Shown in pieces: positions 1 to 64,000 of a stretch of DNA of 64,000 nt. Position 1 is the first letter of the stretch. Every line of letters starts with the position of its first letter. Position numbers and translations under genes: made by a program. The stretch is from Bdellovibrionales bacterium (GTDB lineage Bacteria; Bdellovibrionota; Bdellovibrionia; Bdellovibrionales; JAUICD01): contig OZ253553.1 in the NCBI GenBank assembly GCA_965262715.1, positions 2,400,001-2,464,000 on the forward strand, given 5' to 3'. The notes below the pieces were generated by a model. That model was not told where the DNA came from, did not search any database, and was given only the letters and a program-made list of their open reading frames with translations.

Positions 1-19
1 AACTTGGTACATTGTATTT

Positions 20-523
20 TTATATAGATTTTTTTATTTGTTGAAAAAGAGTTTGACGAATCCCCTCATAAACAACGGCTGTAACTGTGTTTGCTAAATT
101 ATGACTGCGAATAGGTCCAAGCATAGGCAGTCCTATCATCTGATGAGCGTATTTATCTAAAATATTTTGATCTAACCCCTTTGTTTCTTTGCCAAAGACA
201 AAATAATCCCCATATTGTAAATGAGTATCAAAAATAGAAACAGAAGATTTTGTCGACAGAAAAAAAACACGAGATATATCGGAGACATGATTTTCAAAAT
301 CCATAAAAGATGTATGACGAACTAATTTTAAATGCGACCAATAATCTAACCCTGCTCTACGAACTGTTTTATCATCAATGATAAATGAAGGCTGGCCTAC
401 AATATGTAAGCAAGATTTTGTACCAACACATGTTCTACCAATATTACCTGTATTGCCAGGGATCTCAGGTTCTACTAAAACCACATGAAACAATGGAAAA
501 TCTTGTTTGATATCAATATGCAT
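20..523 (-). CDS. trmL: tRNA (cytidine/uridine-34 2'-O)-methyltransferase, SPOUT family
   Basis: Motifs VLVEPEIPGNTGNIGR, RRAGLDYW, FGKETKGL, IRSHNLAN. Confidence 0.93.
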   Translation of the reverse strand: MHIDIKQDFPLFHVVLVEPEIPGNTGNIGRTCVGTKSCLHIVGQPSFIIDDKTVRRAGLDYWSHLKLVRHTSFMDFENHVSDISRVFFLSTKSSVSIFDTHLQYGDYFVFGKETKGLDQNILDKYAHQMIGLPMLGPIRSHNLANTVTAVVYEGIRQTLFQQIKKSI

Positions 524-536
524 AATAAAAATACCT

Positions 537-1484
537 TCAGAACTCTAACTGAAGACCTATATATAGTGCTATTTTACTTGTTAGGTCTCTAGATCTAGGA
601 ATTTGATCTTTATTAAGAAGTTTATTGAGAGCCTCTATATTCCTAAAAAAGTGTATAATACCTACTTTTATATAAGTATTTTCAACGCCGATAAGCTGCA
701 TAGATCTATCTGCACTTTTTTCTAACCAGTCCAATTGAAGTAATACTCCTACATTGTAATAAAGCGCAAATTGGTTTCCTTTTTGTTCAGCTATTGTTGA
801 AGTGGGAGCATTATCAGGAGTTGGAGGTGGGTTGGGATTTTGAGTTATTGTAGGATATTTTTCTTTAAAATACACATAAGCCAACCCTATGCCTGCATAA
901 GGAGCAAAGTAAGGTTCGTTCATTATGCTATCTATCGTCAAAGTCAGCTCTGTGGTAAGAGGAATCATAGATAATTCTAGACCGTTGTTGCCTTTGTTTT
1001 TATAATACCCACCTCCAAGTCCTAATGATAGAGACCCAAAAGATGGAAAGTTGTATTTTAAAGCGGCTAAAAATGAAATATATCCTATATTTCCATCTGT
1101 AAAAGTTTTGGTGCCATATAAGTTAGAAAAACTAAAATTTTGTGATGGTTGTGGTTGTGGAACATTTAATTCAGCACTAAAAGAATTGTAATTATTAGGA
1201 TTCCAAAGTGAATAGCCGGGAGATATAGTCACACCCCATGCTTTTCTCCTCTGTTTATATGAAGGCATCCAATCAGAAGAGTCACTCTTTCCCTTTATCA
1301 TATCATCATAAGACAACTCATCTATTTTTATTTGGTTTTGCGCTATATATATATTTGAGTCATCATTATTTGTTAATGATAAAGGGGTTTTCAAAGACTT
1401 CTGAATGGCTATTGCCTTTTGCGTCCAAAAAGAATATAAACAGATCACAAAAATAATTTTTAGTAATTGATTAAAGATAGCCAC
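537..1484 (-). CDS. Putative outer-membrane beta-barrel protein
   Basis: Signal peptide, alternating aromatic beta strands (PYAGIGLAYVY), C-terminal Phe (LQLEF). Confidence 0.65.
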   Translation of the reverse strand: MAIFNQLLKIIFVICLYSFWTQKAIAIQKSLKTPLSLTNNDDSNIYIAQNQIKIDELSYDDMIKGKSDSSDWMPSYKQRRKAWGVTISPGYSLWNPNNYNSFSAELNVPQPQPSQNFSFSNLYGTKTFTDGNIGYISFLAALKYNFPSFGSLSLGLGGGYYKNKGNNGLELSMIPLTTELTLTIDSIMNEPYFAPYAGIGLAYVYFKEKYPTITQNPNPPPTPDNAPTSTIAEQKGNQFALYYNVGVLLQLDWLEKSADRSMQLIGVENTYIKVGIIHFFRNIEALNKLLNKDQIPRSRDLTSKIALYIGLQLEF

Positions 1485-2538
1485 GTTTTCTTTGATCTCT
1501 TTCTATGGCATCAAAGAGAGCTTGAAAATTTCCTTCTCCAAAACCATCATGATTTTTCCTTTGAATGATCTCAAAGAAAATAGGGCCTATTACATTCTTT
1601 GTAAAAATTTGAAGTAAGTAACCTTCATTGTCACCATCAGCTAATATTTTTAAATCCTTTAGAATATGAATATCTTCAGTTAAATGAGGGATACGTTCTA
1701 ATAAAACATCATAGTATGTATCCGGCACATCTAAAAATTCTAGACCTGCATTTCTTAAACAGGTCACAGAATAGATAATATCTGAAGTTTCAAGAGCAAT
1801 ATGCTGTATGCCTTCACCTTTGTATTCCTCTAGGTATTCTTGAATTTGGCTTTTTTTATCAGAAGGCTCATTAATGGGTATTGTTACAGTGCCATTAGGA
1901 GATGTCATGACTTTAGAGATAAGCCCCGTTTCTTTTCCTTTGATATCAAAGTAACGTGTTTCTCTAAAGTTGAAAATAGACTCATAAAACCTTTGCCATT
2001 TGATCAAATCGCCTTGATATACATTATTTGTGAGGTGATCTATTTTCTTTAATCCAAAGTTTTTTGTAAGAGCTAGTTTATTTTCTTTAAACTGGTTTTC
2101 ATAGAGGTAAGATAAACTGTTTGCATCTACAAAGTAGATCAAAGAATCACCAATGCCATAGACGGTAGGAAAACCATAACTATTGTATTTTGTATCTTTG
2201 AATGGTTTTGCTCCTCTTTTAACAGCTTCATCAAAGGCTTTTTTTGCATCTATTGTTTTTAACCCCATACCACACACACTAGGGCCGTGCTTTGCTGAAA
2301 ATGCTCTAGAAAAACTCTTATCTACATAATTTATGATGAAGTCAATTTCTCCCTGGCGATAGAGTTCTATATGTTGCTCTTTGTGTGATGCAATTGGTTG
2401 AAAAGCAAAATTGTTGTAAAATAAGTTTTTTATTAAAGGGTTTTCTTTTGAATCACCTGTTAAAGGTAAGGTGAACTCTAAAAAGGCCACATTTAAGATA
2501 CCAATAGGGTTGTCGCTGTTTTTTTCCATTGCTTGCAT
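1471..2538 (-). CDS. hppD: 4-hydroxyphenylpyruvate dioxygenase
   Basis: IDHLTNNV, GEGIQHIAL, LLQIFT, FFEIIQRK, GFGEGNFQALF motifs. Confidence 0.96.
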   Translation of the reverse strand: MQAMEKNSDNPIGILNVAFLEFTLPLTGDSKENPLIKNLFYNNFAFQPIASHKEQHIELYRQGEIDFIINYVDKSFSRAFSAKHGPSVCGMGLKTIDAKKAFDEAVKRGAKPFKDTKYNSYGFPTVYGIGDSLIYFVDANSLSYLYENQFKENKLALTKNFGLKKIDHLTNNVYQGDLIKWQRFYESIFNFRETRYFDIKGKETGLISKVMTSPNGTVTIPINEPSDKKSQIQEYLEEYKGEGIQHIALETSDIIYSVTCLRNAGLEFLDVPDTYYDVLLERIPHLTEDIHILKDLKILADGDNEGYLLQIFTKNVIGPIFFEIIQRKNHDGFGEGNFQALFDAIERDQRKRGYL

Positions 2539-2616
2539 ACTGTCTCTCTCATTATGTTTTAGTCACAGATTCTAAGAATAGTCGCAAATATATCCGGTTG
2601 ACTTACAATTACCTTT

Positions 2617-2940
2617 TCATACTGAAAAAGAAGCTCCACAACCACAAGTTTTAGAAGCATTAGGATTATTAAAACTAAACCCTTGTCCATTTAGGCCTCC
2701 ATCAAAATCTAAAACTGTGCCAGCAAGATAAAGGTAGCTTTTTGGATCAGTCACTAACTTAACCCCTTTGTCTTCAAAAACATTGTCTTCTTCACTCCCT
2801 TGTGTATCAAATTTCATCTTATAAGACATTCCAGAACATCCTCCCCCTATTACAGAGACTCTTAAAAATGAGTCTGAGTCTTTTTCTTGACTCTTTAAAA
2901 GACAGATTTGTTTGGCTGCTAAATCAGAAATCTCTATCAT
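2617..2940 (-). CDS. iscA: A-type Fe-S cluster carrier (IscA/ErpA/HesB family)
   Basis: GGGCSG and TCGCGASF motifs; start moved to ATG at 2940 because AGGAGG lies just upstream. Confidence 0.9.
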   Translation of the reverse strand: MIEISDLAAKQICLLKSQEKDSDSFLRVSVIGGGCSGMSYKMKFDTQGSEEDNVFEDKGVKLVTDPKSYLYLAGTVLDFDGGLNGQGFSFNNPNASKTCGCGASFSV

Positions 2941-3149
2941 AGCACCTCCTTGGCTATACTCCATTATTGATTATACTCTTTCTGTTGAAAGAGATAAATA
3001 GAGTTTATTGTAAGATAGTCATATTTGTGACATGTATTTTTTGGCATTGATTTTTTATGACTTTTTTCCTTAACTTTCGTCCAATTTTAGCCGAATGATT
3101 TGTAAAGGACAATCAAATATTAAAAGGAATCCAATAAAAGGGGATGTAA

Positions 3150-3527
3150 ATGCAGAATCGAGTGGCTTTAAGAAAAAAAATAGAAGGCATCACTGTATCT
3201 AATGTCGCTATATTAAAGCCTTCTTATTGCTCTCTAACCAAAAAAGCGACCCTTGTCAATGCTTCATCTCATGATTTTTTGATCCTCATTCAAAGAAAAG
3301 ACCTTATACCTAAGTATCTCCGTAATAATTTAACCCTTCATAATATCACAGATCACTTGATTATTCTAACTATTGAGCAAATGGACCTAACTATAAGTGG
3401 TTATGTCGCAAGGACTGCTATGATTGGTCAGGGGAACTTTGAGGTGGCTATAGATTACAGTCAGGATGAATCTGATTATTTCAGAGAATGCCTATTTAGT
3501 ATGCTACCAAATAAAGATGAATTTTAA
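3150..3527 (+). CDS. Hypothetical protein, possibly PilZ-like
   Basis: 125-aa ORF with SD; N-terminal RxxxR and a later N/DxS-type motif, beta-rich. Confidence 0.45.
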   Translation: MQNRVALRKKIEGITVSNVAILKPSYCSLTKKATLVNASSHDFLILIQRKDLIPKYLRNNLTLHNITDHLIILTIEQMDLTISGYVARTAMIGQGNFEVAIDYSQDESDYFRECLFSMLPNKDEF

Positions 3528-3694
3528 ATAAAATTACCTAAGTCTTAATATGTACAGTACAAGTCACCTTAAATTTTGTAGATGTACGCAAAAATTCAGA
3601 ATAGATCCAGTGGGTCTTTGCCAGACACCAAAATTTAATAAGGAATAATTTGTAACTTCAATGATTTACATCAAAACAATAACAGCCCCTTGTG

Positions 3695-4702
3695 TTATCC
3701 ATGGCCTCCCATCATAAAGTCTGATTCTTCCTCTCTAGCTAAGCTTTTGACTTTCTCAAAGTACATTTGAGAATAATTCATGAGTTGCTCTATATTTTTA
3801 ATTTGAAATAGTTCTTTTCTAAATAGTTTTGACTGAGAATACCCTGAAGAAAACCAAGAGATAAATTTTTTCATCTGTAAAAGCACCTTATATTCATCTA
3901 AGTCTTTTGTGAGATAATAATGTAAATTTTGTATTACATAAATAGGATCTTGAACGCCCAAGTCTTTCTTTTTGTTTTGATAAAGATGCAATGCTTCTTT
4001 TAATATCCATGGACGTTTTATACATCCTCGACCTATCATTACCCCATCACATTGGGATTGTATGATGGTATCAACAGCTTGCTTTGCAGTTATAATATCT
4101 CCATTTCCTATGATAGGTATCTGACTTTCTATTTTTGTCTGTTTTATATAACTCCAATCAGCTTTCCCACTATATCCTTGAGATCTTGTTCTTCCGTGGA
4201 TAGCCACCCAAGTCACTCCCTCGTTATAAGCAATATGACAAACTTTAGATGCATTTTTAGAATCTTCATCCCATCCTATGCGAATTTTAATAGTTAGAGG
4301 TATTTCTATAGAAGACCTTACGGCTTTTAAAATAGACCTGAGTTGATTGAGGTCTTTTAAGACAGCTGAGCCAGCTCCTTTTTTTACAATTTTTTTTACA
4401 GGACAGCCAAAGTTAATATCCACAAAGTCATACCCCATCTCTTCAACAATAGCTGCTGCTCTACCCATGGATTGAGGTTCTTCTCCAAAAATCTGTACTC
4501 CAATAGGAGATTGTGTTTTAGAAAATTTAAGTAGTTGGAGTGTTGTTTCATTTTTATGCTCAATTCCATGAGCAGAGACTAACTCCGTCAAAACAATATG
4601 AGCACCTAAGGATTTCATTAAGGACCTAAATGCATTATCAGTCACACCAGCCATAGGAGCTAAGACAAATGGGTTTTTTTCAAGCTGTTTTATTAAGTCC
4701 AT
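3695..4702 (-). CDS. dusB: tRNA-dihydrouridine synthase B
   Basis: LAPMAGVTD, DINFGCP, IHGRTR, GNGDI, MIGRG motifs. Confidence 0.92.
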   Translation of the reverse strand: MDLIKQLEKNPFVLAPMAGVTDNAFRSLMKSLGAHIVLTELVSAHGIEHKNETTLQLLKFSKTQSPIGVQIFGEEPQSMGRAAAIVEEMGYDFVDINFGCPVKKIVKKGAGSAVLKDLNQLRSILKAVRSSIEIPLTIKIRIGWDEDSKNASKVCHIAYNEGVTWVAIHGRTRSQGYSGKADWSYIKQTKIESQIPIIGNGDIITAKQAVDTIIQSQCDGVMIGRGCIKRPWILKEALHLYQNKKKDLGVQDPIYVIQNLHYYLTKDLDEYKVLLQMKKFISWFSSGYSQSKLFRKELFQIKNIEQLMNYSQMYFEKVKSLAREEESDFMMGGHG

Positions 4703-4714
4703 GTTATATTATAT

Positions 4715-5680
4715 TTAAAGTCCACGGACATTAGGGACTTGATCAGGATTTCCTGTGATTCTAAAAGAGTAAGTATTGCCTTTTTTATGTTGACTTAAAT
4801 TCAAGATATTTAAGAGGGATCTAAAGTGATTTTCTAAGTTTGATTTAAGCATTAGGCGACATGCAAGATTATAATTTCCAGGAAGAAACTCGGTTTTATT
4901 CATCCTTTTACGAATTTGCACATCAACAAACCCATTAATTTGACCTACAATATCGTCTCCCTCTTGCCCTAGTTCTAAACTTTCTATTTGAAGTTGGCCT
5001 TCTTTTAAATTCGCCTGCATAGCAATACCTTTAAGAGAAATGGCAGGTATGGAGAAAGGGCCGATAGGAGTGGGTACAGATAACGCTTGCAACTTAAAAC
5101 TTTGAGTTTGGGTTTGCAGTTTGAAATCAGGTTGTACTTCAAAACTTGAATCCAACTGGCCCTCTGCTTGAAAGTTGAGAAGCCCGTCCACATTAAGTTC
5201 AGGAGATACCATTTGTAAAAATTCTTGGATGGAAATGCTTTGTGTTCTAATATAAGTGTCTAATGTAATTTCTCCTTGATCAGTTTGTTCCAGAACCTTC
5301 ACAAAAAACTGTAGGTTGCCACCCATAATTCCATTTAATTGGGCTGTCATGCCTATATTACCAAAAACAGAAGAGATAGCAGGTGTAATGATCATCTCAT
5401 CCACTTTTAATCCTGACACAAAAGGAGTGGTGACCACAAGTTGAGACATTTGAAACCCAGGAGAAGGTAGTAATTTTAATGCAAGATCTTCAAATTGGAG
5501 TACAACTTGATTCCTAGTGCTTCTAGCAATAAAGTTAGACACAAAAAGGGAAATATCTGAAAAAGGGAAAAGTAGCACAAAAAAAACAATTGCACTGATT
5601 ACCATAACCAAGATTTTTAACTTATGATATCTCAATAAACTTAAGATAGGGGCTGTTAGCCACTGAAAACCAATGCTCAT
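4715..5680 (-). CDS. gspN: Type II secretion GspN-like protein
   Basis: N-terminal TM helix ending FP, beta-rich periplasmic domain; downstream of GspL/M-like genes. Confidence 0.6.
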   Translation of the reverse strand: MSIGFQWLTAPILSLLRYHKLKILVMVISAIVFFVLLFPFSDISLFVSNFIARSTRNQVVLQFEDLALKLLPSPGFQMSQLVVTTPFVSGLKVDEMIITPAISSVFGNIGMTAQLNGIMGGNLQFFVKVLEQTDQGEITLDTYIRTQSISIQEFLQMVSPELNVDGLLNFQAEGQLDSSFEVQPDFKLQTQTQSFKLQALSVPTPIGPFSIPAISLKGIAMQANLKEGQLQIESLELGQEGDDIVGQINGFVDVQIRKRMNKTEFLPGNYNLACRLMLKSNLENHFRSLLNILNLSQHKKGNTYSFRITGNPDQVPNVRGL

Positions 5681-5712
5681 ATTTTACTTACTCCCCAAGA
5701 CTTAGTTTTTGT

Positions 5713-6369
5713 CTATTTAACTTCTGTAGCAGGTGGGTAAAACCCTATAATTGTATACATTACGTCATAGTAATTGTCGTGCTCGACACTTGGTTTCATA
5801 TCTAAACCAACTAACTTGGTAGAACTATGTATTGTTTGCAATCTAAAGCCAATGTCTGTGATTTGTTTAAGGTTTAGAGACTTTAAAGATATTGAAATAC
5901 CTTTTTGCTGGATAGCACCTCGTCCTTTTCTAGCTGAGATTTTTTTTGGAAATTGAACAAGGGTTAATGAGTTTTTTATTGATATGTCATCGATCTGCTC
6001 AGGACTAAGGTAGAAAGATTGAAGAATTGCATCAACTCCTCGTTCTAGTATGGATGGATCTGGAGGAGGTATGATGGAAGCAGTAAGAGCCATATCTCTT
6101 CTTAATTGTGAAAGTTGCTTTATAGAATCTTGATATTCTTCAAATTCTGCTAATTTTTCAGAAGATTGAGAAAAAAGTCCCCATAGAAACCAAAGCAAGA
6201 AACCAGTACCAATAAAGACAGTTCCAATCTTTAAAGTTTTTTGAGCAGAGTGTGTAAGGTTGTCATATCTTTCTTTCAAAGAAATAAAAGCAGAAGATTC
6301 TTGTATTTTGATCCAAGTATCCTTTAATCTCTCTTGAAGTTGTTCTTTAATATCTTCTAATCCTGTCAT
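5713..6369 (-). CDS. GspM/PilO-like inner-membrane platform protein
   Basis: Single TM, coiled coil and ferredoxin-like C-terminus; operon context. Confidence 0.55.
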   Translation of the reverse strand: MTGLEDIKEQLQERLKDTWIKIQESSAFISLKERYDNLTHSAQKTLKIGTVFIGTGFLLWFLWGLFSQSSEKLAEFEEYQDSIKQLSQLRRDMALTASIIPPPDPSILERGVDAILQSFYLSPEQIDDISIKNSLTLVQFPKKISARKGRGAIQQKGISISLKSLNLKQITDIGFRLQTIHSSTKLVGLDMKPSVEHDNYYDVMYTIIGFYPPATEVK

Positions 6370-6421
6370 TGATTTTTTCCTATGATATTTTCATTAAAGT
6401 TTCTTATAAATTAGAATATCT

Positions 6422-8110
6422 CTATAGGTTTTTTTTGTTGTTTTTAATAGTGAATGTATAAGCAAAAGGCCACCTCTTAGATGTTTTAGTTTTCTCTTGA
6501 GATGACGGTTCAAATGATGGTGTGATAGGTTGAACTTTGCCATTTTGCGCCATTTTTTTTAAACTATTTTGAATGAGCAACCTCTGATTTTGACGGCTCA
6601 TTTCTCCTTCAATCTGCACCTTGTTACTTTGAATGGAAAGCCTTTGTACCTCTACAATGCCCTGTTTTTTCTCTATGAACTGACGGCTGATCAATGTCAT
6701 TGTATCTAATGCTGTAGATATAGTAACAATAGCAGATAAGTCTTGCTTGTTTTTTATTTCCCTACGTTTTTTCTGTATAAACCTTTGAATACTCGCGGGT
6801 GAAGCCTTCCTTAAGTTAATGCCTGGTGATTTAGCTTGAGTGGCAAGAGCATCATATCCCACATCAGATAGGTTGCTGGTTAAATTACCTCTTATAACAG
6901 TGTATATAAAGAAAATAGCAATACTTGCAGCTAGGATTTTAAAAGAGTAACGGTAAGCCCTCCAAAATTTGTTGAAGGATTTGTCCTGAAATGCAAAGTC
7001 ATTTTTTCTAAAGTTGACTGGAGGATTACGTGGCCGGCGTAGAGCCTCAATAGCAACTCCAATTGCTGTCGCAGAACTTTTTGCAGGTAATTTAACAGCT
7101 GATTGATGGTCATAACTGTGATTAAGAAGACTACAAGCGATATTGAACTGTTCAGATAAATATCCATCTATATTTGTCAACCCGCTTGTACCTCCTAAAA
7201 GGTAAATATGATTGAAAGTTATTTTTTGTTTGCTAGATAGAGATAGCAATATACGTTTAAGTGTGACAATAAGATATTGAAAACTCTCTCTAATTGTATC
7301 AGAAAAGATACGTTGGTCAGAAGAGACTTCAGTTTCTGCCTCTAAAGAGGATGTTAAGATAAAACCTTTTTCTATCAAGATTGTCATTGCTTCCGGTTCA
7401 GAGATTCCATATTTCTTCATCAAGTTTTTAATGATGTGAAGTCCTCCAAAATATAAGCTATGTGTCTGAATAAGGTTTTTATCGATATAAGTAGAAAACA
7501 GAGTTTTTTCATGCCCTATTTCTAAAACCCCACTAGCATCTCTCATATCAAATAAGCTTAATTCATCTTCACCTGTGGCATAAAGAGAAGATGTGAGCTC
7601 TGCTGGAGGTTCATTCCATGTAGAAATCAAATTAGCTGTAGCTGCCCCTTGTGCAGTCACCATTTTGGGATTAATACCAACATCTGTTACAAGAGATAGA
7701 ATCTCTCTAATGTGTTCTTTAGGACAAATAAAAGCCAAAACTTCTGTAATTTTCCCAATAGTTGCTATAAACTTTGCTTCATAAATAGCTTCATTATGAT
7801 CAAAAGGCACGTCATCCACTAGTTGAAATGGAAGACTCTTAATGATTTTATGTCTTTCTTTAAAAGGAAAGGACTTATAACGAACGGTTATAAGTTCTTG
7901 TCTGACTGCAAGTGAGAAAAAAACTTTTTGATCCCGATAATGATGAGCTATTTTTCTTAAAGCATCAATAATTAGAATTTTCTTATCTGCACTCAAATCA
8001 TGAGTCAGTGGTATTTCTATATAATCTATAACCTTATAACTATTGGCTGTTGCTATAACTTCAGCCACTTTGACAGAATAAGAACCAATATCAATACCAA
8101 TACTTTTCAT
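6422..8110 (-). CDS. PilM/GspL-like actin-fold protein with C-terminal TM and PilN-like region
   Basis: IGIDIGSYSVKV, LEIG, LLGGTS motifs, VNF motif, then TM and periplasmic domain. Confidence 0.75.
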   Translation of the reverse strand: MKSIGIDIGSYSVKVAEVIATANSYKVIDYIEIPLTHDLSADKKILIIDALRKIAHHYRDQKVFFSLAVRQELITVRYKSFPFKERHKIIKSLPFQLVDDVPFDHNEAIYEAKFIATIGKITEVLAFICPKEHIREILSLVTDVGINPKMVTAQGAATANLISTWNEPPAELTSSLYATGEDELSLFDMRDASGVLEIGHEKTLFSTYIDKNLIQTHSLYFGGLHIIKNLMKKYGISEPEAMTILIEKGFILTSSLEAETEVSSDQRIFSDTIRESFQYLIVTLKRILLSLSSKQKITFNHIYLLGGTSGLTNIDGYLSEQFNIACSLLNHSYDHQSAVKLPAKSSATAIGVAIEALRRPRNPPVNFRKNDFAFQDKSFNKFWRAYRYSFKILAASIAIFFIYTVIRGNLTSNLSDVGYDALATQAKSPGINLRKASPASIQRFIQKKRREIKNKQDLSAIVTISTALDTMTLISRQFIEKKQGIVEVQRLSIQSNKVQIEGEMSRQNQRLLIQNSLKKMAQNGKVQPITPSFEPSSQEKTKTSKRWPFAYTFTIKNNKKNL

Positions 8111-8268
8111 GGTTTTAAACCTCTTTGCCTATATATCACTTTAACAGAGGTTTTAAGGATTCATCAATAAACTTATTGAGAATGTTCTTCATTTCCCCTC
8201 AAAACAAACTTTAAGGTTGTTTTCATCCGAGTAAAGGCTCATTGGAGGGAAATTTTTAGAGGGATATC

Positions 8269-8799
8269 TTAATCTTTAGAAGTTTTTTTTCTTTCATAAA
8301 CTAAAAAGGTAAGAGGAGGATTGATATCTGAACTGTTGTAAGATGGACTTGCCGAAGTCAACTCGAATGCCTCTTTATCAAAAATAGGGAAAAAAGTATC
8401 TCCCTCGTAAGTTTCTTGAATGAGTGTAAGATAAATACGTTGAACAATGCCTAATGTTTGTTGATAAATCTGACTCCCTCCACAAATAAAGACCTCTTCT
8501 GGCCATGTTTTTCTTTCTATTTGTTCTTCACAGAATGAAATAGCTTCATCGATAGAACTAACAACTTTTACCTCTGGATATGAAAAGCTTAAGTCTCTTT
8601 GTTTTGTCACGATGACATTTAGTCGTTGTTTCAAAGGTTTATTACCTATGGCATAAAAAGTTTTTCTACCCATAATGACACAATGCCCTTTAGTCTTATC
8701 ATGAAAATAGTGTAGGTCTTCTGGTATATTCCATGGAAGATGATTGTCTTTTCCAATAGCTCTGTTTTTAGACATTGCAGCAATTTGTGAAAGAATCAT
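8269..8799 (-). CDS. folA: Dihydrofolate reductase
   Basis: [27 protein letters not shown]; overlaps thyA stop. Confidence 0.96.
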
Positions 8800-9590
8800 A
8801 CAGATACCTCTGCTTTTATTTTAGAGTGGGGGTCATAGTTAATCAACTGAAAATCCTCATACTTGAAATCTTCAATACGGCGAATCTTACGGTTAAGAAT
8901 AAGAGTTGGCAATTTACGTGGTTGCCGAGTAAGTTGTTTTTTTACTTGTGGAATGTGATTAGAGTAAATGTGTGCATCTCCTATAGTGTGCACAAATTGA
9001 TATGGCACCAAATCACAAATCTGTGCTATCATCATAGTCAATAAACTATAACTTGCAATATTAAAAGGCACACCTAAAAACAAATCTGCGCTCCTTTGAT
9101 AGAGTTGACAAGATAACTGCCCAGAACTTCCTACATAAAACTGAAAGAGTATATGGCAGGGAGGAAGTTTCATTTTATCTATATCAGCTACATTCCAAGC
9201 ATTGACAATTAAGCGTCTTGAAGTTGGATCTTTTTTAATTTGTTCAATCACATTTGCAATCTGGTCTATACATTTATCTCCATCTTTCCAAGATCGCCAT
9301 TGAGACCCATAAATAGGTCCTAAATCACCATTTTTATCAGCCCATTCATCCCAAATAGTCACTGAGTGATCCTGTAGGTATTTGATATTTGTATCTCCTT
9401 TTAGCAACCAGAGCAGCTCATAAATAATAGAACGTAAATGCACTTTTTTAGTGGTGAGTAGAGGAAACCCCTTGGCAAGGTCATATCTTGCGTGCACTCC
9501 AAATTTACTGATTGTACCTGTACCTGTACGTTCTTTACGCGGTTGACCTGTTTCTAAGACATCTCTTAAAACACTCAAATATGGCTGCAT
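8796..9590 (-). CDS. thyA: Thymidylate synthase
   Basis: [31 protein letters not shown] motifs. Confidence 0.98.
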
Positions 9591-9763
9591 AAAAGACCTC
9601 CAAATGTTGTTTTAAAGTATGTAAATATCAGTGAAAAAACAATATATGACCAATTAGGCCATTTTTAGAGTAATTTACTTGAAATGTTATTAAAAAAGTA
9701 GATACTTGACTTATTAAAACTATAAATTCATACTAATTATTTATCTAAAGGGATTATATTGTT

Positions 9764-10117
9764 ATGGAAATGGCAAGTCATTTAAATAATACTTATGCGA
9801 TTATTCAATCTGGAGGTCGTCAGCATCGAGTTGTGACTGGACAGCATTTAAAAGTAGCAAAAATGGACAAAGATCCTGGTAACCAGTTCCAAATCACAGA
9901 GGTTTTAGCTATTGGTGGAAATAATCCTTTAATTGGAGACCCTTTTGTCAAAGATGCTAAGGTTGAAGTCGAGGTGAAAAGGCATGCTAAAGATAGTAAG
10001 ATCCTTGTGTTTAAAAAACAACGTAGAAAACGTCACAGAAGGATGAGAGGGCATAGGCAAGATTTTACAGAACTAAAAATAAATAACATTATTGCTCCTT
10101 TTTTAAATAATGCATAG
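9764..10117 (+). CDS. rplU: 50S ribosomal protein L21
   Basis: YAIIQSGGRQ, GHRQDFT motifs; paired with rpmA. Confidence 0.95.
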   Translation: MEMASHLNNTYAIIQSGGRQHRVVTGQHLKVAKMDKDPGNQFQITEVLAIGGNNPLIGDPFVKDAKVEVEVKRHAKDSKILVFKKQRRKRHRRMRGHRQDFTELKINNIIAPFLNNA

Positions 10118-10142
10118 CTGAATCAAATAAATAGGGGAATTT

Positions 10143-10397
10143 ATGGCATCAAAAAAAGCTGGTGGAAGCACGAAAAATGGAAGAGATAGCCACAGCCAGA
10201 GACTAGGACTAAAGGTCTTTGGTGGCCAGAAGGTTAAACCAGGTATGATTATTGTACGCCAAAGAGGTACACAGTTTCATCCTGGAAAAAACGTAGGCCT
10301 TGGTAGGGATCATACGATTTTTGCGAAATCATCTGGTGTTGTCTTGTTTGAAAATATTGATAAGAAACGACTTAAGATTTCTGTAGCAGCCTCTTAA
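10143..10397 (+). CDS. rpmA: 50S ribosomal protein L27
   Basis: [21 protein letters not shown] motifs. Confidence 0.98.
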
Positions 10398-10446
10398 GAA
10401 TAGCAATTTTAAGATAGTTAAGAGTAGAAGTAGAGATGAACTTCTT

Positions 10447-11925
10447 ATGATCAAAAAAATATCAGTTATTCTTATATTTGGAGGAATTTGTTTTGTCTTT
10501 GTCTTCATGGGAGATTATGGTTTTGGGCCAACTATATCAGGGAATCATGCCGCTAGAATCAATAATACCATTATTTCAAGGGTCGACCACAATATAGCTG
10601 TTAATAATACTGTTAATTACTACTCTCGCCTTTTTGGAGATCAATTACCTGTCACAGCTGAAATGCGTCGACGAATTGAAACTGACACTTTAGAAAGAAT
10701 GATCACTCAAGAAATTATTTCTCAAACAGCACAAAAAGAGCATTTACTTGTAGCACCAACTTTTTTAAGAGACACCATAGTTACTAACTTTAAAATGGGT
10801 GATAGATTTCGAAGATCTGATTATGAGGCCATTTTACGTGCACAAAGGCTTTCTCCTGGACAATTTGAAGATAAAATGCGTCGTGAATTGCAAACGGATT
10901 TAGCCCGTCAATTATTTCTAACCCATCTACATCCTACATCATTGGAAGTTCAAAAAAATTGGGAGATAAAAAATAGCAAACTTAATATCCAGTTTGTAAA
11001 AATAGATCAGGATAATTTTCCTTTAATCAAAAACATTTCTTCTTCTAATATAGACTCTTATACTCAAGAGAATATTAAAAAACTGGAAGAAACTTACAAT
11101 CAAAACAAAATATTTTACACTTCTGAATTAGAAGTAAAAGCACAACATATCCTCATTAAAAATCAAAATAGTGATAAACAGACAGAGAAGACCACAAATA
11201 CAACTCTTGTAGAAACACCTCTCGCCAAGATTCAAAACATAGCAATGAAAGCTAAAACAGAAGACTTTTCTAAGTTAGCATCAGAGTTTTCAGAAGACCC
11301 AGGGTCTAAAAATAATGGAGGTCATTTAGGTTATATGAAAAAAGGCCAAATGGTTCCTGAGTTCGAAGAAGCAGCCTTTAATTTAAAAATAGATCAAATC
11401 AGTGATCCTGTTAAGACCTCATTTGGGTATCATTTGATCAAAGTTTTAGATCGCAAAGAAGCTGAAACACAGCCTTTTGATCAAGTTAAAATTGAATTAG
11501 CTAAAAAAGCACTCACAGAAGAAAAAAAGGATGAAATTATCTCTGGTCTAAGGTCAGCTTTAGAAAAAAGTGATGAAAAGACATTAGAAGATAATTTAAA
11601 AAATCTTGATGTTCAATGGGAGGATACAGGCCTTTATTCTTTAGACAGCCAAGCAGTCCCTAAAATGGGAAGTTCTCCTCAGGTGACAAAAGCTGCAATG
11701 TCATTATTTCATTCACCCTCATCTCTTTACCCACAGATGGTTTCAGAAGGAAAAAGTCTTTATATTCTTCGTTTAAAAGAAAAGCAATTACCACCTCAAA
11801 CAGGCTTGGACCCAACAGCAATAACTTCTTCAAAAGAGGCCATCCAAAAAAAGTCAGCGCAGAATGCTTTTGATCAATGGGCTTCACATATTAGAAAAAG
11901 CACTTTAATAGAAATCTATCCCTAA
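10447..11925 (+). CDS. PpiD/SurA-type membrane-anchored parvulin PPIase chaperone
   Basis: N-terminal TM, SurA_N region, AQHILI...SEDPGS..GGHLG...FEEAAF...FGYHLIKV. Confidence 0.88.
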   Translation: MIKKISVILIFGGICFVFVFMGDYGFGPTISGNHAARINNTIISRVDHNIAVNNTVNYYSRLFGDQLPVTAEMRRRIETDTLERMITQEIISQTAQKEHLLVAPTFLRDTIVTNFKMGDRFRRSDYEAILRAQRLSPGQFEDKMRRELQTDLARQLFLTHLHPTSLEVQKNWEIKNSKLNIQFVKIDQDNFPLIKNISSSNIDSYTQENIKKLEETYNQNKIFYTSELEVKAQHILIKNQNSDKQTEKTTNTTLVETPLAKIQNIAMKAKTEDFSKLASEFSEDPGSKNNGGHLGYMKKGQMVPEFEEAAFNLKIDQISDPVKTSFGYHLIKVLDRKEAETQPFDQVKIELAKKALTEEKKDEIISGLRSALEKSDEKTLEDNLKNLDVQWEDTGLYSLDSQAVPKMGSSPQVTKAAMSLFHSPSSLYPQMVSEGKSLYILRLKEKQLPPQTGLDPTAITSSKEAIQKKSAQNAFDQWASHIRKSTLIEIYP

Positions 11926-12044
11926 AACTTATAAACTATAACTTATTAAGTCTTTTTATTCCATAATCCGAAAATCAGGCACCCTGGTAAATAGTTTTAA
12001 ATAACTGGGTTTTGAAGGTCCATTCCAGAGATAAAAGTGTGAAA

Positions 12045-12947
12045 TCAATGTAAGGCGGTAGCGCATTGACTTAGAGGTTCTTGGTAAATCGGGTGTATTC
12101 TGTGGTCAACTGGTAAAGTTGGTGACCTTTCTGCATTAACGAAGAATAAATCTTGTTCATGTATTAATAAATATCCTTGATATCGTCTGTTATAAAAAAC
12201 AGGTATATGTTCTTTTGTATCTAGCGATTCGAAAGCAGTTCTTTGCTCCTCAGAGGGTATAAACCTTTTAAAAATAGAAGGTGCGGCAAAAAAAACTAAG
12301 GGAGCTGTCATTTCATAGTCATATTCACGGATAATGTATACCTCATTTAAGTATCCTTTGAGAAAATCCATAGCGATAGCAACAAGAAGATATCTAGCTT
12401 CATTAGTCTGTATACCTTTAACATCAATAGCTACAGGTTTGTGTAGATCAAATTGACGAGCATGTGATAAGTATTCTTCCAATGTGGGAACAGATTGATC
12501 TGGAAAATCCAAAAGATGAAATCTTTTAAGTTCTTCTAAAGTTAAACCTTGAACTTGAAATTCTTTATACCTTTGTTCGTAGCCTGTCCTTTCTATAAAT
12601 TGAGTATTTGATAGTAGACTCTTATAGGTTTTGTTATTTTCTTTTCTATTGGGGATCATTCTTCTTAGATATCTGTCATGAAAAACAACCAGGTGACCAT
12701 CTAATGTTTCTTGTACATCAAGTTCTAAGTATTTAAATTTTTTATGGTATTGAATAGTTCTGCCATAAGGCCCTCCTCTTAAAGCATGTTCTAAGATAAT
12801 CAAGGAGTTTTCAGGAAGATGCTCAAAATGGCTTTTGCCACCACGATGCCCTAAATTGTTCCTGTACGAATGTTGTTGAGCGTAAGAATCTATCGCCAGA
12901 TGGACCAATAGAAACACAGAGATGAATACTTTAAATATATACCACAT
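12045..12947 (-). CDS. Secreted glycerophosphodiester phosphodiesterase family protein
   Basis: Signal peptide; GHRGG, PENS, ELDVQETLDGHLVVFHD, VPTLEE. Confidence 0.85.
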   Translation of the reverse strand: MWYIFKVFISVFLLVHLAIDSYAQQHSYRNNLGHRGGKSHFEHLPENSLIILEHALRGGPYGRTIQYHKKFKYLELDVQETLDGHLVVFHDRYLRRMIPNRKENNKTYKSLLSNTQFIERTGYEQRYKEFQVQGLTLEELKRFHLLDFPDQSVPTLEEYLSHARQFDLHKPVAIDVKGIQTNEARYLLVAIAMDFLKGYLNEVYIIREYDYEMTAPLVFFAAPSIFKRFIPSEEQRTAFESLDTKEHIPVFYNRRYQGYLLIHEQDLFFVNAERSPTLPVDHRIHPIYQEPLSQCATALH

Positions 12948-13095
12948 ATTTTTCTTTTCACATTGTTATTGGCACTTTTAAATAATAACTTACATACCTT
13001 TTCGTCAATGGAAATTTGTCATTACTATGCAAGAAGTCACCAAAAGTTGCGTAAGGTCAGTGCTTAATTGATAAATAATGATAAGTAAAAATAGC

Positions 13096-14376
13096 TTATG
13101 AAAAGGCGTTGCTTCCCCAATACTCCTCTTTATCTCCTAGATACTCTTCAATCCTTAAAAGCTGGTTGTATTTAGCAACTCTCTCACTACGACATACACT
13201 TCCTGTTTTGATTTGCTGACAAGATAGTCCCACAGCTAAATCTGCAATACTGCAGTCTTCTGTTTCACCGCTCCTATGAGACATAATAGTTTTGTATCCG
13301 TGAGATTTGGCTAATTGAATAGTTTGCATTGTTTCTGTCACAGTCCCTATTTGATTGAGCTTGATCAAAATAGCATTAGCAGCTTTTTTTTCAATTCCTG
13401 TTTTTAATCTCTCTTGGTGGGTGACGAATAAATCATCTCCTATTAATTGCAAATCATTGTTTGTTTTTTTTGTGAATTGAATCCAAGAAGTCCAATCATT
13501 TTCTGAAAAGGCATCTTCTATACTGATTAAAGGAAACCTCTTCTTCCAAGATGTATAAATAGACATTAAGTCAGAAGCTGTTATTTTTCTTCCTTCCCAT
13601 AAATATTGACTTTCAGTGCCTTCTTTTTCCACAATAAGTTCTGTAGCAGCTACATCTAAAGCTAAAAAAATATCTTCTCCTAATTTGTATTTTGCCTTTT
13701 CAACAGCAAGGCTTATTAATTCTAAAGCTTGCTCATTGTTTTTAAGTAAAGGGGCAAAGCCTCCTTCATCGCCAACAGCTGTGGATAATTTTTTTTCACA
13801 AAGAAGCTTTTTTAAGGAATGAAAGATTTCACTACCTGCCATTAAAGAAGTAGAAAAAGAATCTTTAATAGGCACAATCATAAATTCCTGTACATCAAGC
13901 CCATTATTGGCATGCACTCCACCATTTAAAATATTAATAAGTGGTACAGGTAATTTATAGCCCAAACTATCTCCTACATGCTTAAAAAGGTTTTGATGAG
14001 CCTCTTTTGCTGCCGTTTTAAGACAGGCTAATGACACAGCTAGTAGAGCATTAGTTCCTAATTTTGATTTATTGGGTGTGCCATCAAGTTGAAGGAGTGT
14101 GTGGTCTATTTGAGCTTGATTTTTGATATCCATACCTATTAAGACAGGAGCAATAACTTGATAAATACCATTTATTGCTTTTTGAACTCCTTTTCCATTA
14201 TACCTTTTTGGGTCCTGATCTCTTAACTCTAGAGCTTCAAAAGAACCTTTTGAAGCTCCCGAAGGAACAGATGCCCTCCCTAAATAATTGTTTTTAGTCA
14301 TCACATCTACTTCAATTGTAGGAACACCTCGACTATCTAAAATTTCTCTTGCGATGATCTTTTGAATAGATGACAT
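13096..14376 (-). CDS. eno: Enolase
   Basis: REILDSRG, VPSGAS, GDEGGFAP, GDDLFVT, SHRSGETED. Confidence 0.98.
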   Translation of the reverse strand: MSSIQKIIAREILDSRGVPTIEVDVMTKNNYLGRASVPSGASKGSFEALELRDQDPKRYNGKGVQKAINGIYQVIAPVLIGMDIKNQAQIDHTLLQLDGTPNKSKLGTNALLAVSLACLKTAAKEAHQNLFKHVGDSLGYKLPVPLINILNGGVHANNGLDVQEFMIVPIKDSFSTSLMAGSEIFHSLKKLLCEKKLSTAVGDEGGFAPLLKNNEQALELISLAVEKAKYKLGEDIFLALDVAATELIVEKEGTESQYLWEGRKITASDLMSIYTSWKKRFPLISIEDAFSENDWTSWIQFTKKTNNDLQLIGDDLFVTHQERLKTGIEKKAANAILIKLNQIGTVTETMQTIQLAKSHGYKTIMSHRSGETEDCSIADLAVGLSCQQIKTGSVCRSERVAKYNQLLRIEEYLGDKEEYWGSNAFS

Positions 14377-15927
14377 TTAAACTCCTATAGGCAAATGAAC
14401 CAAAAATATGAGCTCTTTATTAAAGTAGTCTTGAATTGATATTTTTCCATTGTGCATACGAATAAGCCAGTGAGCAATACTCAAGTGAATGTCTCTATGT
14501 TCTTGGTAACGCTTATCATATTCTTTACTTGATATTTCAATTTCTATTGTTTGATGTTTTAGATGAGTTGATATTTTAATGAATCCTTTGTCATTAAAGG
14601 TAGAAATAGAAGCTCTTATCAAATGCATGAAGGCATGCTTAAGATGTCGATGAAAGGCCTTAACTCTTCGAATTTTTGTAAAATGATAATCAACCTTTAT
14701 ATGATTTTTATGCCCAATAATATCTTCAACTGCTGTAGTTAATAAAACATTTAAGTCGACTTTGGTTTTTTGAGATTCTTTAATTAAGAGACTATCTAGA
14801 GTTTCACTGATCTTTAAAAGATCTTGTACAGATTCTTCCACAGTAGATGAAAACTCTTGAGTGACAAAATCCCAATTCATACGCTTCATAGAATTCTTGA
14901 CATAGGATCGATGTTTCTCTTGACTAACAAGAACAGTCAATATTTGTCTTGCTCTTACAAAATAATCTTTAAGTTTTTGTGTGTTATTAATGGATTTTAA
15001 AATGTAAGGGTTGATGTTATCAGCTAATTGATTTGTGAGTTTTTCCCAGGTGTCCAGTTGCTCTAAGTTATTTTTTTGACCCTTAGTGTAAAGATCATTT
15101 TGAGATAAGTGAAGCTGCTTTGGTGTATTCTGGATTTCCTGTATAGAACTTTCTTGTTTCGTGAAGATTTTTTGGTTTGTTGTTAAGGACTCTAAATGAT
15201 GGTCTTTGAGGTTTTGATCAAGTTTTCTTTTGTTTTCTGGAAAAAATGATGTTTGATGGTCTTTCCATGTAACGTGAATGCGATGGTCTTTCCAAGAAAC
15301 ATCAGCTAAGTTGTAATTAAGATAAGTAGGCAGAGCTTCCAAAATAGCTATGAAATACGAAACAAAATGTGGGTAGTTATTTGTGTTAAAGTCTAAATGA
15401 AAATTCAAGTTAAAGGAGAATTGATTTGATGTGGTTATTTGGAGTTGGGTGACAGATGGAGTTGGTGAAATAAAATAAGATAAGAAATTCATAGGTTCTA
15501 CATAAAATTGCTTAGGATGTTTTATCATCTTCAGAACGCTATCAAGAACTCCCCATGACTCCAACTTAGCACATTCATGACCAACGCATTGAATAAAAGA
15601 GCGATCTGATTTTTGAGCTGATATTTCTTTGAATAGAGATTCTGATTGAGCCAGAAAGAACTCAATATTTTTAGCTGGTTGCCATGAAGATGGGTCCTTT
15701 AAAAACTCTTCTGGTGTATTGATAACAGAATACAAACTTTCAGAATCCAAACCATTAGATTCTAAAAACCTTAAAACAGAATGAGTGACTTTACTGCTAA
15801 ATAGCATATTCATTTCTCTCTTTAAAATGAATTTCTTAATACAAGTTTTTGAAAGATATTTCAATCTTTCTTTTGTGTTAAGTAATAAAAACCCTGTCAG
15901 AAATACATAATTGGCCTCATAAACCAT
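14377..15927 (-). CDS. Degenerate histidine-kinase-like protein (likely true start 15813)
   Basis: C-terminal HATPase-like remnant (DLNVLL, IEIS, LSIAHWLIRMHNGKISI) without recognisable H/N/G boxes. Confidence 0.55.
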   Translation of the reverse strand: MVYEANYVFLTGFLLLNTKERLKYLSKTCIKKFILKREMNMLFSSKVTHSVLRFLESNGLDSESLYSVINTPEEFLKDPSSWQPAKNIEFFLAQSESLFKEISAQKSDRSFIQCVGHECAKLESWGVLDSVLKMIKHPKQFYVEPMNFLSYFISPTPSVTQLQITTSNQFSFNLNFHLDFNTNNYPHFVSYFIAILEALPTYLNYNLADVSWKDHRIHVTWKDHQTSFFPENKRKLDQNLKDHHLESLTTNQKIFTKQESSIQEIQNTPKQLHLSQNDLYTKGQKNNLEQLDTWEKLTNQLADNINPYILKSINNTQKLKDYFVRARQILTVLVSQEKHRSYVKNSMKRMNWDFVTQEFSSTVEESVQDLLKISETLDSLLIKESQKTKVDLNVLLTTAVEDIIGHKNHIKVDYHFTKIRRVKAFHRHLKHAFMHLIRASISTFNDKGFIKISTHLKHQTIEIEISSKEYDKRYQEHRDIHLSIAHWLIRMHNGKISIQDYFNKELIFLVHLPIGV

Positions 15928-16133
15928 GTAAATTTTTCAAAACAGGAAGAATTTTTAGAAATCTTTAAAAAAGTCTGCTAATATAACTTTTTATACATCT
16001 TTAGCACTTTATTGTTTGATATTTATGTTGTATATGTAACTGATTATATGTAGGCAATAATTATAAACAGTAATACAAAATAAAATAATTTAAATTAAAA
16101 ATCTATAATTAAAACCAATAAAATAAAGGTTCA

Positions 16134-18044
16134 TTGATCAAAATGTATTTTGTTTTTCAGAAAACCACTAAATTTATGATTCATAAGCTTCTTAAAAGAA
16201 TTAAAGAGACTATCTTTAACATCAAATGTCTTAAAATAAAAATAAACCAACAAATGACAACCTTTATTTTAAAATTAAAATCATTTAGCCTATTTAGTAA
16301 AACTCATTTTCAACCTCAATTTAAAGTATTCTGCATTCGTTTTGTTTTCTTATTTTTATTTATAGTACCTGCATTTTATTTCCATTTTTCACCTGATACA
16401 AAAAAATTAGAATCTAAAAACTATTGGAATGAAACAAAGCTTAATTTTTCAACTTTACACTCTATTATTAATAAAGAGACTTGTTATGCTCAGCTCAATA
16501 ATTTTTTAGGTTGTATGCAAACTCTTTCTGCACTTATAACAAATGTATCTGATAAAAACATTGATTTGGTATTTACAAATGATCAAATTAAAAAAGGTAT
16601 CAATTTTCTTTCAGACATAAAAGTCAAACCCTCTTCTAGAAAAAGTTTTCAAGACATCTCAGAAGTTTTGAAAGACCTCAAAGTGTCTATGGCAAAAAAG
16701 ATTCAAATATGGAAGACACTTTATTACCAGACACGAGAAAATCAAATCCGCTTTTACCATATTTTAAGAGAGATTTTACTAGCAGTAATTACCTCTAACG
16801 AATCTTCACCTCGAAGCTCATTAGGCAATGAAACATTTATAAAAAAATCAAGAAACTTTTATCATAAGAGACTTATTGCACAATCTATTAATAGTTATTT
16901 ATCTGTGACACATTCCCCTCATGATCATCTTATCCCTTTAGAGTTAATGAAAGATCGAAGTAACGCTAGTGATGGAGAATATAGCGGAGTAGGCTTAATC
17001 TTATTTCAAATACAACAACATTTAATTGTTAAACGTGTTTTAGAAAATAGCCCTGCATTTCAAGCTGGGTTAAAATCTGGAGACATTATTTCTAAGGTAC
17101 AAGGACAAAATGTTTCTCGGATGAGTTTATCCGATTCCTCTAATGCCATAGGAAGAGTTAATAGCAAAACAGTCCATTTAGAAATTTTAAGAGAAGGTGT
17201 ACTTAGACATTTCACTTTGAACAAGGAAATCATTAGGACTGACAATGTCAGAACAGAGTATATTAAGGATGGTAACAAAAAGTGGGGACTTATCAAGCTT
17301 TCTAGTTTTTATAAGTTAAATACATGCGCTCAAATGGAAAAGGCCATTTACAAATTTCAAAAAGACCCTCAGATTTCAGGTTTAGTGATTGATCTAAGAA
17401 ATAACCCAGGAGGGCTAGTGGATGAAGCTCTTTGTACAGCAGACCTCTTTTTACCTAAAGATCAGTTTATGTTAGAAATACGACCTTTTAACCCATCACA
17501 ATCTTCTCAGTTCAGTTTTTCTCGTATGCCACAGGTTACAGATCTCCCTCTTGTCATATTGGTCAATGCTGGTTCTGCTAGCTCTGCAGAGATTGTAGCT
17601 GGTATTTTAAGGGATCATAATCGTGGAGTACTCATCGGACAGCGCACCTTTGGAAAAGGAACAATTTTATATGGAACGAGCTTCCAGTATCCTAACTATC
17701 CCAAACTCATCTACTATCAAACATCTGCAAAATTTTATTTTCCTTCTAGAAGAACAAATCATATTTTAGGTATTATACCTGACCATATTGTTAGATTTCA
17801 AAATAGTTCTCTTGTTCCTTTTAGAGAAGAGGATCTTTTTGCATATCAATTACCATCTTTTCAAGTATCTCTAAAAAATCAGAAAGCACTACTTCCTTTA
17901 CACTCTCATAAAAGTGCTTTTCAGAGTTATCAAAACTGTTTAGAAGACCTTAAAACATCTCAAGATCAAGAGGCAAAAACATTGGCTAAAACTATATTAA
18001 GGTGCGTCATATCTCAGGACAATTCATTGGCTGAATCTACATAA
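16134..18044 (+). CDS. S41 family carboxy-terminal processing protease with PDZ domain (start uncertain)
   Basis: GVGL/SPA..AGLKSGDII PDZ; IDLRNNPGG, SASSAE, RTFGKG. Confidence 0.92.
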   Translation: MIKMYFVFQKTTKFMIHKLLKRIKETIFNIKCLKIKINQQMTTFILKLKSFSLFSKTHFQPQFKVFCIRFVFLFLFIVPAFYFHFSPDTKKLESKNYWNETKLNFSTLHSIINKETCYAQLNNFLGCMQTLSALITNVSDKNIDLVFTNDQIKKGINFLSDIKVKPSSRKSFQDISEVLKDLKVSMAKKIQIWKTLYYQTRENQIRFYHILREILLAVITSNESSPRSSLGNETFIKKSRNFYHKRLIAQSINSYLSVTHSPHDHLIPLELMKDRSNASDGEYSGVGLILFQIQQHLIVKRVLENSPAFQAGLKSGDIISKVQGQNVSRMSLSDSSNAIGRVNSKTVHLEILREGVLRHFTLNKEIIRTDNVRTEYIKDGNKKWGLIKLSSFYKLNTCAQMEKAIYKFQKDPQISGLVIDLRNNPGGLVDEALCTADLFLPKDQFMLEIRPFNPSQSSQFSFSRMPQVTDLPLVILVNAGSASSAEIVAGILRDHNRGVLIGQRTFGKGTILYGTSFQYPNYPKLIYYQTSAKFYFPSRRTNHILGIIPDHIVRFQNSSLVPFREEDLFAYQLPSFQVSLKNQKALLPLHSHKSAFQSYQNCLEDLKTSQDQEAKTLAKTILRCVISQDNSLAEST

Positions 18045-18045
18045 G

Positions 18046-18684
18046 CTAACCACCAATGAATGTAAAGAGTCCCCATAAAAGTATAGAAGTAACTACAGGA
18101 ATGATAAAGTTATCATCTAGGTCAATGGGAATAACTTCAGCAAAGGCCCCTATAAGACCTGACAGCACACTTACTAAAAGTAATTTGCTTGTCATAATAT
18201 CCATAAGCTTGAAGTAAATAACAGAGACAATAGTACAAGCAATAAAACCAGCTATGCTTCCTTGAAAGCTCTTAGAACCTATAAGCTTATCTTTGCCATA
18301 TTTGATACCAATAATATTACAGATAGGATCACCTATAGCTAACATTAGAAGAGAGAGGTTAACAACTTCAACGGGAAAAAGAACCATAATAATAAAACTA
18401 CCAAGTAAGAGCCAGGACATAGATGAAAGGTTATGCAGTTCCTGCCGTCGCATAAATTGGCCAAAAACAAGAAGAACAAAATTTTGAAGAAAGAGTAACC
18501 TCTTACGTAATAAGTCACCAAGAATGAACACTACAATGATAATGGCTAAACTAATTAGAAACTCTTTTCTAGGGCTAATATGATAACAAAGTAGAATAAA
18601 GCCAACACCAAAGACATGTAGCAGCTTTCTGGCAATATGTATCTCATTGCGATCTTTTAAGAAGAGATTGTTAGTCTTTGTTAT
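18046..18684 (-). CDS. Polyprenol/phytol/diacylglycerol kinase family (CTP_transf_1-like) membrane protein; probable ATA start
   Basis: IGDP..IIG..YG, KSFQGS, DDN motifs; frame stays open 51 codons upstream of the track start and includes ARKLLH. Confidence 0.75.
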   Translation of the reverse strand: MTKTNNLFLKDRNEIHIARKLLHVFGVGFILLCYHISPRKEFLISLAIIIVVFILGDLLRKRLLFLQNFVLLVFGQFMRRQELHNLSSMSWLLLGSFIIMVLFPVEVVNLSLLMLAIGDPICNIIGIKYGKDKLIGSKSFQGSIAGFIACTIVSVIYFKLMDIMTSKLLLVSVLSGLIGAFAEVIPIDLDDNFIIPVVTSILLWGLFTFIGG

Positions 18685-18835
18685 TATCTTCTCCTTTATC
18701 CTCTCCTGTCACTCCTTTTTTAAAACCTCTAATAGCTTGTCCTAGTGAACGACCTATTCCAGGAATTCTTTTTGGTCCAAAGATCACAAGGACAACAGCA
18801 AGCACAATGAGGATTTGAGATAAACTTGGGCTCAT
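18671..18835 (-). CDS. tatA: Twin-arginine translocase TatA (54 aa, absent from the ORF track)
   Basis: Translated by hand: MSPSLSQILIVLAVVLVIFGPKRIPGIGRSLGQAIRGFKKG...; GGAGGAG SD. Confidence 0.93.
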   Translation of the reverse strand: MSPSLSQILIVLAVVLVIFGPKRIPGIGRSLGQAIRGFKKGVTGEDKGEDNNKD

Positions 18836-19104
18836 TATTTAACTCCTCCATTTTTATTTATTGTATTGATTCTAAATAATAATTTATAGTACAACTCAAT
18901 CAATAGTTCATATAACGCATTTCTTTTAATGTGGCATCTTTTAAGGTAAAAAACAAACAAAACTTTCATTACATTCAAATTGTTGCAGTTTTTTTTGAGT
19001 CAATATTGACACATTGAAGCAACTTTTCTTAAGCCCAAAGGACACATGCCTCGTTTTTATAAAAGCAAAAATAGTTATTATTGAGAGCTTTAATGAATTC
19101 TTAT

Positions 19105-20472
19105 TTAACTTTTCATGTATTTAAAATACACTCCAGCACCTTTTCCATAACGCTTAAACAGCTTTTTTTTAATAAGAGCATTCATTTTACGAGTTGCTGT
19201 ATTGCGAGATATACCAATATTTTCAATAATATTCTTTATTCTTATTTCACCTAGCTTTTCTCCTAATTGAATAATTCCCTCTTCATCCGATATATCTGAT
19301 GAACTATTTATATCTATCTCTTTAAAGTGAAAAGTAAGCTTTACAAAATCTCCACTTGCATCAAATTCAGGCTTTTTTAAATGTTGTCTCTTGCAAGAAT
19401 CAAAAATAAGTCTAATCCCAGAACCTAATGTTTCTACTAACCTGTATTTACGGGCAAGCCTAGCCAAATTCGGGTTTCTAAGATATGTTGTTCCATCGCC
19501 TAGGTTTTCAATGGAAATTAACCCTGGGAGCCCGCCTGGACTGAAGATTTCTAATCTATTCTCATATAAACTAATTTTTACAGGAGCATTACTAAAATAT
19601 ACACGGTGAATTAAAGCATTGATAACTCCTTCTCTTAGTGCAACTTTAGGGATCAACAAACGACCCTTTAACCTTCCAGAGTCAGAAACTTTTAGCCCAG
19701 CCTCTAACCATAATTCTAACAACTTAAGCGTTGATTCAACAAGAGTTGGAATAGGCCCTATAAGCTTGGTTGATTTAATAATGTTTCTACCTTTTTTACC
19801 TTTAAAATGCGAACAGATAACAATAGATTCAGGAATATGTGTATCAGGGCGATCTGAAAAAAAAAGAACACCTGCATTTGTGGCGAAAAAAATTTTAGGA
19901 TTCCTTACACCTCTTACAGCAACTTTATCCATGATGTAAGTTCTTTCACTTGTTCTTTTGCTATAAATTTCTCTTAGTAGCTTGCTATTTAAATTTGAAA
20001 AAACAATATCTGAAGATTCTTCATCAAAATAAGTATTTTCTTGTTGTCGGTACAAATCTTTGATATATTCTTTATCAGCTTGTCTTGTTGTTGAACCAAC
20101 TCTTAGGTAAACACCTTTATAAGACTTATGCCTCTCATTTTTAACACAATATGGAGGTCTATTCCCAGGATAAATTTGAACAAGAACAATGGTCTTATTG
20201 TTGATATTACGCTCATAGATCTCTGGAATTAAATAGGGTTCAATAGAATCTTTAATAGAACTTGCCACTTCATCAAAAATCTTATCCCTTATTTCAATAG
20301 AAACACCTATGATATTTTTTGTCTTATCCTTAATTCCAATAATAATTTTACCTCCTGCCCCATTTGCAAAAGCAACACAGGTTCTGATAATTTGATCTTT
20401 TTTAGGGATATTTTCTTTAAATTCTAAGGTTTTTGACTCACCTTTAATATCACCATTTCCGTATTTTAACAT
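19105..20472 (-). CDS. AlbA_2 (Schlafen-like) domain + HATPase_c_4 + C-terminal HTH protein
   Basis: ESKTLEFKE, AFANGAGG.IIIG, ALREGVINALIHR, RNP.LA, GSGI, ISRNTATR HTH. Confidence 0.88.
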   Translation of the reverse strand: MLKYGNGDIKGESKTLEFKENIPKKDQIIRTCVAFANGAGGKIIIGIKDKTKNIIGVSIEIRDKIFDEVASSIKDSIEPYLIPEIYERNINNKTIVLVQIYPGNRPPYCVKNERHKSYKGVYLRVGSTTRQADKEYIKDLYRQQENTYFDEESSDIVFSNLNSKLLREIYSKRTSERTYIMDKVAVRGVRNPKIFFATNAGVLFFSDRPDTHIPESIVICSHFKGKKGRNIIKSTKLIGPIPTLVESTLKLLELWLEAGLKVSDSGRLKGRLLIPKVALREGVINALIHRVYFSNAPVKISLYENRLEIFSPGGLPGLISIENLGDGTTYLRNPNLARLARKYRLVETLGSGIRLIFDSCKRQHLKKPEFDASGDFVKLTFHFKEIDINSSSDISDEEGIIQLGEKLGEIRIKNIIENIGISRNTATRKMNALIKKKLFKRYGKGAGVYFKYMKS

Positions 20473-20510
20473 AAAACATCTTTCCTTTTGTATTATTTAC
20501 CTATATTTAT

Positions 20511-20618
20511 ATATAAGATTGCACCAATTGCACCATCTTCATATAAGATTGCACCAATTGCACCATCTTCATATAAGATTGCACCAATTGCACTATCTTC
20601 ATATAAGATTGCACTAAT
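20511..20618. repeat. 30-bp tandem repeat (~3.6 copies) ATATAAGATTGCACCAATTGCACCATCTTC
   Basis: Read directly; units start at 20511, 20541, 20571, 20601. Confidence 0.95.
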
Positions 20619-20778
20619 GGTTTATCTTATTATGACAACGATTATATTAAAATACAAGAAGTCTGGCAACTATCTCAATTGAACTTGTATAGCAAATATT
20701 TATTAAAAAAGGTTTAACTTAGGTAAATCAGTAAACAACAACAAACCTCTTAAAATTATAAAAGTTGCGTAAGATGAG

Positions 20779-22239
20779 TTAATCATTCTCATATTTAAAT
20801 GTGTTCATATCAATTTGGTATTTTTTTAACTTTGTATGAAAGGTACTTCTTGAAATGCCTAAAAAGTCAGAGGCTAAGAGTTGATTGCCATTGTATCTCA
20901 ATAGAGCTTCCCTTATAGCCACCTTTTCTAGTTCATCGAGGACAGATCTCTTCTTTTTACTAAGAGAAAAAGCTGAACAATAATTAGTTAATAACTTGGC
21001 TATCATGCTGTTTGTCTCCAACGTATTTGAAGGTTGAGAATGCATTGTATGTACTAAGCGAGGTAGATCTTCCATCATCACTCTCTCTTGACAGACGGCA
21101 GAGGCTCGAGCAATAAAGTTTCTCAATTCTCTGATATTACCAGGCCAATTGTATTCTTTTATTTTTTCAATAACAGGTCTAGAAAACCTCACCTCCATTT
21201 CTCTTGATAGATTGAATAAAAGAGCTTCAAAATCTTCCATTCTCTCCCTTAGAGCAGGAATTTTTATTTGTATTACATTTAGTCTAAATAAAAGATCAGA
21301 TCGGAATTCCTTTTTCTTAATAAGTGTATTAAGATTTTGATGAGTTGCTGCGATAATTCTTACATCTGTTTTTATGCTACGATCACTTCCAATTGGACGG
21401 ATTTCTTGATTTTCTAAAGCTCGCAAAAGTCTTGGTTGTAGGTGAACTGCAAGATCACCTATTTCATCTAAAAGAAGAGTCCCACAACGAGCGGCTTCAA
21501 AAGCTCCCTTTCGATCACATATTGCCCCAGTAAAGCTACCTTTGACATGACCAAATAATTCACTTTCAATTAAAGATTCTCCTAAAGAGCTGCAATTAAT
21601 AGTAATAAAAGGTTTTTCTCGACGAGAAGATTTATTGTGAATATATCTTGCAATAACCTCTTTTCCTACACCTGATTCCCCTAAGATTAAAATAGGAAAA
21701 TTTTTCTTAGCATACTGATGCAATGATTCTAATTCTTTATTCCATGTGTTATTTCTGGAGCGAAGATAGTTATGCTCATTTTGACTTGTAATAAGTGTGT
21801 GATTAGAAAAAGAAACAAGTAATTTTTGATTTCCTATTTTTAAACAATCATCTTCATTTAAATAAGCCTCAGTAACATGTACGCCATTTAAATAAGTTCC
21901 ATATGTGCTGTTGAGATCTTTAATTATAAAGTTTCTTTCTTTTTTCTGAATTTGCACATGGTATTTTGAAATACCAGAACAGGTTAATTGCACAGTATTT
22001 GAAGGACTATAGCCAATAGAGGCCTCATCTGTGATTTTAATAGGTTTTGCAGTCAAGTTATTCATTGGATATAGATAAAGAATGAGTGGATAAGGCTTTT
22101 CAATGATTGTATTATTATCATGTTTCTGTATTTGCATAGAAGTTCTCCAAAAAGTTAAGTTTACGATTTTTAGTGCAAGGGTTGAAAGAAATAGTACAAT
22201 GAGTGCTATAAATGCAATAAAATAAAAATAAGAAAGCAT
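20779..22239 (-). CDS. FHA-domain sigma-54-dependent transcriptional activator with Fis HTH (start uncertain)
   Basis: SKYH...DLNSTYGT FHA; GESGVGKE, ELFGH.KGSFTGA, LDEIG, WPGNIREL; HTH. Confidence 0.93.
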   Translation of the reverse strand: MLSYFYFIAFIALIVLFLSTLALKIVNLTFWRTSMQIQKHDNNTIIEKPYPLILYLYPMNNLTAKPIKITDEASIGYSPSNTVQLTCSGISKYHVQIQKKERNFIIKDLNSTYGTYLNGVHVTEAYLNEDDCLKIGNQKLLVSFSNHTLITSQNEHNYLRSRNNTWNKELESLHQYAKKNFPILILGESGVGKEVIARYIHNKSSRREKPFITINCSSLGESLIESELFGHVKGSFTGAICDRKGAFEAARCGTLLLDEIGDLAVHLQPRLLRALENQEIRPIGSDRSIKTDVRIIAATHQNLNTLIKKKEFRSDLLFRLNVIQIKIPALRERMEDFEALLFNLSREMEVRFSRPVIEKIKEYNWPGNIRELRNFIARASAVCQERVMMEDLPRLVHTMHSQPSNTLETNSMIAKLLTNYCSAFSLSKKKRSVLDELEKVAIREALLRYNGNQLLASDFLGISRSTFHTKLKKYQIDMNTFKYEND

Positions 22240-22483
22240 ATAAGAATTTCTAATGTATATACTTACTAGTGACTATTTGTATAGTATTTACAATAACTTA
22301 ATGACTATAAGTTTCCCACTGTGTTCTAAGTTTGATTTTAAATAAGATGAAAAAGCAGTGTAAGTGATATTGCGCTTAACAATAGAGCAATAAGCCATTT
22401 AAGTATTTTAAAGAAAATATTTGAACTCATCTTGAAAAATTACCTCCTCTGAAATTATATCTGATGAAAATATTTTGAGAACA

Positions 22484-23215
22484 TCATAGTGATAACTCAT
22501 CTCGTTTGCTCGTGACCATTCCTACAATAAGAATAGAAATTTCATAGAGTAGAATCAAGGGACCCATCATAAGGCACATACTGATCACATCAGGTGGTGT
22601 GATCAAGGCTGATAGTATAGCAAGTAAAATAATAGCATAACTTCTATTATCTACTAAAGTCTTTTTTTCCAATACACCTATAAGAGAAAGAAAAGTAAAA
22701 ATTAAAGGCAATTCAAAAGCTAAACCAAATATAATTGTAGTTGTTACAAAAAAAGAAAGATATTTGTCTATCGCAATAAGTGGTAGATCTTTTGAATTTC
22801 CAAAGTTCATTAAAAACTGAAAAGCCAATGGATAGACAACAAAGTAAACAAAGATGACTCCTATAAAAAACAAAAGGCTTCCCATGACAACAAATGTTAA
22901 TGTGTATTTCTTTTCTTTAGCATAGAGCCCAGGTGCTATGAATTCCCAGATGTGATAAAGCCAGTAGGGACAGGTAAAGATAACCCCTCCTAAAAAAGAT
23001 ATTTTTATATAGGCTAGAAATTTATCCATAATACCTGTATAAATTAGCCCTTTAGAATCTGTTGTTAGAAAAGGCTCTATAGGCCTACGTATCAACTCAA
23101 ATAAAAAATCACTATAAGCCCAACAGATGAGACAGCCTATTAATATTCCCAAGAAGCAGTAAATGAGTCTTTTTCTTAATTCAGTAAGATGACTAACCAG
23201 TGTATTTTGATTCAT
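22484..23215 (-). CDS. tatC: Twin-arginine translocase TatC
   Basis: HLTELRKRL, FIAPGLY, FELP, ITPPD, LYEISI. Confidence 0.96.
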   Translation of the reverse strand: MNQNTLVSHLTELRKRLIYCFLGILIGCLICWAYSDFLFELIRRPIEPFLTTDSKGLIYTGIMDKFLAYIKISFLGGVIFTCPYWLYHIWEFIAPGLYAKEKKYTLTFVVMGSLLFFIGVIFVYFVVYPLAFQFLMNFGNSKDLPLIAIDKYLSFFVTTTIIFGLAFELPLIFTFLSLIGVLEKKTLVDNRSYAIILLAILSALITPPDVISMCLMMGPLILLYEISILIVGMVTSKRDELSL

Positions 23216-23253
23216 TGTGATCTACTTTTTAAAAGTTAATCCGTTACATTTTG

Positions 23254-23541
23254 TTATGTATGAGGTGTTGTTTTATCATTTTCTACTGGTGCAAGATCAG
23301 ACTTATCAGACTTAGCTGGAATCGTTGAGGGTTTAGAAATCTGCTTTATAGGATGCTCATAAACTGTGTCTGTAGGTTGTTTTGTAAAACTTTCTGTTGT
23401 TATAGAGTCAATTATACGTTTTAACTCATTAATGAACCCTCCTATAACTTGGGTCATTTTAGGTAGTTTTTCTGGTCCAATTAAAAAAAGAGCTATTATG
23501 GCAAGCAAAAGCCATTCTGTAAGACCAATATGAAACATCAT
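23254..23541 (-). CDS. tatB: Twin-arginine translocase TatB
   Basis: MFHIGLTEW...IGPEKLP; directly upstream of tatC. Confidence 0.85.
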   Translation of the reverse strand: MMFHIGLTEWLLLAIIALFLIGPEKLPKMTQVIGGFINELKRIIDSITTESFTKQPTDTVYEHPIKQISKPSTIPAKSDKSDLAPVENDKTTPHT

Positions 23542-23584
23542 TAATCACCTCTATCTCTAGTGATGACATATAACTTAAATAGTC

Positions 23585-23947
23585 TTAAGTAAAATCATTT
23601 TTTTCCATAATAAGATTTTTTTCCATTTTCCTTTTTTTTAAGGAAGGAGTGGATTCCCCTTGATATGCGAATAGAACCTTATCTTCACAAGCCTGAACAC
23701 AAGCATTGCAATAGATGCATTTAGAAAAATCAATGTGAAATTTATATATTTCTTCCTTAGAAGATGGATTTGCTTGATGTAGTGTTTCCTGGTGTATTAA
23801 TTTAGGATATGTGATGAGATTGATAGCTTTTACTGGACAAGCTTTTTCACACTTTAGACATGATGTGCATTCGTTCTTTTTTAAACCGTATAAGAAAGAA
23901 CGTTTTCTAGGTAATTTTCTTAAAAAGAGTTTATGTTTAAATTTCAT
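23585..23947 (-). CDS. 2x[4Fe-4S] ferredoxin, NuoI-like
   Basis: CTSCLKCEKACP and IDFSKCIYCNACVQAC. Confidence 0.8.
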   Translation of the reverse strand: MKFKHKLFLRKLPRKRSFLYGLKKNECTSCLKCEKACPVKAINLITYPKLIHQETLHQANPSSKEEIYKFHIDFSKCIYCNACVQACEDKVLFAYQGESTPSLKKRKMEKNLIMEKNDFT

Positions 23948-23973
23948 TCATTTTATCCTTTATGCTATACAAA

Positions 23974-25239
23974 CTATATAAGATGGCTCTCACATTCTTG
24001 ATAACCTAGTGAAGACAAAGCTAATTCTTTATCTTGATTATCTATATCTGATAAAAGAGATGGAAGACAAAAGTGTCCCCTCATACTTGAAGTGGTGATA
24101 GCTATTTGCTCATCCATAACAGCTGCATAAATAGGACCACTAGCTCCTTCAACAACAAAAATCGTTTCTTTAGGATCAATCATTTGATTCTTAGATATAC
24201 GAGCTATAAGAGGTGATGTTTTCAGCTCTGATAAATCAGAAAGAAGAGAGAGAGAATGTTGCAAAGAGCAAAAAGTTTCATCAGAAACAGAGATCAATCT
24301 ATCTAAAGAACTTCCTATAGGTAATTTGCGAGATGGTATAAAAGCAGGAGCGTACTGCTCTAATCCATAAGGTGCAAATAGGCGAGCATCCCACCAGCTT
24401 TGTGAAGCCTTACCAATTACACCTCCCCATGAAGATAATTCTAAGTCATCTCTATCAATATAAAAAAAGTTTTTTAGTGAGCGATTTGTCTTTCGAACAA
24501 ATCGCTTAATATCTAAACCTAATTTTTGTGAAATTTCTAAGAGATATTTTTGTGTGCTCTTTTGATTTCCTACATTGATATCTTTGTTAACTCCTCCAAT
24601 TACAATTATATTTGGGAAAATACGGGAACCTGATATAAATTCTTGTATTTGAAAAAAACACTCCCGATAATTTAACCACAGGTCTTGCCAAGATTTCAGA
24701 TGGAGTTTTTGAGATATACTTCTGAGATATTCCAACTCCCAGAGAATTCTTTGAATTTCACAAATAAAAGTACGTATTATAATAGCCTTCTTAGGAACCT
24801 GTATTTTCCAAGCTTTTTCATACGCTCCTGCTAAAGCCCACTGAAGACAACCACCTTCTAATGGATTTATTTTGCTGACATAATGTAATTTTAGATCTGG
24901 AGATAAAGATTGAATTTTTTGAAAAAAAGGCACTTGATAAAGCGCATTTGTTTCTGGTTCTTTTTCTATTAAAGACAGCCTCAGTTTTTGAGAGAACACT
25001 TCTGGATCTGAGCTTTGAACTAAGATGTGAAACTCTAAAAAAGGACGAAGAAACTTAAAGCATATAAAGGCACCTTTAGATGTAGAAAGAATGATAAGAG
25101 GTTGACATATCTTCATCTTTTTTAATTCAGGCAGGTATTCCCAAAAATACTCCTCTTCCACCAATAAGGTAGATTCATACAGCAATTTTGACCGTGTAAA
25201 AAGCTTTTGAAATACTATTGAATGAAAATCAGTGAACAT
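23974..25239 (-). CDS. Divergent NuoD / hydrogenase large-subunit-like protein
   Basis: VPKKA..IR...EIQRI, RE, GSRI, IGGV..D, VEGASG resemble the NuoD fold; no CxxC Ni ligands. Confidence 0.6.
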   Translation of the reverse strand: MFTDFHSIVFQKLFTRSKLLYESTLLVEEEYFWEYLPELKKMKICQPLIILSTSKGAFICFKFLRPFLEFHILVQSSDPEVFSQKLRLSLIEKEPETNALYQVPFFQKIQSLSPDLKLHYVSKINPLEGGCLQWALAGAYEKAWKIQVPKKAIIIRTFICEIQRILWELEYLRSISQKLHLKSWQDLWLNYRECFFQIQEFISGSRIFPNIIVIGGVNKDINVGNQKSTQKYLLEISQKLGLDIKRFVRKTNRSLKNFFYIDRDDLELSSWGGVIGKASQSWWDARLFAPYGLEQYAPAFIPSRKLPIGSSLDRLISVSDETFCSLQHSLSLLSDLSELKTSPLIARISKNQMIDPKETIFVVEGASGPIYAAVMDEQIAITTSSMRGHFCLPSLLSDIDNQDKELALSSLGYQECESHLI

Positions 25240-25663
25240 TTAAAAATCTTCCTTTACTTTGACCCTTATCTTCAACAGCTAATTTGATTCCGGAAATAAT
25301 TTGCTCTGGTGAAGGCGGGCAACCTGGTACAAAAGTTGATACAGGTAGAATTTGGTCAATTGAAAATCTTTGTTGTGCACCTGTATGATAAACAGATCCA
25401 GATATTTGACAAGTGCCAATGGCAATAACTTTTTTATCTGCTTTCAATTGTTCATAAACTCGTTTGATATGTGTCTGCAATGCTAAGTTAAGCCAGCCAG
25501 AAACAATTAAAACACTTGCTTTAGAAGGTGGGCTTGAAATTAAGTTCCATGGTTTTATATGATCATACATAGAACTAAAGATATTTTCTAGTTCTAAACG
25601 GCAACAGCCATAAGCTTCAATACAAACATAAATTGTTTTAAACAAAAAAACACCTACTATCAC
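25229..25663 (-). CDS. NuoB / hydrogenase small-subunit-like Fe-S protein
   Basis: GCCRLE, VIAIGTC..SG, FVPGCPPSP. Confidence 0.78.
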   Translation of the reverse strand: MIVGVFLFKTIYVCIEAYGCCRLELENIFSSMYDHIKPWNLISSPPSKASVLIVSGWLNLALQTHIKRVYEQLKADKKVIAIGTCQISGSVYHTGAQQRFSIDQILPVSTFVPGCPPSPEQIISGIKLAVEDKGQSKGRFLNVH

Positions 25664-25950
25664 TTATTAAGTGTATAGATTATTTTATACTTTAGTATAT
25701 ATTTAAAGGATACATATCCTCAACTAGATAAGCAATTTTCAAAATATAACATGGTTATGTATTCCTCTACAAAAGTCTGTAAGCAATAGCTTCATATAAC
25801 CTATGAAATATGACATCCCTAAGTTTATTTTTGTTTTTTGATTTGACTTTATGTAATTCCCACGCAAAATGTTTGCGCCGCTTCTAACATAAATAGCTTT
25901 TTGGTCTTTTAATTTATCTTTTCAATTCAAGCTTTTGCGCTCAACTTCAC

Positions 25951-26104
25951 AAACTAATGCTATCACTTTAACTGCTATCAGAGAGGAGACACTATTTCCC
26001 TCTCGATGCCTCTTTCAGCTTCTTGAAAAGCTAATACTTTTCAAGAAGTTCAGGCATCTCGTGGAGATCGGCATCGAATCTCATGGCCAATAAGCATCAA
26101 CTTT
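25951..26104 (-). ncRNA. Candidate structured ncRNA, possibly 6S RNA
   Basis: Paired ends (AAGUUGAUGC/GCAUUAGUUU), long central hairpin with a perfect 12-bp stem, two side hairpins; sigma70-like promoter just upstream. Confidence 0.45.
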
Positions 26105-26109
26105 ATCTA

Positions 26110-26137
26110 TTTATAGGGTAAAATGAACTGTTTACAA
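26110..26137 (-). promoter_or_regulatory. Putative sigma70 promoter TTGTAA-16-TATAAA for the candidate ncRNA
   Basis: Motif match read by eye. Confidence 0.4.
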
Positions 26138-26148
26138 TCTATCTTAAT

Positions 26149-26781
26149 CTATAAGAGAGCTGCATCGTAGTTTTTCCAATGGACTATTTTTTGAGTTAGG
26201 CTATTTCCTTTGTAAGAAGGCTCATTTCCAGTCAATGACTCTAATGCCATAACAGAAGCCTTTCTCACACGTTGATCTGCATCATCTAATAACTTAAGAA
26301 ACTTAGGCGCATCTACAGGAGAACTTAATGTTGCTAAAGTTGTGACAATATGGTGACGAATCCACAGGCTTTCTCCTCTTTTAAAATTAATTTTATTATT
26401 TAGTTCTCTCCACAAGAGATCTCTATCTGCAATCTGACCTCGTTTTTGAAAAACAAGTACCACAGTGGTTCTAACCACAAGAGCAGGATCATGAATCATA
26501 CGTCTTGCCCAAGTTAAAGCTGTCTCAGGTGCAATCTGATTCATTGCTATGATTCCAGCATTTCTCATAAACCAATCTTTACTTCTCACAGCTTTTTCTA
26601 AATGAATAAGAGACTTTTCTTCTTGTGTAACAGCAAGTGCCATTAGAGCGCGCCATCTTGTTTTAACCGTTAGATCTTTGTTAAAGGCTATAGACGCTAA
26701 ATCTCCATTATTTGGAATGCTTGCAAAGCTTTTTAAAGTTGCAAAAAAAAGTAAAGAAATGATTAAAAAGTATAACTTCAT
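26149..26781 (-). CDS. HEAT-repeat exported protein
   Basis: Signal peptide; repeats such as DWFMRNAG, DPALVVR, DADQRVRKAS. Confidence 0.75.
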   Translation of the reverse strand: MKLYFLIISLLFFATLKSFASIPNNGDLASIAFNKDLTVKTRWRALMALAVTQEEKSLIHLEKAVRSKDWFMRNAGIIAMNQIAPETALTWARRMIHDPALVVRTTVVLVFQKRGQIADRDLLWRELNNKINFKRGESLWIRHHIVTTLATLSSPVDAPKFLKLLDDADQRVRKASVMALESLTGNEPSYKGNSLTQKIVHWKNYDAALL

Positions 26782-26953
26782 ATTGATACCCTTTTTAAAA
26801 CCTATTGAGCTATTGAGATTTTATTAAGAGAATTGTATTTTTAGTTTGGTCAAAAAGAAAATAAAGGTCAATTACAGTCATTGTTTGTAAGGTGTTTAGT
26901 AAGGGTAATTTGGCCTTTTGTCATAGAAAGATTTTGAGATGTCTTCTAAAGTT

Positions 26954-27733
26954 TTACAAAGATAAAATTTTATCTGCTATTTCAAGGAAAGCTTGCCCTT
27001 CAGGGCTTTCAGGTTTTGTATAAAACAAAGGAAGCCCTGCTTCACTCCCCATAGCAACTGAGGTATGAAAAGGTATTTTTGCAAGAAGAGGAATTTTGTT
27101 TTCAGTCAGATAAGATTTAAGGTTGCCTTTTGGAAAAAGATCTATTTGACCTTGTTCTGATCGTAGATAAGACATATTTTCTACAGCTCCAACGATAGGA
27201 ACATTCACTGTTTTAAACATATCGATAGACTTAATCACATCCGATAAAGCTATATTTTGGGGTGTTGTTACAACAATAGCTCCTGTGATAGGAATTTTTT
27301 GCGCAAGAGTGAGCTGTACATCCCCTGTTCCAGGAGGCAAATCAATAAGAAGAACATCCAATTGGTCCCATTTCACATCCTTCAAAAATTGATTTATCGC
27401 CTTAAATAATATCGGCCCACGCCAAATGACAGCAGATCCCTCTGGCACCATAAAGCCTATACTCATCAATTTAATACCATATTTTTCTAAAGGAAGGATT
27501 TTATTATCTGGTGTAATAGAAAGTTTTTGGTTGAGAAGACCAAACATACGAGGGATACTAGGACCATAAATATCACAATCTAACAGCCCTACACTTTGAC
27601 CTTGCTTAGACAGCGCAAGAGCTAAATTGCTGGACACTGTGCTTTTCCCTACACCCCCCTTACCAGAGGCTACAACAAAAATATTGTCTATATTTGGAAT
27701 AGGAGCTTGTTGCTGAAAGGGGTTTTGACTCAT
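26954..27733 (-). CDS. mrp: Mrp/ApbC (NBP35) Fe-S carrier ATPase
   Basis: SGKGGVGKST, DIYGPS, WRGP, DLPPGTGD, VTTPQ, ENMS. Confidence 0.93.
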   Translation of the reverse strand: MSQNPFQQQAPIPNIDNIFVVASGKGGVGKSTVSSNLALALSKQGQSVGLLDCDIYGPSIPRMFGLLNQKLSITPDNKILPLEKYGIKLMSIGFMVPEGSAVIWRGPILFKAINQFLKDVKWDQLDVLLIDLPPGTGDVQLTLAQKIPITGAIVVTTPQNIALSDVIKSIDMFKTVNVPIVGAVENMSYLRSEQGQIDLFPKGNLKSYLTENKIPLLAKIPFHTSVAMGSEAGLPLFYTKPESPEGQAFLEIADKILSL

Positions 27734-27893
27734 AGTATGAACTTTCTACAATTAATTCTTCCCTCTGTCCATTATTCTTTTAAAAACTTTTCCCTTATTT
27801 AATAAATGTACATTTTTGAGATAAATCAAAAAGAAGATATACTCTTATATCTTGAAATGATTATGACGATAAGGAGAAGAGAGGAATACAGTT

Positions 27894-28256
27894 ATGAGTC
27901 ACTTTTTTACTGGAATGAGTTCTTTTGTTTTTATCAATATTGTAGTGGTTATTGTATTTCTTTTGTATTTCTTCGGTGGCAGATCATCTCCTAAGCCTTC
28001 TAAATTAAACCTCTCAGCTAAAAAGAAATTAGACTCATCTTCTCACAAAAACCCTGAGAATATGCGGTCTTTAACTATTCATTTTCAATATAATGGAGAA
28101 ACCAAGGAAGCATATAGCACTCTAGGTTTACCAGCAGGAGCCTCTCTAGAGATGGCTGAAGCTGCTTATCAAAAAATTATTGCAGAAAACACTCAAGTAG
28201 ACAACCTATGCCTTGATGCCATTGAAGCTATTAGAAAAGTCTCTCAAGCTGCTTAA
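27894..28256 (+). CDS. Membrane-anchored hypothetical protein with J-domain-like C-terminus
   Basis: N-terminal TM; AYSTLGLPAGAS...AY resembles J-domain helices I-II but lacks HPD. Confidence 0.5.
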   Translation: MSHFFTGMSSFVFINIVVVIVFLLYFFGGRSSPKPSKLNLSAKKKLDSSSHKNPENMRSLTIHFQYNGETKEAYSTLGLPAGASLEMAEAAYQKIIAENTQVDNLCLDAIEAIRKVSQAA

Positions 28257-28270
28257 TTAGTCCTATAGAC

Positions 28271-29785
28271 TCACTTTAAAAAAGAGATAGCTTTTAGAGC
28301 ACGTTTTTTAAGAGATGAAACTTTTAATAGAGGAACAAACAATTTAAGTTCTACGCCATGAGGTTTGCCTAAAATAGCAACCCTTAAAGGCATAAATAGA
28401 TGTTTACCTTTCACAGAGCATTCTTTTTGAATTTCTTTTTGTAGAGAAATAAATTGCTCCTGACTTATAAATTCTTCTTTAAAATGTTCTAATTTACTTT
28501 GCCATGCAAAAGTCACAACTTTAGCCTCTGGCCATTTTAAAGTTTCAATTCCTTCATCTTTAATTTCAAAATGTGAATCAATAAGCAGTTTATATAAAGT
28601 AGGAGCATCTGCTAATGTTTTCATATAAGTTTTTAACACTTCTAATGAACGATCTTTCCATTGTGTATCTTCTTGTATATGAATATTTTCATCCTCTAAA
28701 AAAGGAGTGATTCTTTGCCAAAGTTCTTTGTGAGGTAAAGACCTTAAGTGATGAGTATTGATAGAAATCAGTTTTTCCTCATCAAAGATGGCAGGAGCGA
28801 CATTTAATCCATCTAAAGTAAATTTCTCGATAAGTTCTTTTACAGTGAAAAGCTCTTGATTATCTTTAGAACTCCAACCTAATAAGGACAGATAATTGAT
28901 CATTGCTTCTGGTAAAAATCCTTTTTCTTTATATTGCTGGCAGGAAGTAGCTCCAAAGCGTTTACTAAGCTTTTTACCATCTGGTCCTAAAATTAAAGAC
29001 AGATGAACAAATTGAGGTATTTTCCAATTAAAAGCTTCATAAAGCATCATTTGTTTTAATGTGTTATTTAAATGTTCATTTGATCTAAATACATGTGTTA
29101 TTTCCATAAGATGGTCGTCAATCACACAGCAAAAATTATAAACTGGCATATTATCAGATCTTAAAATCACAAAATCTCCTATTATGTTAGAAGAAAATTG
29201 AACATCACTCCTAAGTAAATCTGGCACAGAATATGTTTTAGACTCTGGCACTTTAAAGCGGATAGCAGCAGATTCACCTAAAGCTATTTTAGCTTTTGCA
29301 TCTTCTAGAGAAAATTTATAGCATGTACCATCATAATGAGGGGGCATTTTCTTGGCCATAGCAAGTTGCTTTTTTTCAGCAAGTGCCTCTTCACTACAAA
29401 AACAATAGAAGGCCTGTCCTTTTTCTAATAATTGATCTGCATATTTTTGATAAGTGTCTATGTTTTGGCTTTGACGATAAAGATGATGAACTTTTTGTTC
29501 TTTTTGACCTTCTTTATTGTCTATCTTGTTATCAAAGTTTTCCCAATTCAACCCCAACCATTTAAGACTTTCCAGTTGGCTTTGCAAAAAGTCTTCTGTG
29601 GATCGCTCTTGATCTGTATCTTCTATTCTTAATAAAAAATGCCCTGATGTATGATGTGCATAAAGCCAATTAAAAAGAGCTGTCCTTGCTCCTCCCACAT
29701 GCAAGTAGCCTGTTGGACTTGGGGCAAACCGCAGCCTAACTTTGGATTGAGAGTCCCGGCTATTCATAGAAGTACCTTTTTGCAA
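28271..29785 (-). CDS. gltX: Glutamate--tRNA ligase
   Basis: RFAPSPTGYLHVGG, LRIEDTD, KKLSKR motifs. Confidence 0.97.
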   Translation of the reverse strand: MQKGTSMNSRDSQSKVRLRFAPSPTGYLHVGGARTALFNWLYAHHTSGHFLLRIEDTDQERSTEDFLQSQLESLKWLGLNWENFDNKIDNKEGQKEQKVHHLYRQSQNIDTYQKYADQLLEKGQAFYCFCSEEALAEKKQLAMAKKMPPHYDGTCYKFSLEDAKAKIALGESAAIRFKVPESKTYSVPDLLRSDVQFSSNIIGDFVILRSDNMPVYNFCCVIDDHLMEITHVFRSNEHLNNTLKQMMLYEAFNWKIPQFVHLSLILGPDGKKLSKRFGATSCQQYKEKGFLPEAMINYLSLLGWSSKDNQELFTVKELIEKFTLDGLNVAPAIFDEEKLISINTHHLRSLPHKELWQRITPFLEDENIHIQEDTQWKDRSLEVLKTYMKTLADAPTLYKLLIDSHFEIKDEGIETLKWPEAKVVTFAWQSKLEHFKEEFISQEQFISLQKEIQKECSVKGKHLFMPLRVAILGKPHGVELKLFVPLLKVSSLKKRALKAISFLK

Positions 29786-29858
29786 TTGCTGTTTTTAGAT
29801 TCCATTATTTTTTATGTATGCTCTTATTATATGCTCTGTAAAAAAATCACACAAGGTA

Positions 29859-30796
29859 TCAATCATTATTTTGTTTGAAAGATTTACTAAATGCTTTTGA
29901 TAACTCTTCCATTTCTTCTAAGCCTCTATCAGGTATACCCATAGACTTATTAGCCCAATCGTACTTTTCAATAATAGGTTTTATTAGATTGATTACTTTA
30001 TCTTTCCAATTATCATTTTTTTCAATCTTTTTTAGTAAATAATATAAGATTAGTAATATGTAAAATATGTGATCATTTGGTATATCTGGTTTTTTATATT
30101 CTGAAGGTTTAATTGTTAATTTTTTATTCCAAAGTCGACTGTGATGAGCACAAATATTTCGTATGTATGTCAATACACGTAACCATTTTTCCAATGTTAG
30201 GTAATTTAGTTTAAAATGTTTAGAGATTTCCTTTTTATCTTCTTTTTTTAGATATTTATAGAAATGCGATAGCTGACCAAAACTTATGATTTCTGTGAGC
30301 ATCCAGATTGGTATGGTAGGAAAATCTTTATATTGGTTTTTATAATTTCTAATGGATTCATGTGATTGTGATGAACGCTCAGTATCTTTATGAATTTTTA
30401 CTAACCACTCATGATGTTCATCTTTTTTCTCTTTTTGAAAAAACTCATACTCTTCATGTGCAAATATACCATATTTGTGCGCTATGTGGTAAGTTAGCTG
30501 AGTACGAATTGCAACCTCCACCCATTCATAGCATCCATGACTAATAAGCGAAGTTCTCTATCAAATTCATATAATTCACATACGTTATTAAATGTTGTTT
30601 CAGGTTTTAGTTGTTCATTATTTCCTTTAGACTTAAATGGAATTAAATAAGCTTTGAATCTTTCATAACTAATAGAAGATAAAGTTCTGAAAGCATCTTG
30701 TTTATTGTGAATTATTAAGCCCTTTTTTTCAAGCAGATTAAGTTGCTGATCAAAAGTTAAAGTTAAGGGAGGTTTTTGATAACTAGAAATAGACAA
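29859..30796 (-). pseudogene. AbiF/AbiD-like (Abi_2) HEPN protein split by a frameshift near 30525
   Basis: N-part (QL..L..KGL, ISYERF, LYEFDRELR) and C-part (EVAIR, PIW, SFGQLS, RNICAHHSRLWN); one extra T restores DAIEWVEVAIR. Confidence 0.88.
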
Positions 30797-30834
30797 GTTA
30801 TAACCCTTCCTTATACATTAATTAAATAATAAAT

Positions 30835-30900
30835 ATAAAAAAATCCGCCAGTTACGCTATTGTCAAAAGACAAGGAAGCGCGGCGGATGTTGTTAATTTC
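30835..30900 (-). ncRNA. Structured RNA upstream of the abiF-like gene (candidate RNA antitoxin / abiF-type motif)
   Basis: Nested stems AUCCGCC/GGCGGAU, GCGCU/AGCGU, UUGUC/GACAA followed by a U-tract; promoter upstream. Confidence 0.6.
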
Positions 30901-30902
30901 AC

Positions 30903-30929
30903 ATTATACCAAGATGACCTTATTGTCAA
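30903..30929 (-). promoter_or_regulatory. sigma70 promoter TTGACA-15-TATAAT with extended -10 (TGn)
   Basis: Both consensus hexamers present; spacer shorter than optimal. Confidence 0.6.
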
Positions 30930-31124
30930 TATATTAAATTGATACATAAAATCCAACGAATTACCTCAGAATATGTGTTACCGAAGCTTGGTAATGTTAT
31001 TTTGATTTTCGGATTGGTTGCCTCACAATCCCTCTCTTATTTATCATTAAAAAAAGTCAAAAGTTTCAATGAATTTATAAGTATTTCTTAACACAATCTT
31101 TTTTTCTATGAAAATAAAGTTATA

Positions 31125-31865
31125 TTATTTTGGGGATAGAGTACTAGAAAGAACATCTTTCATAGAATAAAGCCCTGATGTCTTTGAGGCTAACCACTTT
31201 GCGGCAACAAGTGCTCCTCTTGCAAAAACACTGCGATCAAGAGCTGTATGTTCCATCTTTATGGTTTCCTCCTGTCCCATACACCATATCTGATGAATTC
31301 CACGAATATCCCCTCCCCTTAATGAAAGAGGCTCTGGAACTTCTGATTTGACTTGCGACTTCAATCTATCCTGTAACAATAAAGCTGTTCCACTAGGTTT
31401 GTCTTTTTTGCTGTGTTGATGAGCTTCTACAATTTGAAAATCATAATCAGAGATAACTTTTAAATTAGAAATCATCTCTGCTATTAAATTTATACCTAAA
31501 CTCATATTAGGTGCCCAAAGACAAGCTGTCTTTTTAGAGGCAGCCTCTAAAGCTTCAAAGTGTTCCTGTAGAAAACCTGTTGTTCCACTCACTATTTTCA
31601 CACAATGAGTATCACACCATTTAATTAAAGATAAAAAACACTTTGGCGTAGAAAAATCAATAACTATATCAACACTATTTGGATCCACTTGATTGATGTC
31701 ATTCACCAATTGTACTTCTGAAGGCAAAAAGCTGAAAGATGTAGACCTACTAACAGCCACAACTTGTACCAATTGAGGATCAGATGGAATCAATCGTATG
31801 AGCTGCTGCCCCATAAGCCCTGATACACCTACAACTGCTATTCGTATTTTTGAAGATGCCTTCAT
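31125..31865 (-). CDS. dapB: 4-hydroxy-tetrahydrodipicolinate reductase
   Basis: GVSGLMG, IDFS, SGTTG, APNMSLG, K.D.PSGTA, FARGA. Confidence 0.92.
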   Translation of the reverse strand: MKASSKIRIAVVGVSGLMGQQLIRLIPSDPQLVQVVAVSRSTSFSFLPSEVQLVNDINQVDPNSVDIVIDFSTPKCFLSLIKWCDTHCVKIVSGTTGFLQEHFEALEAASKKTACLWAPNMSLGINLIAEMISNLKVISDYDFQIVEAHQHSKKDKPSGTALLLQDRLKSQVKSEVPEPLSLRGGDIRGIHQIWCMGQEETIKMEHTALDRSVFARGALVAAKWLASKTSGLYSMKDVLSSTLSPK

Positions 31866-32081
31866 TTTCCTCTCCTAATACTATTGCTGTATTGCTGTTC
31901 ATTTCTTATTATCAAAGTTCACCAAAGTCAATAACCACCCTTTATATTATTTTATGCAACCTTTATAACTAAAAAGCCTGTTGTTGTTTATTAGAAAAGG
32001 TCTCAAAAATAAAAATTTGATGAACATTGCTAGTGGTTCATAACTTTATCTAACTACTGATGCACATCAGTGTTCATCTTT

Positions 32082-32262
32082 TTTCACTAAAATGCATCTA
32101 ACCTCTATTTCACTAAAATGCATCTAGCCTCTGGCTACTTTCTGGCAGTTAGCCTGAAGGCTCTCGCCTTCAGCAAGTAGCTTGTTACCTCAAAAATTTG
32201 TTCATTTTTAGTAGGGAGATATTCTTCGTATCTTTGTATAATGTTAAGGGAAATTTCCTCTT
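32082..32262 (+). repeat. Structured dispersed repeat, copy A, with a tandem 26-bp 5' duplication
   Basis: Homologous to 37954-38160 and to the reverse complement of 38525-38684. Confidence 0.85.
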
Positions 32263-32392
32263 AATATGTACACTTTTTTCTTACAAAAGGTTTGCAACTT
32301 CGATAAAAAAAGTTACTGATTAATTAAGGATACACAAAATAATTTATAAGCTCAATTATGAAAGTTTTTTCAGCTTTGAAAAGGTATAAAAT

Positions 32393-33985
32393 ATGAATGA
32401 TAAAGAATACGAGTTTTATAAGCCTGTTAGAAACTTAATACGTCAATATATCAGACATGACTTGCTCAAGGCAATTGTGCTAGATAGCTATAATATATCT
32501 AAAATATATGATAGTGGTAGAAGTCTTGAATATTTAAGCCAAAATGGCATTCCTCCTCATTATTTACTTCTTTTAGGTAAATGGATTATTTTAGATTGGG
32601 ACAACATAAGAGGTAAAAAGCCTGTAAGTCAAAATGAACTTATCAAAATAAAAAATGGAGTTATATCTTTTGCTGATAAAGTAGTAAAAGATGCAACTCC
32701 TCAAGATCTAATTTTAAAAAACAATAAAACTATGAGACAGATTGCATTTCAACAATTTTGGTACCAACAAAGACCAAATGACGAGGATGTAGGAAGAACT
32801 ATTGAGTTATTAATAAAACCATCTATTTCTGACAAAGCTGAGCGTATTATGTATGATTATTGTGGTCTTAATCGTATAGAGTTCTTTGACTTACTTTTAA
32901 CATTGAAAGAAGCTCTTGATAGAAATGCATTTATAATGAAAAGTTATTATGAAACTATGAAGATTGAAAAAAGAAAAATTGATTCTTTTTTCAAGCTACT
33001 TTCAATAAATGAAGATGACTTTACTGACTTTAGTGAAAAGTTTTCTACAAAAAAACATGGTGAGATTTATGAAACATCACCTTTTAAATTAAAACCCTTT
33101 TTAAATATAGGAGAAAAGTATTATCTTTGGAGTATTGCATTTCGTGATGAATTTATTAAGTTTGGAATTTATGATATCTTAAAATCTTCCGCCAAAAGTG
33201 AGTTTTCAAATTGTTGGGGTACTATCTTTGAAAATTATTTAAAGAAAAGATTAGATGAGTATAATATTTCTTATATTCCTGAAAAACAGCTAAGAAAAGA
33301 AGGTCACGCAAAACAAGTTGATTTTTTAATTAAACATAAAAGTTATTCCAAAAGTTTATTTCATAAAAGATCAACCCTCATTTCCTTTAAACAAATAATT
33401 TTTAGCTGTATGGTTACTCTAAAAAATATTTTTAGAGTAAAAGCTCCAATTTCTAAATATGATTTAATTTTGATTGAAGCGAAAGCAATTGAAGCTCCTC
33501 ATCATACAAAATCTTACCCTTCTGATAAAAGAATGATTAGGGCTTACAAAAAAGATATAATTAAAGCATTAGCACAGGCGCATGAGGTTATCAAAACATT
33601 TAAAGTAAATAAGCTTATTAATGATACTTTTTTACTTATTGTAACATATGAAGAGTTATATTTAGGTGATGGTGAAGATGTTTGGAATGAATTTGCTAAA
33701 ACCTCATTAAGTAATGATTATGGAATAAAGGATTTTAATATAAAACCAGAAAACTTATTCTTTATTTCAATTAATAGCTTTGATCGACTGCTTCGAATTA
33801 CAGATGGAAATATTGAACAAATGATTAAAATTTTTAAAGAAGTTATTAAACAAAAAAATGGTGAAACTAAAAAGTATATTTTTGAAGATTACTTAAAAGA
33901 GTTTGATGTGGAAAAAAGTAAAGATCAACATCTTTTTAAAGTTTTTGAAAATTATTTGAAAAATATGCAACAAAAATATTCCTAA
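32393..33985 (+). CDS. Hypothetical protein with putative C-terminal PD-(D/E)XK-like motifs
   Basis: 530-aa very AT-rich ORF; GTIFENY, VDFLI...LIEAK, QA. Confidence 0.5.
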   Translation: MNDKEYEFYKPVRNLIRQYIRHDLLKAIVLDSYNISKIYDSGRSLEYLSQNGIPPHYLLLLGKWIILDWDNIRGKKPVSQNELIKIKNGVISFADKVVKDATPQDLILKNNKTMRQIAFQQFWYQQRPNDEDVGRTIELLIKPSISDKAERIMYDYCGLNRIEFFDLLLTLKEALDRNAFIMKSYYETMKIEKRKIDSFFKLLSINEDDFTDFSEKFSTKKHGEIYETSPFKLKPFLNIGEKYYLWSIAFRDEFIKFGIYDILKSSAKSEFSNCWGTIFENYLKKRLDEYNISYIPEKQLRKEGHAKQVDFLIKHKSYSKSLFHKRSTLISFKQIIFSCMVTLKNIFRVKAPISKYDLILIEAKAIEAPHHTKSYPSDKRMIRAYKKDIIKALAQAHEVIKTFKVNKLINDTFLLIVTYEELYLGDGEDVWNEFAKTSLSNDYGIKDFNIKPENLFFISINSFDRLLRITDGNIEQMIKIFKEVIKQKNGETKKYIFEDYLKEFDVEKSKDQHLFKVFENYLKNMQQKYS

Positions 33986-34084
33986 AAAATGAATAATCTA
34001 CAATGATTGAAGTTGGCTAGAAGCCGTGGACACATCACCACAGTCATACCCAACAAATTAAATTCAGCTATATATTTTTTCAAA

Positions 34085-34801
34085 TTAATTGCTTGATTTC
34101 CAGTTTTCATGTCTTAAAGGCAAAGCATTGAGTTCATCTCTCAAATGTTTCCATGCTGGTATAACCCTATCCATAATAGATATAAATTGAGGCCCATGAT
34201 TGGGTATGAGCAAATGAGTCATTTCATGTGCTATCACGTATTCAACAAGTTCTATTGGCTTTTTAGCTAGTTCAGAATTGAGACGAATGCTCGATTGTTT
34301 AAAATGGCAACTCCCCCATCTTGTTTTCATCCTTTGTATATAAACCTTTTTAACTTTTACATGCATTATTTTTTCAAACTTTCTAATAACAGATGAGGCC
34401 AACGACCTCAATTCATTTCTATAAAATGTATTTAAAACCTGTTCTTTATCTTCTCTTGAAAAATGAGATTTTACACTCAATAAAAGTGTTTTATGTTGTA
34501 CATCTACAGATGGAGATTTTTGGGTTTCTAACACACTCAATAGATACCTTTTTCCCCATAGATAATGGCTTTCTCGATCTATAAACTCTCTAGGAGTTTC
34601 TCTCATTTGAGTTTTAAACTTATCTCTATTCTTTCGAATCCATAAAAGTTTTGAAATAGCAACCATTCTTATCTCATCGGATTTTATATGATAAGGTGCT
34701 GATATCCTAACTCTTCCATCTGGTGGTAAAATACTCAAATGAATGTTTTTAATATCTTTTTGTATGACATCAATATGGATATTACCTACTTCTATTTTCA
34801 T
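34085..34801 (-). CDS. YgjP/DUF45 (M48/SprT-like) metal-dependent hydrolase of type I R-M loci
   Basis: MKTRWGSC, EYVIAHEMTHL..NH. Confidence 0.9.
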   Translation of the reverse strand: MKIEVGNIHIDVIQKDIKNIHLSILPPDGRVRISAPYHIKSDEIRMVAISKLLWIRKNRDKFKTQMRETPREFIDRESHYLWGKRYLLSVLETQKSPSVDVQHKTLLLSVKSHFSREDKEQVLNTFYRNELRSLASSVIRKFEKIMHVKVKKVYIQRMKTRWGSCHFKQSSIRLNSELAKKPIELVEYVIAHEMTHLLIPNHGPQFISIMDRVIPAWKHLRDELNALPLRHENWKSSN

Positions 34802-34827
34802 CTCAAAACCCCTTTCAAATATATCTT

Positions 34828-35493
34828 CTAATATTCCTTTTGTTCATAAATGATTTGAAATACTTTCTCAACTTCATCCCTATCAAGGACAATATCATAT
34901 ATGGCTTTCTTGACAACTTGTTCTTTTGCCTGATGCCCTTTCCATCCATCTGGAGCATTTGTTTTGACAGCTTCATGTATTTTGAGTGTCAGCTTTAAAT
35001 TCTTGTTGAGATTTTCATAGAGTACTTTTTTACCATAAGTGTCTAATTCTTTAGGCAAATCATCTTCATAACCTTTTTGAATCTTTTTTGCTAAGTTAGC
35101 AATCATTTTTAGAAAAGCTTCATATTCAAAGGCTTTGCTTTTACGATTTTTAATGATCTCATCTAAAATTTGAGACATGCGATCATAAAACTCAGGATTG
35201 TTTGCTCTTTCTGTAATGATCTTCTTACGAATATTGTTTGTAATAGTTTCAATGATGGCCTCTTGATTATTTTTTAGAGATGAAGGAAGAGTATTGATGG
35301 CCTCATCAACTCCAGAGGTCATAATCAAATCAAGAAGGGGTGTGTTATCAAGGTGAGAGACTGTTCTTGCTTGTGAAGACTCAATATAATTATCAATCAA
35401 ATGCCTCATATCAGCTTCGTATGCCTTAAGATCAATGGTTTCACCACTTGCATTTTTGATGGTTTCTCGTAATTGAATGTAATACTTGACTTG
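34828..35493 (-). pseudogene. hsdR: C-terminal remnant of type I restriction subunit HsdR
   Basis: IKNASGETIDLKAYEADMRHLID, ETITNNIRKKI, FYDRMSQILD; upstream of ygjP as in type I loci. Confidence 0.75.
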
Positions 35494-35882
35494 ATTTTTA
35501 ATAACCTGTGTATATACTTTGCCATTTCTTTTTTTTAATCCAAATACAATAGTTTTTCCGCTTGATCCTCTTCCACGAAGACCTCGAACTCTTTTAGCTC
35601 CAAAGTAACTTTCATCAATTTCAATTTCTCCTTTTGAAAAAATACTTTCTTTTTCACAAAACTGAGTGATCCTTATACGAAGCTTTTTTAAAATTCTGTT
35701 AATACAATTTCTACTTATACCGGAAAAATAAGCTATTTGCTGAGCTGTTAAATCTCCTGAAAAAAGCTTGATAACTTCTCTAAATTTCTTCTCAGAAATT
35801 CGGGAACGGATAAAATACCTGTTTTTCATAATCATAACAGTAAGTTAACTCTCCTCAAAGTCAACTTAAAGTGTCATGAACC
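35494..35882 (-). mobile_element. Truncated IS1595-family element (left end plus N-terminal transposase)
   Basis: SRISEKKFR, EIEIDESYFG, RGRG..GKTIVFG, GKVYTQ; HsdM homology stops abruptly at GGTTCATGACAC (35882). Confidence 0.85.
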
Positions 35883-36276
35883 TTAAATATTCATAAGCAT
35901 CTACAAGAAGGTCATCCCCATCTGCACGATTTTGACTAAAGTCACTGTTTTCAAATATAGCAATTAAGTTGGTCAGCTTATCGACCATTTCCTTCCCATT
36001 ACCAAGTTTATTTTCTCTAGCTAGAGGAGCAATGATCCTTTTATTGATTTGATCTCCAATATCTGATTTGCCCTTCAGTGCAATCATATCTTGAAAACTT
36101 GCTCCTGGTGGTATCTTAATCGGAGCATAAGGCTGATTTGCGTATTTATCACTAATGTACTTGATAAACAAAAGGACCAAAACATAGTCCTTATATTGAC
36201 TGGCATCCATTCCCCCACGAAGCTCATCACAACTAGACCATAAAGTCGAATAAAGTTCAGATTTTTTCAATGTCAT
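35883..36276 (-). pseudogene. hsdM: N-terminal remnant of type I methyltransferase HsdM
   Basis: KKSELYSTLWSSCDELRGGMDASQYKDYVL, DAYEYL; no catalytic motifs follow. Confidence 0.9.
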
Positions 36277-36278
36277 AG

Positions 36279-37760
36279 CTAAACTCCAACTGTCTGATTT
36301 GCTTCATTCATTAAATGAGATGTCTTATCTTTCTGTAATCCATTGGCTATCAATTGAACTTTTGTTTCTTTTTGTATTTGATGATTGACAGGTTTTAAAA
36401 TGGAATCAAATGACACAATTCCATTGCTTGATAAAATGGCTTCTCTACATTTTGTGGCAAAGATTTTATCTGATGGGTGCTCTTGCAAATGCTGTGAAAT
36501 ATAAAATAAATCTGATGTACAAACAAGAGCAATACTGTGTTGATTGGCTGTTTGAATGCACTTTTCAGTAAATTGATTTGACCTCTTGCTTGGCTGGTCA
36601 AGTCGATAGGCATTTCCAAAAAGCACACCTTTTGCAATATCTTCTGTATTATCCTTTCCATTATATTCTACTAAATTCGTTATCAATTGAGAAATTTTTT
36701 TTCTATTAACATCCTTGTTTTTACCTTCAACCTCTCCTAAACCAGTCCCTTCTTTTGATTTGAAAGTGACGTCAAATTCAGATTCTGCATCCCTATAGTT
36801 TTGAGCCTTAAATCCCATTAACTCTAAGCAATTTATCACGGCTTCTTCTAAAGGTTTTCCAGTTTCAAAAAGAAGTCTGTAAGGCATTTTTGCTTTTTCT
36901 AAATCTTTTTCCAGATCAGCTTTATCTTGACCCAGTTTTTCTATTTTGATGTCTATCTTTCCTATATTTTGTTTTATTTGAGAAACACCATCTATTTTAA
37001 ATTTGTCATGGCTAGACCAGTCAGGAGGAGGCGTTAAAGCACAGGAGCTTTTAAGTGTTTGATCTATTTGAATAATATGCTGGATCAAACGATTTGAGAG
37101 TTGATATGCTTTTTCATTGTAAGTATATTCGACAAGATCAGAATGTCTAAAATTGATTGCAGGTAGAATAACCAAGAAACCACCAGATGGAGTCTTAATG
37201 ATTCCTCCGAAGACCTCTGATCTTCTTTTTGGATCAAAGTTTTTTGGAACAAAATACACATCACCTCGGAAATGAGAAAAAGCTATTTCATAGTAAAAAT
37301 ATTTTTCGAAGTCATCCCATAGAGACTTTAAAGTAGCCTTTGTATTACTATATTTTTTGATTTCTTTTCCTGAAACAATACGAGGTTTTCCTAAAGGTAA
37401 AAAATTTAAAAAAGGATTAAAATATTCATACTGATTGCCATATCTACTAGATGCTGTTTTATAATAATAAAATTCTGGTGGTTTTTCGCAAAAAACAAAA
37501 ATAGTTTTCTGTTCTGACATGGCCTGCTGAAATTCAGATTCCCAATGTTTAATTTCATCTCGAAAAACTCTAGATTGATCTTCTGTCAATAGTGGCTTTC
37601 CTTCAAATGTTTGTTGAAAGGTATAATTAAAAAATTGTGGTGAAAATAAAATCACATCCCCATCCATCAGTGACTTTCTGTCACTTGATAAATAAGAACT
37701 TACTTGCCCATTTTTAAAAGGGAAATGCTCTATTCCCATACCTATTATCTGTTTATCCAA
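36279..37760 (-). CDS. Hypothetical protein with coiled coil and C-terminal PD-(D/E)XK endonuclease-like domain
   Basis: TTG start with GGAGG SD; LLFETGKPLEEAV...GF, EFDV..., GEVEGK, QL. Confidence 0.6.
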   Translation of the reverse strand: MDKQIIGMGIEHFPFKNGQVSSYLSSDRKSLMDGDVILFSPQFFNYTFQQTFEGKPLLTEDQSRVFRDEIKHWESEFQQAMSEQKTIFVFCEKPPEFYYYKTASSRYGNQYEYFNPFLNFLPLGKPRIVSGKEIKKYSNTKATLKSLWDDFEKYFYYEIAFSHFRGDVYFVPKNFDPKRRSEVFGGIIKTPSGGFLVILPAINFRHSDLVEYTYNEKAYQLSNRLIQHIIQIDQTLKSSCALTPPPDWSSHDKFKIDGVSQIKQNIGKIDIKIEKLGQDKADLEKDLEKAKMPYRLLFETGKPLEEAVINCLELMGFKAQNYRDAESEFDVTFKSKEGTGLGEVEGKNKDVNRKKISQLITNLVEYNGKDNTEDIAKGVLFGNAYRLDQPSKRSNQFTEKCIQTANQHSIALVCTSDLFYISQHLQEHPSDKIFATKCREAILSSNGIVSFDSILKPVNHQIQKETKVQLIANGLQKDKTSHLMNEANQTVGV

Positions 37761-37953
37761 GATAATACCTCCTACACTTTCTTATCGAAATTACAAACTC
37801 CAAGAAAAGCCATATTGGCATAAAACTGACTCCTGTTCAACATATAAATCAAATGTACAAACTGCTCTATACTCCTAAATGATAACTGCTATGCAGCATA
37901 GAGGAACTATACCTATATGAGAGAGCCTTTTCACATAAGTTTGCCTTTCTGTC

Positions 37954-38160
37954 TCACTAAAAATGAACCAGCCTCTGTATCACTAAAATGCATCTCGTCT
38001 GTGTTTCCCTAAAAATAAACTGACCTCTGGTCATTTTTGGGCAGTTAGCCTGAAGACTTATGTCTTCAAGAAAATGCTAACTGCCTCAAAAATCCGTTTA
38101 TTTTTAGGAGGAAGATACTCTTCGTTTCTTTGCAAAATGTTAAGGAAAATTTTCTTTTAT
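37954..38160 (+). repeat. Structured dispersed repeat, copy B (three 26-bp 5' units plus 99-bp core at 38009-38107)
   Basis: Perfect 12-bp outer stem CTAAAAATAAAC/GTTTATTTTTAG and nested hairpins. Confidence 0.88.
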
Positions 38161-38228
38161 TATTTCTTCTGCAAGGCAATCCGGAATCAGTTCTCGGAAA
38201 CAGAAACCAGTTTGCCAGAGTGCCAAAT

Positions 38229-38522
38229 TCATGTATTTTGACACAACTTATAGAGGAATGCCCCAAGTTTATCAGCTTCCTTTATTAATACTTGATGATT
38301 AATAAGAATGAGTATGGCTTGTGTTTCTCTTAAAGAACCTAAACTAATTTCGTAAAATTTCCTACGTTCCTTAGAACTAGATTTTGCAGATCCTTCAGCT
38401 AAATTGAGTACAATACTAAGCACAGCTCTTTGAAACTGATTTTTCATTGGCCCTTTTAGAGTTAATTTATTAGATTTATGATAGAACTGAATTGCTAATT
38501 GATAAGTCTTGAATTTTTGCAT
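38229..38522 (-). CDS. Four-helix-bundle protein (23S rRNA-IVP / bAvd-like family)
   Basis: YQLA, QFQRAVLSIVLNLAEG, RRKFYEISLGSLRETQ motifs. Confidence 0.92.
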   Translation of the reverse strand: MQKFKTYQLAIQFYHKSNKLTLKGPMKNQFQRAVLSIVLNLAEGSAKSSSKERRKFYEISLGSLRETQAILILINHQVLIKEADKLGAFLYKLCQNT

Positions 38523-38524
38523 AA

Positions 38525-38684
38525 AAAAATAGAGGCATTTTCCCTAACATGTATGCAAAAAATGAGAAGTATCTCTTTACTAAAAATAAACAAATTTTTG
38601 AGGTAGTCAGCATTTTCTTGAAGATGTGAGTCTTCAGGCTGACTATCCAAAAATGGCCAGAGGCCAGTTTATTTTTAGTGATAC
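38525..38684 (-). repeat. Structured dispersed repeat, copy C (inverted; core 38580-38678)
   Basis: Reverse complement aligns with copy B over about 150 bp. Confidence 0.88.
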
Positions 38685-38792
38685 AACTTGGGAGGTAAAA
38701 ATTATGCAAAAATTCAAAATAAGCTTATTTATTACCAGTTTCCAGAAACCGGTTTCCCGGAAGCCATATCCCGGATGAATAAAACAGTGTTT

Positions 38793-39602
38793 TTAGTCTT
38801 TACCCGTCTTGATAGCTCGTCTTACAAGCTCTTTCACATAAGTCTGCCTTTCTGAACCGGAGAGGAGTTGTTCTATTCTATCGTATAGGCTTGAATCATT
38901 GATCAATGCTCCTAAAGTGCCCTGGCCTTTATCTATCTTTCTTAAAACAGAATTAAGGTAGTACAACGACTGTTTTAACTTTTTCTCCTCCTGTATATCT
39001 TTTGCCAGTACATTTAGAGAAGATATAAGTTCTGTAAGTCCCTTACTGCTTTCATTGAGGTTATGCATGATCTCAACGGCTTTATTGTTCGCATTTAAGC
39101 TTTTAACAAGAGTGGCTAATTCTTGCAAAACTACAAATAGGTTTTCTATCTTATCACCTTCTGAAGAAATAACAGAAAATATATCAACTTGTGGCTCATG
39201 AATTAAAAAATCACCATCCTGTAGAACCTTTCCACTACCTTCCGGGTTTATAGATACGAACTTATCACCTAAAACACCTTTTGTTTTGGTCTCAACCTTC
39301 GATCCTTCTTTTATTAGGTTTTGATAACGATTATCTATACCTAATTGAATGAGAACTTTATTTTCAGAAGGTAAAGGACTAACAGAACCTACATTTCCAA
39401 TAGTAACTCCTAATAACTGTACAAGACTGCCCGGTCCTAAGCCTTCAATAGAATCCATCTTGACCTGCAGTGTGTATCGGGTGCTAAAAAGAAAAGATCC
39501 TTCTCTTAATGAAAATAAACTGATGATAAATATAACAATTGCTACACTTACGAAAAGCCCTACCTTAATTTCTATATGTTTACCATAATCTTGATTAGAC
39601 AT
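38793..39602 (-). CDS. mlaD: MlaD/MCE-family protein
   Basis: KVGLFV TM, GL..GS.V...GVTIG.V, GVLGDKFV, GQGTLGALIND. Confidence 0.9.
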   Translation of the reverse strand: MSNQDYGKHIEIKVGLFVSVAIVIFIISLFSLREGSFLFSTRYTLQVKMDSIEGLGPGSLVQLLGVTIGNVGSVSPLPSENKVLIQLGIDNRYQNLIKEGSKVETKTKGVLGDKFVSINPEGSGKVLQDGDFLIHEPQVDIFSVISSEGDKIENLFVVLQELATLVKSLNANNKAVEIMHNLNESSKGLTELISSLNVLAKDIQEEKKLKQSLYYLNSVLRKIDKGQGTLGALINDSSLYDRIEQLLSGSERQTYVKELVRRAIKTGKD

Positions 39603-40348
39603 TATACAACCTCTCCTTGAACAAACTTATGAATAATATGTTTTGAATTATTTTTTAAATCTTTCACTGTAATAATAGCCCCTATTTCACAATTAGAAAT
39701 CATAGCAACACGATCACAAATAGAAAAAACAGAAGACATGTCATGAGTCACTAAAATAGATGTAACACCAGTTTTTTTAAGATCCATTATTTCTCCTATT
39801 ATTGTTCTAGCATTAAATGGATCTAAACCTGCTGTGGGCTCATCATAAAGTATGATCTCAGGCTCCAAAATAAGAGCTCTGGCAAGCCCAACACGTTTTT
39901 GCATTCCTCCAGAAAGATGAGCCGGAAAAAGCTGTGCATTACCTTCTAAATGAAAATCTTTAAGTTTTTTATAGATAATCTCTGAGATTTCTTCTTCAGA
40001 GAGATGGGTATGTTCTCTTAAAGGATAAGCTAAATTTTCATAGACTGTCATAGAATCAAAAAGAGCTCCTCCTTGAAAAACATAAGCCACTTTTTTTCTT
40101 AACTCGATCATTTTATTTTCTTTAAGAGTTGTAACATCAAAGTTAATAACTTGGATTGTTCCTCTATCTGGAATTTCTAAACCTATGAGACTTCTTAAAA
40201 GAAAACTCTTACCTGTACCAGAGCCACCAATTAAACCAAGACATTCTCCTTCTCGCACTTCAAGGTTAACTCCTTCAAATACTGTTTTAGTGCCAAAGCT
40301 CTTATAAAGATCCTTTACTTTAATGATAGCCATAACTGGATCTCCCAA
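39602..40348 (-). CDS. mlaF: MlaF-like ABC ATPase
   Basis: GGSGTGKS, FQGGALFDS, LSGGMQKRV, YDEPTAGLDP. Confidence 0.92.
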   Translation of the reverse strand: MGDPVMAIIKVKDLYKSFGTKTVFEGVNLEVREGECLGLIGGSGTGKSFLLRSLIGLEIPDRGTIQVINFDVTTLKENKMIELRKKVAYVFQGGALFDSMTVYENLAYPLREHTHLSEEEISEIIYKKLKDFHLEGNAQLFPAHLSGGMQKRVGLARALILEPEIILYDEPTAGLDPFNARTIIGEIMDLKKTGVTSILVTHDMSSVFSICDRVAMISNCEIGAIITVKDLKNNSKHIIHKFVQGEVV

Positions 40349-41115
40349 AAAAGTTTACTTAAAAAGAAATCCCCAACAAGAATCAACAGAGAGGATGTGA
40401 CCACACCCTTTGTTGTAGCAATACCAACTCCTTTTGTTCCTTTTCCCGTGTTTAATCCATAGTAACAAGATACAAATGCTACAATTAAAGCAAAAACAAA
40501 TGTTTTTAGAAAACCACTTAGAAAATCAAAAAAACTCACTGTCGCTGAAACATTTCTCATAAAAAATAAGGGATCTAATCCCAATTCAAATGCCCCTACT
40601 GTAATAGCCCCAATAAGACTAAAAACATTTGCGATAAGAGTCAGTAAAGGAAGTGCAATCGCACAAGCTATTACACGAGGAATCACAAGTCTTTTTATGG
40701 GTGAAGTTCCAAGTGCTTTGATGGCATCAACTTGTTGAGTGATCATCATAGAGCTTAATTCAGAGGAGATACCAGCACCTACACGAGCTGCAAACATTAA
40801 ACTTGTAAACACAGGCCCCATTTCCTTCACAATTGACATGGCCACCAAGTGAGGAACATAGAGCTTAGCCCCAAATTTCTCCAAGCCTAAGCCAAACTGC
40901 ATCGACATTACCATTCCTGTGGAAATAGTAGCAACTATAATCAATGCTAGAGATCTTGAACCAACATGATATATCTGATCTATTGTAAGTTTGAAATAAT
41001 AAGGAGGTCTAAAAAACTCCTTAATTGTAGTTATTATAAGCAGGCATGTGCCCCCTAAAAAATGAAATTTACTTAAAACAAAAGTGCCTAAAGAGGCTAC
41101 TAAAGAAGAAGTCAC
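40315..41115 (-). CDS. mlaE: MlaE-like ABC permease
   Basis: EMGPV, ARVGA, QVDA, LVIPR, GVG.ATT..VV. Confidence 0.92.
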   Translation of the reverse strand: MTSSLVASLGTFVLSKFHFLGGTCLLIITTIKEFFRPPYYFKLTIDQIYHVGSRSLALIIVATISTGMVMSMQFGLGLEKFGAKLYVPHLVAMSIVKEMGPVFTSLMFAARVGAGISSELSSMMITQQVDAIKALGTSPIKRLVIPRVIACAIALPLLTLIANVFSLIGAITVGAFELGLDPLFFMRNVSATVSFFDFLSGFLKTFVFALIVAFVSCYYGLNTGKGTKGVGIATTKGVVTSSLLILVGDFFLSKLFWEIQLWLSLK

Positions 41116-41636
41116 TGAACCTTAAATCCATCAATAAAGCTACTAAAAGCATCTTTACTCTTATCAAAATGTTCTGTAAGACCAATAAAGCTTAGTGTAT
41201 AGCTACATGAGTTTTTCTTAAAAATGACAAATTCTAAATTCACCTTCACACCATCTAATTGACCTGATACAAAAATTCTTTCAGCTTGTCTGCTGTTGTA
41301 TTCCATACGTGTTCTTTTTAAAATCTTTCGATCTAAAAGCTCTGATGTTGATTTTTGTAGTATAGTCTCTAAATCAGGGTCTATTGATTCATTACAAATC
41401 GATTGATAAGATATAATATTTCCCGTCTCTTCATCAATCCATGCCTTATCTGCGCCAGCTTGTTGCGTCTCAAAAAAAGGAGATGAAGGCTCTTGATAAG
41501 AAACTGATTGTGACTTTTTAGTGTCTGGAGAAATTTTAAACGAAATACAAGCAGAACAAATCATCAATAAAAAAACACAAAGCCATAATGATCCAAAATA
41601 CCTATACCTATACATAGACCTCAAAAAAATATTCAT
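41112..41636 (-). CDS. Putative lipoprotein (DcrB/PsbP-like)
   Basis: Lipobox-like CSAC after a hydrophobic stretch; first gene of the mla operon. Confidence 0.55.
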   Translation of the reverse strand: MNIFLRSMYRYRYFGSLWLCVFLLMICSACISFKISPDTKKSQSVSYQEPSSPFFETQQAGADKAWIDEETGNIISYQSICNESIDPDLETILQKSTSELLDRKILKRTRMEYNSRQAERIFVSGQLDGVKVNLEFVIFKKNSCSYTLSFIGLTEHFDKSKDAFSSFIDGFKVQ

Positions 41637-42215
41637 AACTTTTTAAATTCCTTTGTCCTTCTATCAATCGGATATATAAAAAAAGCATCAAATAGACGAA
41701 CGTTATAAAAAGTCAATAAAATATACCTACTAGAGTCCTGGTTTTATAACTCATATAGAAGTTGACTGGACGCACTATCCTCTCATCTCAGTTTAAGAAA
41801 TATGAAAATGCTTAAATACTTAGAGATACTAGGTCAATCATATAAATATAATTATGATACGAAATCACAGGCACAAAAGTTATAGCCGTTAAGTCAAAGA
41901 CATCTAAAATATATGCATGATACATGCATTCTACTGATTTTAATAAAGAAAACCCTAAATATGTAAAAAAATCAACACTTATTTTTTATTTGATCGAAAA
42001 GAACTCTAGGTGGTCAAACCAAAAAATGTTAAATAAGAAAATAAAGTTCTTCAGTTATAACAGTAACTTAAACTAAAAACCCTACCTATAAATGTCAGGA
42101 ATATAAAGATTTATTTGAAAGTCCATCATTCTAACCATATTGTCACTTTGCTTCAAAAATATTTTTTTTATAAATTAAGATTGCTCCTTTCAAAAAGAAT
42201 GCGTAAATCATTTGT

Positions 42216-42785
42216 ATGCAGACTCAAAATTTTCCTCCACAAGCCTATAGTAAAGAAACCATATCAGAAGCCTTCATGTGGCTACAATCTCAGCCTGATG
42301 AAATCAAGAAAAGAGCTACTCACACAGAAGCATTGCTTTCTCTTTATTTGAAAAACAAAAGCCAAAAGTATTGGGCTGCCAAAACAAATACCTCTATTAA
42401 CAATAGTGTGAATGATTTTAACGACCAACTCCAAGAAATAGCCTTAGAGGTATCTCCTAACCAAACTCAACCACACGCTAATGGAAATACCTTGATAACA
42501 GAGCCTGATTTTAATAACCCTCTATCTCATAGATTAAATGACCCTAGCCACTCTACAACCGTCAACTTCATCAACAAAAAAGAAGAAGGCCATACTTTAG
42601 ATACAAAACAAGATATAGAAGATATGCTAGATGAAAAAAGCTTAACTTCACTTCATAGAACAAAAGCAAAGTTCAATTTAAGCTCTAATAAAGAAGCTGC
42701 TCGCCTCTTAATCTCTTTAGGATTCGAACAGGTCAAATCACTTATGCCTGACAAGCCTGCTCAATCTGATTCAGAAAATCACTAA
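42216..42785 (+). CDS. Hypothetical protein
   Basis: 189-aa ORF with ordered N- and C-terminal segments and a polar linker. Confidence 0.6.
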   Translation: MQTQNFPPQAYSKETISEAFMWLQSQPDEIKKRATHTEALLSLYLKNKSQKYWAAKTNTSINNSVNDFNDQLQEIALEVSPNQTQPHANGNTLITEPDFNNPLSHRLNDPSHSTTVNFINKKEEGHTLDTKQDIEDMLDEKSLTSLHRTKAKFNLSSNKEAARLLISLGFEQVKSLMPDKPAQSDSENH

Positions 42786-42892
42786 CTGTGAGAATATCAT
42801 CTTTTTTTCTAACATTTGTCCTTCTTATTTATCTTATAATGAAACATAAAATTTTTACTACAACCCTAAATTTCATCTAAAAAAGGTGAAAA

Positions 42893-43726
42893 ATGATAGA
42901 ACTACTGCGATCTCTCACCAAACAGCTTTTTATGTCTCCATCACCTCGAATAGATGCAGAGATTCTTTTAGCCTATGTTTTAAATGTACGAAGAGAAGAA
43001 CTTCTATGTTTAAATCACAAACTCACATCTAAAGAAAAAACTTTATTAGATAAGTGTCTTTCTAAAAGAAAAAAAGGACAACCCATCCAATATATCACTC
43101 AACATGTAGAGTTTTATGGAACTTCCTTTTATGTCAAAGAAGGAGTCTTTATTCCAAGACCTGAAACAGAAATATTAGTTACTTGGGTCCTAAATCATAT
43201 AAAGCCCCATAACAGATTGTTAGATATGGGAGCAGGTACAGGTTGTATTGGATTGACCTTAGCTCTGATAAGATCTGACATCTATATATATGCTTGGGAA
43301 AAATCATCTGTTGCACTTGATGCCCTGCGTCGAAATTATCAAAAGAAAAAATCTCCTCCAAACTATAGTTTTGAATCTTTTGATATCACCTGTAATGCAA
43401 TAAAAGCAAATCACCAAAAAAAATATAACATAGTAGTATCTAATCCTCCTTATATTGGACGTTCTGATCAACATATTGATCCTCTTGTCAAAAAACATGA
43501 ACCCCACTTGGCATTATTTTCCGGGCCAACTGGATGTGAATGTTTGGATAGCTGGTCTCGTATTGCTTATGCTGTTCTTGTAAAAAATGGAAGGATTTGT
43601 TTTGAGATAGGATTTCAACAAGCTCTTCACGCTATAGAAATTTTTCAAAAAAATGGTTTTGTAGATATTAAAATCATCAAAGATAGTGCTGGATTGAATC
43701 GAATCATTGTAGCAAAAAAGACATAA
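42893..43726 (+). CDS. prmC: Release factor glutamine methyltransferase
   Basis: PIQYI, FIPRPETE, DMGAGTG, VSNPPY. Confidence 0.94.
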   Translation: MIELLRSLTKQLFMSPSPRIDAEILLAYVLNVRREELLCLNHKLTSKEKTLLDKCLSKRKKGQPIQYITQHVEFYGTSFYVKEGVFIPRPETEILVTWVLNHIKPHNRLLDMGAGTGCIGLTLALIRSDIYIYAWEKSSVALDALRRNYQKKKSPPNYSFESFDITCNAIKANHQKKYNIVVSNPPYIGRSDQHIDPLVKKHEPHLALFSGPTGCECLDSWSRIAYAVLVKNGRICFEIGFQQALHAIEIFQKNGFVDIKIIKDSAGLNRIIVAKKT

Positions 43727-43779
43727 GTGAATTCATGTTTAAAAAGATTATCAAATACAAAATATAGGAGTTACAACTA

Positions 43780-45039
43780 ATGGACAAAATGGTTATTCAT
43801 GGTGGACAAAGATTATCAGGGCAAGTCTCTACAAGTGGTTGTAAAAATGCTGTTTTACCTATTTTATTTTCTACTCTACTTACAGAAGGAAGATGCTGTT
43901 TCGAAAATGTACCCTACCTTAGAGATATAGACTCTTCTTTTTCACTTCTAAAAGAGTTAGGAGCCACCATAGAAAGAAAAGACCATCACTTCAGTACCCA
44001 AATTTCCAAAATAAAAAGTGTCAAAGCTCCTTATGATTTTGTCAGTAAAATGCGAGCAGGCATTTTGTGTTTAGGACCTCTTTTAGCAAGGTGTCAAAGA
44101 GCTATTGTCAGCCTCCCAGGAGGGTGTGCAATAGGAACAAGACCTGTAGACCAACATTTAGAAGCACTCAAATTAATGGGAGCAGATTTCCAAATTAAAG
44201 ATGGCTATATTCATGGTAAGTGTCGAGACCTTAGAGGTGCTCATATTATTTTTGATCAGGTCACTGTAGGAGGAACAGAAAATATTTTAATGGCAGCTGT
44301 ACTGGCTAAGGGAGAAACCATCATTGAGAATGCTGCTAAAGAACCAGAAGTGACTGCTTTAATTCATTATTTAAATCATCTAGGAGCTAAAATTTCAGGA
44401 ACTGGTAGCAGCTTCTTAAAAATAGAAGGTGTCCAAGCTCTCAAATCAACATCAGAAAGTTATATGATTATTCCTGATCGTATAGAAGCAGGCACACTCT
44501 TAATAGCAGGTGCTATAACAGGTGGAGATGTAAAAGTAACTAACTGTATCCCATCACATTTAAAAACATTAACCGATAAGTTAAAAGAAGCTGGCTTTTG
44601 TCTAGAGGAAGGTAAAGATTGGATTAGAGTTCTACCATGCGCTTCATTTCAAGCTGTAGATATATCAACAACACCTTACCCTGGCTTTCCCACAGACTTA
44701 CAAGCCCAATTTATGGCACTTATGACACAGGCTAAGGGTGTAAGCGTGATTACAGAAAACATTTTTGAAAATCGTTTTATGCATGTGCAAGAACTTAAAA
44801 GATTAGGAGCTAATATCACTCCTAAAACAAAGGTGGCTATTGTGAGGGGACCAACAAAATTAAGAGGCGCAAGCCTGATTGCTACAGACTTAAGGGCAAG
44901 TGCAAGCCTCATTTTAGCAGCTCTTGTTGCAGAAAATACCACAACAGTCCACCGTGTATACCACTTAGATAGAGGATATGAAAAATTAGAACAAAAACTA
45001 TCCTCATTAGGTGGTAATATAGTAAGAAGGAGTGTTTAA
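43780..45039 (+). CDS. murA: UDP-N-acetylglucosamine 1-carboxyvinyltransferase
   Basis: KNAVLP, LPGGCAIGTRP, PGFPTD, ATDLRA, HLDRGYE. Confidence 0.98.
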   Translation: MDKMVIHGGQRLSGQVSTSGCKNAVLPILFSTLLTEGRCCFENVPYLRDIDSSFSLLKELGATIERKDHHFSTQISKIKSVKAPYDFVSKMRAGILCLGPLLARCQRAIVSLPGGCAIGTRPVDQHLEALKLMGADFQIKDGYIHGKCRDLRGAHIIFDQVTVGGTENILMAAVLAKGETIIENAAKEPEVTALIHYLNHLGAKISGTGSSFLKIEGVQALKSTSESYMIIPDRIEAGTLLIAGAITGGDVKVTNCIPSHLKTLTDKLKEAGFCLEEGKDWIRVLPCASFQAVDISTTPYPGFPTDLQAQFMALMTQAKGVSVITENIFENRFMHVQELKRLGANITPKTKVAIVRGPTKLRGASLIATDLRASASLILAALVAENTTTVHRVYHLDRGYEKLEQKLSSLGGNIVRRSV

Positions 45040-45044
45040 AAATA

Positions 45045-48000
45045 ATGTCTCAAAATGTACCACAACCACAATGGATGATTAAGGATACAGAAGGAAACCT
45101 TTCTGGCCCTCACAGTCTACAAGCGATAATTGATCTTATCTATGAAGGAACACTTATAGGCACAGAGAAAATATCAGAATATCCAGGTGGTTTATGGAAA
45201 ACTCTTTCTCAGTGCCATCAATTTTATGATCCTTTATTTTCTGCTCTCGCAAACAAAAATTTACCTCAAAAAATTGAAGATTCTTCTCCTCTTCCTTCAA
45301 GTGATGATGTAAATAATCAAGAAGAACTTAACGAGAATGAAGATCATCAAAACCTCTACACAGAAAATATAAGCGAAGAAAGTATAAATAAGGAATCAAA
45401 CTGTCCAATAGTAGAAGATGCTAATATAGGTTCTTTTTCTCAAGCTAAAAAGATATCAAACGAGAAACAAGAACGAACTATGTTAGTTGAAAGCATTTCT
45501 AGCAAAGATAAGTTGTTTGACACTTATGAAAAGCATCCATCTAAAAAGAATATACTACATTCCAAGAGTGCTTCAAATTATACTAACCAAAATAGTTCTC
45601 CACTTCCAGACTTTTCAAATAATGAATTACTGCCACAACACAGCAAAGCAAAACTACCAGCTTTAGCTACACCTATCACTAAGAAGCCCAAAAAAGCACC
45701 TAAAAGAAAACCTAGAATATTTTTTATCTTTTTCTTTATCATTATTAGTTATTTTCTACTTATAGATGATAACGATAACAACAAGCAAGATGAAAAATTT
45801 GCAAGATTGATAGCTCCTCAAAAGTTTAATATAGGACAGCTTCCACAACCTGAAATAAGAAAGCGTTTTCAAAAAGCTATTAAATTATTTTATAGAAGTA
45901 CCTATCTTGATTATATCAAAGCACAAACTGAGTTAGTAGACCTTGCAGAGCAGGCTTCAGATATTCCTGATATCTTAGGATTGCTCTGCTTAACACATAG
46001 AGAACTTTGGCCTTACTCTAAAAAAACAAACCAAGACCTTGAAGCAGTTTCTTCCCTTTCACAAAGAATATCAAAAGTACAAGCTATAGGCATTCATCAA
46101 GACCAATGTAATATTGTAAAATATCTTTTTTCAAACCAGATAAAAATAGCTAAAGATGTAATAAATAAAGTTTTAGAAGATTACCCAAATGCTCCTGTAC
46201 TTTATGATTTGAAAGCAGAAATATTAGCTAAAGAGAAAAAATACAGTGAAGCTATTGCCTTTATTCAAAGAGCTAGAAATATTTCCAGCGAGTGGAATTC
46301 ATGGCTCAAGCTTTATATTCAAGAGGCAGAGTATCAAATAGCAGATCAAAAATATATACATGCAGCTGATATTCTAAGACCACTGCACTCTAAATTCCCA
46401 TCTCATGTCTTAATATCCGTACTCCTAGGATATTTAGATTTAAGGTTTCTTGATAACCAGAAACAAGGAGTTGAGCTTATCCAAAAAGGACTGCAATCTG
46501 AAGAAGTGTTATTGTCTAAGACCTATAGTAAAGTCACACTAGCTTTAGCCCAATATCATGAAAAGCAGAAAAACCCAAAAATGGCTTTAGATTTTGCTAA
46601 AAAAAGCTACCAAAAAAGTTTTTACAATACCAATGCAGAAAACATAATATTGCGATTAGGAGGAATCAAAGCTATACAATCTATGCAAACAACAGAAGAT
46701 CAACTCATTGCTACAGGAGACGCTTTTTATAACAGAAAAATGTTTATAGAAGCACAAGCCAAGTACCAAATAGCTTACGAAGAAAATCCAAAAAGTGCTA
46801 AAGCAGCCTTAAGAGCAGCTAAATGTCTATGGGAATTAAATTTAACAGAAGAGAGTATAAAATGGGCTAAAAAGGCCCTTGTGGCTGATCCTAAATTGGT
46901 AGAGGCATACACCACACTGTCAGATTACCTCACTCAAAGATATCATTTTGATGCCGCCATTGCCCTACTTTTACGTGCTGCAAAAAGAATACCTCGAAAT
47001 TACAAAATCTTACAAAGTATTGCATCAGTGGAATTTAAAAGACCAAATTATAAAAGCGCCGAATCTTTTGCAAGAAAAGCTCTTAAACTAAATGATGCTG
47101 ATATAACTACAAACACTTTATTAGCTGAAATTCTTTATGAAACAAAAAAATATAATGAAGCCTTTCATATTATTGCTAAATCTATGGAAATAGGAGGAAA
47201 CCAGATACAAATCCACAGGCTTTATGGAAAAACAATAGCTGCTATAAAAGGAGAAGCTTCTGGAGTGAAACATTTGACAGGCCTCATTAACACCTATCCC
47301 AACATTGTAGATTATCAAATAGCTTTATCTGAGGTTCATTTGGCTTATCATAATTATGCAAAAGCAAAGGATGTTTTAGAAAAAGCAATAGTCATTAATC
47401 CTGAAGAAAAAAAAGCTTATATGTTATTAGGTGAAACTTATTCAAAGATGGTAGATGATAAGAATGCGCTAAATAAAGCATTAAAATCTTACCTGCAGGT
47501 TGCTATTAAAGACCCTTTTGATGTAAGGCCTTTATTTGAAATTGGACTTATTTACATGAGAACTAAAAAGTATGCAGACGCTATTAAACAGTTTGGAAGG
47601 GTTTTAAGAATTAATGAAAGTTATCCTAAAGCCCATTTCTATCAAGGGACCTCTTATTTCTTTTTAGGACTAAGTAATCAAGCACTTGCTGCAACAAAAA
47701 AAGAAAAACAAATCAACCCAAGTCTTGCTGAACCTTACCTACTTGCTGGAGATATTTATATGAATGTTGGACTTTACAAGAAAGCTATTTTAGAATTTCA
47801 AAGAGCTATTAAATTACGTCCACAGGGGGCGCAGATTTATGTCTCCTTGGCTAAAGCTTATAGATTTTCTAATGAGTTTGATGTTGCTGAACAAATGATT
47901 AAACAAGCTGAACGACTAGAAAATGGTAATCCAAAGGTTTACAAAGAACAAGGAGCAATTTATGAAAGTAGAGGAGAAGTACAAAGAGCTATTGCAGTTT

Positions 48001-48083
48001 ATGAACAATACCTTCAAATATCTCCAAACGCCAATGATAGACAAGTTATTAGATCAAAAATTTCACAACTTGCTCAGCAATAA
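45045..48083 (+). CDS. Large membrane-anchored TPR protein with N-terminal GYF_2-like domain
   Basis: W...GNLSGP N-terminus, disordered linker, TM, many TPR repeats. Confidence 0.85.
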   Translation: MSQNVPQPQWMIKDTEGNLSGPHSLQAIIDLIYEGTLIGTEKISEYPGGLWKTLSQCHQFYDPLFSALANKNLPQKIEDSSPLPSSDDVNNQEELNENEDHQNLYTENISEESINKESNCPIVEDANIGSFSQAKKISNEKQERTMLVESISSKDKLFDTYEKHPSKKNILHSKSASNYTNQNSSPLPDFSNNELLPQHSKAKLPALATPITKKPKKAPKRKPRIFFIFFFIIISYFLLIDDNDNNKQDEKFARLIAPQKFNIGQLPQPEIRKRFQKAIKLFYRSTYLDYIKAQTELVDLAEQASDIPDILGLLCLTHRELWPYSKKTNQDLEAVSSLSQRISKVQAIGIHQDQCNIVKYLFSNQIKIAKDVINKVLEDYPNAPVLYDLKAEILAKEKKYSEAIAFIQRARNISSEWNSWLKLYIQEAEYQIADQKYIHAADILRPLHSKFPSHVLISVLLGYLDLRFLDNQKQGVELIQKGLQSEEVLLSKTYSKVTLALAQYHEKQKNPKMALDFAKKSYQKSFYNTNAENIILRLGGIKAIQSMQTTEDQLIATGDAFYNRKMFIEAQAKYQIAYEENPKSAKAALRAAKCLWELNLTEESIKWAKKALVADPKLVEAYTTLSDYLTQRYHFDAAIALLLRAAKRIPRNYKILQSIASVEFKRPNYKSAESFARKALKLNDADITTNTLLAEILYETKKYNEAFHIIAKSMEIGGNQIQIHRLYGKTIAAIKGEASGVKHLTGLINTYPNIVDYQIALSEVHLAYHNYAKAKDVLEKAIVINPEEKKAYMLLGETYSKMVDDKNALNKALKSYLQVAIKDPFDVRPLFEIGLIYMRTKKYADAIKQFGRVLRINESYPKAHFYQGTSYFFLGLSNQALAATKKEKQINPSLAEPYLLAGDIYMNVGLYKKAILEFQRAIKLRPQGAQIYVSLAKAYRFSNEFDVAEQMIKQAERLENGNPKVYKEQGAIYESRGEVQRAIAVYEQYLQISPNANDRQVIRSKISQLAQQ

Positions 48084-48086
48084 TAT

Positions 48087-48347
48087 GTGTGTATGAAACT
48101 TGTAACTTTTATTTCCAGAATCATGACAGGGTTTGTTTTTGGTTGGGTTTTTGCTATTATCGGCAGAGAAATCATTGGAACATTTATAGGATATCCTCTC
48201 TTTGTCTTTTGGTTTATTCTTTCTTTCTTATTATTATCTTTTTTAAGATTAACACGTTCCTGGACCTTAACAGATATAGGGATTTTTAATGTTATCTTCT
48301 TCACTGTTGGTTATCTAATAAAAACTTATATTACCATAGCACCTTAA
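48087..48347 (+). CDS. Small integral membrane protein
   Basis: About three hydrophobic helices; follows the TPR gene. Confidence 0.6.
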   Translation: MCMKLVTFISRIMTGFVFGWVFAIIGREIIGTFIGYPLFVFWFILSFLLLSFLRLTRSWTLTDIGIFNVIFFTVGYLIKTYITIAP

Positions 48348-48459
48348 TTTATAGCCCTCAAATCTTGATCCAACCTACTTGACACATCCATTCCATGTGA
48401 ACAATCATTTTAGAAGAATTAAAGCAACGTAACACTACATATTCAAAAGGAGAATAACA

Positions 48460-49260
48460 ATGCTATTTTCACATTTTAAAAGAATGTTTATATTTTTTAC
48501 CTTTATCACAACAGTAATAAACCATTTTTCTATAGCACAGGAAGACATTGATGATGGTCTAAGTCTAATAAGAAATAGCTTTGACGGAAATATTGAAACA
48601 GTCATGTTCTTGATAGATCAGGGAGTTGACCCGAATACAAAAAGTGCCAACGCCACCCCATTGACAGCCGCAGCTATTGGATACAACTTTGGTATAATGA
48701 AACTATTATTACAAAAAGGAGCAGATCCCAATCCTTATAGATTCCTGAATGAGAGATGCACACTGATTATTTCTTTAATGGAATACCACACATCAGACGA
48801 CTCTCTCCTTTTTGAAGCAATAAGAATTTTACTAGAAGGGGGAGCAAATCCTAACTCACATAGTGGACATTTGTCTAATATAACAGCTTTAATGCCAGCT
48901 AGTGAGAAAGCAGGAAGTGACGGAGATTATGGAGAGAAGTCATTAGAATTGACCAGGCTTTTATTAGAATACCATGCAGATCCTAATGAGCGGGATGAAC
49001 ATGGGCACACAGCACTTATGGGTGCCGAATTCAAAGCAGGAGCTGAGCTTTTATTGGCATTTGGAGCAGATCCTAATATGCAAGCGAATGATGGAGGCAC
49101 AGCACTAATGCATGCTAGTAGAATAGGTAATTTAGATTTAATTAATACCCTATTAGAGTGGGGGGCAGATCCTGGTATACCAGATAATGAAGGTAACACA
49201 GCTACAATCTTAGCTAAAAACCAGGAAGTATCCCAATATCTGGAGAATTGGAGAAAGTGA
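48460..49260 (+). CDS. Secreted ankyrin-repeat protein
   Basis: Signal peptide; repeated TPL/TALM...LL..GADPN. Confidence 0.93.
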   Translation: MLFSHFKRMFIFFTFITTVINHFSIAQEDIDDGLSLIRNSFDGNIETVMFLIDQGVDPNTKSANATPLTAAAIGYNFGIMKLLLQKGADPNPYRFLNERCTLIISLMEYHTSDDSLLFEAIRILLEGGANPNSHSGHLSNITALMPASEKAGSDGDYGEKSLELTRLLLEYHADPNERDEHGHTALMGAEFKAGAELLLAFGADPNMQANDGGTALMHASRIGNLDLINTLLEWGADPGIPDNEGNTATILAKNQEVSQYLENWRK

Positions 49261-49397
49261 AAGAGGATTCTTTTTAGCATAAGCATTACTCATTTGCTGT
49301 AAATATCTGGGTAATTTGTTAAGAAGAGAAAACAGTGCAAGGAATTTTTCCTTGTACTTAATTTAAATTGCAGAACCAATATTTACCTGACAAGTTT

Positions 49398-50389
49398 TTA
49401 GAGTGTATCTAAATCTATTGCATCTAGATAGAGTTTTGTTTTTACAGGACAAGTCTCTGCAGCATCTCTTAAGCCGATGGGATACTGTTGTCCTTCTCTA
49501 TATTGATTTCCAAAGTCTCCTCGGATTGAAAATAACTCTTCTAAAGTTCTTGTCTAAGGGTTGAGTCTTCGTTTATATCGATCCCTTGTAGAAACGATTC
49601 TTGCAAATAAAAAACACTCATAATTGATTTTGCTTCTTTTGGTTCATGGTTTCGATCCAAATCAAAATGCCCTAATTCATGAAAAATGAGCATCTCCTTT
49701 ACATTCTCAGGGCGAGTGAACCACGCATCGTAGTTTATAAGGATATGCTTGCTACTAGGGATGTAGTAGGTTGTGCCTTGAAGAGTGAATTTTTCTGCTA
49801 ACCGGCTGAACTGTCTCCAGACTTCGCTATCTGATCTATAAAAAAGGATTTTGACAGGGTAATCAAACCCTTCTTGACCTGTTATTTCTTTTTTGGTGAA
49901 TAGGTATCTTTCGATATAAGGCAAAAACTCAGAGTGTGTTTCCGCATCTATCCATGTCTGAGGGGAATCAGAGATACACTCTACTGGCACAATGTCACCA
50001 AGATTAATGGAAGAGAAGACTTGAGAAGCATCTGAGTTAGGTTCCAGGTCTGCTTCCCTTTCTATTAAAATTTTTGCAACTTTTTGATTTCTTTTTATAA
50101 TGGCCCAATAAAGGGCAGTTCGTCCTAGAATATCTCGCTTGTTTATATCTGCTCCTGCTTCTAAGAGTGTCATTGTGATTTCTGTACGTTCAAAAAAAAT
50201 CGAATGAAAAAGAAGAGTTTCTCCCACAAGATTTATTGTATCAACATCTGCCCCTGTGTCTAAAAACTCTTTAACCTGGTCAAGATCACCTATGAGAATG
50301 GCAGTAAACACATCAATATATTGGCCTTGAGCATAAGCAAGGCTATGCAAACATAATAAGAGTGATGAAATAGACAGTAATTTTTTAAT
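49398..50389 (-). pseudogene. Secreted ankyrin + HExxH metallopeptidase protein; ATT start and C-terminal frameshift
   Basis: Ankyrin repeats; HELGHFDLDRNH...SIM; signal peptide opens at ATT after AAAGGA; LEELF tail continues in another frame after 49541. Confidence 0.65.
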
Positions 50390-50601
50390 AAAGTGTCCTT
50401 TAACTTCAAAAATTATATATCTATTGATTTTTTAAGTTCCTAATTTCAAGTTGAAAGTAGTTTGTTCTACTTATATTTTCTGTTATAAACTTAAATCCTA
50501 TATACATTATATCTATTGCTCTCCCGACTTGTCATCCATGAAATCTAATTTATCATTATAATAAACATTAATTTTATATAAAAGAGATTGATCCTTTTTA
50601 G

Positions 50602-50760
50602 CTAAAATAACATAGCCGTATCATAATAACCTAAAAGACTAGCAAGCCTCCAAGCTGCATGACCAACTTCACTCTCATAATTAGGATCAACTCCGAATTC
50701 CAACAATAACTCCATTATTGGTATAACCTCGAACATAAAGATGGAGGATCCCAAGCTAAA
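50602..50760 (-). pseudogene. Ankyrin-repeat gene fragment
   Basis: Hand translation IMELLLEFGVDPNYESEVGHAAWRLASLLGYYDTAML. Confidence 0.6.
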
Positions 50761-50768
50761 AGTTTTAA

Positions 50769-51347
50769 CAGTTCATCCCCGCAGGTGCGGGGAACATTGT
50801 TTTCTTTAAGGAGGGGTTTAACAACATTACCGGTTCATCCCCGCAGGTGCGGGGAACATATACAGACATTAAAGATATGCTTTACTCATATCGGTTCATC
50901 CCCGCAGGTGCGGGGAACATCTCATGCAGTTTGAAAACCAAATCAGTCATTTCGGTTCATCCCCGCAGGTGCGGGGAACATACCCAGATTTTTAAGCCAA
51001 CAAAAACCTCTGTCGGTTCATCCCCGCAGGTGCGGGGAACATCTCTATAATCAGAGTTTAACAGTTCTGGTATCCGGTTCATCCCCGCAGGTGCGGGGAA
51101 CATTACTTGAGCCATTTTGTAAGCCGGCTCTTTGGCGGTTCATCCCCGCAGGTGCGGGGAACATTTTTACCTTAAAGGCATAGTTTGAATCTAAACCGGT
51201 TCATCCCCGCAGGTGCGGGGAACATGCAAAACATAGAAACCTTAAATAATAAAGGGACGGTTCATCCCCGCAGGTGCGGGGAACATTGGATCAAGTGCAT
51301 AATACTTAGCAAACCTTCCGGTTCATCCCCGCAGGTGCGGGGAACAT
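50769..51347 (-). CRISPR. Type I-E CRISPR array: 10 repeats of 29 bp (ATGTTCCCCGCACCTGCGGGGATGAACCG), 9 spacers of 32-33 bp
   Basis: Repeats start at 50769, 50831, 50892, 50953, 51014, 51075, 51136, 51197, 51258, 51319; the leader-distal repeat has one mismatch. Confidence 0.99.
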
Positions 51348-51411
51348 ACTTCTTATAACTTATTAAAATATCAAAGAAATTTTAATATGAAACCTTTTAC
51401 CATTTAATATC
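51348..51411 (-). promoter_or_regulatory. CRISPR leader (AT-rich, probably extends into the cas2 3' end)
   Basis: Lies between the cas2 stop and the first intact repeat. Confidence 0.7.
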
Positions 51412-52676
<1,265 letters not shown>

Positions 52677-52731
52677 ACTTGCCTTTAAATTATAAATTTT
52701 ATATTCCTTTTACTTGCCATAAAAACTTAAT

Positions 52732-53400
52732 CTAAGATTTTGCTATGGACAACATTCCACAGCCAAAAGCCTTTCCTGGTCCTATCCCACGAAGTATTAT
52801 ATTTTCAACAAAAGCTTTAGGTTCATACAATTTCAAATACCCTCTGAAAGAGACTGTGTAAATAGTTCCAAAATGGTACTGGCTTTTTTGTTTTTTCTTA
52901 AATCTTAAAGGGAAGCTCTCAACAATTTCACAGTCTTTTATAAACACATAATTCTCTTTTTCCATCATCTTTTTCAACCACTGCAGCATCACTTGATCTT
53001 TTGTTAAGTTATTCCTTAAGTCCCCTCTCAAAGACACTCTGACATCCCCTCGATTTGCGCTTTTTCCTTCTTTTTTTAGTTTTTTACTTGGATAAGCTCT
53101 TATAAAAAATTTAAGTTCCTGATTGATTTTTAAATCTTCAAGAGGTCTACTGAAGTTTTTTGTTTGTTTTAAATAAAGGTTCCTTTTTTGCATCTCTGAA
53201 TTATTACAAACAGGTTCCATAATAGACTGTACAAGAATTTTTTTACTGCCTTTCTCATGAGGATTTTCCACTCTATAGAAAAAAGGAGATCTCTGATAAG
53301 AGGATGAATCAACATTTGGAAAAAACTTCCATAAGTCTTTATGCAACTGATAATAATCCAGAGGTTTCAAGCTTTTCAAAATACACAGACTAAGAAACAT
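52732..53400 (-). CDS. cas6e: Cas6e (Cse3/CasE)
   Basis: YQLH..LW, GIGPGKAFGCGML. Confidence 0.95.
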   Translation of the reverse strand: MFLSLCILKSLKPLDYYQLHKDLWKFFPNVDSSSYQRSPFFYRVENPHEKGSKKILVQSIMEPVCNNSEMQKRNLYLKQTKNFSRPLEDLKINQELKFFIRAYPSKKLKKEGKSANRGDVRVSLRGDLRNNLTKDQVMLQWLKKMMEKENYVFIKDCEIVESFPLRFKKKQKSQYHFGTIYTVSFRGYLKLYEPKAFVENIILRGIGPGKAFGCGMLSIAKS

Positions 53401-54076
53401 TGCTTTCCCCCTGAATATAAACTACACGATTAGCAAATCGTCTAACAGAGTCTTTTATAGGAACATCTCTGACCTGTATAGGAACACCACCAATATCTTG
53501 GCTTTCACTATAAACAACTCCTTGTGTATCTGATAATTCTTTTAAAACTTCTTTTATATTCTCTGCCTTAAAAACTTTTTCAAATAAAGGACGATGTAAA
53601 GGACAAGACCTGCGACCTAAAAATGGTGTGAAAATAGGTTTTTCAATGGCTTCTTTGATTTGGTTTAAGTTATAAATAGCATCTTTTTTGAAATCCAAAA
53701 TAAGTGTAAATTCTGCATCGTTTAAATACTCCCTGTAAGAAATGATTGCTTCTTTCCTGGGTTTCCCATTGGCCCTCCGTCCATCAAGCACTGTGTGATA
53801 ATCTGTCATCTTATTTATAGATAAATCTCGAACTTGTGTGCCTTTGTAAACCTGTTTTTCAAGCCTTCTCTTTTCTGCCTTGATCGTGAGTTCAAAGCTT
53901 TGGTTAAGATCTTCTCGCTTTTGAATGTTATCCCTTTCAATCCCTAAACAAGCTCCTAAAAGTCCCAAAATTCCACTTCTGGTCGGAAAAATATAAGATG
54001 GACGGAAAGTTTCATAAGTATGTCCACCCCATGCCTGCATAGCTCCTTGAAGTTTTAAAATTAAAAACTCTTTCAT
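53390..54076 (-). CDS. cas5e: Cas5e (CasD)
   Basis: L.GAMQAWG, PTRSGILGLLGACLG, DYHTV, REYL, LGRRSCP. Confidence 0.95.
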   Translation of the reverse strand: MKEFLILKLQGAMQAWGGHTYETFRPSYIFPTRSGILGLLGACLGIERDNIQKREDLNQSFELTIKAEKRRLEKQVYKGTQVRDLSINKMTDYHTVLDGRRANGKPRKEAIISYREYLNDAEFTLILDFKKDAIYNLNQIKEAIEKPIFTPFLGRRSCPLHRPLFEKVFKAENIKEVLKELSDTQGVVYSESQDIGGVPIQVRDVPIKDSVRRFANRVVYIQGESNVS

Positions 54077-54090
54077 GGTTGTTTATCCTT

Positions 54091-55371
54091 TTATTTTTGA
54101 TCTTCTTCTGTGTCATTAAGTATCCATTCTTTTAGTTTCTCAAGATTTTTATGATCTGTTAAATCTTGAATAAAGTCCTTCAACTCATTATCATTTCTTT
54201 CTTCAATGACAGGTTGGACAGAATAAAAAGCCTTTGGATCATCTGTAAGACTGTAAGTGTCTGCAACTTTTTTTTGATATTCTAAGAGAGCTTCAACAGA
54301 AGGTTTGAATAGTCCAAACTTGCTTTTTATTGGTTTTACTGGAACTTCAAAGGCATTGGCAAAAGATAAAGGTTGATGAGAAAAACTTACCAAAGCAAAA
54401 TCAGCTAGATTATGAGCTGCAAATGCGTTTTGTTTGGCAGAAGGTGTCACAGTGGCCAAAAGATGTAAAACATGGCTTGCAACTTCTAAAGCCCTTGATC
54501 TGTTACTTTCATCTCCTAGATTTTTCTGTAATTGGCGTAAATCTAAACTAGCATAACGATAAAATACACCGGAGGAAAATTCTGTGGTATCTAGATGAGC
54601 TGACCCCTTATCTTCACTGCCTTCTTCTTGCTTTAAATCATCCACTGCTGTAAACCAGTCAATTTCACTGTCCATACCGTGAGTAGTAATAGCATGGGCC
54701 ACAGCTAAAGCACCATCCACAGACATCATAATTCCTGATGTAGTCATACGTCCTGATAAAGCTATATCCTTTGCATTTGAAATATTTTGTTTTAATTGCT
54801 CCTTGTCATCCTTCAATTTGTTTTTTAATTTACTCTGATAAACTAATACTTTTAATGCTTCATCTGATTTTTTATTATTACCTTTTTTCTTTTTCTCTTT
54901 TGATATTTCTTCTGAATTGACTTCTGTATTTCGAATTTGCTCACAAATAAATTCAACTTCTGATTTGACCCAGGCAATTGTAGATTCTGATTTTTCAGAA
55001 TCATCCTTTTCTTTACTTGTTATATTCTTTTTTTGTTCCTTACCATCTTTATCTTTTTTATCTTTAGAACAAAGACAATAAATTGCAAGTTCAATCACTT
55101 CATTACTATATCTTTCCTTTAAGGATTCTTTCATCTTTTCTATGAATTGGGCTAGTTCTTTTGTACGGATTGAAGGTTGGCCAAGATGTTGACAATAATA
55201 TTCAGATTTTCTAATGGCTCGTTTAAGGCTTTGGCTCGATATCCTTGTTCTTTTCACTCCGCCAAAAGTAGCTGTTTTTTGCATTCCCATATCATCCCTG
55301 TTCAGATTAGATGGACTATGTGAAATCAAAACATGAAAATTTACAAAATTTTTATTATTGTTATCACTCAT
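54091..55371 (-). CDS. cas7e: Cas7e (Cse4/CasC)
   Basis: PSNLNRDD.G..K, RISSQSLKR, ALSGRM, DWFTAVDD. Confidence 0.96.
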   Translation of the reverse strand: MSDNNNKNFVNFHVLISHSPSNLNRDDMGMQKTATFGGVKRTRISSQSLKRAIRKSEYYCQHLGQPSIRTKELAQFIEKMKESLKERYSNEVIELAIYCLCSKDKKDKDGKEQKKNITSKEKDDSEKSESTIAWVKSEVEFICEQIRNTEVNSEEISKEKKKKGNNKKSDEALKVLVYQSKLKNKLKDDKEQLKQNISNAKDIALSGRMTTSGIMMSVDGALAVAHAITTHGMDSEIDWFTAVDDLKQEEGSEDKGSAHLDTTEFSSGVFYRYASLDLRQLQKNLGDESNRSRALEVASHVLHLLATVTPSAKQNAFAAHNLADFALVSFSHQPLSFANAFEVPVKPIKSKFGLFKPSVEALLEYQKKVADTYSLTDDPKAFYSVQPVIEERNDNELKDFIQDLTDHKNLEKLKEWILNDTEEDQK

Positions 55372-55837
55372 TTTCTTTCTCCTTTTTATTATCTTCTTTA
55401 TTATTAAAATCCTTATAAAAATCCTTTAAAATTTGCTTCTTACTGTGTTTTCCCCAATACCACAGTGTATTGGCCATTTTTTGGAAATCCACTGTGGGTT
55501 TTGTATGAACAACCAACCTTCTTAGTTGAATCAAATCATTAGGGCTTTCTGATCGGATCACCTGAAACATTCTTTTTTCACTCACTTCAGCTTGTTGAAA
55601 AGCTTGCCCTAAAGATAAACCGTTCTCTTTATGTTTTAAGTCCTTAACTCCTAGAAAAAACACCACTCTTTTCCATTGTTTTTCATTTTGCTCATTTAAT
55701 CTATTTCCCAAAAGTTTGTAAAAAGCAGGAAGGGTTTCAAGATCATCAGGCTTTGCTATCTTTCTGATTTCAGCACGGTCTCCATTACTCAACTTATTAT
55801 GAAACTTGTTATAAATTTCCATAAAATCCATATTCAT
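55364..55837 (-). CDS. cse2: Cas11/Cse2 (CasB)
   Basis: GDRAEIRK, SLGQA, SEKRM, LRRLV; position in operon. Confidence 0.9.
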   Translation of the reverse strand: MNMDFMEIYNKFHNKLSNGDRAEIRKIAKPDDLETLPAFYKLLGNRLNEQNEKQWKRVVFFLGVKDLKHKENGLSLGQAFQQAEVSEKRMFQVIRSESPNDLIQLRRLVVHTKPTVDFQKMANTLWYWGKHSKKQILKDFYKDFNNKEDNKKEKENE

Positions 55838-57381
55838 ACCTCTTGAACTCTATACTGTTGTTGCAATTTCCTAAAGAGATGAGAGCGACCTTTTTCAATA
55901 GCCTTTATAAATTTAGGATCATGCTCATAGGGCTGTGTAACTTCTTCAAAAGTTGTTTTTGCAAGCTGGCAAAATTTATCTTTGTATTTTTGTATTTGTT
56001 GAAAATCCAAAGTTCTCAAGGTTTCATGCATTAAAAGTTCTGAATTGTTAAAATAGATCTTTTGAGCTTTTGGTTGAAGTGATTTTTTGATAAAATTAGA
56101 TTTTTCTTGCCCTTTATCGTTTTTTTTCTCTCCCCATTTCAAATTCTGCCCTAAAAAATATATAGATGTATTTAAAGTACTTTGTGCCTTTAAAGCACAA
56201 TCAACCAACTCCTTCATTTCAGCATACCTATCATTGAATTCTGGTTTGAGGCTATACATTTCATGTTTTCGAGCAAAAAGACTTTCAGTGGATTTACCTT
56301 TGATATAACCACCAACAGCTAAATTTAAAGGTTTTCCACGACCAATACCATCTAAATAAGCATCAACCACTAAAGCTCTTGTATGTCCTTCTTCTTCAGA
56401 GCTATTCGTATATAAAAAACTAAGCATTTTGGTCCATAAAGCCATATCTTTAGAGGATGAGGATAAAGACATATAAGGTTTTTTCTTTTCATCATTGTCT
56501 TGAATTTTTTTCATATCTATTGGTGTATGAGGATGTAACCAATAATTTTTAGTACAAGAAAGGCCATTTTCTGTAAAAAATCCTGTTGCTTTTTGATCTG
56601 CATTGACTACTAATTTGACTTTAGCTGGTTGCCAAAATAAACCCCTCATTAAACCAATTTGATGAGCAAACTCTGGCTTTTCTTTATCAAAAGAAATAGA
56701 TTTGACCCAAGCAGGATCTTCCATTTTTTCATTGCCATCAACATCCATGATGTTTTTATCTCTTAAAAACTCTTTGTGCAAAATATTGCACCAGATTGTT
56801 TTTCGCAAATCTTTTGATTCGTCATAAACAAGCGTTGTCAATGGCCTAGAGCCTTTAAGTCCAACCTTAAAAAAACTCCCACCTAAACCAAACCCATTAG
56901 TGGCTTGTTGAAATAAGGCTATGGCTGCTTCTCCTAAGTCCATTTCTTTAACTTCATCTGTTCTATGAAAATGAGCTTCTGACGATTGAGAACTACTGCT
57001 TTTTTCAGGTAGACCTATCAGTAATTTTTGTAAGCTTTTTTCTTTATCATTATCTAATTCAAAGTCTGTTTGCATAAAGGGGTATTGGGGATGAAGCAGA
57101 TCAAACCAATCTTTAAACTTAGAAGTAGCTTTGTCATAATCTTCTTTTTTCATAGAGTTATTATAGGAATCTTCTAGATCATTAAGATCATTTGGAGTAA
57201 AGATCACTTGGACTATGCAAACAAGCATTTGCAAACAAGCTAACTCCATGTCATCTCTATCTAAAGCTAATGAGTGTTGCTGATCTTTACAGAGAAGCTC
57301 TTTTAGACTGATCTTTTGATTTTTCTGTACAGGTATCCAATTTTCAATTAAAAGATTGTATTCAGACATTAGTGTTTCCAA
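55834..57381 (-). CDS. cse1: Cas8e/Cse1 (CasA)
   Basis: NLL.E.WIPV, FDL....PFMQ, GGSFFKVGL, HPH; position in operon. Confidence 0.92.
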   Translation of the reverse strand: METLMSEYNLLIENWIPVQKNQKISLKELLCKDQQHSLALDRDDMELACLQMLVCIVQVIFTPNDLNDLEDSYNNSMKKEDYDKATSKFKDWFDLLHPQYPFMQTDFELDNDKEKSLQKLLIGLPEKSSSSQSSEAHFHRTDEVKEMDLGEAAIALFQQATNGFGLGGSFFKVGLKGSRPLTTLVYDESKDLRKTIWCNILHKEFLRDKNIMDVDGNEKMEDPAWVKSISFDKEKPEFAHQIGLMRGLFWQPAKVKLVVNADQKATGFFTENGLSCTKNYWLHPHTPIDMKKIQDNDEKKKPYMSLSSSSKDMALWTKMLSFLYTNSSEEEGHTRALVVDAYLDGIGRGKPLNLAVGGYIKGKSTESLFARKHEMYSLKPEFNDRYAEMKELVDCALKAQSTLNTSIYFLGQNLKWGEKKNDKGQEKSNFIKKSLQPKAQKIYFNNSELLMHETLRTLDFQQIQKYKDKFCQLAKTTFEEVTQPYEHDPKFIKAIEKGRSHLFRKLQQQYRVQEV

Positions 57382-57400
57382 CTTGAGTAGGTATGTATTC

Positions 57401-60013
57401 TTAACACTTCACTTTTTTCAAACCATACTCACTAGTATAACACAATTTATAACCATGATGTTCTTCTGATAAATATTTTTGAGTTTGTGTCTTATTTTGA
57501 ATGGCTTGCATTGGTAAATAATAAATACCTTTTTCTGGTTGTACTGAAATATAAGGCTTCCAAGAATTTGGAACGGGAATCATATTTTGATATAAATCTT
57601 CAGATGAACTCTTATCTATACATATTTTGCTGTCTAAAAAACATCGACCTGTATCTTTTTCGATCATGGGGATAACACTTAAATTTCTCTTTCCTTCTCT
57701 AGTGAGCATTGCAGCATTTTCATCTGTATCAGAAAAATAAGTTTCTGAACTTGCAAGTTGAAAAGCTTTCGATGCACTTTGACTGCATTCATTTTGATAT
57801 TTTACAAAAGCCTCTGTGATTTCTTCTGGTTCATTATTCCATGCATCTTCTTGATACACTTGTTCTATCCATTGCCTATAAGCTTGAGGAAAAATAATGG
57901 AGCTTGTGTTTTGCCTATATAACATCTGTTGAGTTCTCCAAAGGACTCTTTTGTTTTTATAAATGTACTCATGAAATTTATAGTTTATTATTTCTTTTTC
58001 TGGAAGAATTATGGAACAAAAAGGATTTTTAAAATCTTTTGGACGTATTTTAAAATGTCTATGCAGTCTGCCCATACGCTGAAATAAAAGGTCCACAGGA
58101 CATAAAAAAGTGATCAGCCAATCAAAATCAATATCTAAGGATTGTTCTAAGACTTGTGTACCTATTAAAACATGTCCTTTTTCAATGCTACCTTTACCAT
58201 ATTTTTGTATAAGACATTCTTCTTTTTTCATTCTGTCTTTATAACGGTAACGAGAATGCAAAATGTCCACAGACAATTCATGGCATTGCAATTGTTCTGC
58301 TATTTTTTGAGCATCATCTACTAAATTACAAATAATACCTACTTTAGCTTTCTGATCTTTTATGACTTCTGCTATTTTTTCTAACTTGTTCTGGGTAAAA
58401 GTCATGTCATTATTTGACCAGAGTTCAAAAAAGACTTTTCGATGATCTTCTTCTTTTTCCAAAAAATGTGGTTTTGGCTCCTGATGATTTTCAATAGCTT
58501 GTAGAATAAGAGGGTACTTGTTTTTATAATCACTATCACTATTCTGAGAAAGTTCTACATTCCATACCTCTAAAAGCTGTTTTTTCTGATAAAAAGGTAA
58601 AGTAGCTGATAATAAAACCACACTTCCACCAGCTTTTTTCTGAGATTTTACAACTTCTTTTAAAAGACCGTACATGTAAGCATCATAAGCATGAATTTCA
58701 TCAATAATAAGAACACTTTTTCCAATTCCAAAAGAGCGAATAAAAAAATGTTTTAAAGATGGTATTACTGATAACAAGACTTGATCCACAGTAGTCACAG
58801 CTATTTGCCCTAAAAAAGCTCTTTTTCTAGATAAAGATAGCCATTCATGGCATTGAACTCCGGCTTCATTACCTTTAGCCCTTGTTTGTTTAAAGCTACT
58901 TTTAATTAATTCTTTAAAGTCAGGATTATATGGGCTTTTTCCATGAGCTAAAATCACATTTGGACCAGATGAAAATATTTTTTCTGAAACCACTTGTAAA
59001 CGATTTAAAATAGCATTAGCTGTGGCTTGAGTTGGCAGGGCAAAGGTTATACTGTCAGCTAAACTCTTTACTAAAAGACGAGAGGCAAAAGCTACAGCAG
59101 CTTCTGTCTTTCCACTCCCTGTACTGGCTTCTATAATAGTTAAACTAGGGCTATTATCTTTTAACTTAGGGATAATTGCTTGGATATTTCTTGGTTCTAA
59201 ATCTGGATAGACCTGATCCATTCCACCTTGAGAAATAACAACATCCCTTAATAAACCAAATTTTTTTAGTATTTCTCTGGCCTTTTCTTTTTTTGATTCA
59301 AAATAAGTTAAAAGACATTTATTCTCTGATGATTTTTCGTATGGAAAATAATCTGTGTTGGAACCTAGCCAGTCACAAATAGAACAAAAGCCAGCTAGCA
59401 GGACAGGTGGGTCTCTTGACAGATTTGTGCTTGCAAAACTTATATTTTGAGGTTTTAAAAATAACTTGGCTATATCTTGAACAAAGGTTTCTCTTGCTGA
59501 TCGATCTTGCTCTTTATCTTTTTCTGGCACATAAGAAGGTAACGGATTTTTTTGTGCATCATTGGGTATTTTTCCATGATGACCAGCAGTGTGAGCTAAC
59601 CAGTTTTGCAGGTATCTCTTTTGAGTTGAACTGCAATCTTGAAAAAGTCTATTACATTCCTGAACAAACCACACATAACCATTTTCACCATGATAATAAC
59701 CATTGGAAGCCACTTTGTTCTTTGTGTCATCACTATAAGGGGCAATTTTAGGAACTTTATTTTGAAAACGCATATCCAGCTTACCTAGATCATGCAAAGC
59801 AATAAAAAACTGTACCCATGCTTGCACTTGTTTTTCTGGAAGTTGAGCTTCTTTTACAAAACTTCTTTGGATGGCCAAGCTATTTTTCCACCATTCATGA
59901 GCTACAGCCGTAACATCTAGACAATGCATCCACAAAAGATGAGATGTCAGTTTTCCGTCTTCTAATTTTTTGGCCTTACCCCAATACCTAAAATGAACCT
60001 TCAAGTCTTTCAT
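57401..60013 (-). CDS. cas3: Cas3 HD nuclease-SF2 helicase
   Basis: HCLDV, LHDLGK, HHG, CDWLGS; TGSGKT, DEIH, SAT, QRMGRLHR. Confidence 0.98.
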   Translation of the reverse strand: MKDLKVHFRYWGKAKKLEDGKLTSHLLWMHCLDVTAVAHEWWKNSLAIQRSFVKEAQLPEKQVQAWVQFFIALHDLGKLDMRFQNKVPKIAPYSDDTKNKVASNGYYHGENGYVWFVQECNRLFQDCSSTQKRYLQNWLAHTAGHHGKIPNDAQKNPLPSYVPEKDKEQDRSARETFVQDIAKLFLKPQNISFASTNLSRDPPVLLAGFCSICDWLGSNTDYFPYEKSSENKCLLTYFESKKEKAREILKKFGLLRDVVISQGGMDQVYPDLEPRNIQAIIPKLKDNSPSLTIIEASTGSGKTEAAVAFASRLLVKSLADSITFALPTQATANAILNRLQVVSEKIFSSGPNVILAHGKSPYNPDFKELIKSSFKQTRAKGNEAGVQCHEWLSLSRKRAFLGQIAVTTVDQVLLSVIPSLKHFFIRSFGIGKSVLIIDEIHAYDAYMYGLLKEVVKSQKKAGGSVVLLSATLPFYQKKQLLEVWNVELSQNSDSDYKNKYPLILQAIENHQEPKPHFLEKEEDHRKVFFELWSNNDMTFTQNKLEKIAEVIKDQKAKVGIICNLVDDAQKIAEQLQCHELSVDILHSRYRYKDRMKKEECLIQKYGKGSIEKGHVLIGTQVLEQSLDIDFDWLITFLCPVDLLFQRMGRLHRHFKIRPKDFKNPFCSIILPEKEIINYKFHEYIYKNKRVLWRTQQMLYRQNTSSIIFPQAYRQWIEQVYQEDAWNNEPEEITEAFVKYQNECSQSASKAFQLASSETYFSDTDENAAMLTREGKRNLSVIPMIEKDTGRCFLDSKICIDKSSSEDLYQNMIPVPNSWKPYISVQPEKGIYYLPMQAIQNKTQTQKYLSEEHHGYKLCYTSEYGLKKVKC

Positions 60014-60158
60014 TTTTCCGCTCTTAAGTTTATAAAACCTATCTTAAGAATATTTTCCACATCTTTACTTTTCAAAAGATTTATGACATCTTTTGCATAT
60101 AATCTCCTTCTGTGTTATCTCACGACAAATTGTTAAAGGTTTTCTTAAAAGATTTACT

Positions 60159-61007
60159 TTATTTTAAGCAATACAATGTAAGAGGTTCTCCAATAGGTTT
60201 TTCCAAAACTTCACTGCCTGAAAGAAAAAAAGGTCCTTCTTTTTTTTCTAAGCGGCTTTGTAATAACTTTAAACTTTTTTCATCACTTGGATTTAATATA
60301 AGCTCTGTCTTTCGATAATGTAAGTTAAAGAGCTCATTACTTTTTTTCTTATCAAAGAAGTTTTCCCATAACATAGTATCCACCCGGCATTTATAAGTTA
60401 AAGAGTGGGCAAAATTGTGTAAAGGATTATAAGCAGAAACCAGCTCAAAATCTCCAAAGTTAGCATGTAACTTAAGAGCAGGAGAATCCCACTGTGTCAC
60501 TCCATAAAGCCAATCAATACCAGCATACCATAAACCAAATGCCTTACTTAAAAAGCCAAGACCTTTTAACTTTTTTTCCTTAGCCAATAACCTATTTAAA
60601 GAACAAAGATTATGAGCAACCCACTGACCTGAACCCACACAAGGAATCACAATAAAGAGTGAAAGTGGAACCCATTCTTGTTGAGGTTCATCTTCATAAA
60701 TATGTTGAATTTCTTTTGGAATTTTATCTCTTTTCATCACAAATCCTGTGATAAAACCTGGCATGAGACCACACCCATAAAAAGCCCATTTTGGTGTGAA
60801 CAGTTTTCCAAACATAACAGAGTCTACTTTCATTTGTAGTTTAACAAAACTTAAATTCTCTGGAGATAGAGGATCTACAATATAAGGTTTACGATCGAAC
60901 CAACTAAAATGTTGCCTCATTCCTGTGATATGATTTTCTTCGCGAATACACACATAAGGTAAAATATCAGGGCTTTCTAACCAATCAGGTTTGAAAGTAT
61001 CCATCAC
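60159..61007 (-). CDS. Hypothetical protein
   Basis: 282-aa ORF overlapping the fumC stop; weak GNAT-like GLGFL motif. Confidence 0.6.
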
Positions 61008-62464
61008 ATCTCCTTTTTTGACAGGTTATTTAATGGTTGAGTCATTTCTTTTGGCTGTACATATTTATCAAACTCATCAGCTGTAAGAAGCTTTAAACTA
61101 ATTGCCTCTTCTTTAAGACTGCGGCCACTGGCATAAGCAGCTTTGGCAATTTTGGCAGCATTGTCATAGCCAATATAAGGGTTCAAAGCTGTAACCAACA
61201 TCAAAGAATTCTCTAAATGCTGATTTAATTGCTTCTCATTTGCTTTAAGCCCTATTAAAGCTCGACGAGTAAAACTTTCACAAGCATCTGCTAGTAATCG
61301 CAGACTATTTAGAACATTAAAAACTATCATAGGCTTAAAGGCATTGAGTTCAAGATGACCGTTACAACCACCTATATTCACTGCTACATCATTCCCTAAG
61401 ACTTGAGCACAAACCATAGTCAGTGCTTCACATTGAGTAGGATTGACCTTTCCTGGCATAATAGAACTACCTGGCTCATTTGCTGGTAAAATAAGCTCCC
61501 CAATTCCACTACGAGGACCACTACCTAATATACGAATATCATTTCCAATCTTCATGAAAGAGCATGCAATTGTTTTCAAAACACCACTAAATCCTACTAA
61601 AGCATCATGAGCCGCTATAGCTTCAAATTTATTCATAGCTGAAGTAAAAGGAAAATGCGTCTGTTCAGAAATAGAATCAATAGCAAGAAGAGCAAAGTCT
61701 TTATGAGTGTTTAAGCCTGTTCCAACAGCTGTTCCACCTAAAGCTAAAGGGTAGAGAGAAGATAAGTTGTTTTTAACTCGATTTATACCTTTTTCAATTT
61801 GTGTGCGATATCCAGAAAACTCTTGAGCTAAAGTCAATGGAGTAGCATCCATAAAGTGAGTGCGGCCTATTTTTACAAAGTCTTTAAACTCATCTTCTTT
61901 ATTCAAAAGGGCCTTTAATATTTCTTCTAGTGCAGGAAGTAGACGAGTATGAATTTGTTCTACCGCTGCAATGTGCATTGCAGAAGGAAAAACATCATTA
62001 GAACTTTGCCCCCTGTTGACATCATCATTAGGATGGACTTTGTGATCTAACTTGCCACCTAATATCTCAGTAGCTCGATTGGCAATCACCTCATTGGTAT
62101 TCATATTTGTTTGTGTGCCACTGCCCGTCTGCCAAATCACGAGAGGGAAATGTTCATCTAGCTGTCCAGATATCACTTCATCAGCAGCCTGACAAATAGC
62201 ATTTGCTTTTTTCCTATCTAAAATAGATAACTTTTGATGGGCTATAGCTGCAGCCTTTTTTATAACACCCAAAGCCCGAATAAAAGCCCTTGGAAAACGA
62301 TCCTCACCAATCTTAAAGTTTTCAAGTGACCTCTGAGTTTGTGCCCCCCAATACTTACTTTTAGGGACTTTTACTTCACCCATAGTGTCTTTTTCTATAC
62401 GATAGCTTTCCTCATGAACCATCTCCAAACTCCTTACAATCTCATTATATGAAGAGTTTTCCAA
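61004..62464 (-). CDS. fumC: Fumarate hydratase class II (true start probably slightly downstream)
   Basis: [29 protein letters not shown]. Confidence 0.98.
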
Positions 62465-62529
62465 AAAACAAGCATTGACAAAATAAATCTATATAATAAT
62501 AATTCACTAAGTTTTTAAAAGGTATACTT

Positions 62530-63033
62530 ATGACTGAAAAATCAAAACTTAAAAACCCTCTTAATTGTCGCTGCTGGCTTATGAAGTCAGAGCCTACTAA
62601 CTATTCTATTGATGATCTTAAAACAGAAAAAACTTGCTTATGGGATGGTGTTCGCAATTATCAAGCACGCAATTTTATGATGAAAGATATGCAAAAAGGA
62701 GATGATGTTTTATTTTATCATTCCAACACAAAACCACCGGCAATTGTAGGGCTTGCTAAGGTTGTTTCATTTGTTGCAATTCCTGATATCACACAATTTG
62801 ATCCTAAAAGCCAATACTTTGATAAAAAAGCCACTTTTGAAAAGCCTATCTGGTACTGTGTTAAAGTCAAATTTCAAAAAAAACTTAAAACCCCTATTTC
62901 TCTGACTGAGCTTAAATCTCATAAAGACCTAAAATCTTTATGGGTGATCAAAAAAGGTATGAGACTTTCTATCCAACCTGTCGCAAAAAAAGATTTTCAA
63001 GCTTTGCTCACAATGATATCTGATCAGAAATAA
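62530..63033 (+). CDS. EVE domain protein
   Basis: WLMKSEP, WDGVRNYQARN, FYHS, RLSIQPV. Confidence 0.95.
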   Translation: MTEKSKLKNPLNCRCWLMKSEPTNYSIDDLKTEKTCLWDGVRNYQARNFMMKDMQKGDDVLFYHSNTKPPAIVGLAKVVSFVAIPDITQFDPKSQYFDKKATFEKPIWYCVKVKFQKKLKTPISLTELKSHKDLKSLWVIKKGMRLSIQPVAKKDFQALLTMISDQK

Positions 63034-63290
63034 AATCCTAAAAAGAGTAAAAAGTAAAGTGAAAAAATACAGTATGTAAAAAGTAACACTGCTTGTTATT
63101 GACACTTATACTATAAGTATGATTGAGTTTTTGAAGTGTTTTTTCTTTATGCATTTTAGAGTTTCCACGAATTGATCGAAATAACAGAGGCAATTGTTGA
63201 TATTATTTAACAGTTTTTAGATAAAATAAAACACCACTTAAGACCTTAAAACTCACTAAGGGCTTTAGACAAGGGAAGTAAAAGTAAGAC

Positions 63291-63746
63291 ATGAAAAACC
63301 AAATAAAAAATGAAGTCTTTAAAAAAAGTCCCATAATAACTACGATGCCAACATCGAGTTTGCCCTGCAAAATCACTCAAGGTATCAAGGTTGAAGTCCA
63401 TAATCATTACATCCTTGAAGAATCTCAACCTGATCATGATATTTACTTTTTTCTCTATTATGTTCGCATTACTAATGAAAGCACTCAAGCGGCACAACTT
63501 TTAAGACGTAAATGGCTTATAACAGATGGACATGGATATCAAAAAACAGTTAAAGGTTTAGGAGTCGTTGGCCTGCAACCTTATATCAAGCCTGGAGAAT
63601 TTTTTGAATATAACAGTTTTTGCCCTCTCTCAACACCTACAGGTCAAATGGAAGGGTTTTATGAAATGGAAACTTCAAAAAACACAATCTTCAAAGCAAC
63701 CATCCCAGAGCTTTATTTTATAACAAATCCTTCTGTCTGCCACTAA
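63291..63746 (+). CDS. apaG: ApaG protein
   Basis: Y.VRITN, QLLRRKWLITD, GVVG.QP, TPTGQMEG. Confidence 0.93.
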   Translation: MKNQIKNEVFKKSPIITTMPTSSLPCKITQGIKVEVHNHYILEESQPDHDIYFFLYYVRITNESTQAAQLLRRKWLITDGHGYQKTVKGLGVVGLQPYIKPGEFFEYNSFCPLSTPTGQMEGFYEMETSKNTIFKATIPELYFITNPSVCH

Positions 63747-63831
63747 AAGCACTTACTATCCAATATAGAGAGCCCTCAAAAACCCTAATATTCAACTTGC
63801 AAAAAAGAAGAAAATAAGTTACAAATAAAGT

Positions 63832-64000
63832 ATGGCTATATTAGATATCATCACTTATCCTGACCCTCTTTTAAAAAAAGTCTCAAAGCCTCTTAAGGAA
63901 TTGACAACTGGCCAAGTCCCTTCTATTGAAGTTTCACCAGAATATAAAAAGCTTGTATCAGATATGCTAGAAACCATGTACAAGGCTCCTGGTATAGGCC
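63832..64000 (+). CDS. def: Peptide deformylase (5' part; runs off the window)
   Basis: Hand translation MAILDIITYPDPLLKKVSKP...DMLETMYKAPGIG. Confidence 0.9.
   Translation, partial: MAILDIITYPDPLLKKVSKPLKELTTGQVPSIEVSPEYKKLVSDMLETMYKAPGIG

What the first reader, a model, noticed from the sequence alone, without database searches (positions are those of the whole stretch)
32082..38684. Novel covarying multi-stem element in three copies
Copies A (32111-32213), B (38009-38107) and C (inverted, 38580-38678) share one fold with compensatory changes. Side hairpin: TAGCC-tct-GGCTA / TGACC-tct-GGTCA / TGGCC-tct-GGCCA. Apical hairpin: TGAAGGC/GCCTTCA versus TGAAGAC/GTCTTCA. Middle stem: GCAGTTAGC/GCTAACTGC versus TAGTCAGC/GCTGACTA. 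B and C also have a 12-bp outer stem and one unpaired extra base. Mismatches in C become G-U pairs on the strand opposite to A/B-plus. Covariation indicates selection on single-stranded structure: an ncRNA, a folded-ssDNA recombination site (attC- or REPIN-like), or a non-autonomous mobile element. I do not recognise the family.
Basis: partly seen in the sequence, partly recalled or inferred. Interest (0 to 1): 0.8.

Follow-up and report, generated by a model that had tools for sequence, protein, structure and literature searches.

The report
Folded selfish repeat without known mobiliser
The three flagged copies belong to a family of about 450 short non-coding repeats scattered through this bacterium's genome whose paired stems change together; it is likely a selfish element copied as a folded single strand, it clusters at tRNA gene ends and beside a small four-helix-protein gene, and the enzyme that would move it was not found.

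Summary
The element is real, but it is not a three-copy curiosity. A, B and C are 3 of 454 hits of a ~150-nt intergenic repeat (2.3% of the genome). It also occurs in G001 (same genus) and on small, probably foreign contigs of G004, and in no other genome sampled. Covariation holds: 28 of 45 pairs change on both sides, almost only Watson-Crick. B and C fold strongly; A is a chimera that keeps only two helices. Copies show no bias to genes or replichore, one fairly fixed end, one ragged end, no target duplication, and nesting into older copies. No Rfam match; no RAYT, integron integrase, IS110, TnpB or IS with matching ends; reverse transcriptases only in G000. Clues added here: the fixed end abuts tRNA CCA ends in both genomes, and copies crowd around four-helix-bundle (IVP/Avd-like) genes (12 of 19; 14 of 14), one of which lies between B and C. 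That gene also spreads without the repeat. The scan found this family before on other DNA (e1-3058934, e1-4383057, e1-3058933, e1-4382930). Verdict: undescribed REPIN/BIME-like non-autonomous repeat, mobiliser unknown.

The parts
32105..32253 (+). Copy A, chimeric: P2 and P4 intact, P1 and P3 arms from different variants
32079..32104 (+). 26-nt stub of another copy's fixed end, broken off in the P2 loop, directly before A
   Evidence: sequence; repeat family D4; such stubs precede 17 of 118 G000 heads
38001..38149 (+). Copy B, complete: P1 38009-38020/38096-38107, P2, P3, P4, then the 40-nt tail
   Evidence: covariance-model hit of 160 bits
37949..38000 (+). Two tandem fixed-end stubs before B, each of a different variant
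   Evidence: sequence; family D4
38538..38686 (-). Copy C, complete, sitting in the leader of the four-helix-bundle gene; 94% identical to a copy at the same leader position of another four-helix gene (G000 2507590)
38229..38522 (-). Four-helix-bundle gene, 97 aa (PF05635 23S_rRNA_IVP, TIGR02436; Avd-like); one of 19 matches in G000
38172..38224 (-). Short-word repeat arm downstream of the four-helix gene, running into B's tail
   Evidence: sequence; same arms at other copies; limits read by eye
38687..38777 (-). Remaining leader and upstream short-word arm of the four-helix cassette, on the far side of C
   Evidence: sequence; comparison with uninterrupted leaders; limits read by eye

Best explanation
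This is a family of about 450 non-coding, multi-helix repeats scattered between genes, and it likely spreads as a non-autonomous selfish element that a trans-acting, still unidentified enzyme would recognise by its single-stranded fold. Shown: copy number, intergenic position, strict stem covariation, partly independent assortment of helices, one fairly fixed end and one ragged end, no target-site duplication in nearly all copies, nesting into older copies, tandem arrays, and clustering at tRNA ends and four-helix genes. Inferred: copying starts at the fixed end and runs a variable distance past the tail, so it carries donor flank along (at times the arm or whole gene of a four-helix cassette). 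The far junction is then closed by 2-5-nt microhomology. The intermediate is most likely ssDNA, as in REP/BIME spread by a Y1 nuclease. I give about 0.8 to the class (selfish folded repeat) and about 0.45 to the ssDNA route.
For: 454 hits, 0 in the reversed genome. 446 of 454 lie outside ORFs >=150 aa, which cover 74% of the genome. 28 of 45 pairs compensatory; 97.3% of cells paired against 84.0% shuffled and 32-50% slid. Watson-Crick cells: 8306 of 9048 in 232 G000 copies and 7399 of 7761 in 199 G001 copies; G.T only 162 and 80, which is DNA-like. The outer-stem arms, 90 nt apart, are linked (normalised MI 0.66) more than P1 to P4 (0.10-0.17), and 87 helix combinations occur in 132 typed copies. 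No replichore bias (119/130 of 249 blocks) and all four gene contexts used (55/85/60/49). Conservation starts sharply at a YT at one end and fades at the other. Shared 6-mers between flanks in only 4-7 of 110 G000 copies and 0-5 of 179 G001 copies. Close partners share >=40 nt of flank on the tail side in 13 of 54 against 4 of 54 on the head side in G000, and 15 against 8 of 149 in G001. A filled/empty pair shows a 450-nt block ending at the fixed end, with a small target loss. Nested junctions with short microhomology, read by eye. TnpA-REP cuts ssDNA at C|T near a bound hairpin and is proposed to build tandem mosaics (PMC3333891, passages).
Against: No candidate enzyme was found. The one Y1 gene in G000 is IS200-like by eye and has no copy within 1.8 kb; none in G001. 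Y2 had 0 hits but the control also rang nowhere; Rep_trans 0 of 5 genomes. There is no lagging-strand bias, which IS200-type elements show (PMC3333891), though the GC skew of this genome is irregular. The fixed end is not exact: 0-6 extra bases are common. The head/tail flank asymmetry is modest, weak in G001. The minus strand folds better in 197 of 232 copies and A.C exceeds G.T (41 vs 19 contexts, p=0.006 in G000; p=0.12 in G001), which an RNA route explains as well. Movement was never observed.
Confidence: 0.55

Rival explanations
1. SINE-like retro-element. The minus strand is transcribed by read-through, often as the 3' end of a four-helix-bundle mRNA, trimmed to the foot of P1, and copied by a reverse transcriptase primed at DNA nicks or at tRNA 3' ends, possibly helped by the Avd-like protein.
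For: A head motif lies within ~12 nt after the CCA in 4 of 36 G000 and 4 of 32 G001 tRNAs, against 0.005 per random non-coding end; mostly different tRNAs, often flush with CCA. Heads also abut tRNA 5' ends on the opposite strand (3 of 38; 3 of 32, one doubtful). The minus strand folds better and an almost invariant C.A becomes G.U on it. In 12 of 14 G001 four-helix genes the nearest downstream copy is read in sense on its minus strand. 43 of 159 G001 copies carry arm words on the tail side in gene sense, against 5-13 in the other three positions. G000 has a group II intron RT and a retron RT. PF05635 resembles Avd, the RT partner of DGRs (PMC10053308, passages).
Against: No RT or group II intron was found in G001, where copies look at least as recent (90% complete). 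G.U pairs are rare. The arm link is weak in G000 (1-5 of 115). Multi-copy four-helix genes occur in genomes without the repeat and, in G004, without RT.
Confidence: 0.2
2. No dedicated enzyme. Hairpins stall replication or are cut by host nucleases, and repair by template switching between copies builds mosaics, arrays and occasional ectopic copies; stems stay matched because one arm is recopied from the other.
For: No mobiliser found. Many other repeat families form mosaics in the same genome. Microhomology junctions, tandem arrays and internal module expansions.
Against: It does not explain fixed unpaired motifs, a shared end position across hundreds of unrelated sites, tRNA-end hot spots or clean insertions into unique DNA.
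Confidence: 0.12
3. A classical MITE moved by a DDE transposase through imperfect terminal inverted repeats.
For: In G001 variants the two ends match at 11 of 14 bases (sequence). The genome holds many IS families.
Against: No target duplication; ragged tail end; none of six multi-copy transposase-like families checked has similar ends; selection acts on the internal fold.
Confidence: 0.06
4. A host-beneficial structured ncRNA or cis-regulatory RNA, or an attC-like recombination site.
For: Strong covariation; the tail helix varies by C/U against G on the plus strand; a GTT-containing palindrome in the tail.
Against: No orientation to genes; insertion inside genes; genus-limited; no IntI; the two tyrosine recombinases are not flanked by the repeat.
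Confidence: 0.07

Closest known systems
REP / BIME / REPIN elements spread by TnpA-REP (RAYT) (PMC3333891; bioRxiv 10.1101/2021.07.10.451892; PMC3733652)
   Same: Hundreds of intergenic palindromic copies, paired variation in stems, mosaics and tandem arrays, lineage restriction, a YT at the fixed junction.
   Different: A ~150-nt three-way junction plus tail instead of 20-40-nt hairpins; no GTAG tag at the foot of the main stem; no RAYT gene flanked by the repeat.
CGTC-tagged REPs / Rickettsia palindromic elements (PMC3733652)
   Same: Abundant folded repeats with no dedicated transposase identified.
   Different: No CGTC tag, longer and branched, almost never inside intact ORFs.
Bacterial MITEs (Correia/NEMIS, RUP, ERIC; PMC3733652)
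   Same: Size of 70-300 bp, non-coding, foldable, imperfectly inverted ends.
   Different: No target duplication, one ragged end, no cognate IS found.
IS91/ISCR and Helitron rolling-circle elements (recalled, not from a call)
   Same: One fixed end, run-on capture of flank at the other, no target duplication.
   Different: No Y2 or Rep protein found; no autonomous partner.
Four-helix-bundle (IVP/Avd-like, PF05635) cassettes with short-repeat arms
   Same: The gene between B and C is such a cassette, multi-copy and with arms.
   Different: The cassette is widespread (58 of 151 order genomes) without this repeat (3 of 151), so it is a neighbour or passenger, not shown to be the mobiliser.

Membership tests
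REP/REPIN-RAYT | RAYT (Y1 HUH) gene flanked by the repeat | tested here: not met
   One Y1 hit in G000, nearest copy 1.8 kb away and partial; 0 in G001 and G004; control rang in 6 of 14
REP/REPIN-RAYT | GTAG or CGTC tetranucleotide at the 5' foot of a 20-40-nt hairpin | tested here: inconclusive
   GTAG/GTAA follows P1 and precedes a weak, poorly kept 4-5-bp hairpin; not at the foot of the main stem
REP/REPIN-RAYT | High-copy, intergenic, clustered and mosaic, stems kept by paired changes | tested here: met
REP/REPIN-RAYT | ssDNA cleavage at C|T by the cognate enzyme | not testable with these tools
   YT is enriched at the fixed end, which is compatible only
MITE (DDE) | 15-30-bp terminal inverted repeats | tested here: inconclusive
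   Up to 11 of 14 bases match in G001 variants; weaker in G000
MITE (DDE) | Target-site duplication | tested here: not met
   6-mers shared by the flanks in 4-7 of 110 and 0-5 of 179 copies, near shuffled values; a few G000 copies (up to 4) have longer repeats
MITE (DDE) | Resident IS with the same ends | tested here: not met
   Ends of the multi-copy IS30-, IS1634- (three), IS5-, IS256- and IS3-like families (labels by eye) differ; G001's IS set not checked
attC / integron | Integron integrase in the genome | tested here: not met
   Best TIGR02249 score 44 bits, cut-off 265
attC / integron | Arrays of co-oriented ORF + site cassettes | tested here: not met
   Dispersed; no gene-orientation rule
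IS91/Helitron-type | Y2 or Rep HUH transposase | tested here: inconclusive
   Y2 0 of 5 but the control rang nowhere; Rep_trans 0 of 5 with control ringing; other Rep and relaxase families not searched
IS91/Helitron-type | One fixed end, capture of flank at the other, no duplication | tested here: inconclusive
   Trend present but modest
IS110 bridge-RNA or TnpB omega-RNA derivative | IS110 recombinase or TnpB in the genome | tested here: not met
   IS110 0 in G000 and G001. The single TnpB-domain hit in G000 is a Cas12a-like protein; the G001 hit lies in a 1365-aa frame and was not examined further. IscB not searched
SINE-like retro-element | Reverse transcriptase available in trans | tested here: inconclusive
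   Present in G000, not found in G001
SINE-like retro-element | Transcript with a defined end | not testable with these tools
   No RNA holder listed
Rfam RNA family | Score at or above a gathering threshold | tested here: not met
   0 in the window; best weak hit 27.5 bits against 60

The most novel reading that the evidence does not exclude
A bacterial SINE-like or otherwise RAYT-independent replicator. The folded element is the 3' module of a four-helix-bundle (Avd-like) transcript or cassette; that orphan protein binds the fold and recruits a polymerase, so the element is inserted by target-primed copying at nicks and at tRNA 3' ends, and carries the gene along when copying runs long. This would name a function for the long-unexplained IVP/four-helix family and a new route for repeat spread in bacteria.
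Probability: 0.13. Interest if true: 0.82.

Novelty: new variant of a known kind. Interest (0 to 1): 0.4.

Why it matters
How abundant bacterial palindromic repeats without a cognate transposase spread is an open question (stated for CGTC repeats in PMC3733652). This family offers hundreds of diverged copies with a well-resolved fold, two testable target clues (tRNA ends, older copies) and one candidate partner protein. It is limited to one uncultured genus, has no shown host function, and the scan has reported it four times before, so without the enzyme it stays a descriptive result.

Tried and rejected
Four-helix gene as obligatory partner: first suggested because G000, G001 and G004 had both and G002, G003 neither. 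Rejected when 800 kb of G004's large contigs (68-69% identical to G000) held four-helix genes but 0 copies, all 10 copies lying on small contigs 85-89% identical to G000, and when 58 of 151 order genomes had the gene against 3 with the repeat. None of 80 metagenome four-helix loci had the repeat. Rpn/YhgA nucleases: also 16 matches in G003, which lacks the repeat. Xer/dif-like reading of the tail: arm spacing does not fit, and the tyrosine recombinases are not flanked. GIY-YIG: one hit per genome in a 612-653-aa frame, UvrC-sized. General preference for inserting 3' of a hairpin: none (7.6% vs 6.9%). Truncation polarity (120 head-less vs 24 tail-less) is uninformative: 53 follow another copy and many others are whole copies with an expanded P2 module. 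A and B as ends of a composite island: no empty site found; dapB and mlaD are not neighbours in G001. Read laying confirmed the locus in two samples but gave no clean empty allele. No RNA holder listed. Phage and plasmid blastn 0. Literature searches listed no description of this family; the library lacks most subscription papers and no supplements were read.
Full report
OBSERVATION. The described core runs from one arm of the outer stem to the other; the conserved unit is about 149 nt, with 7 nt before the stem and a 40-nt tail after it. B keeps all 39 core pairs and C 37 of 39. A keeps the side and apical hairpins but only 9 of 13 outer and 8 of 15 middle pairs, and folds little better than shuffles (z -0.9 and -2.3, against -4.5 to -7.1 for B and C). 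A's halves carry different helix variants, so I read it as a chimera (inference from sequence).

COPY NUMBER AND RANGE. An iterated profile finds 454 hits at E<=1e-5, 66.6 kb or 2.3% of G000, and none in the reversed genome. A tighter profile finds 427, of which 276 have both ends. 446 of 454 lie outside ORFs of 150 aa or more. G001 (same genus) is full of copies; the record title seen names Bdellovibrionales. G004 has copies only on small contigs 85-89% identical to G000, while 800 kb of its large contigs are 68-69% identical and have none, so those small contigs are probably from a relative of G000. A covariance model found it in 3 of 151 genomes of the order and 1 of 151 of the phylum, G000 included in both counts. 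Viral, metagenome, phage and plasmid searches were empty. No Rfam family matches.

FOLD. I aligned 47 of 70 candidate full copies (38 G001, 4 G004, 5 G000), leaving out most longer forms with stubs or inserts and some near-duplicates. The consensus is a three-way junction: outer stem P1, side hairpin P2 with an invariant TCT loop, long stem P3 capped by hairpin P4, then a small tail hairpin. 28 of 45 pairs change on both sides; 97.3% of cells pair, against 84.0% in shuffles and 32-50% when slid. These controls do not remove relatedness. Over 232 distinct G000 copies and 199 G001 copies, 92% and 95% of core cells are Watson-Crick and G.T makes up 1-2%. Arms taken from different copies give a perfect P1 in 5% of draws, against 106 of 232 real copies. 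Helices assort partly independently: MI 0.66 between the P1 arms, 0.10-0.17 between P1 and P4. Strand: the minus strand folds better in 197 of 232 copies and A.C exceeds G.T in well-formed G000 copies (p=0.006; G001 p=0.12), but changes at conserved stem columns are symmetric and the tail helix favours the plus strand. The strand signal is therefore weak.

BEHAVIOUR. No bias to replichore (119/130 of 249 blocks) or to neighbouring genes. One end starts sharply at YTGTWTCAC; the other fades after the tail. There is no general target duplication. New copies sit inside older ones: 17 of 118 G000 and 47 of 219 G001 heads follow a stub broken in the P2 loop, and tails rejoin older copies through short microhomology (read by eye). 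Close partners share long flank more often on the tail side (13 vs 4 of 54; 15 vs 8 of 149). One orthologous filled/empty site shows a 450-nt block ending at the fixed end; its other repeats could have arrived separately. 13 of 38 G000 tRNA genes have a copy within 250 nt, against a 10% null. A head motif follows the CCA within about 12 nt in 4 of 36 G000 and 4 of 32 G001 tRNAs, against 0.005 per random non-coding end; that null was computed on G000 only.

THE GENE BETWEEN B AND C. It encodes a 97-aa four-helix-bundle protein, with 19 matches in G000 and 14 in G001. 12 of 19 G000 genes have a copy within 250 nt or inside, against 305 of 2240 ORFs. All 14 G001 genes have one within 450 nt downstream of the start, in 12 cases tail toward the gene on the opposite strand; both genomes have copies inserted at about the same codon. 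These genes are related, so the counts are not independent events. The gene has its own short-word arms and is multi-copy in many relatives without the repeat. It is thus a favoured neighbour or passenger, not a shown mobiliser.

MOBILISER SEARCH. No RAYT, Y2 (24, weak control), Rep_trans (82), IS110 (58), TnpB (56, 59, 104), integron integrase (83) or IS with matching ends (51). G000 has group II intron and retron RTs; G001 has none found. G001 is rated 90% complete, and other Rep, relaxase and IscB families were not searched.

MECHANISM. Best supported: a non-autonomous element read by its fold and copied as a single strand from a fixed end with variable run-on. This works like REP/BIME spread by TnpA-REP, which cuts ssDNA at C|T near a bound hairpin and is proposed to build tandem arrays (PMC3333891, passages). 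It is not a member of that family, since the RAYT test failed. The retro route is the main rival: it explains the tRNA junctions, the minus-strand lean and the link to an Avd-like gene (PMC10053308, passages), but it lacks an RT in G001. All enzyme steps are inferred.

LITERATURE AND EARLIER NOTES. I read passages only of PMC3733652, PMC3333891, PMC10053308 and bioRxiv 10.1101/2021.07.10.451892. Nine searches listed no description of this family. IS91 and Helitron features, typical RNA G.U frequency and RT template jumping are recalled. Earlier scan notes describe the same family on other DNA; my reading was set before I saw them. The tRNA-end counts, end polarity tests and four-helix linkage counts were made here.

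VERDICT. Real, undescribed in the literature I could search, but a variant of a familiar kind and already noted by the scan. Interest 0.4; the bolder reading has probability about 0.13.

Noticed in passing
window 50764-51361: CRISPR array, 10 repeats at 61-nt spacing.
   Followed up: no
window 32393-37760: Between A and B: a GapS1-like gene below cut-off, a YgjP-like peptidase, an IS1595 fragment fused in frame to an unrelated C-terminal part, an HsdM N-terminal fragment and a 493-aa protein without a family hit; looks like a decayed type I R-M/defence patch.
   Followed up: partly
window 29859-30796: Abi_2 gene split into two ORFs.
   Followed up: no
window 20511-20618: Three near-identical copies at 30-nt spacing.
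   Followed up: no
window about 31966-32078: Member of another intergenic repeat family directly upstream of A; G000 holds many more repeat families (713 high-coverage islands).
   Followed up: partly
L244 (G000 2588-2602 kb): Type V locus with two large ORFs in tandem (1407 and 1334 aa; the second scores as Cas12a, possibly Cas12a2) followed by cas4-, cas1- and cas2-like genes; G001 has a TnpB-domain hit in a 1365-aa frame.
   Followed up: partly
L024 (G000 2649-2653 kb): 590-aa retron-type RT with an NDT-like N-terminal part, next to tRNA-Asp and a copy of the repeat.
   Followed up: partly
L258, L262, L263, L275: In other Bdellovibrionales, four-helix genes stand head to head with an almost perfect inverted repeat spanning both leaders and gene starts, suggesting fold-back duplication.
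   Followed up: no
G004: The bin appears mixed: small contigs C1, C4 and C11 are 85-89% identical to G000, the large ones 68-69%.
   Followed up: yes
G003 and G004: No tyrosine recombinase found in either 1.6-Mb genome.
   Followed up: no
L098: A G001 tRNA-Arg gene is enclosed by the same short-word arms that flank four-helix genes, followed by the repeat's tail.
   Followed up: no
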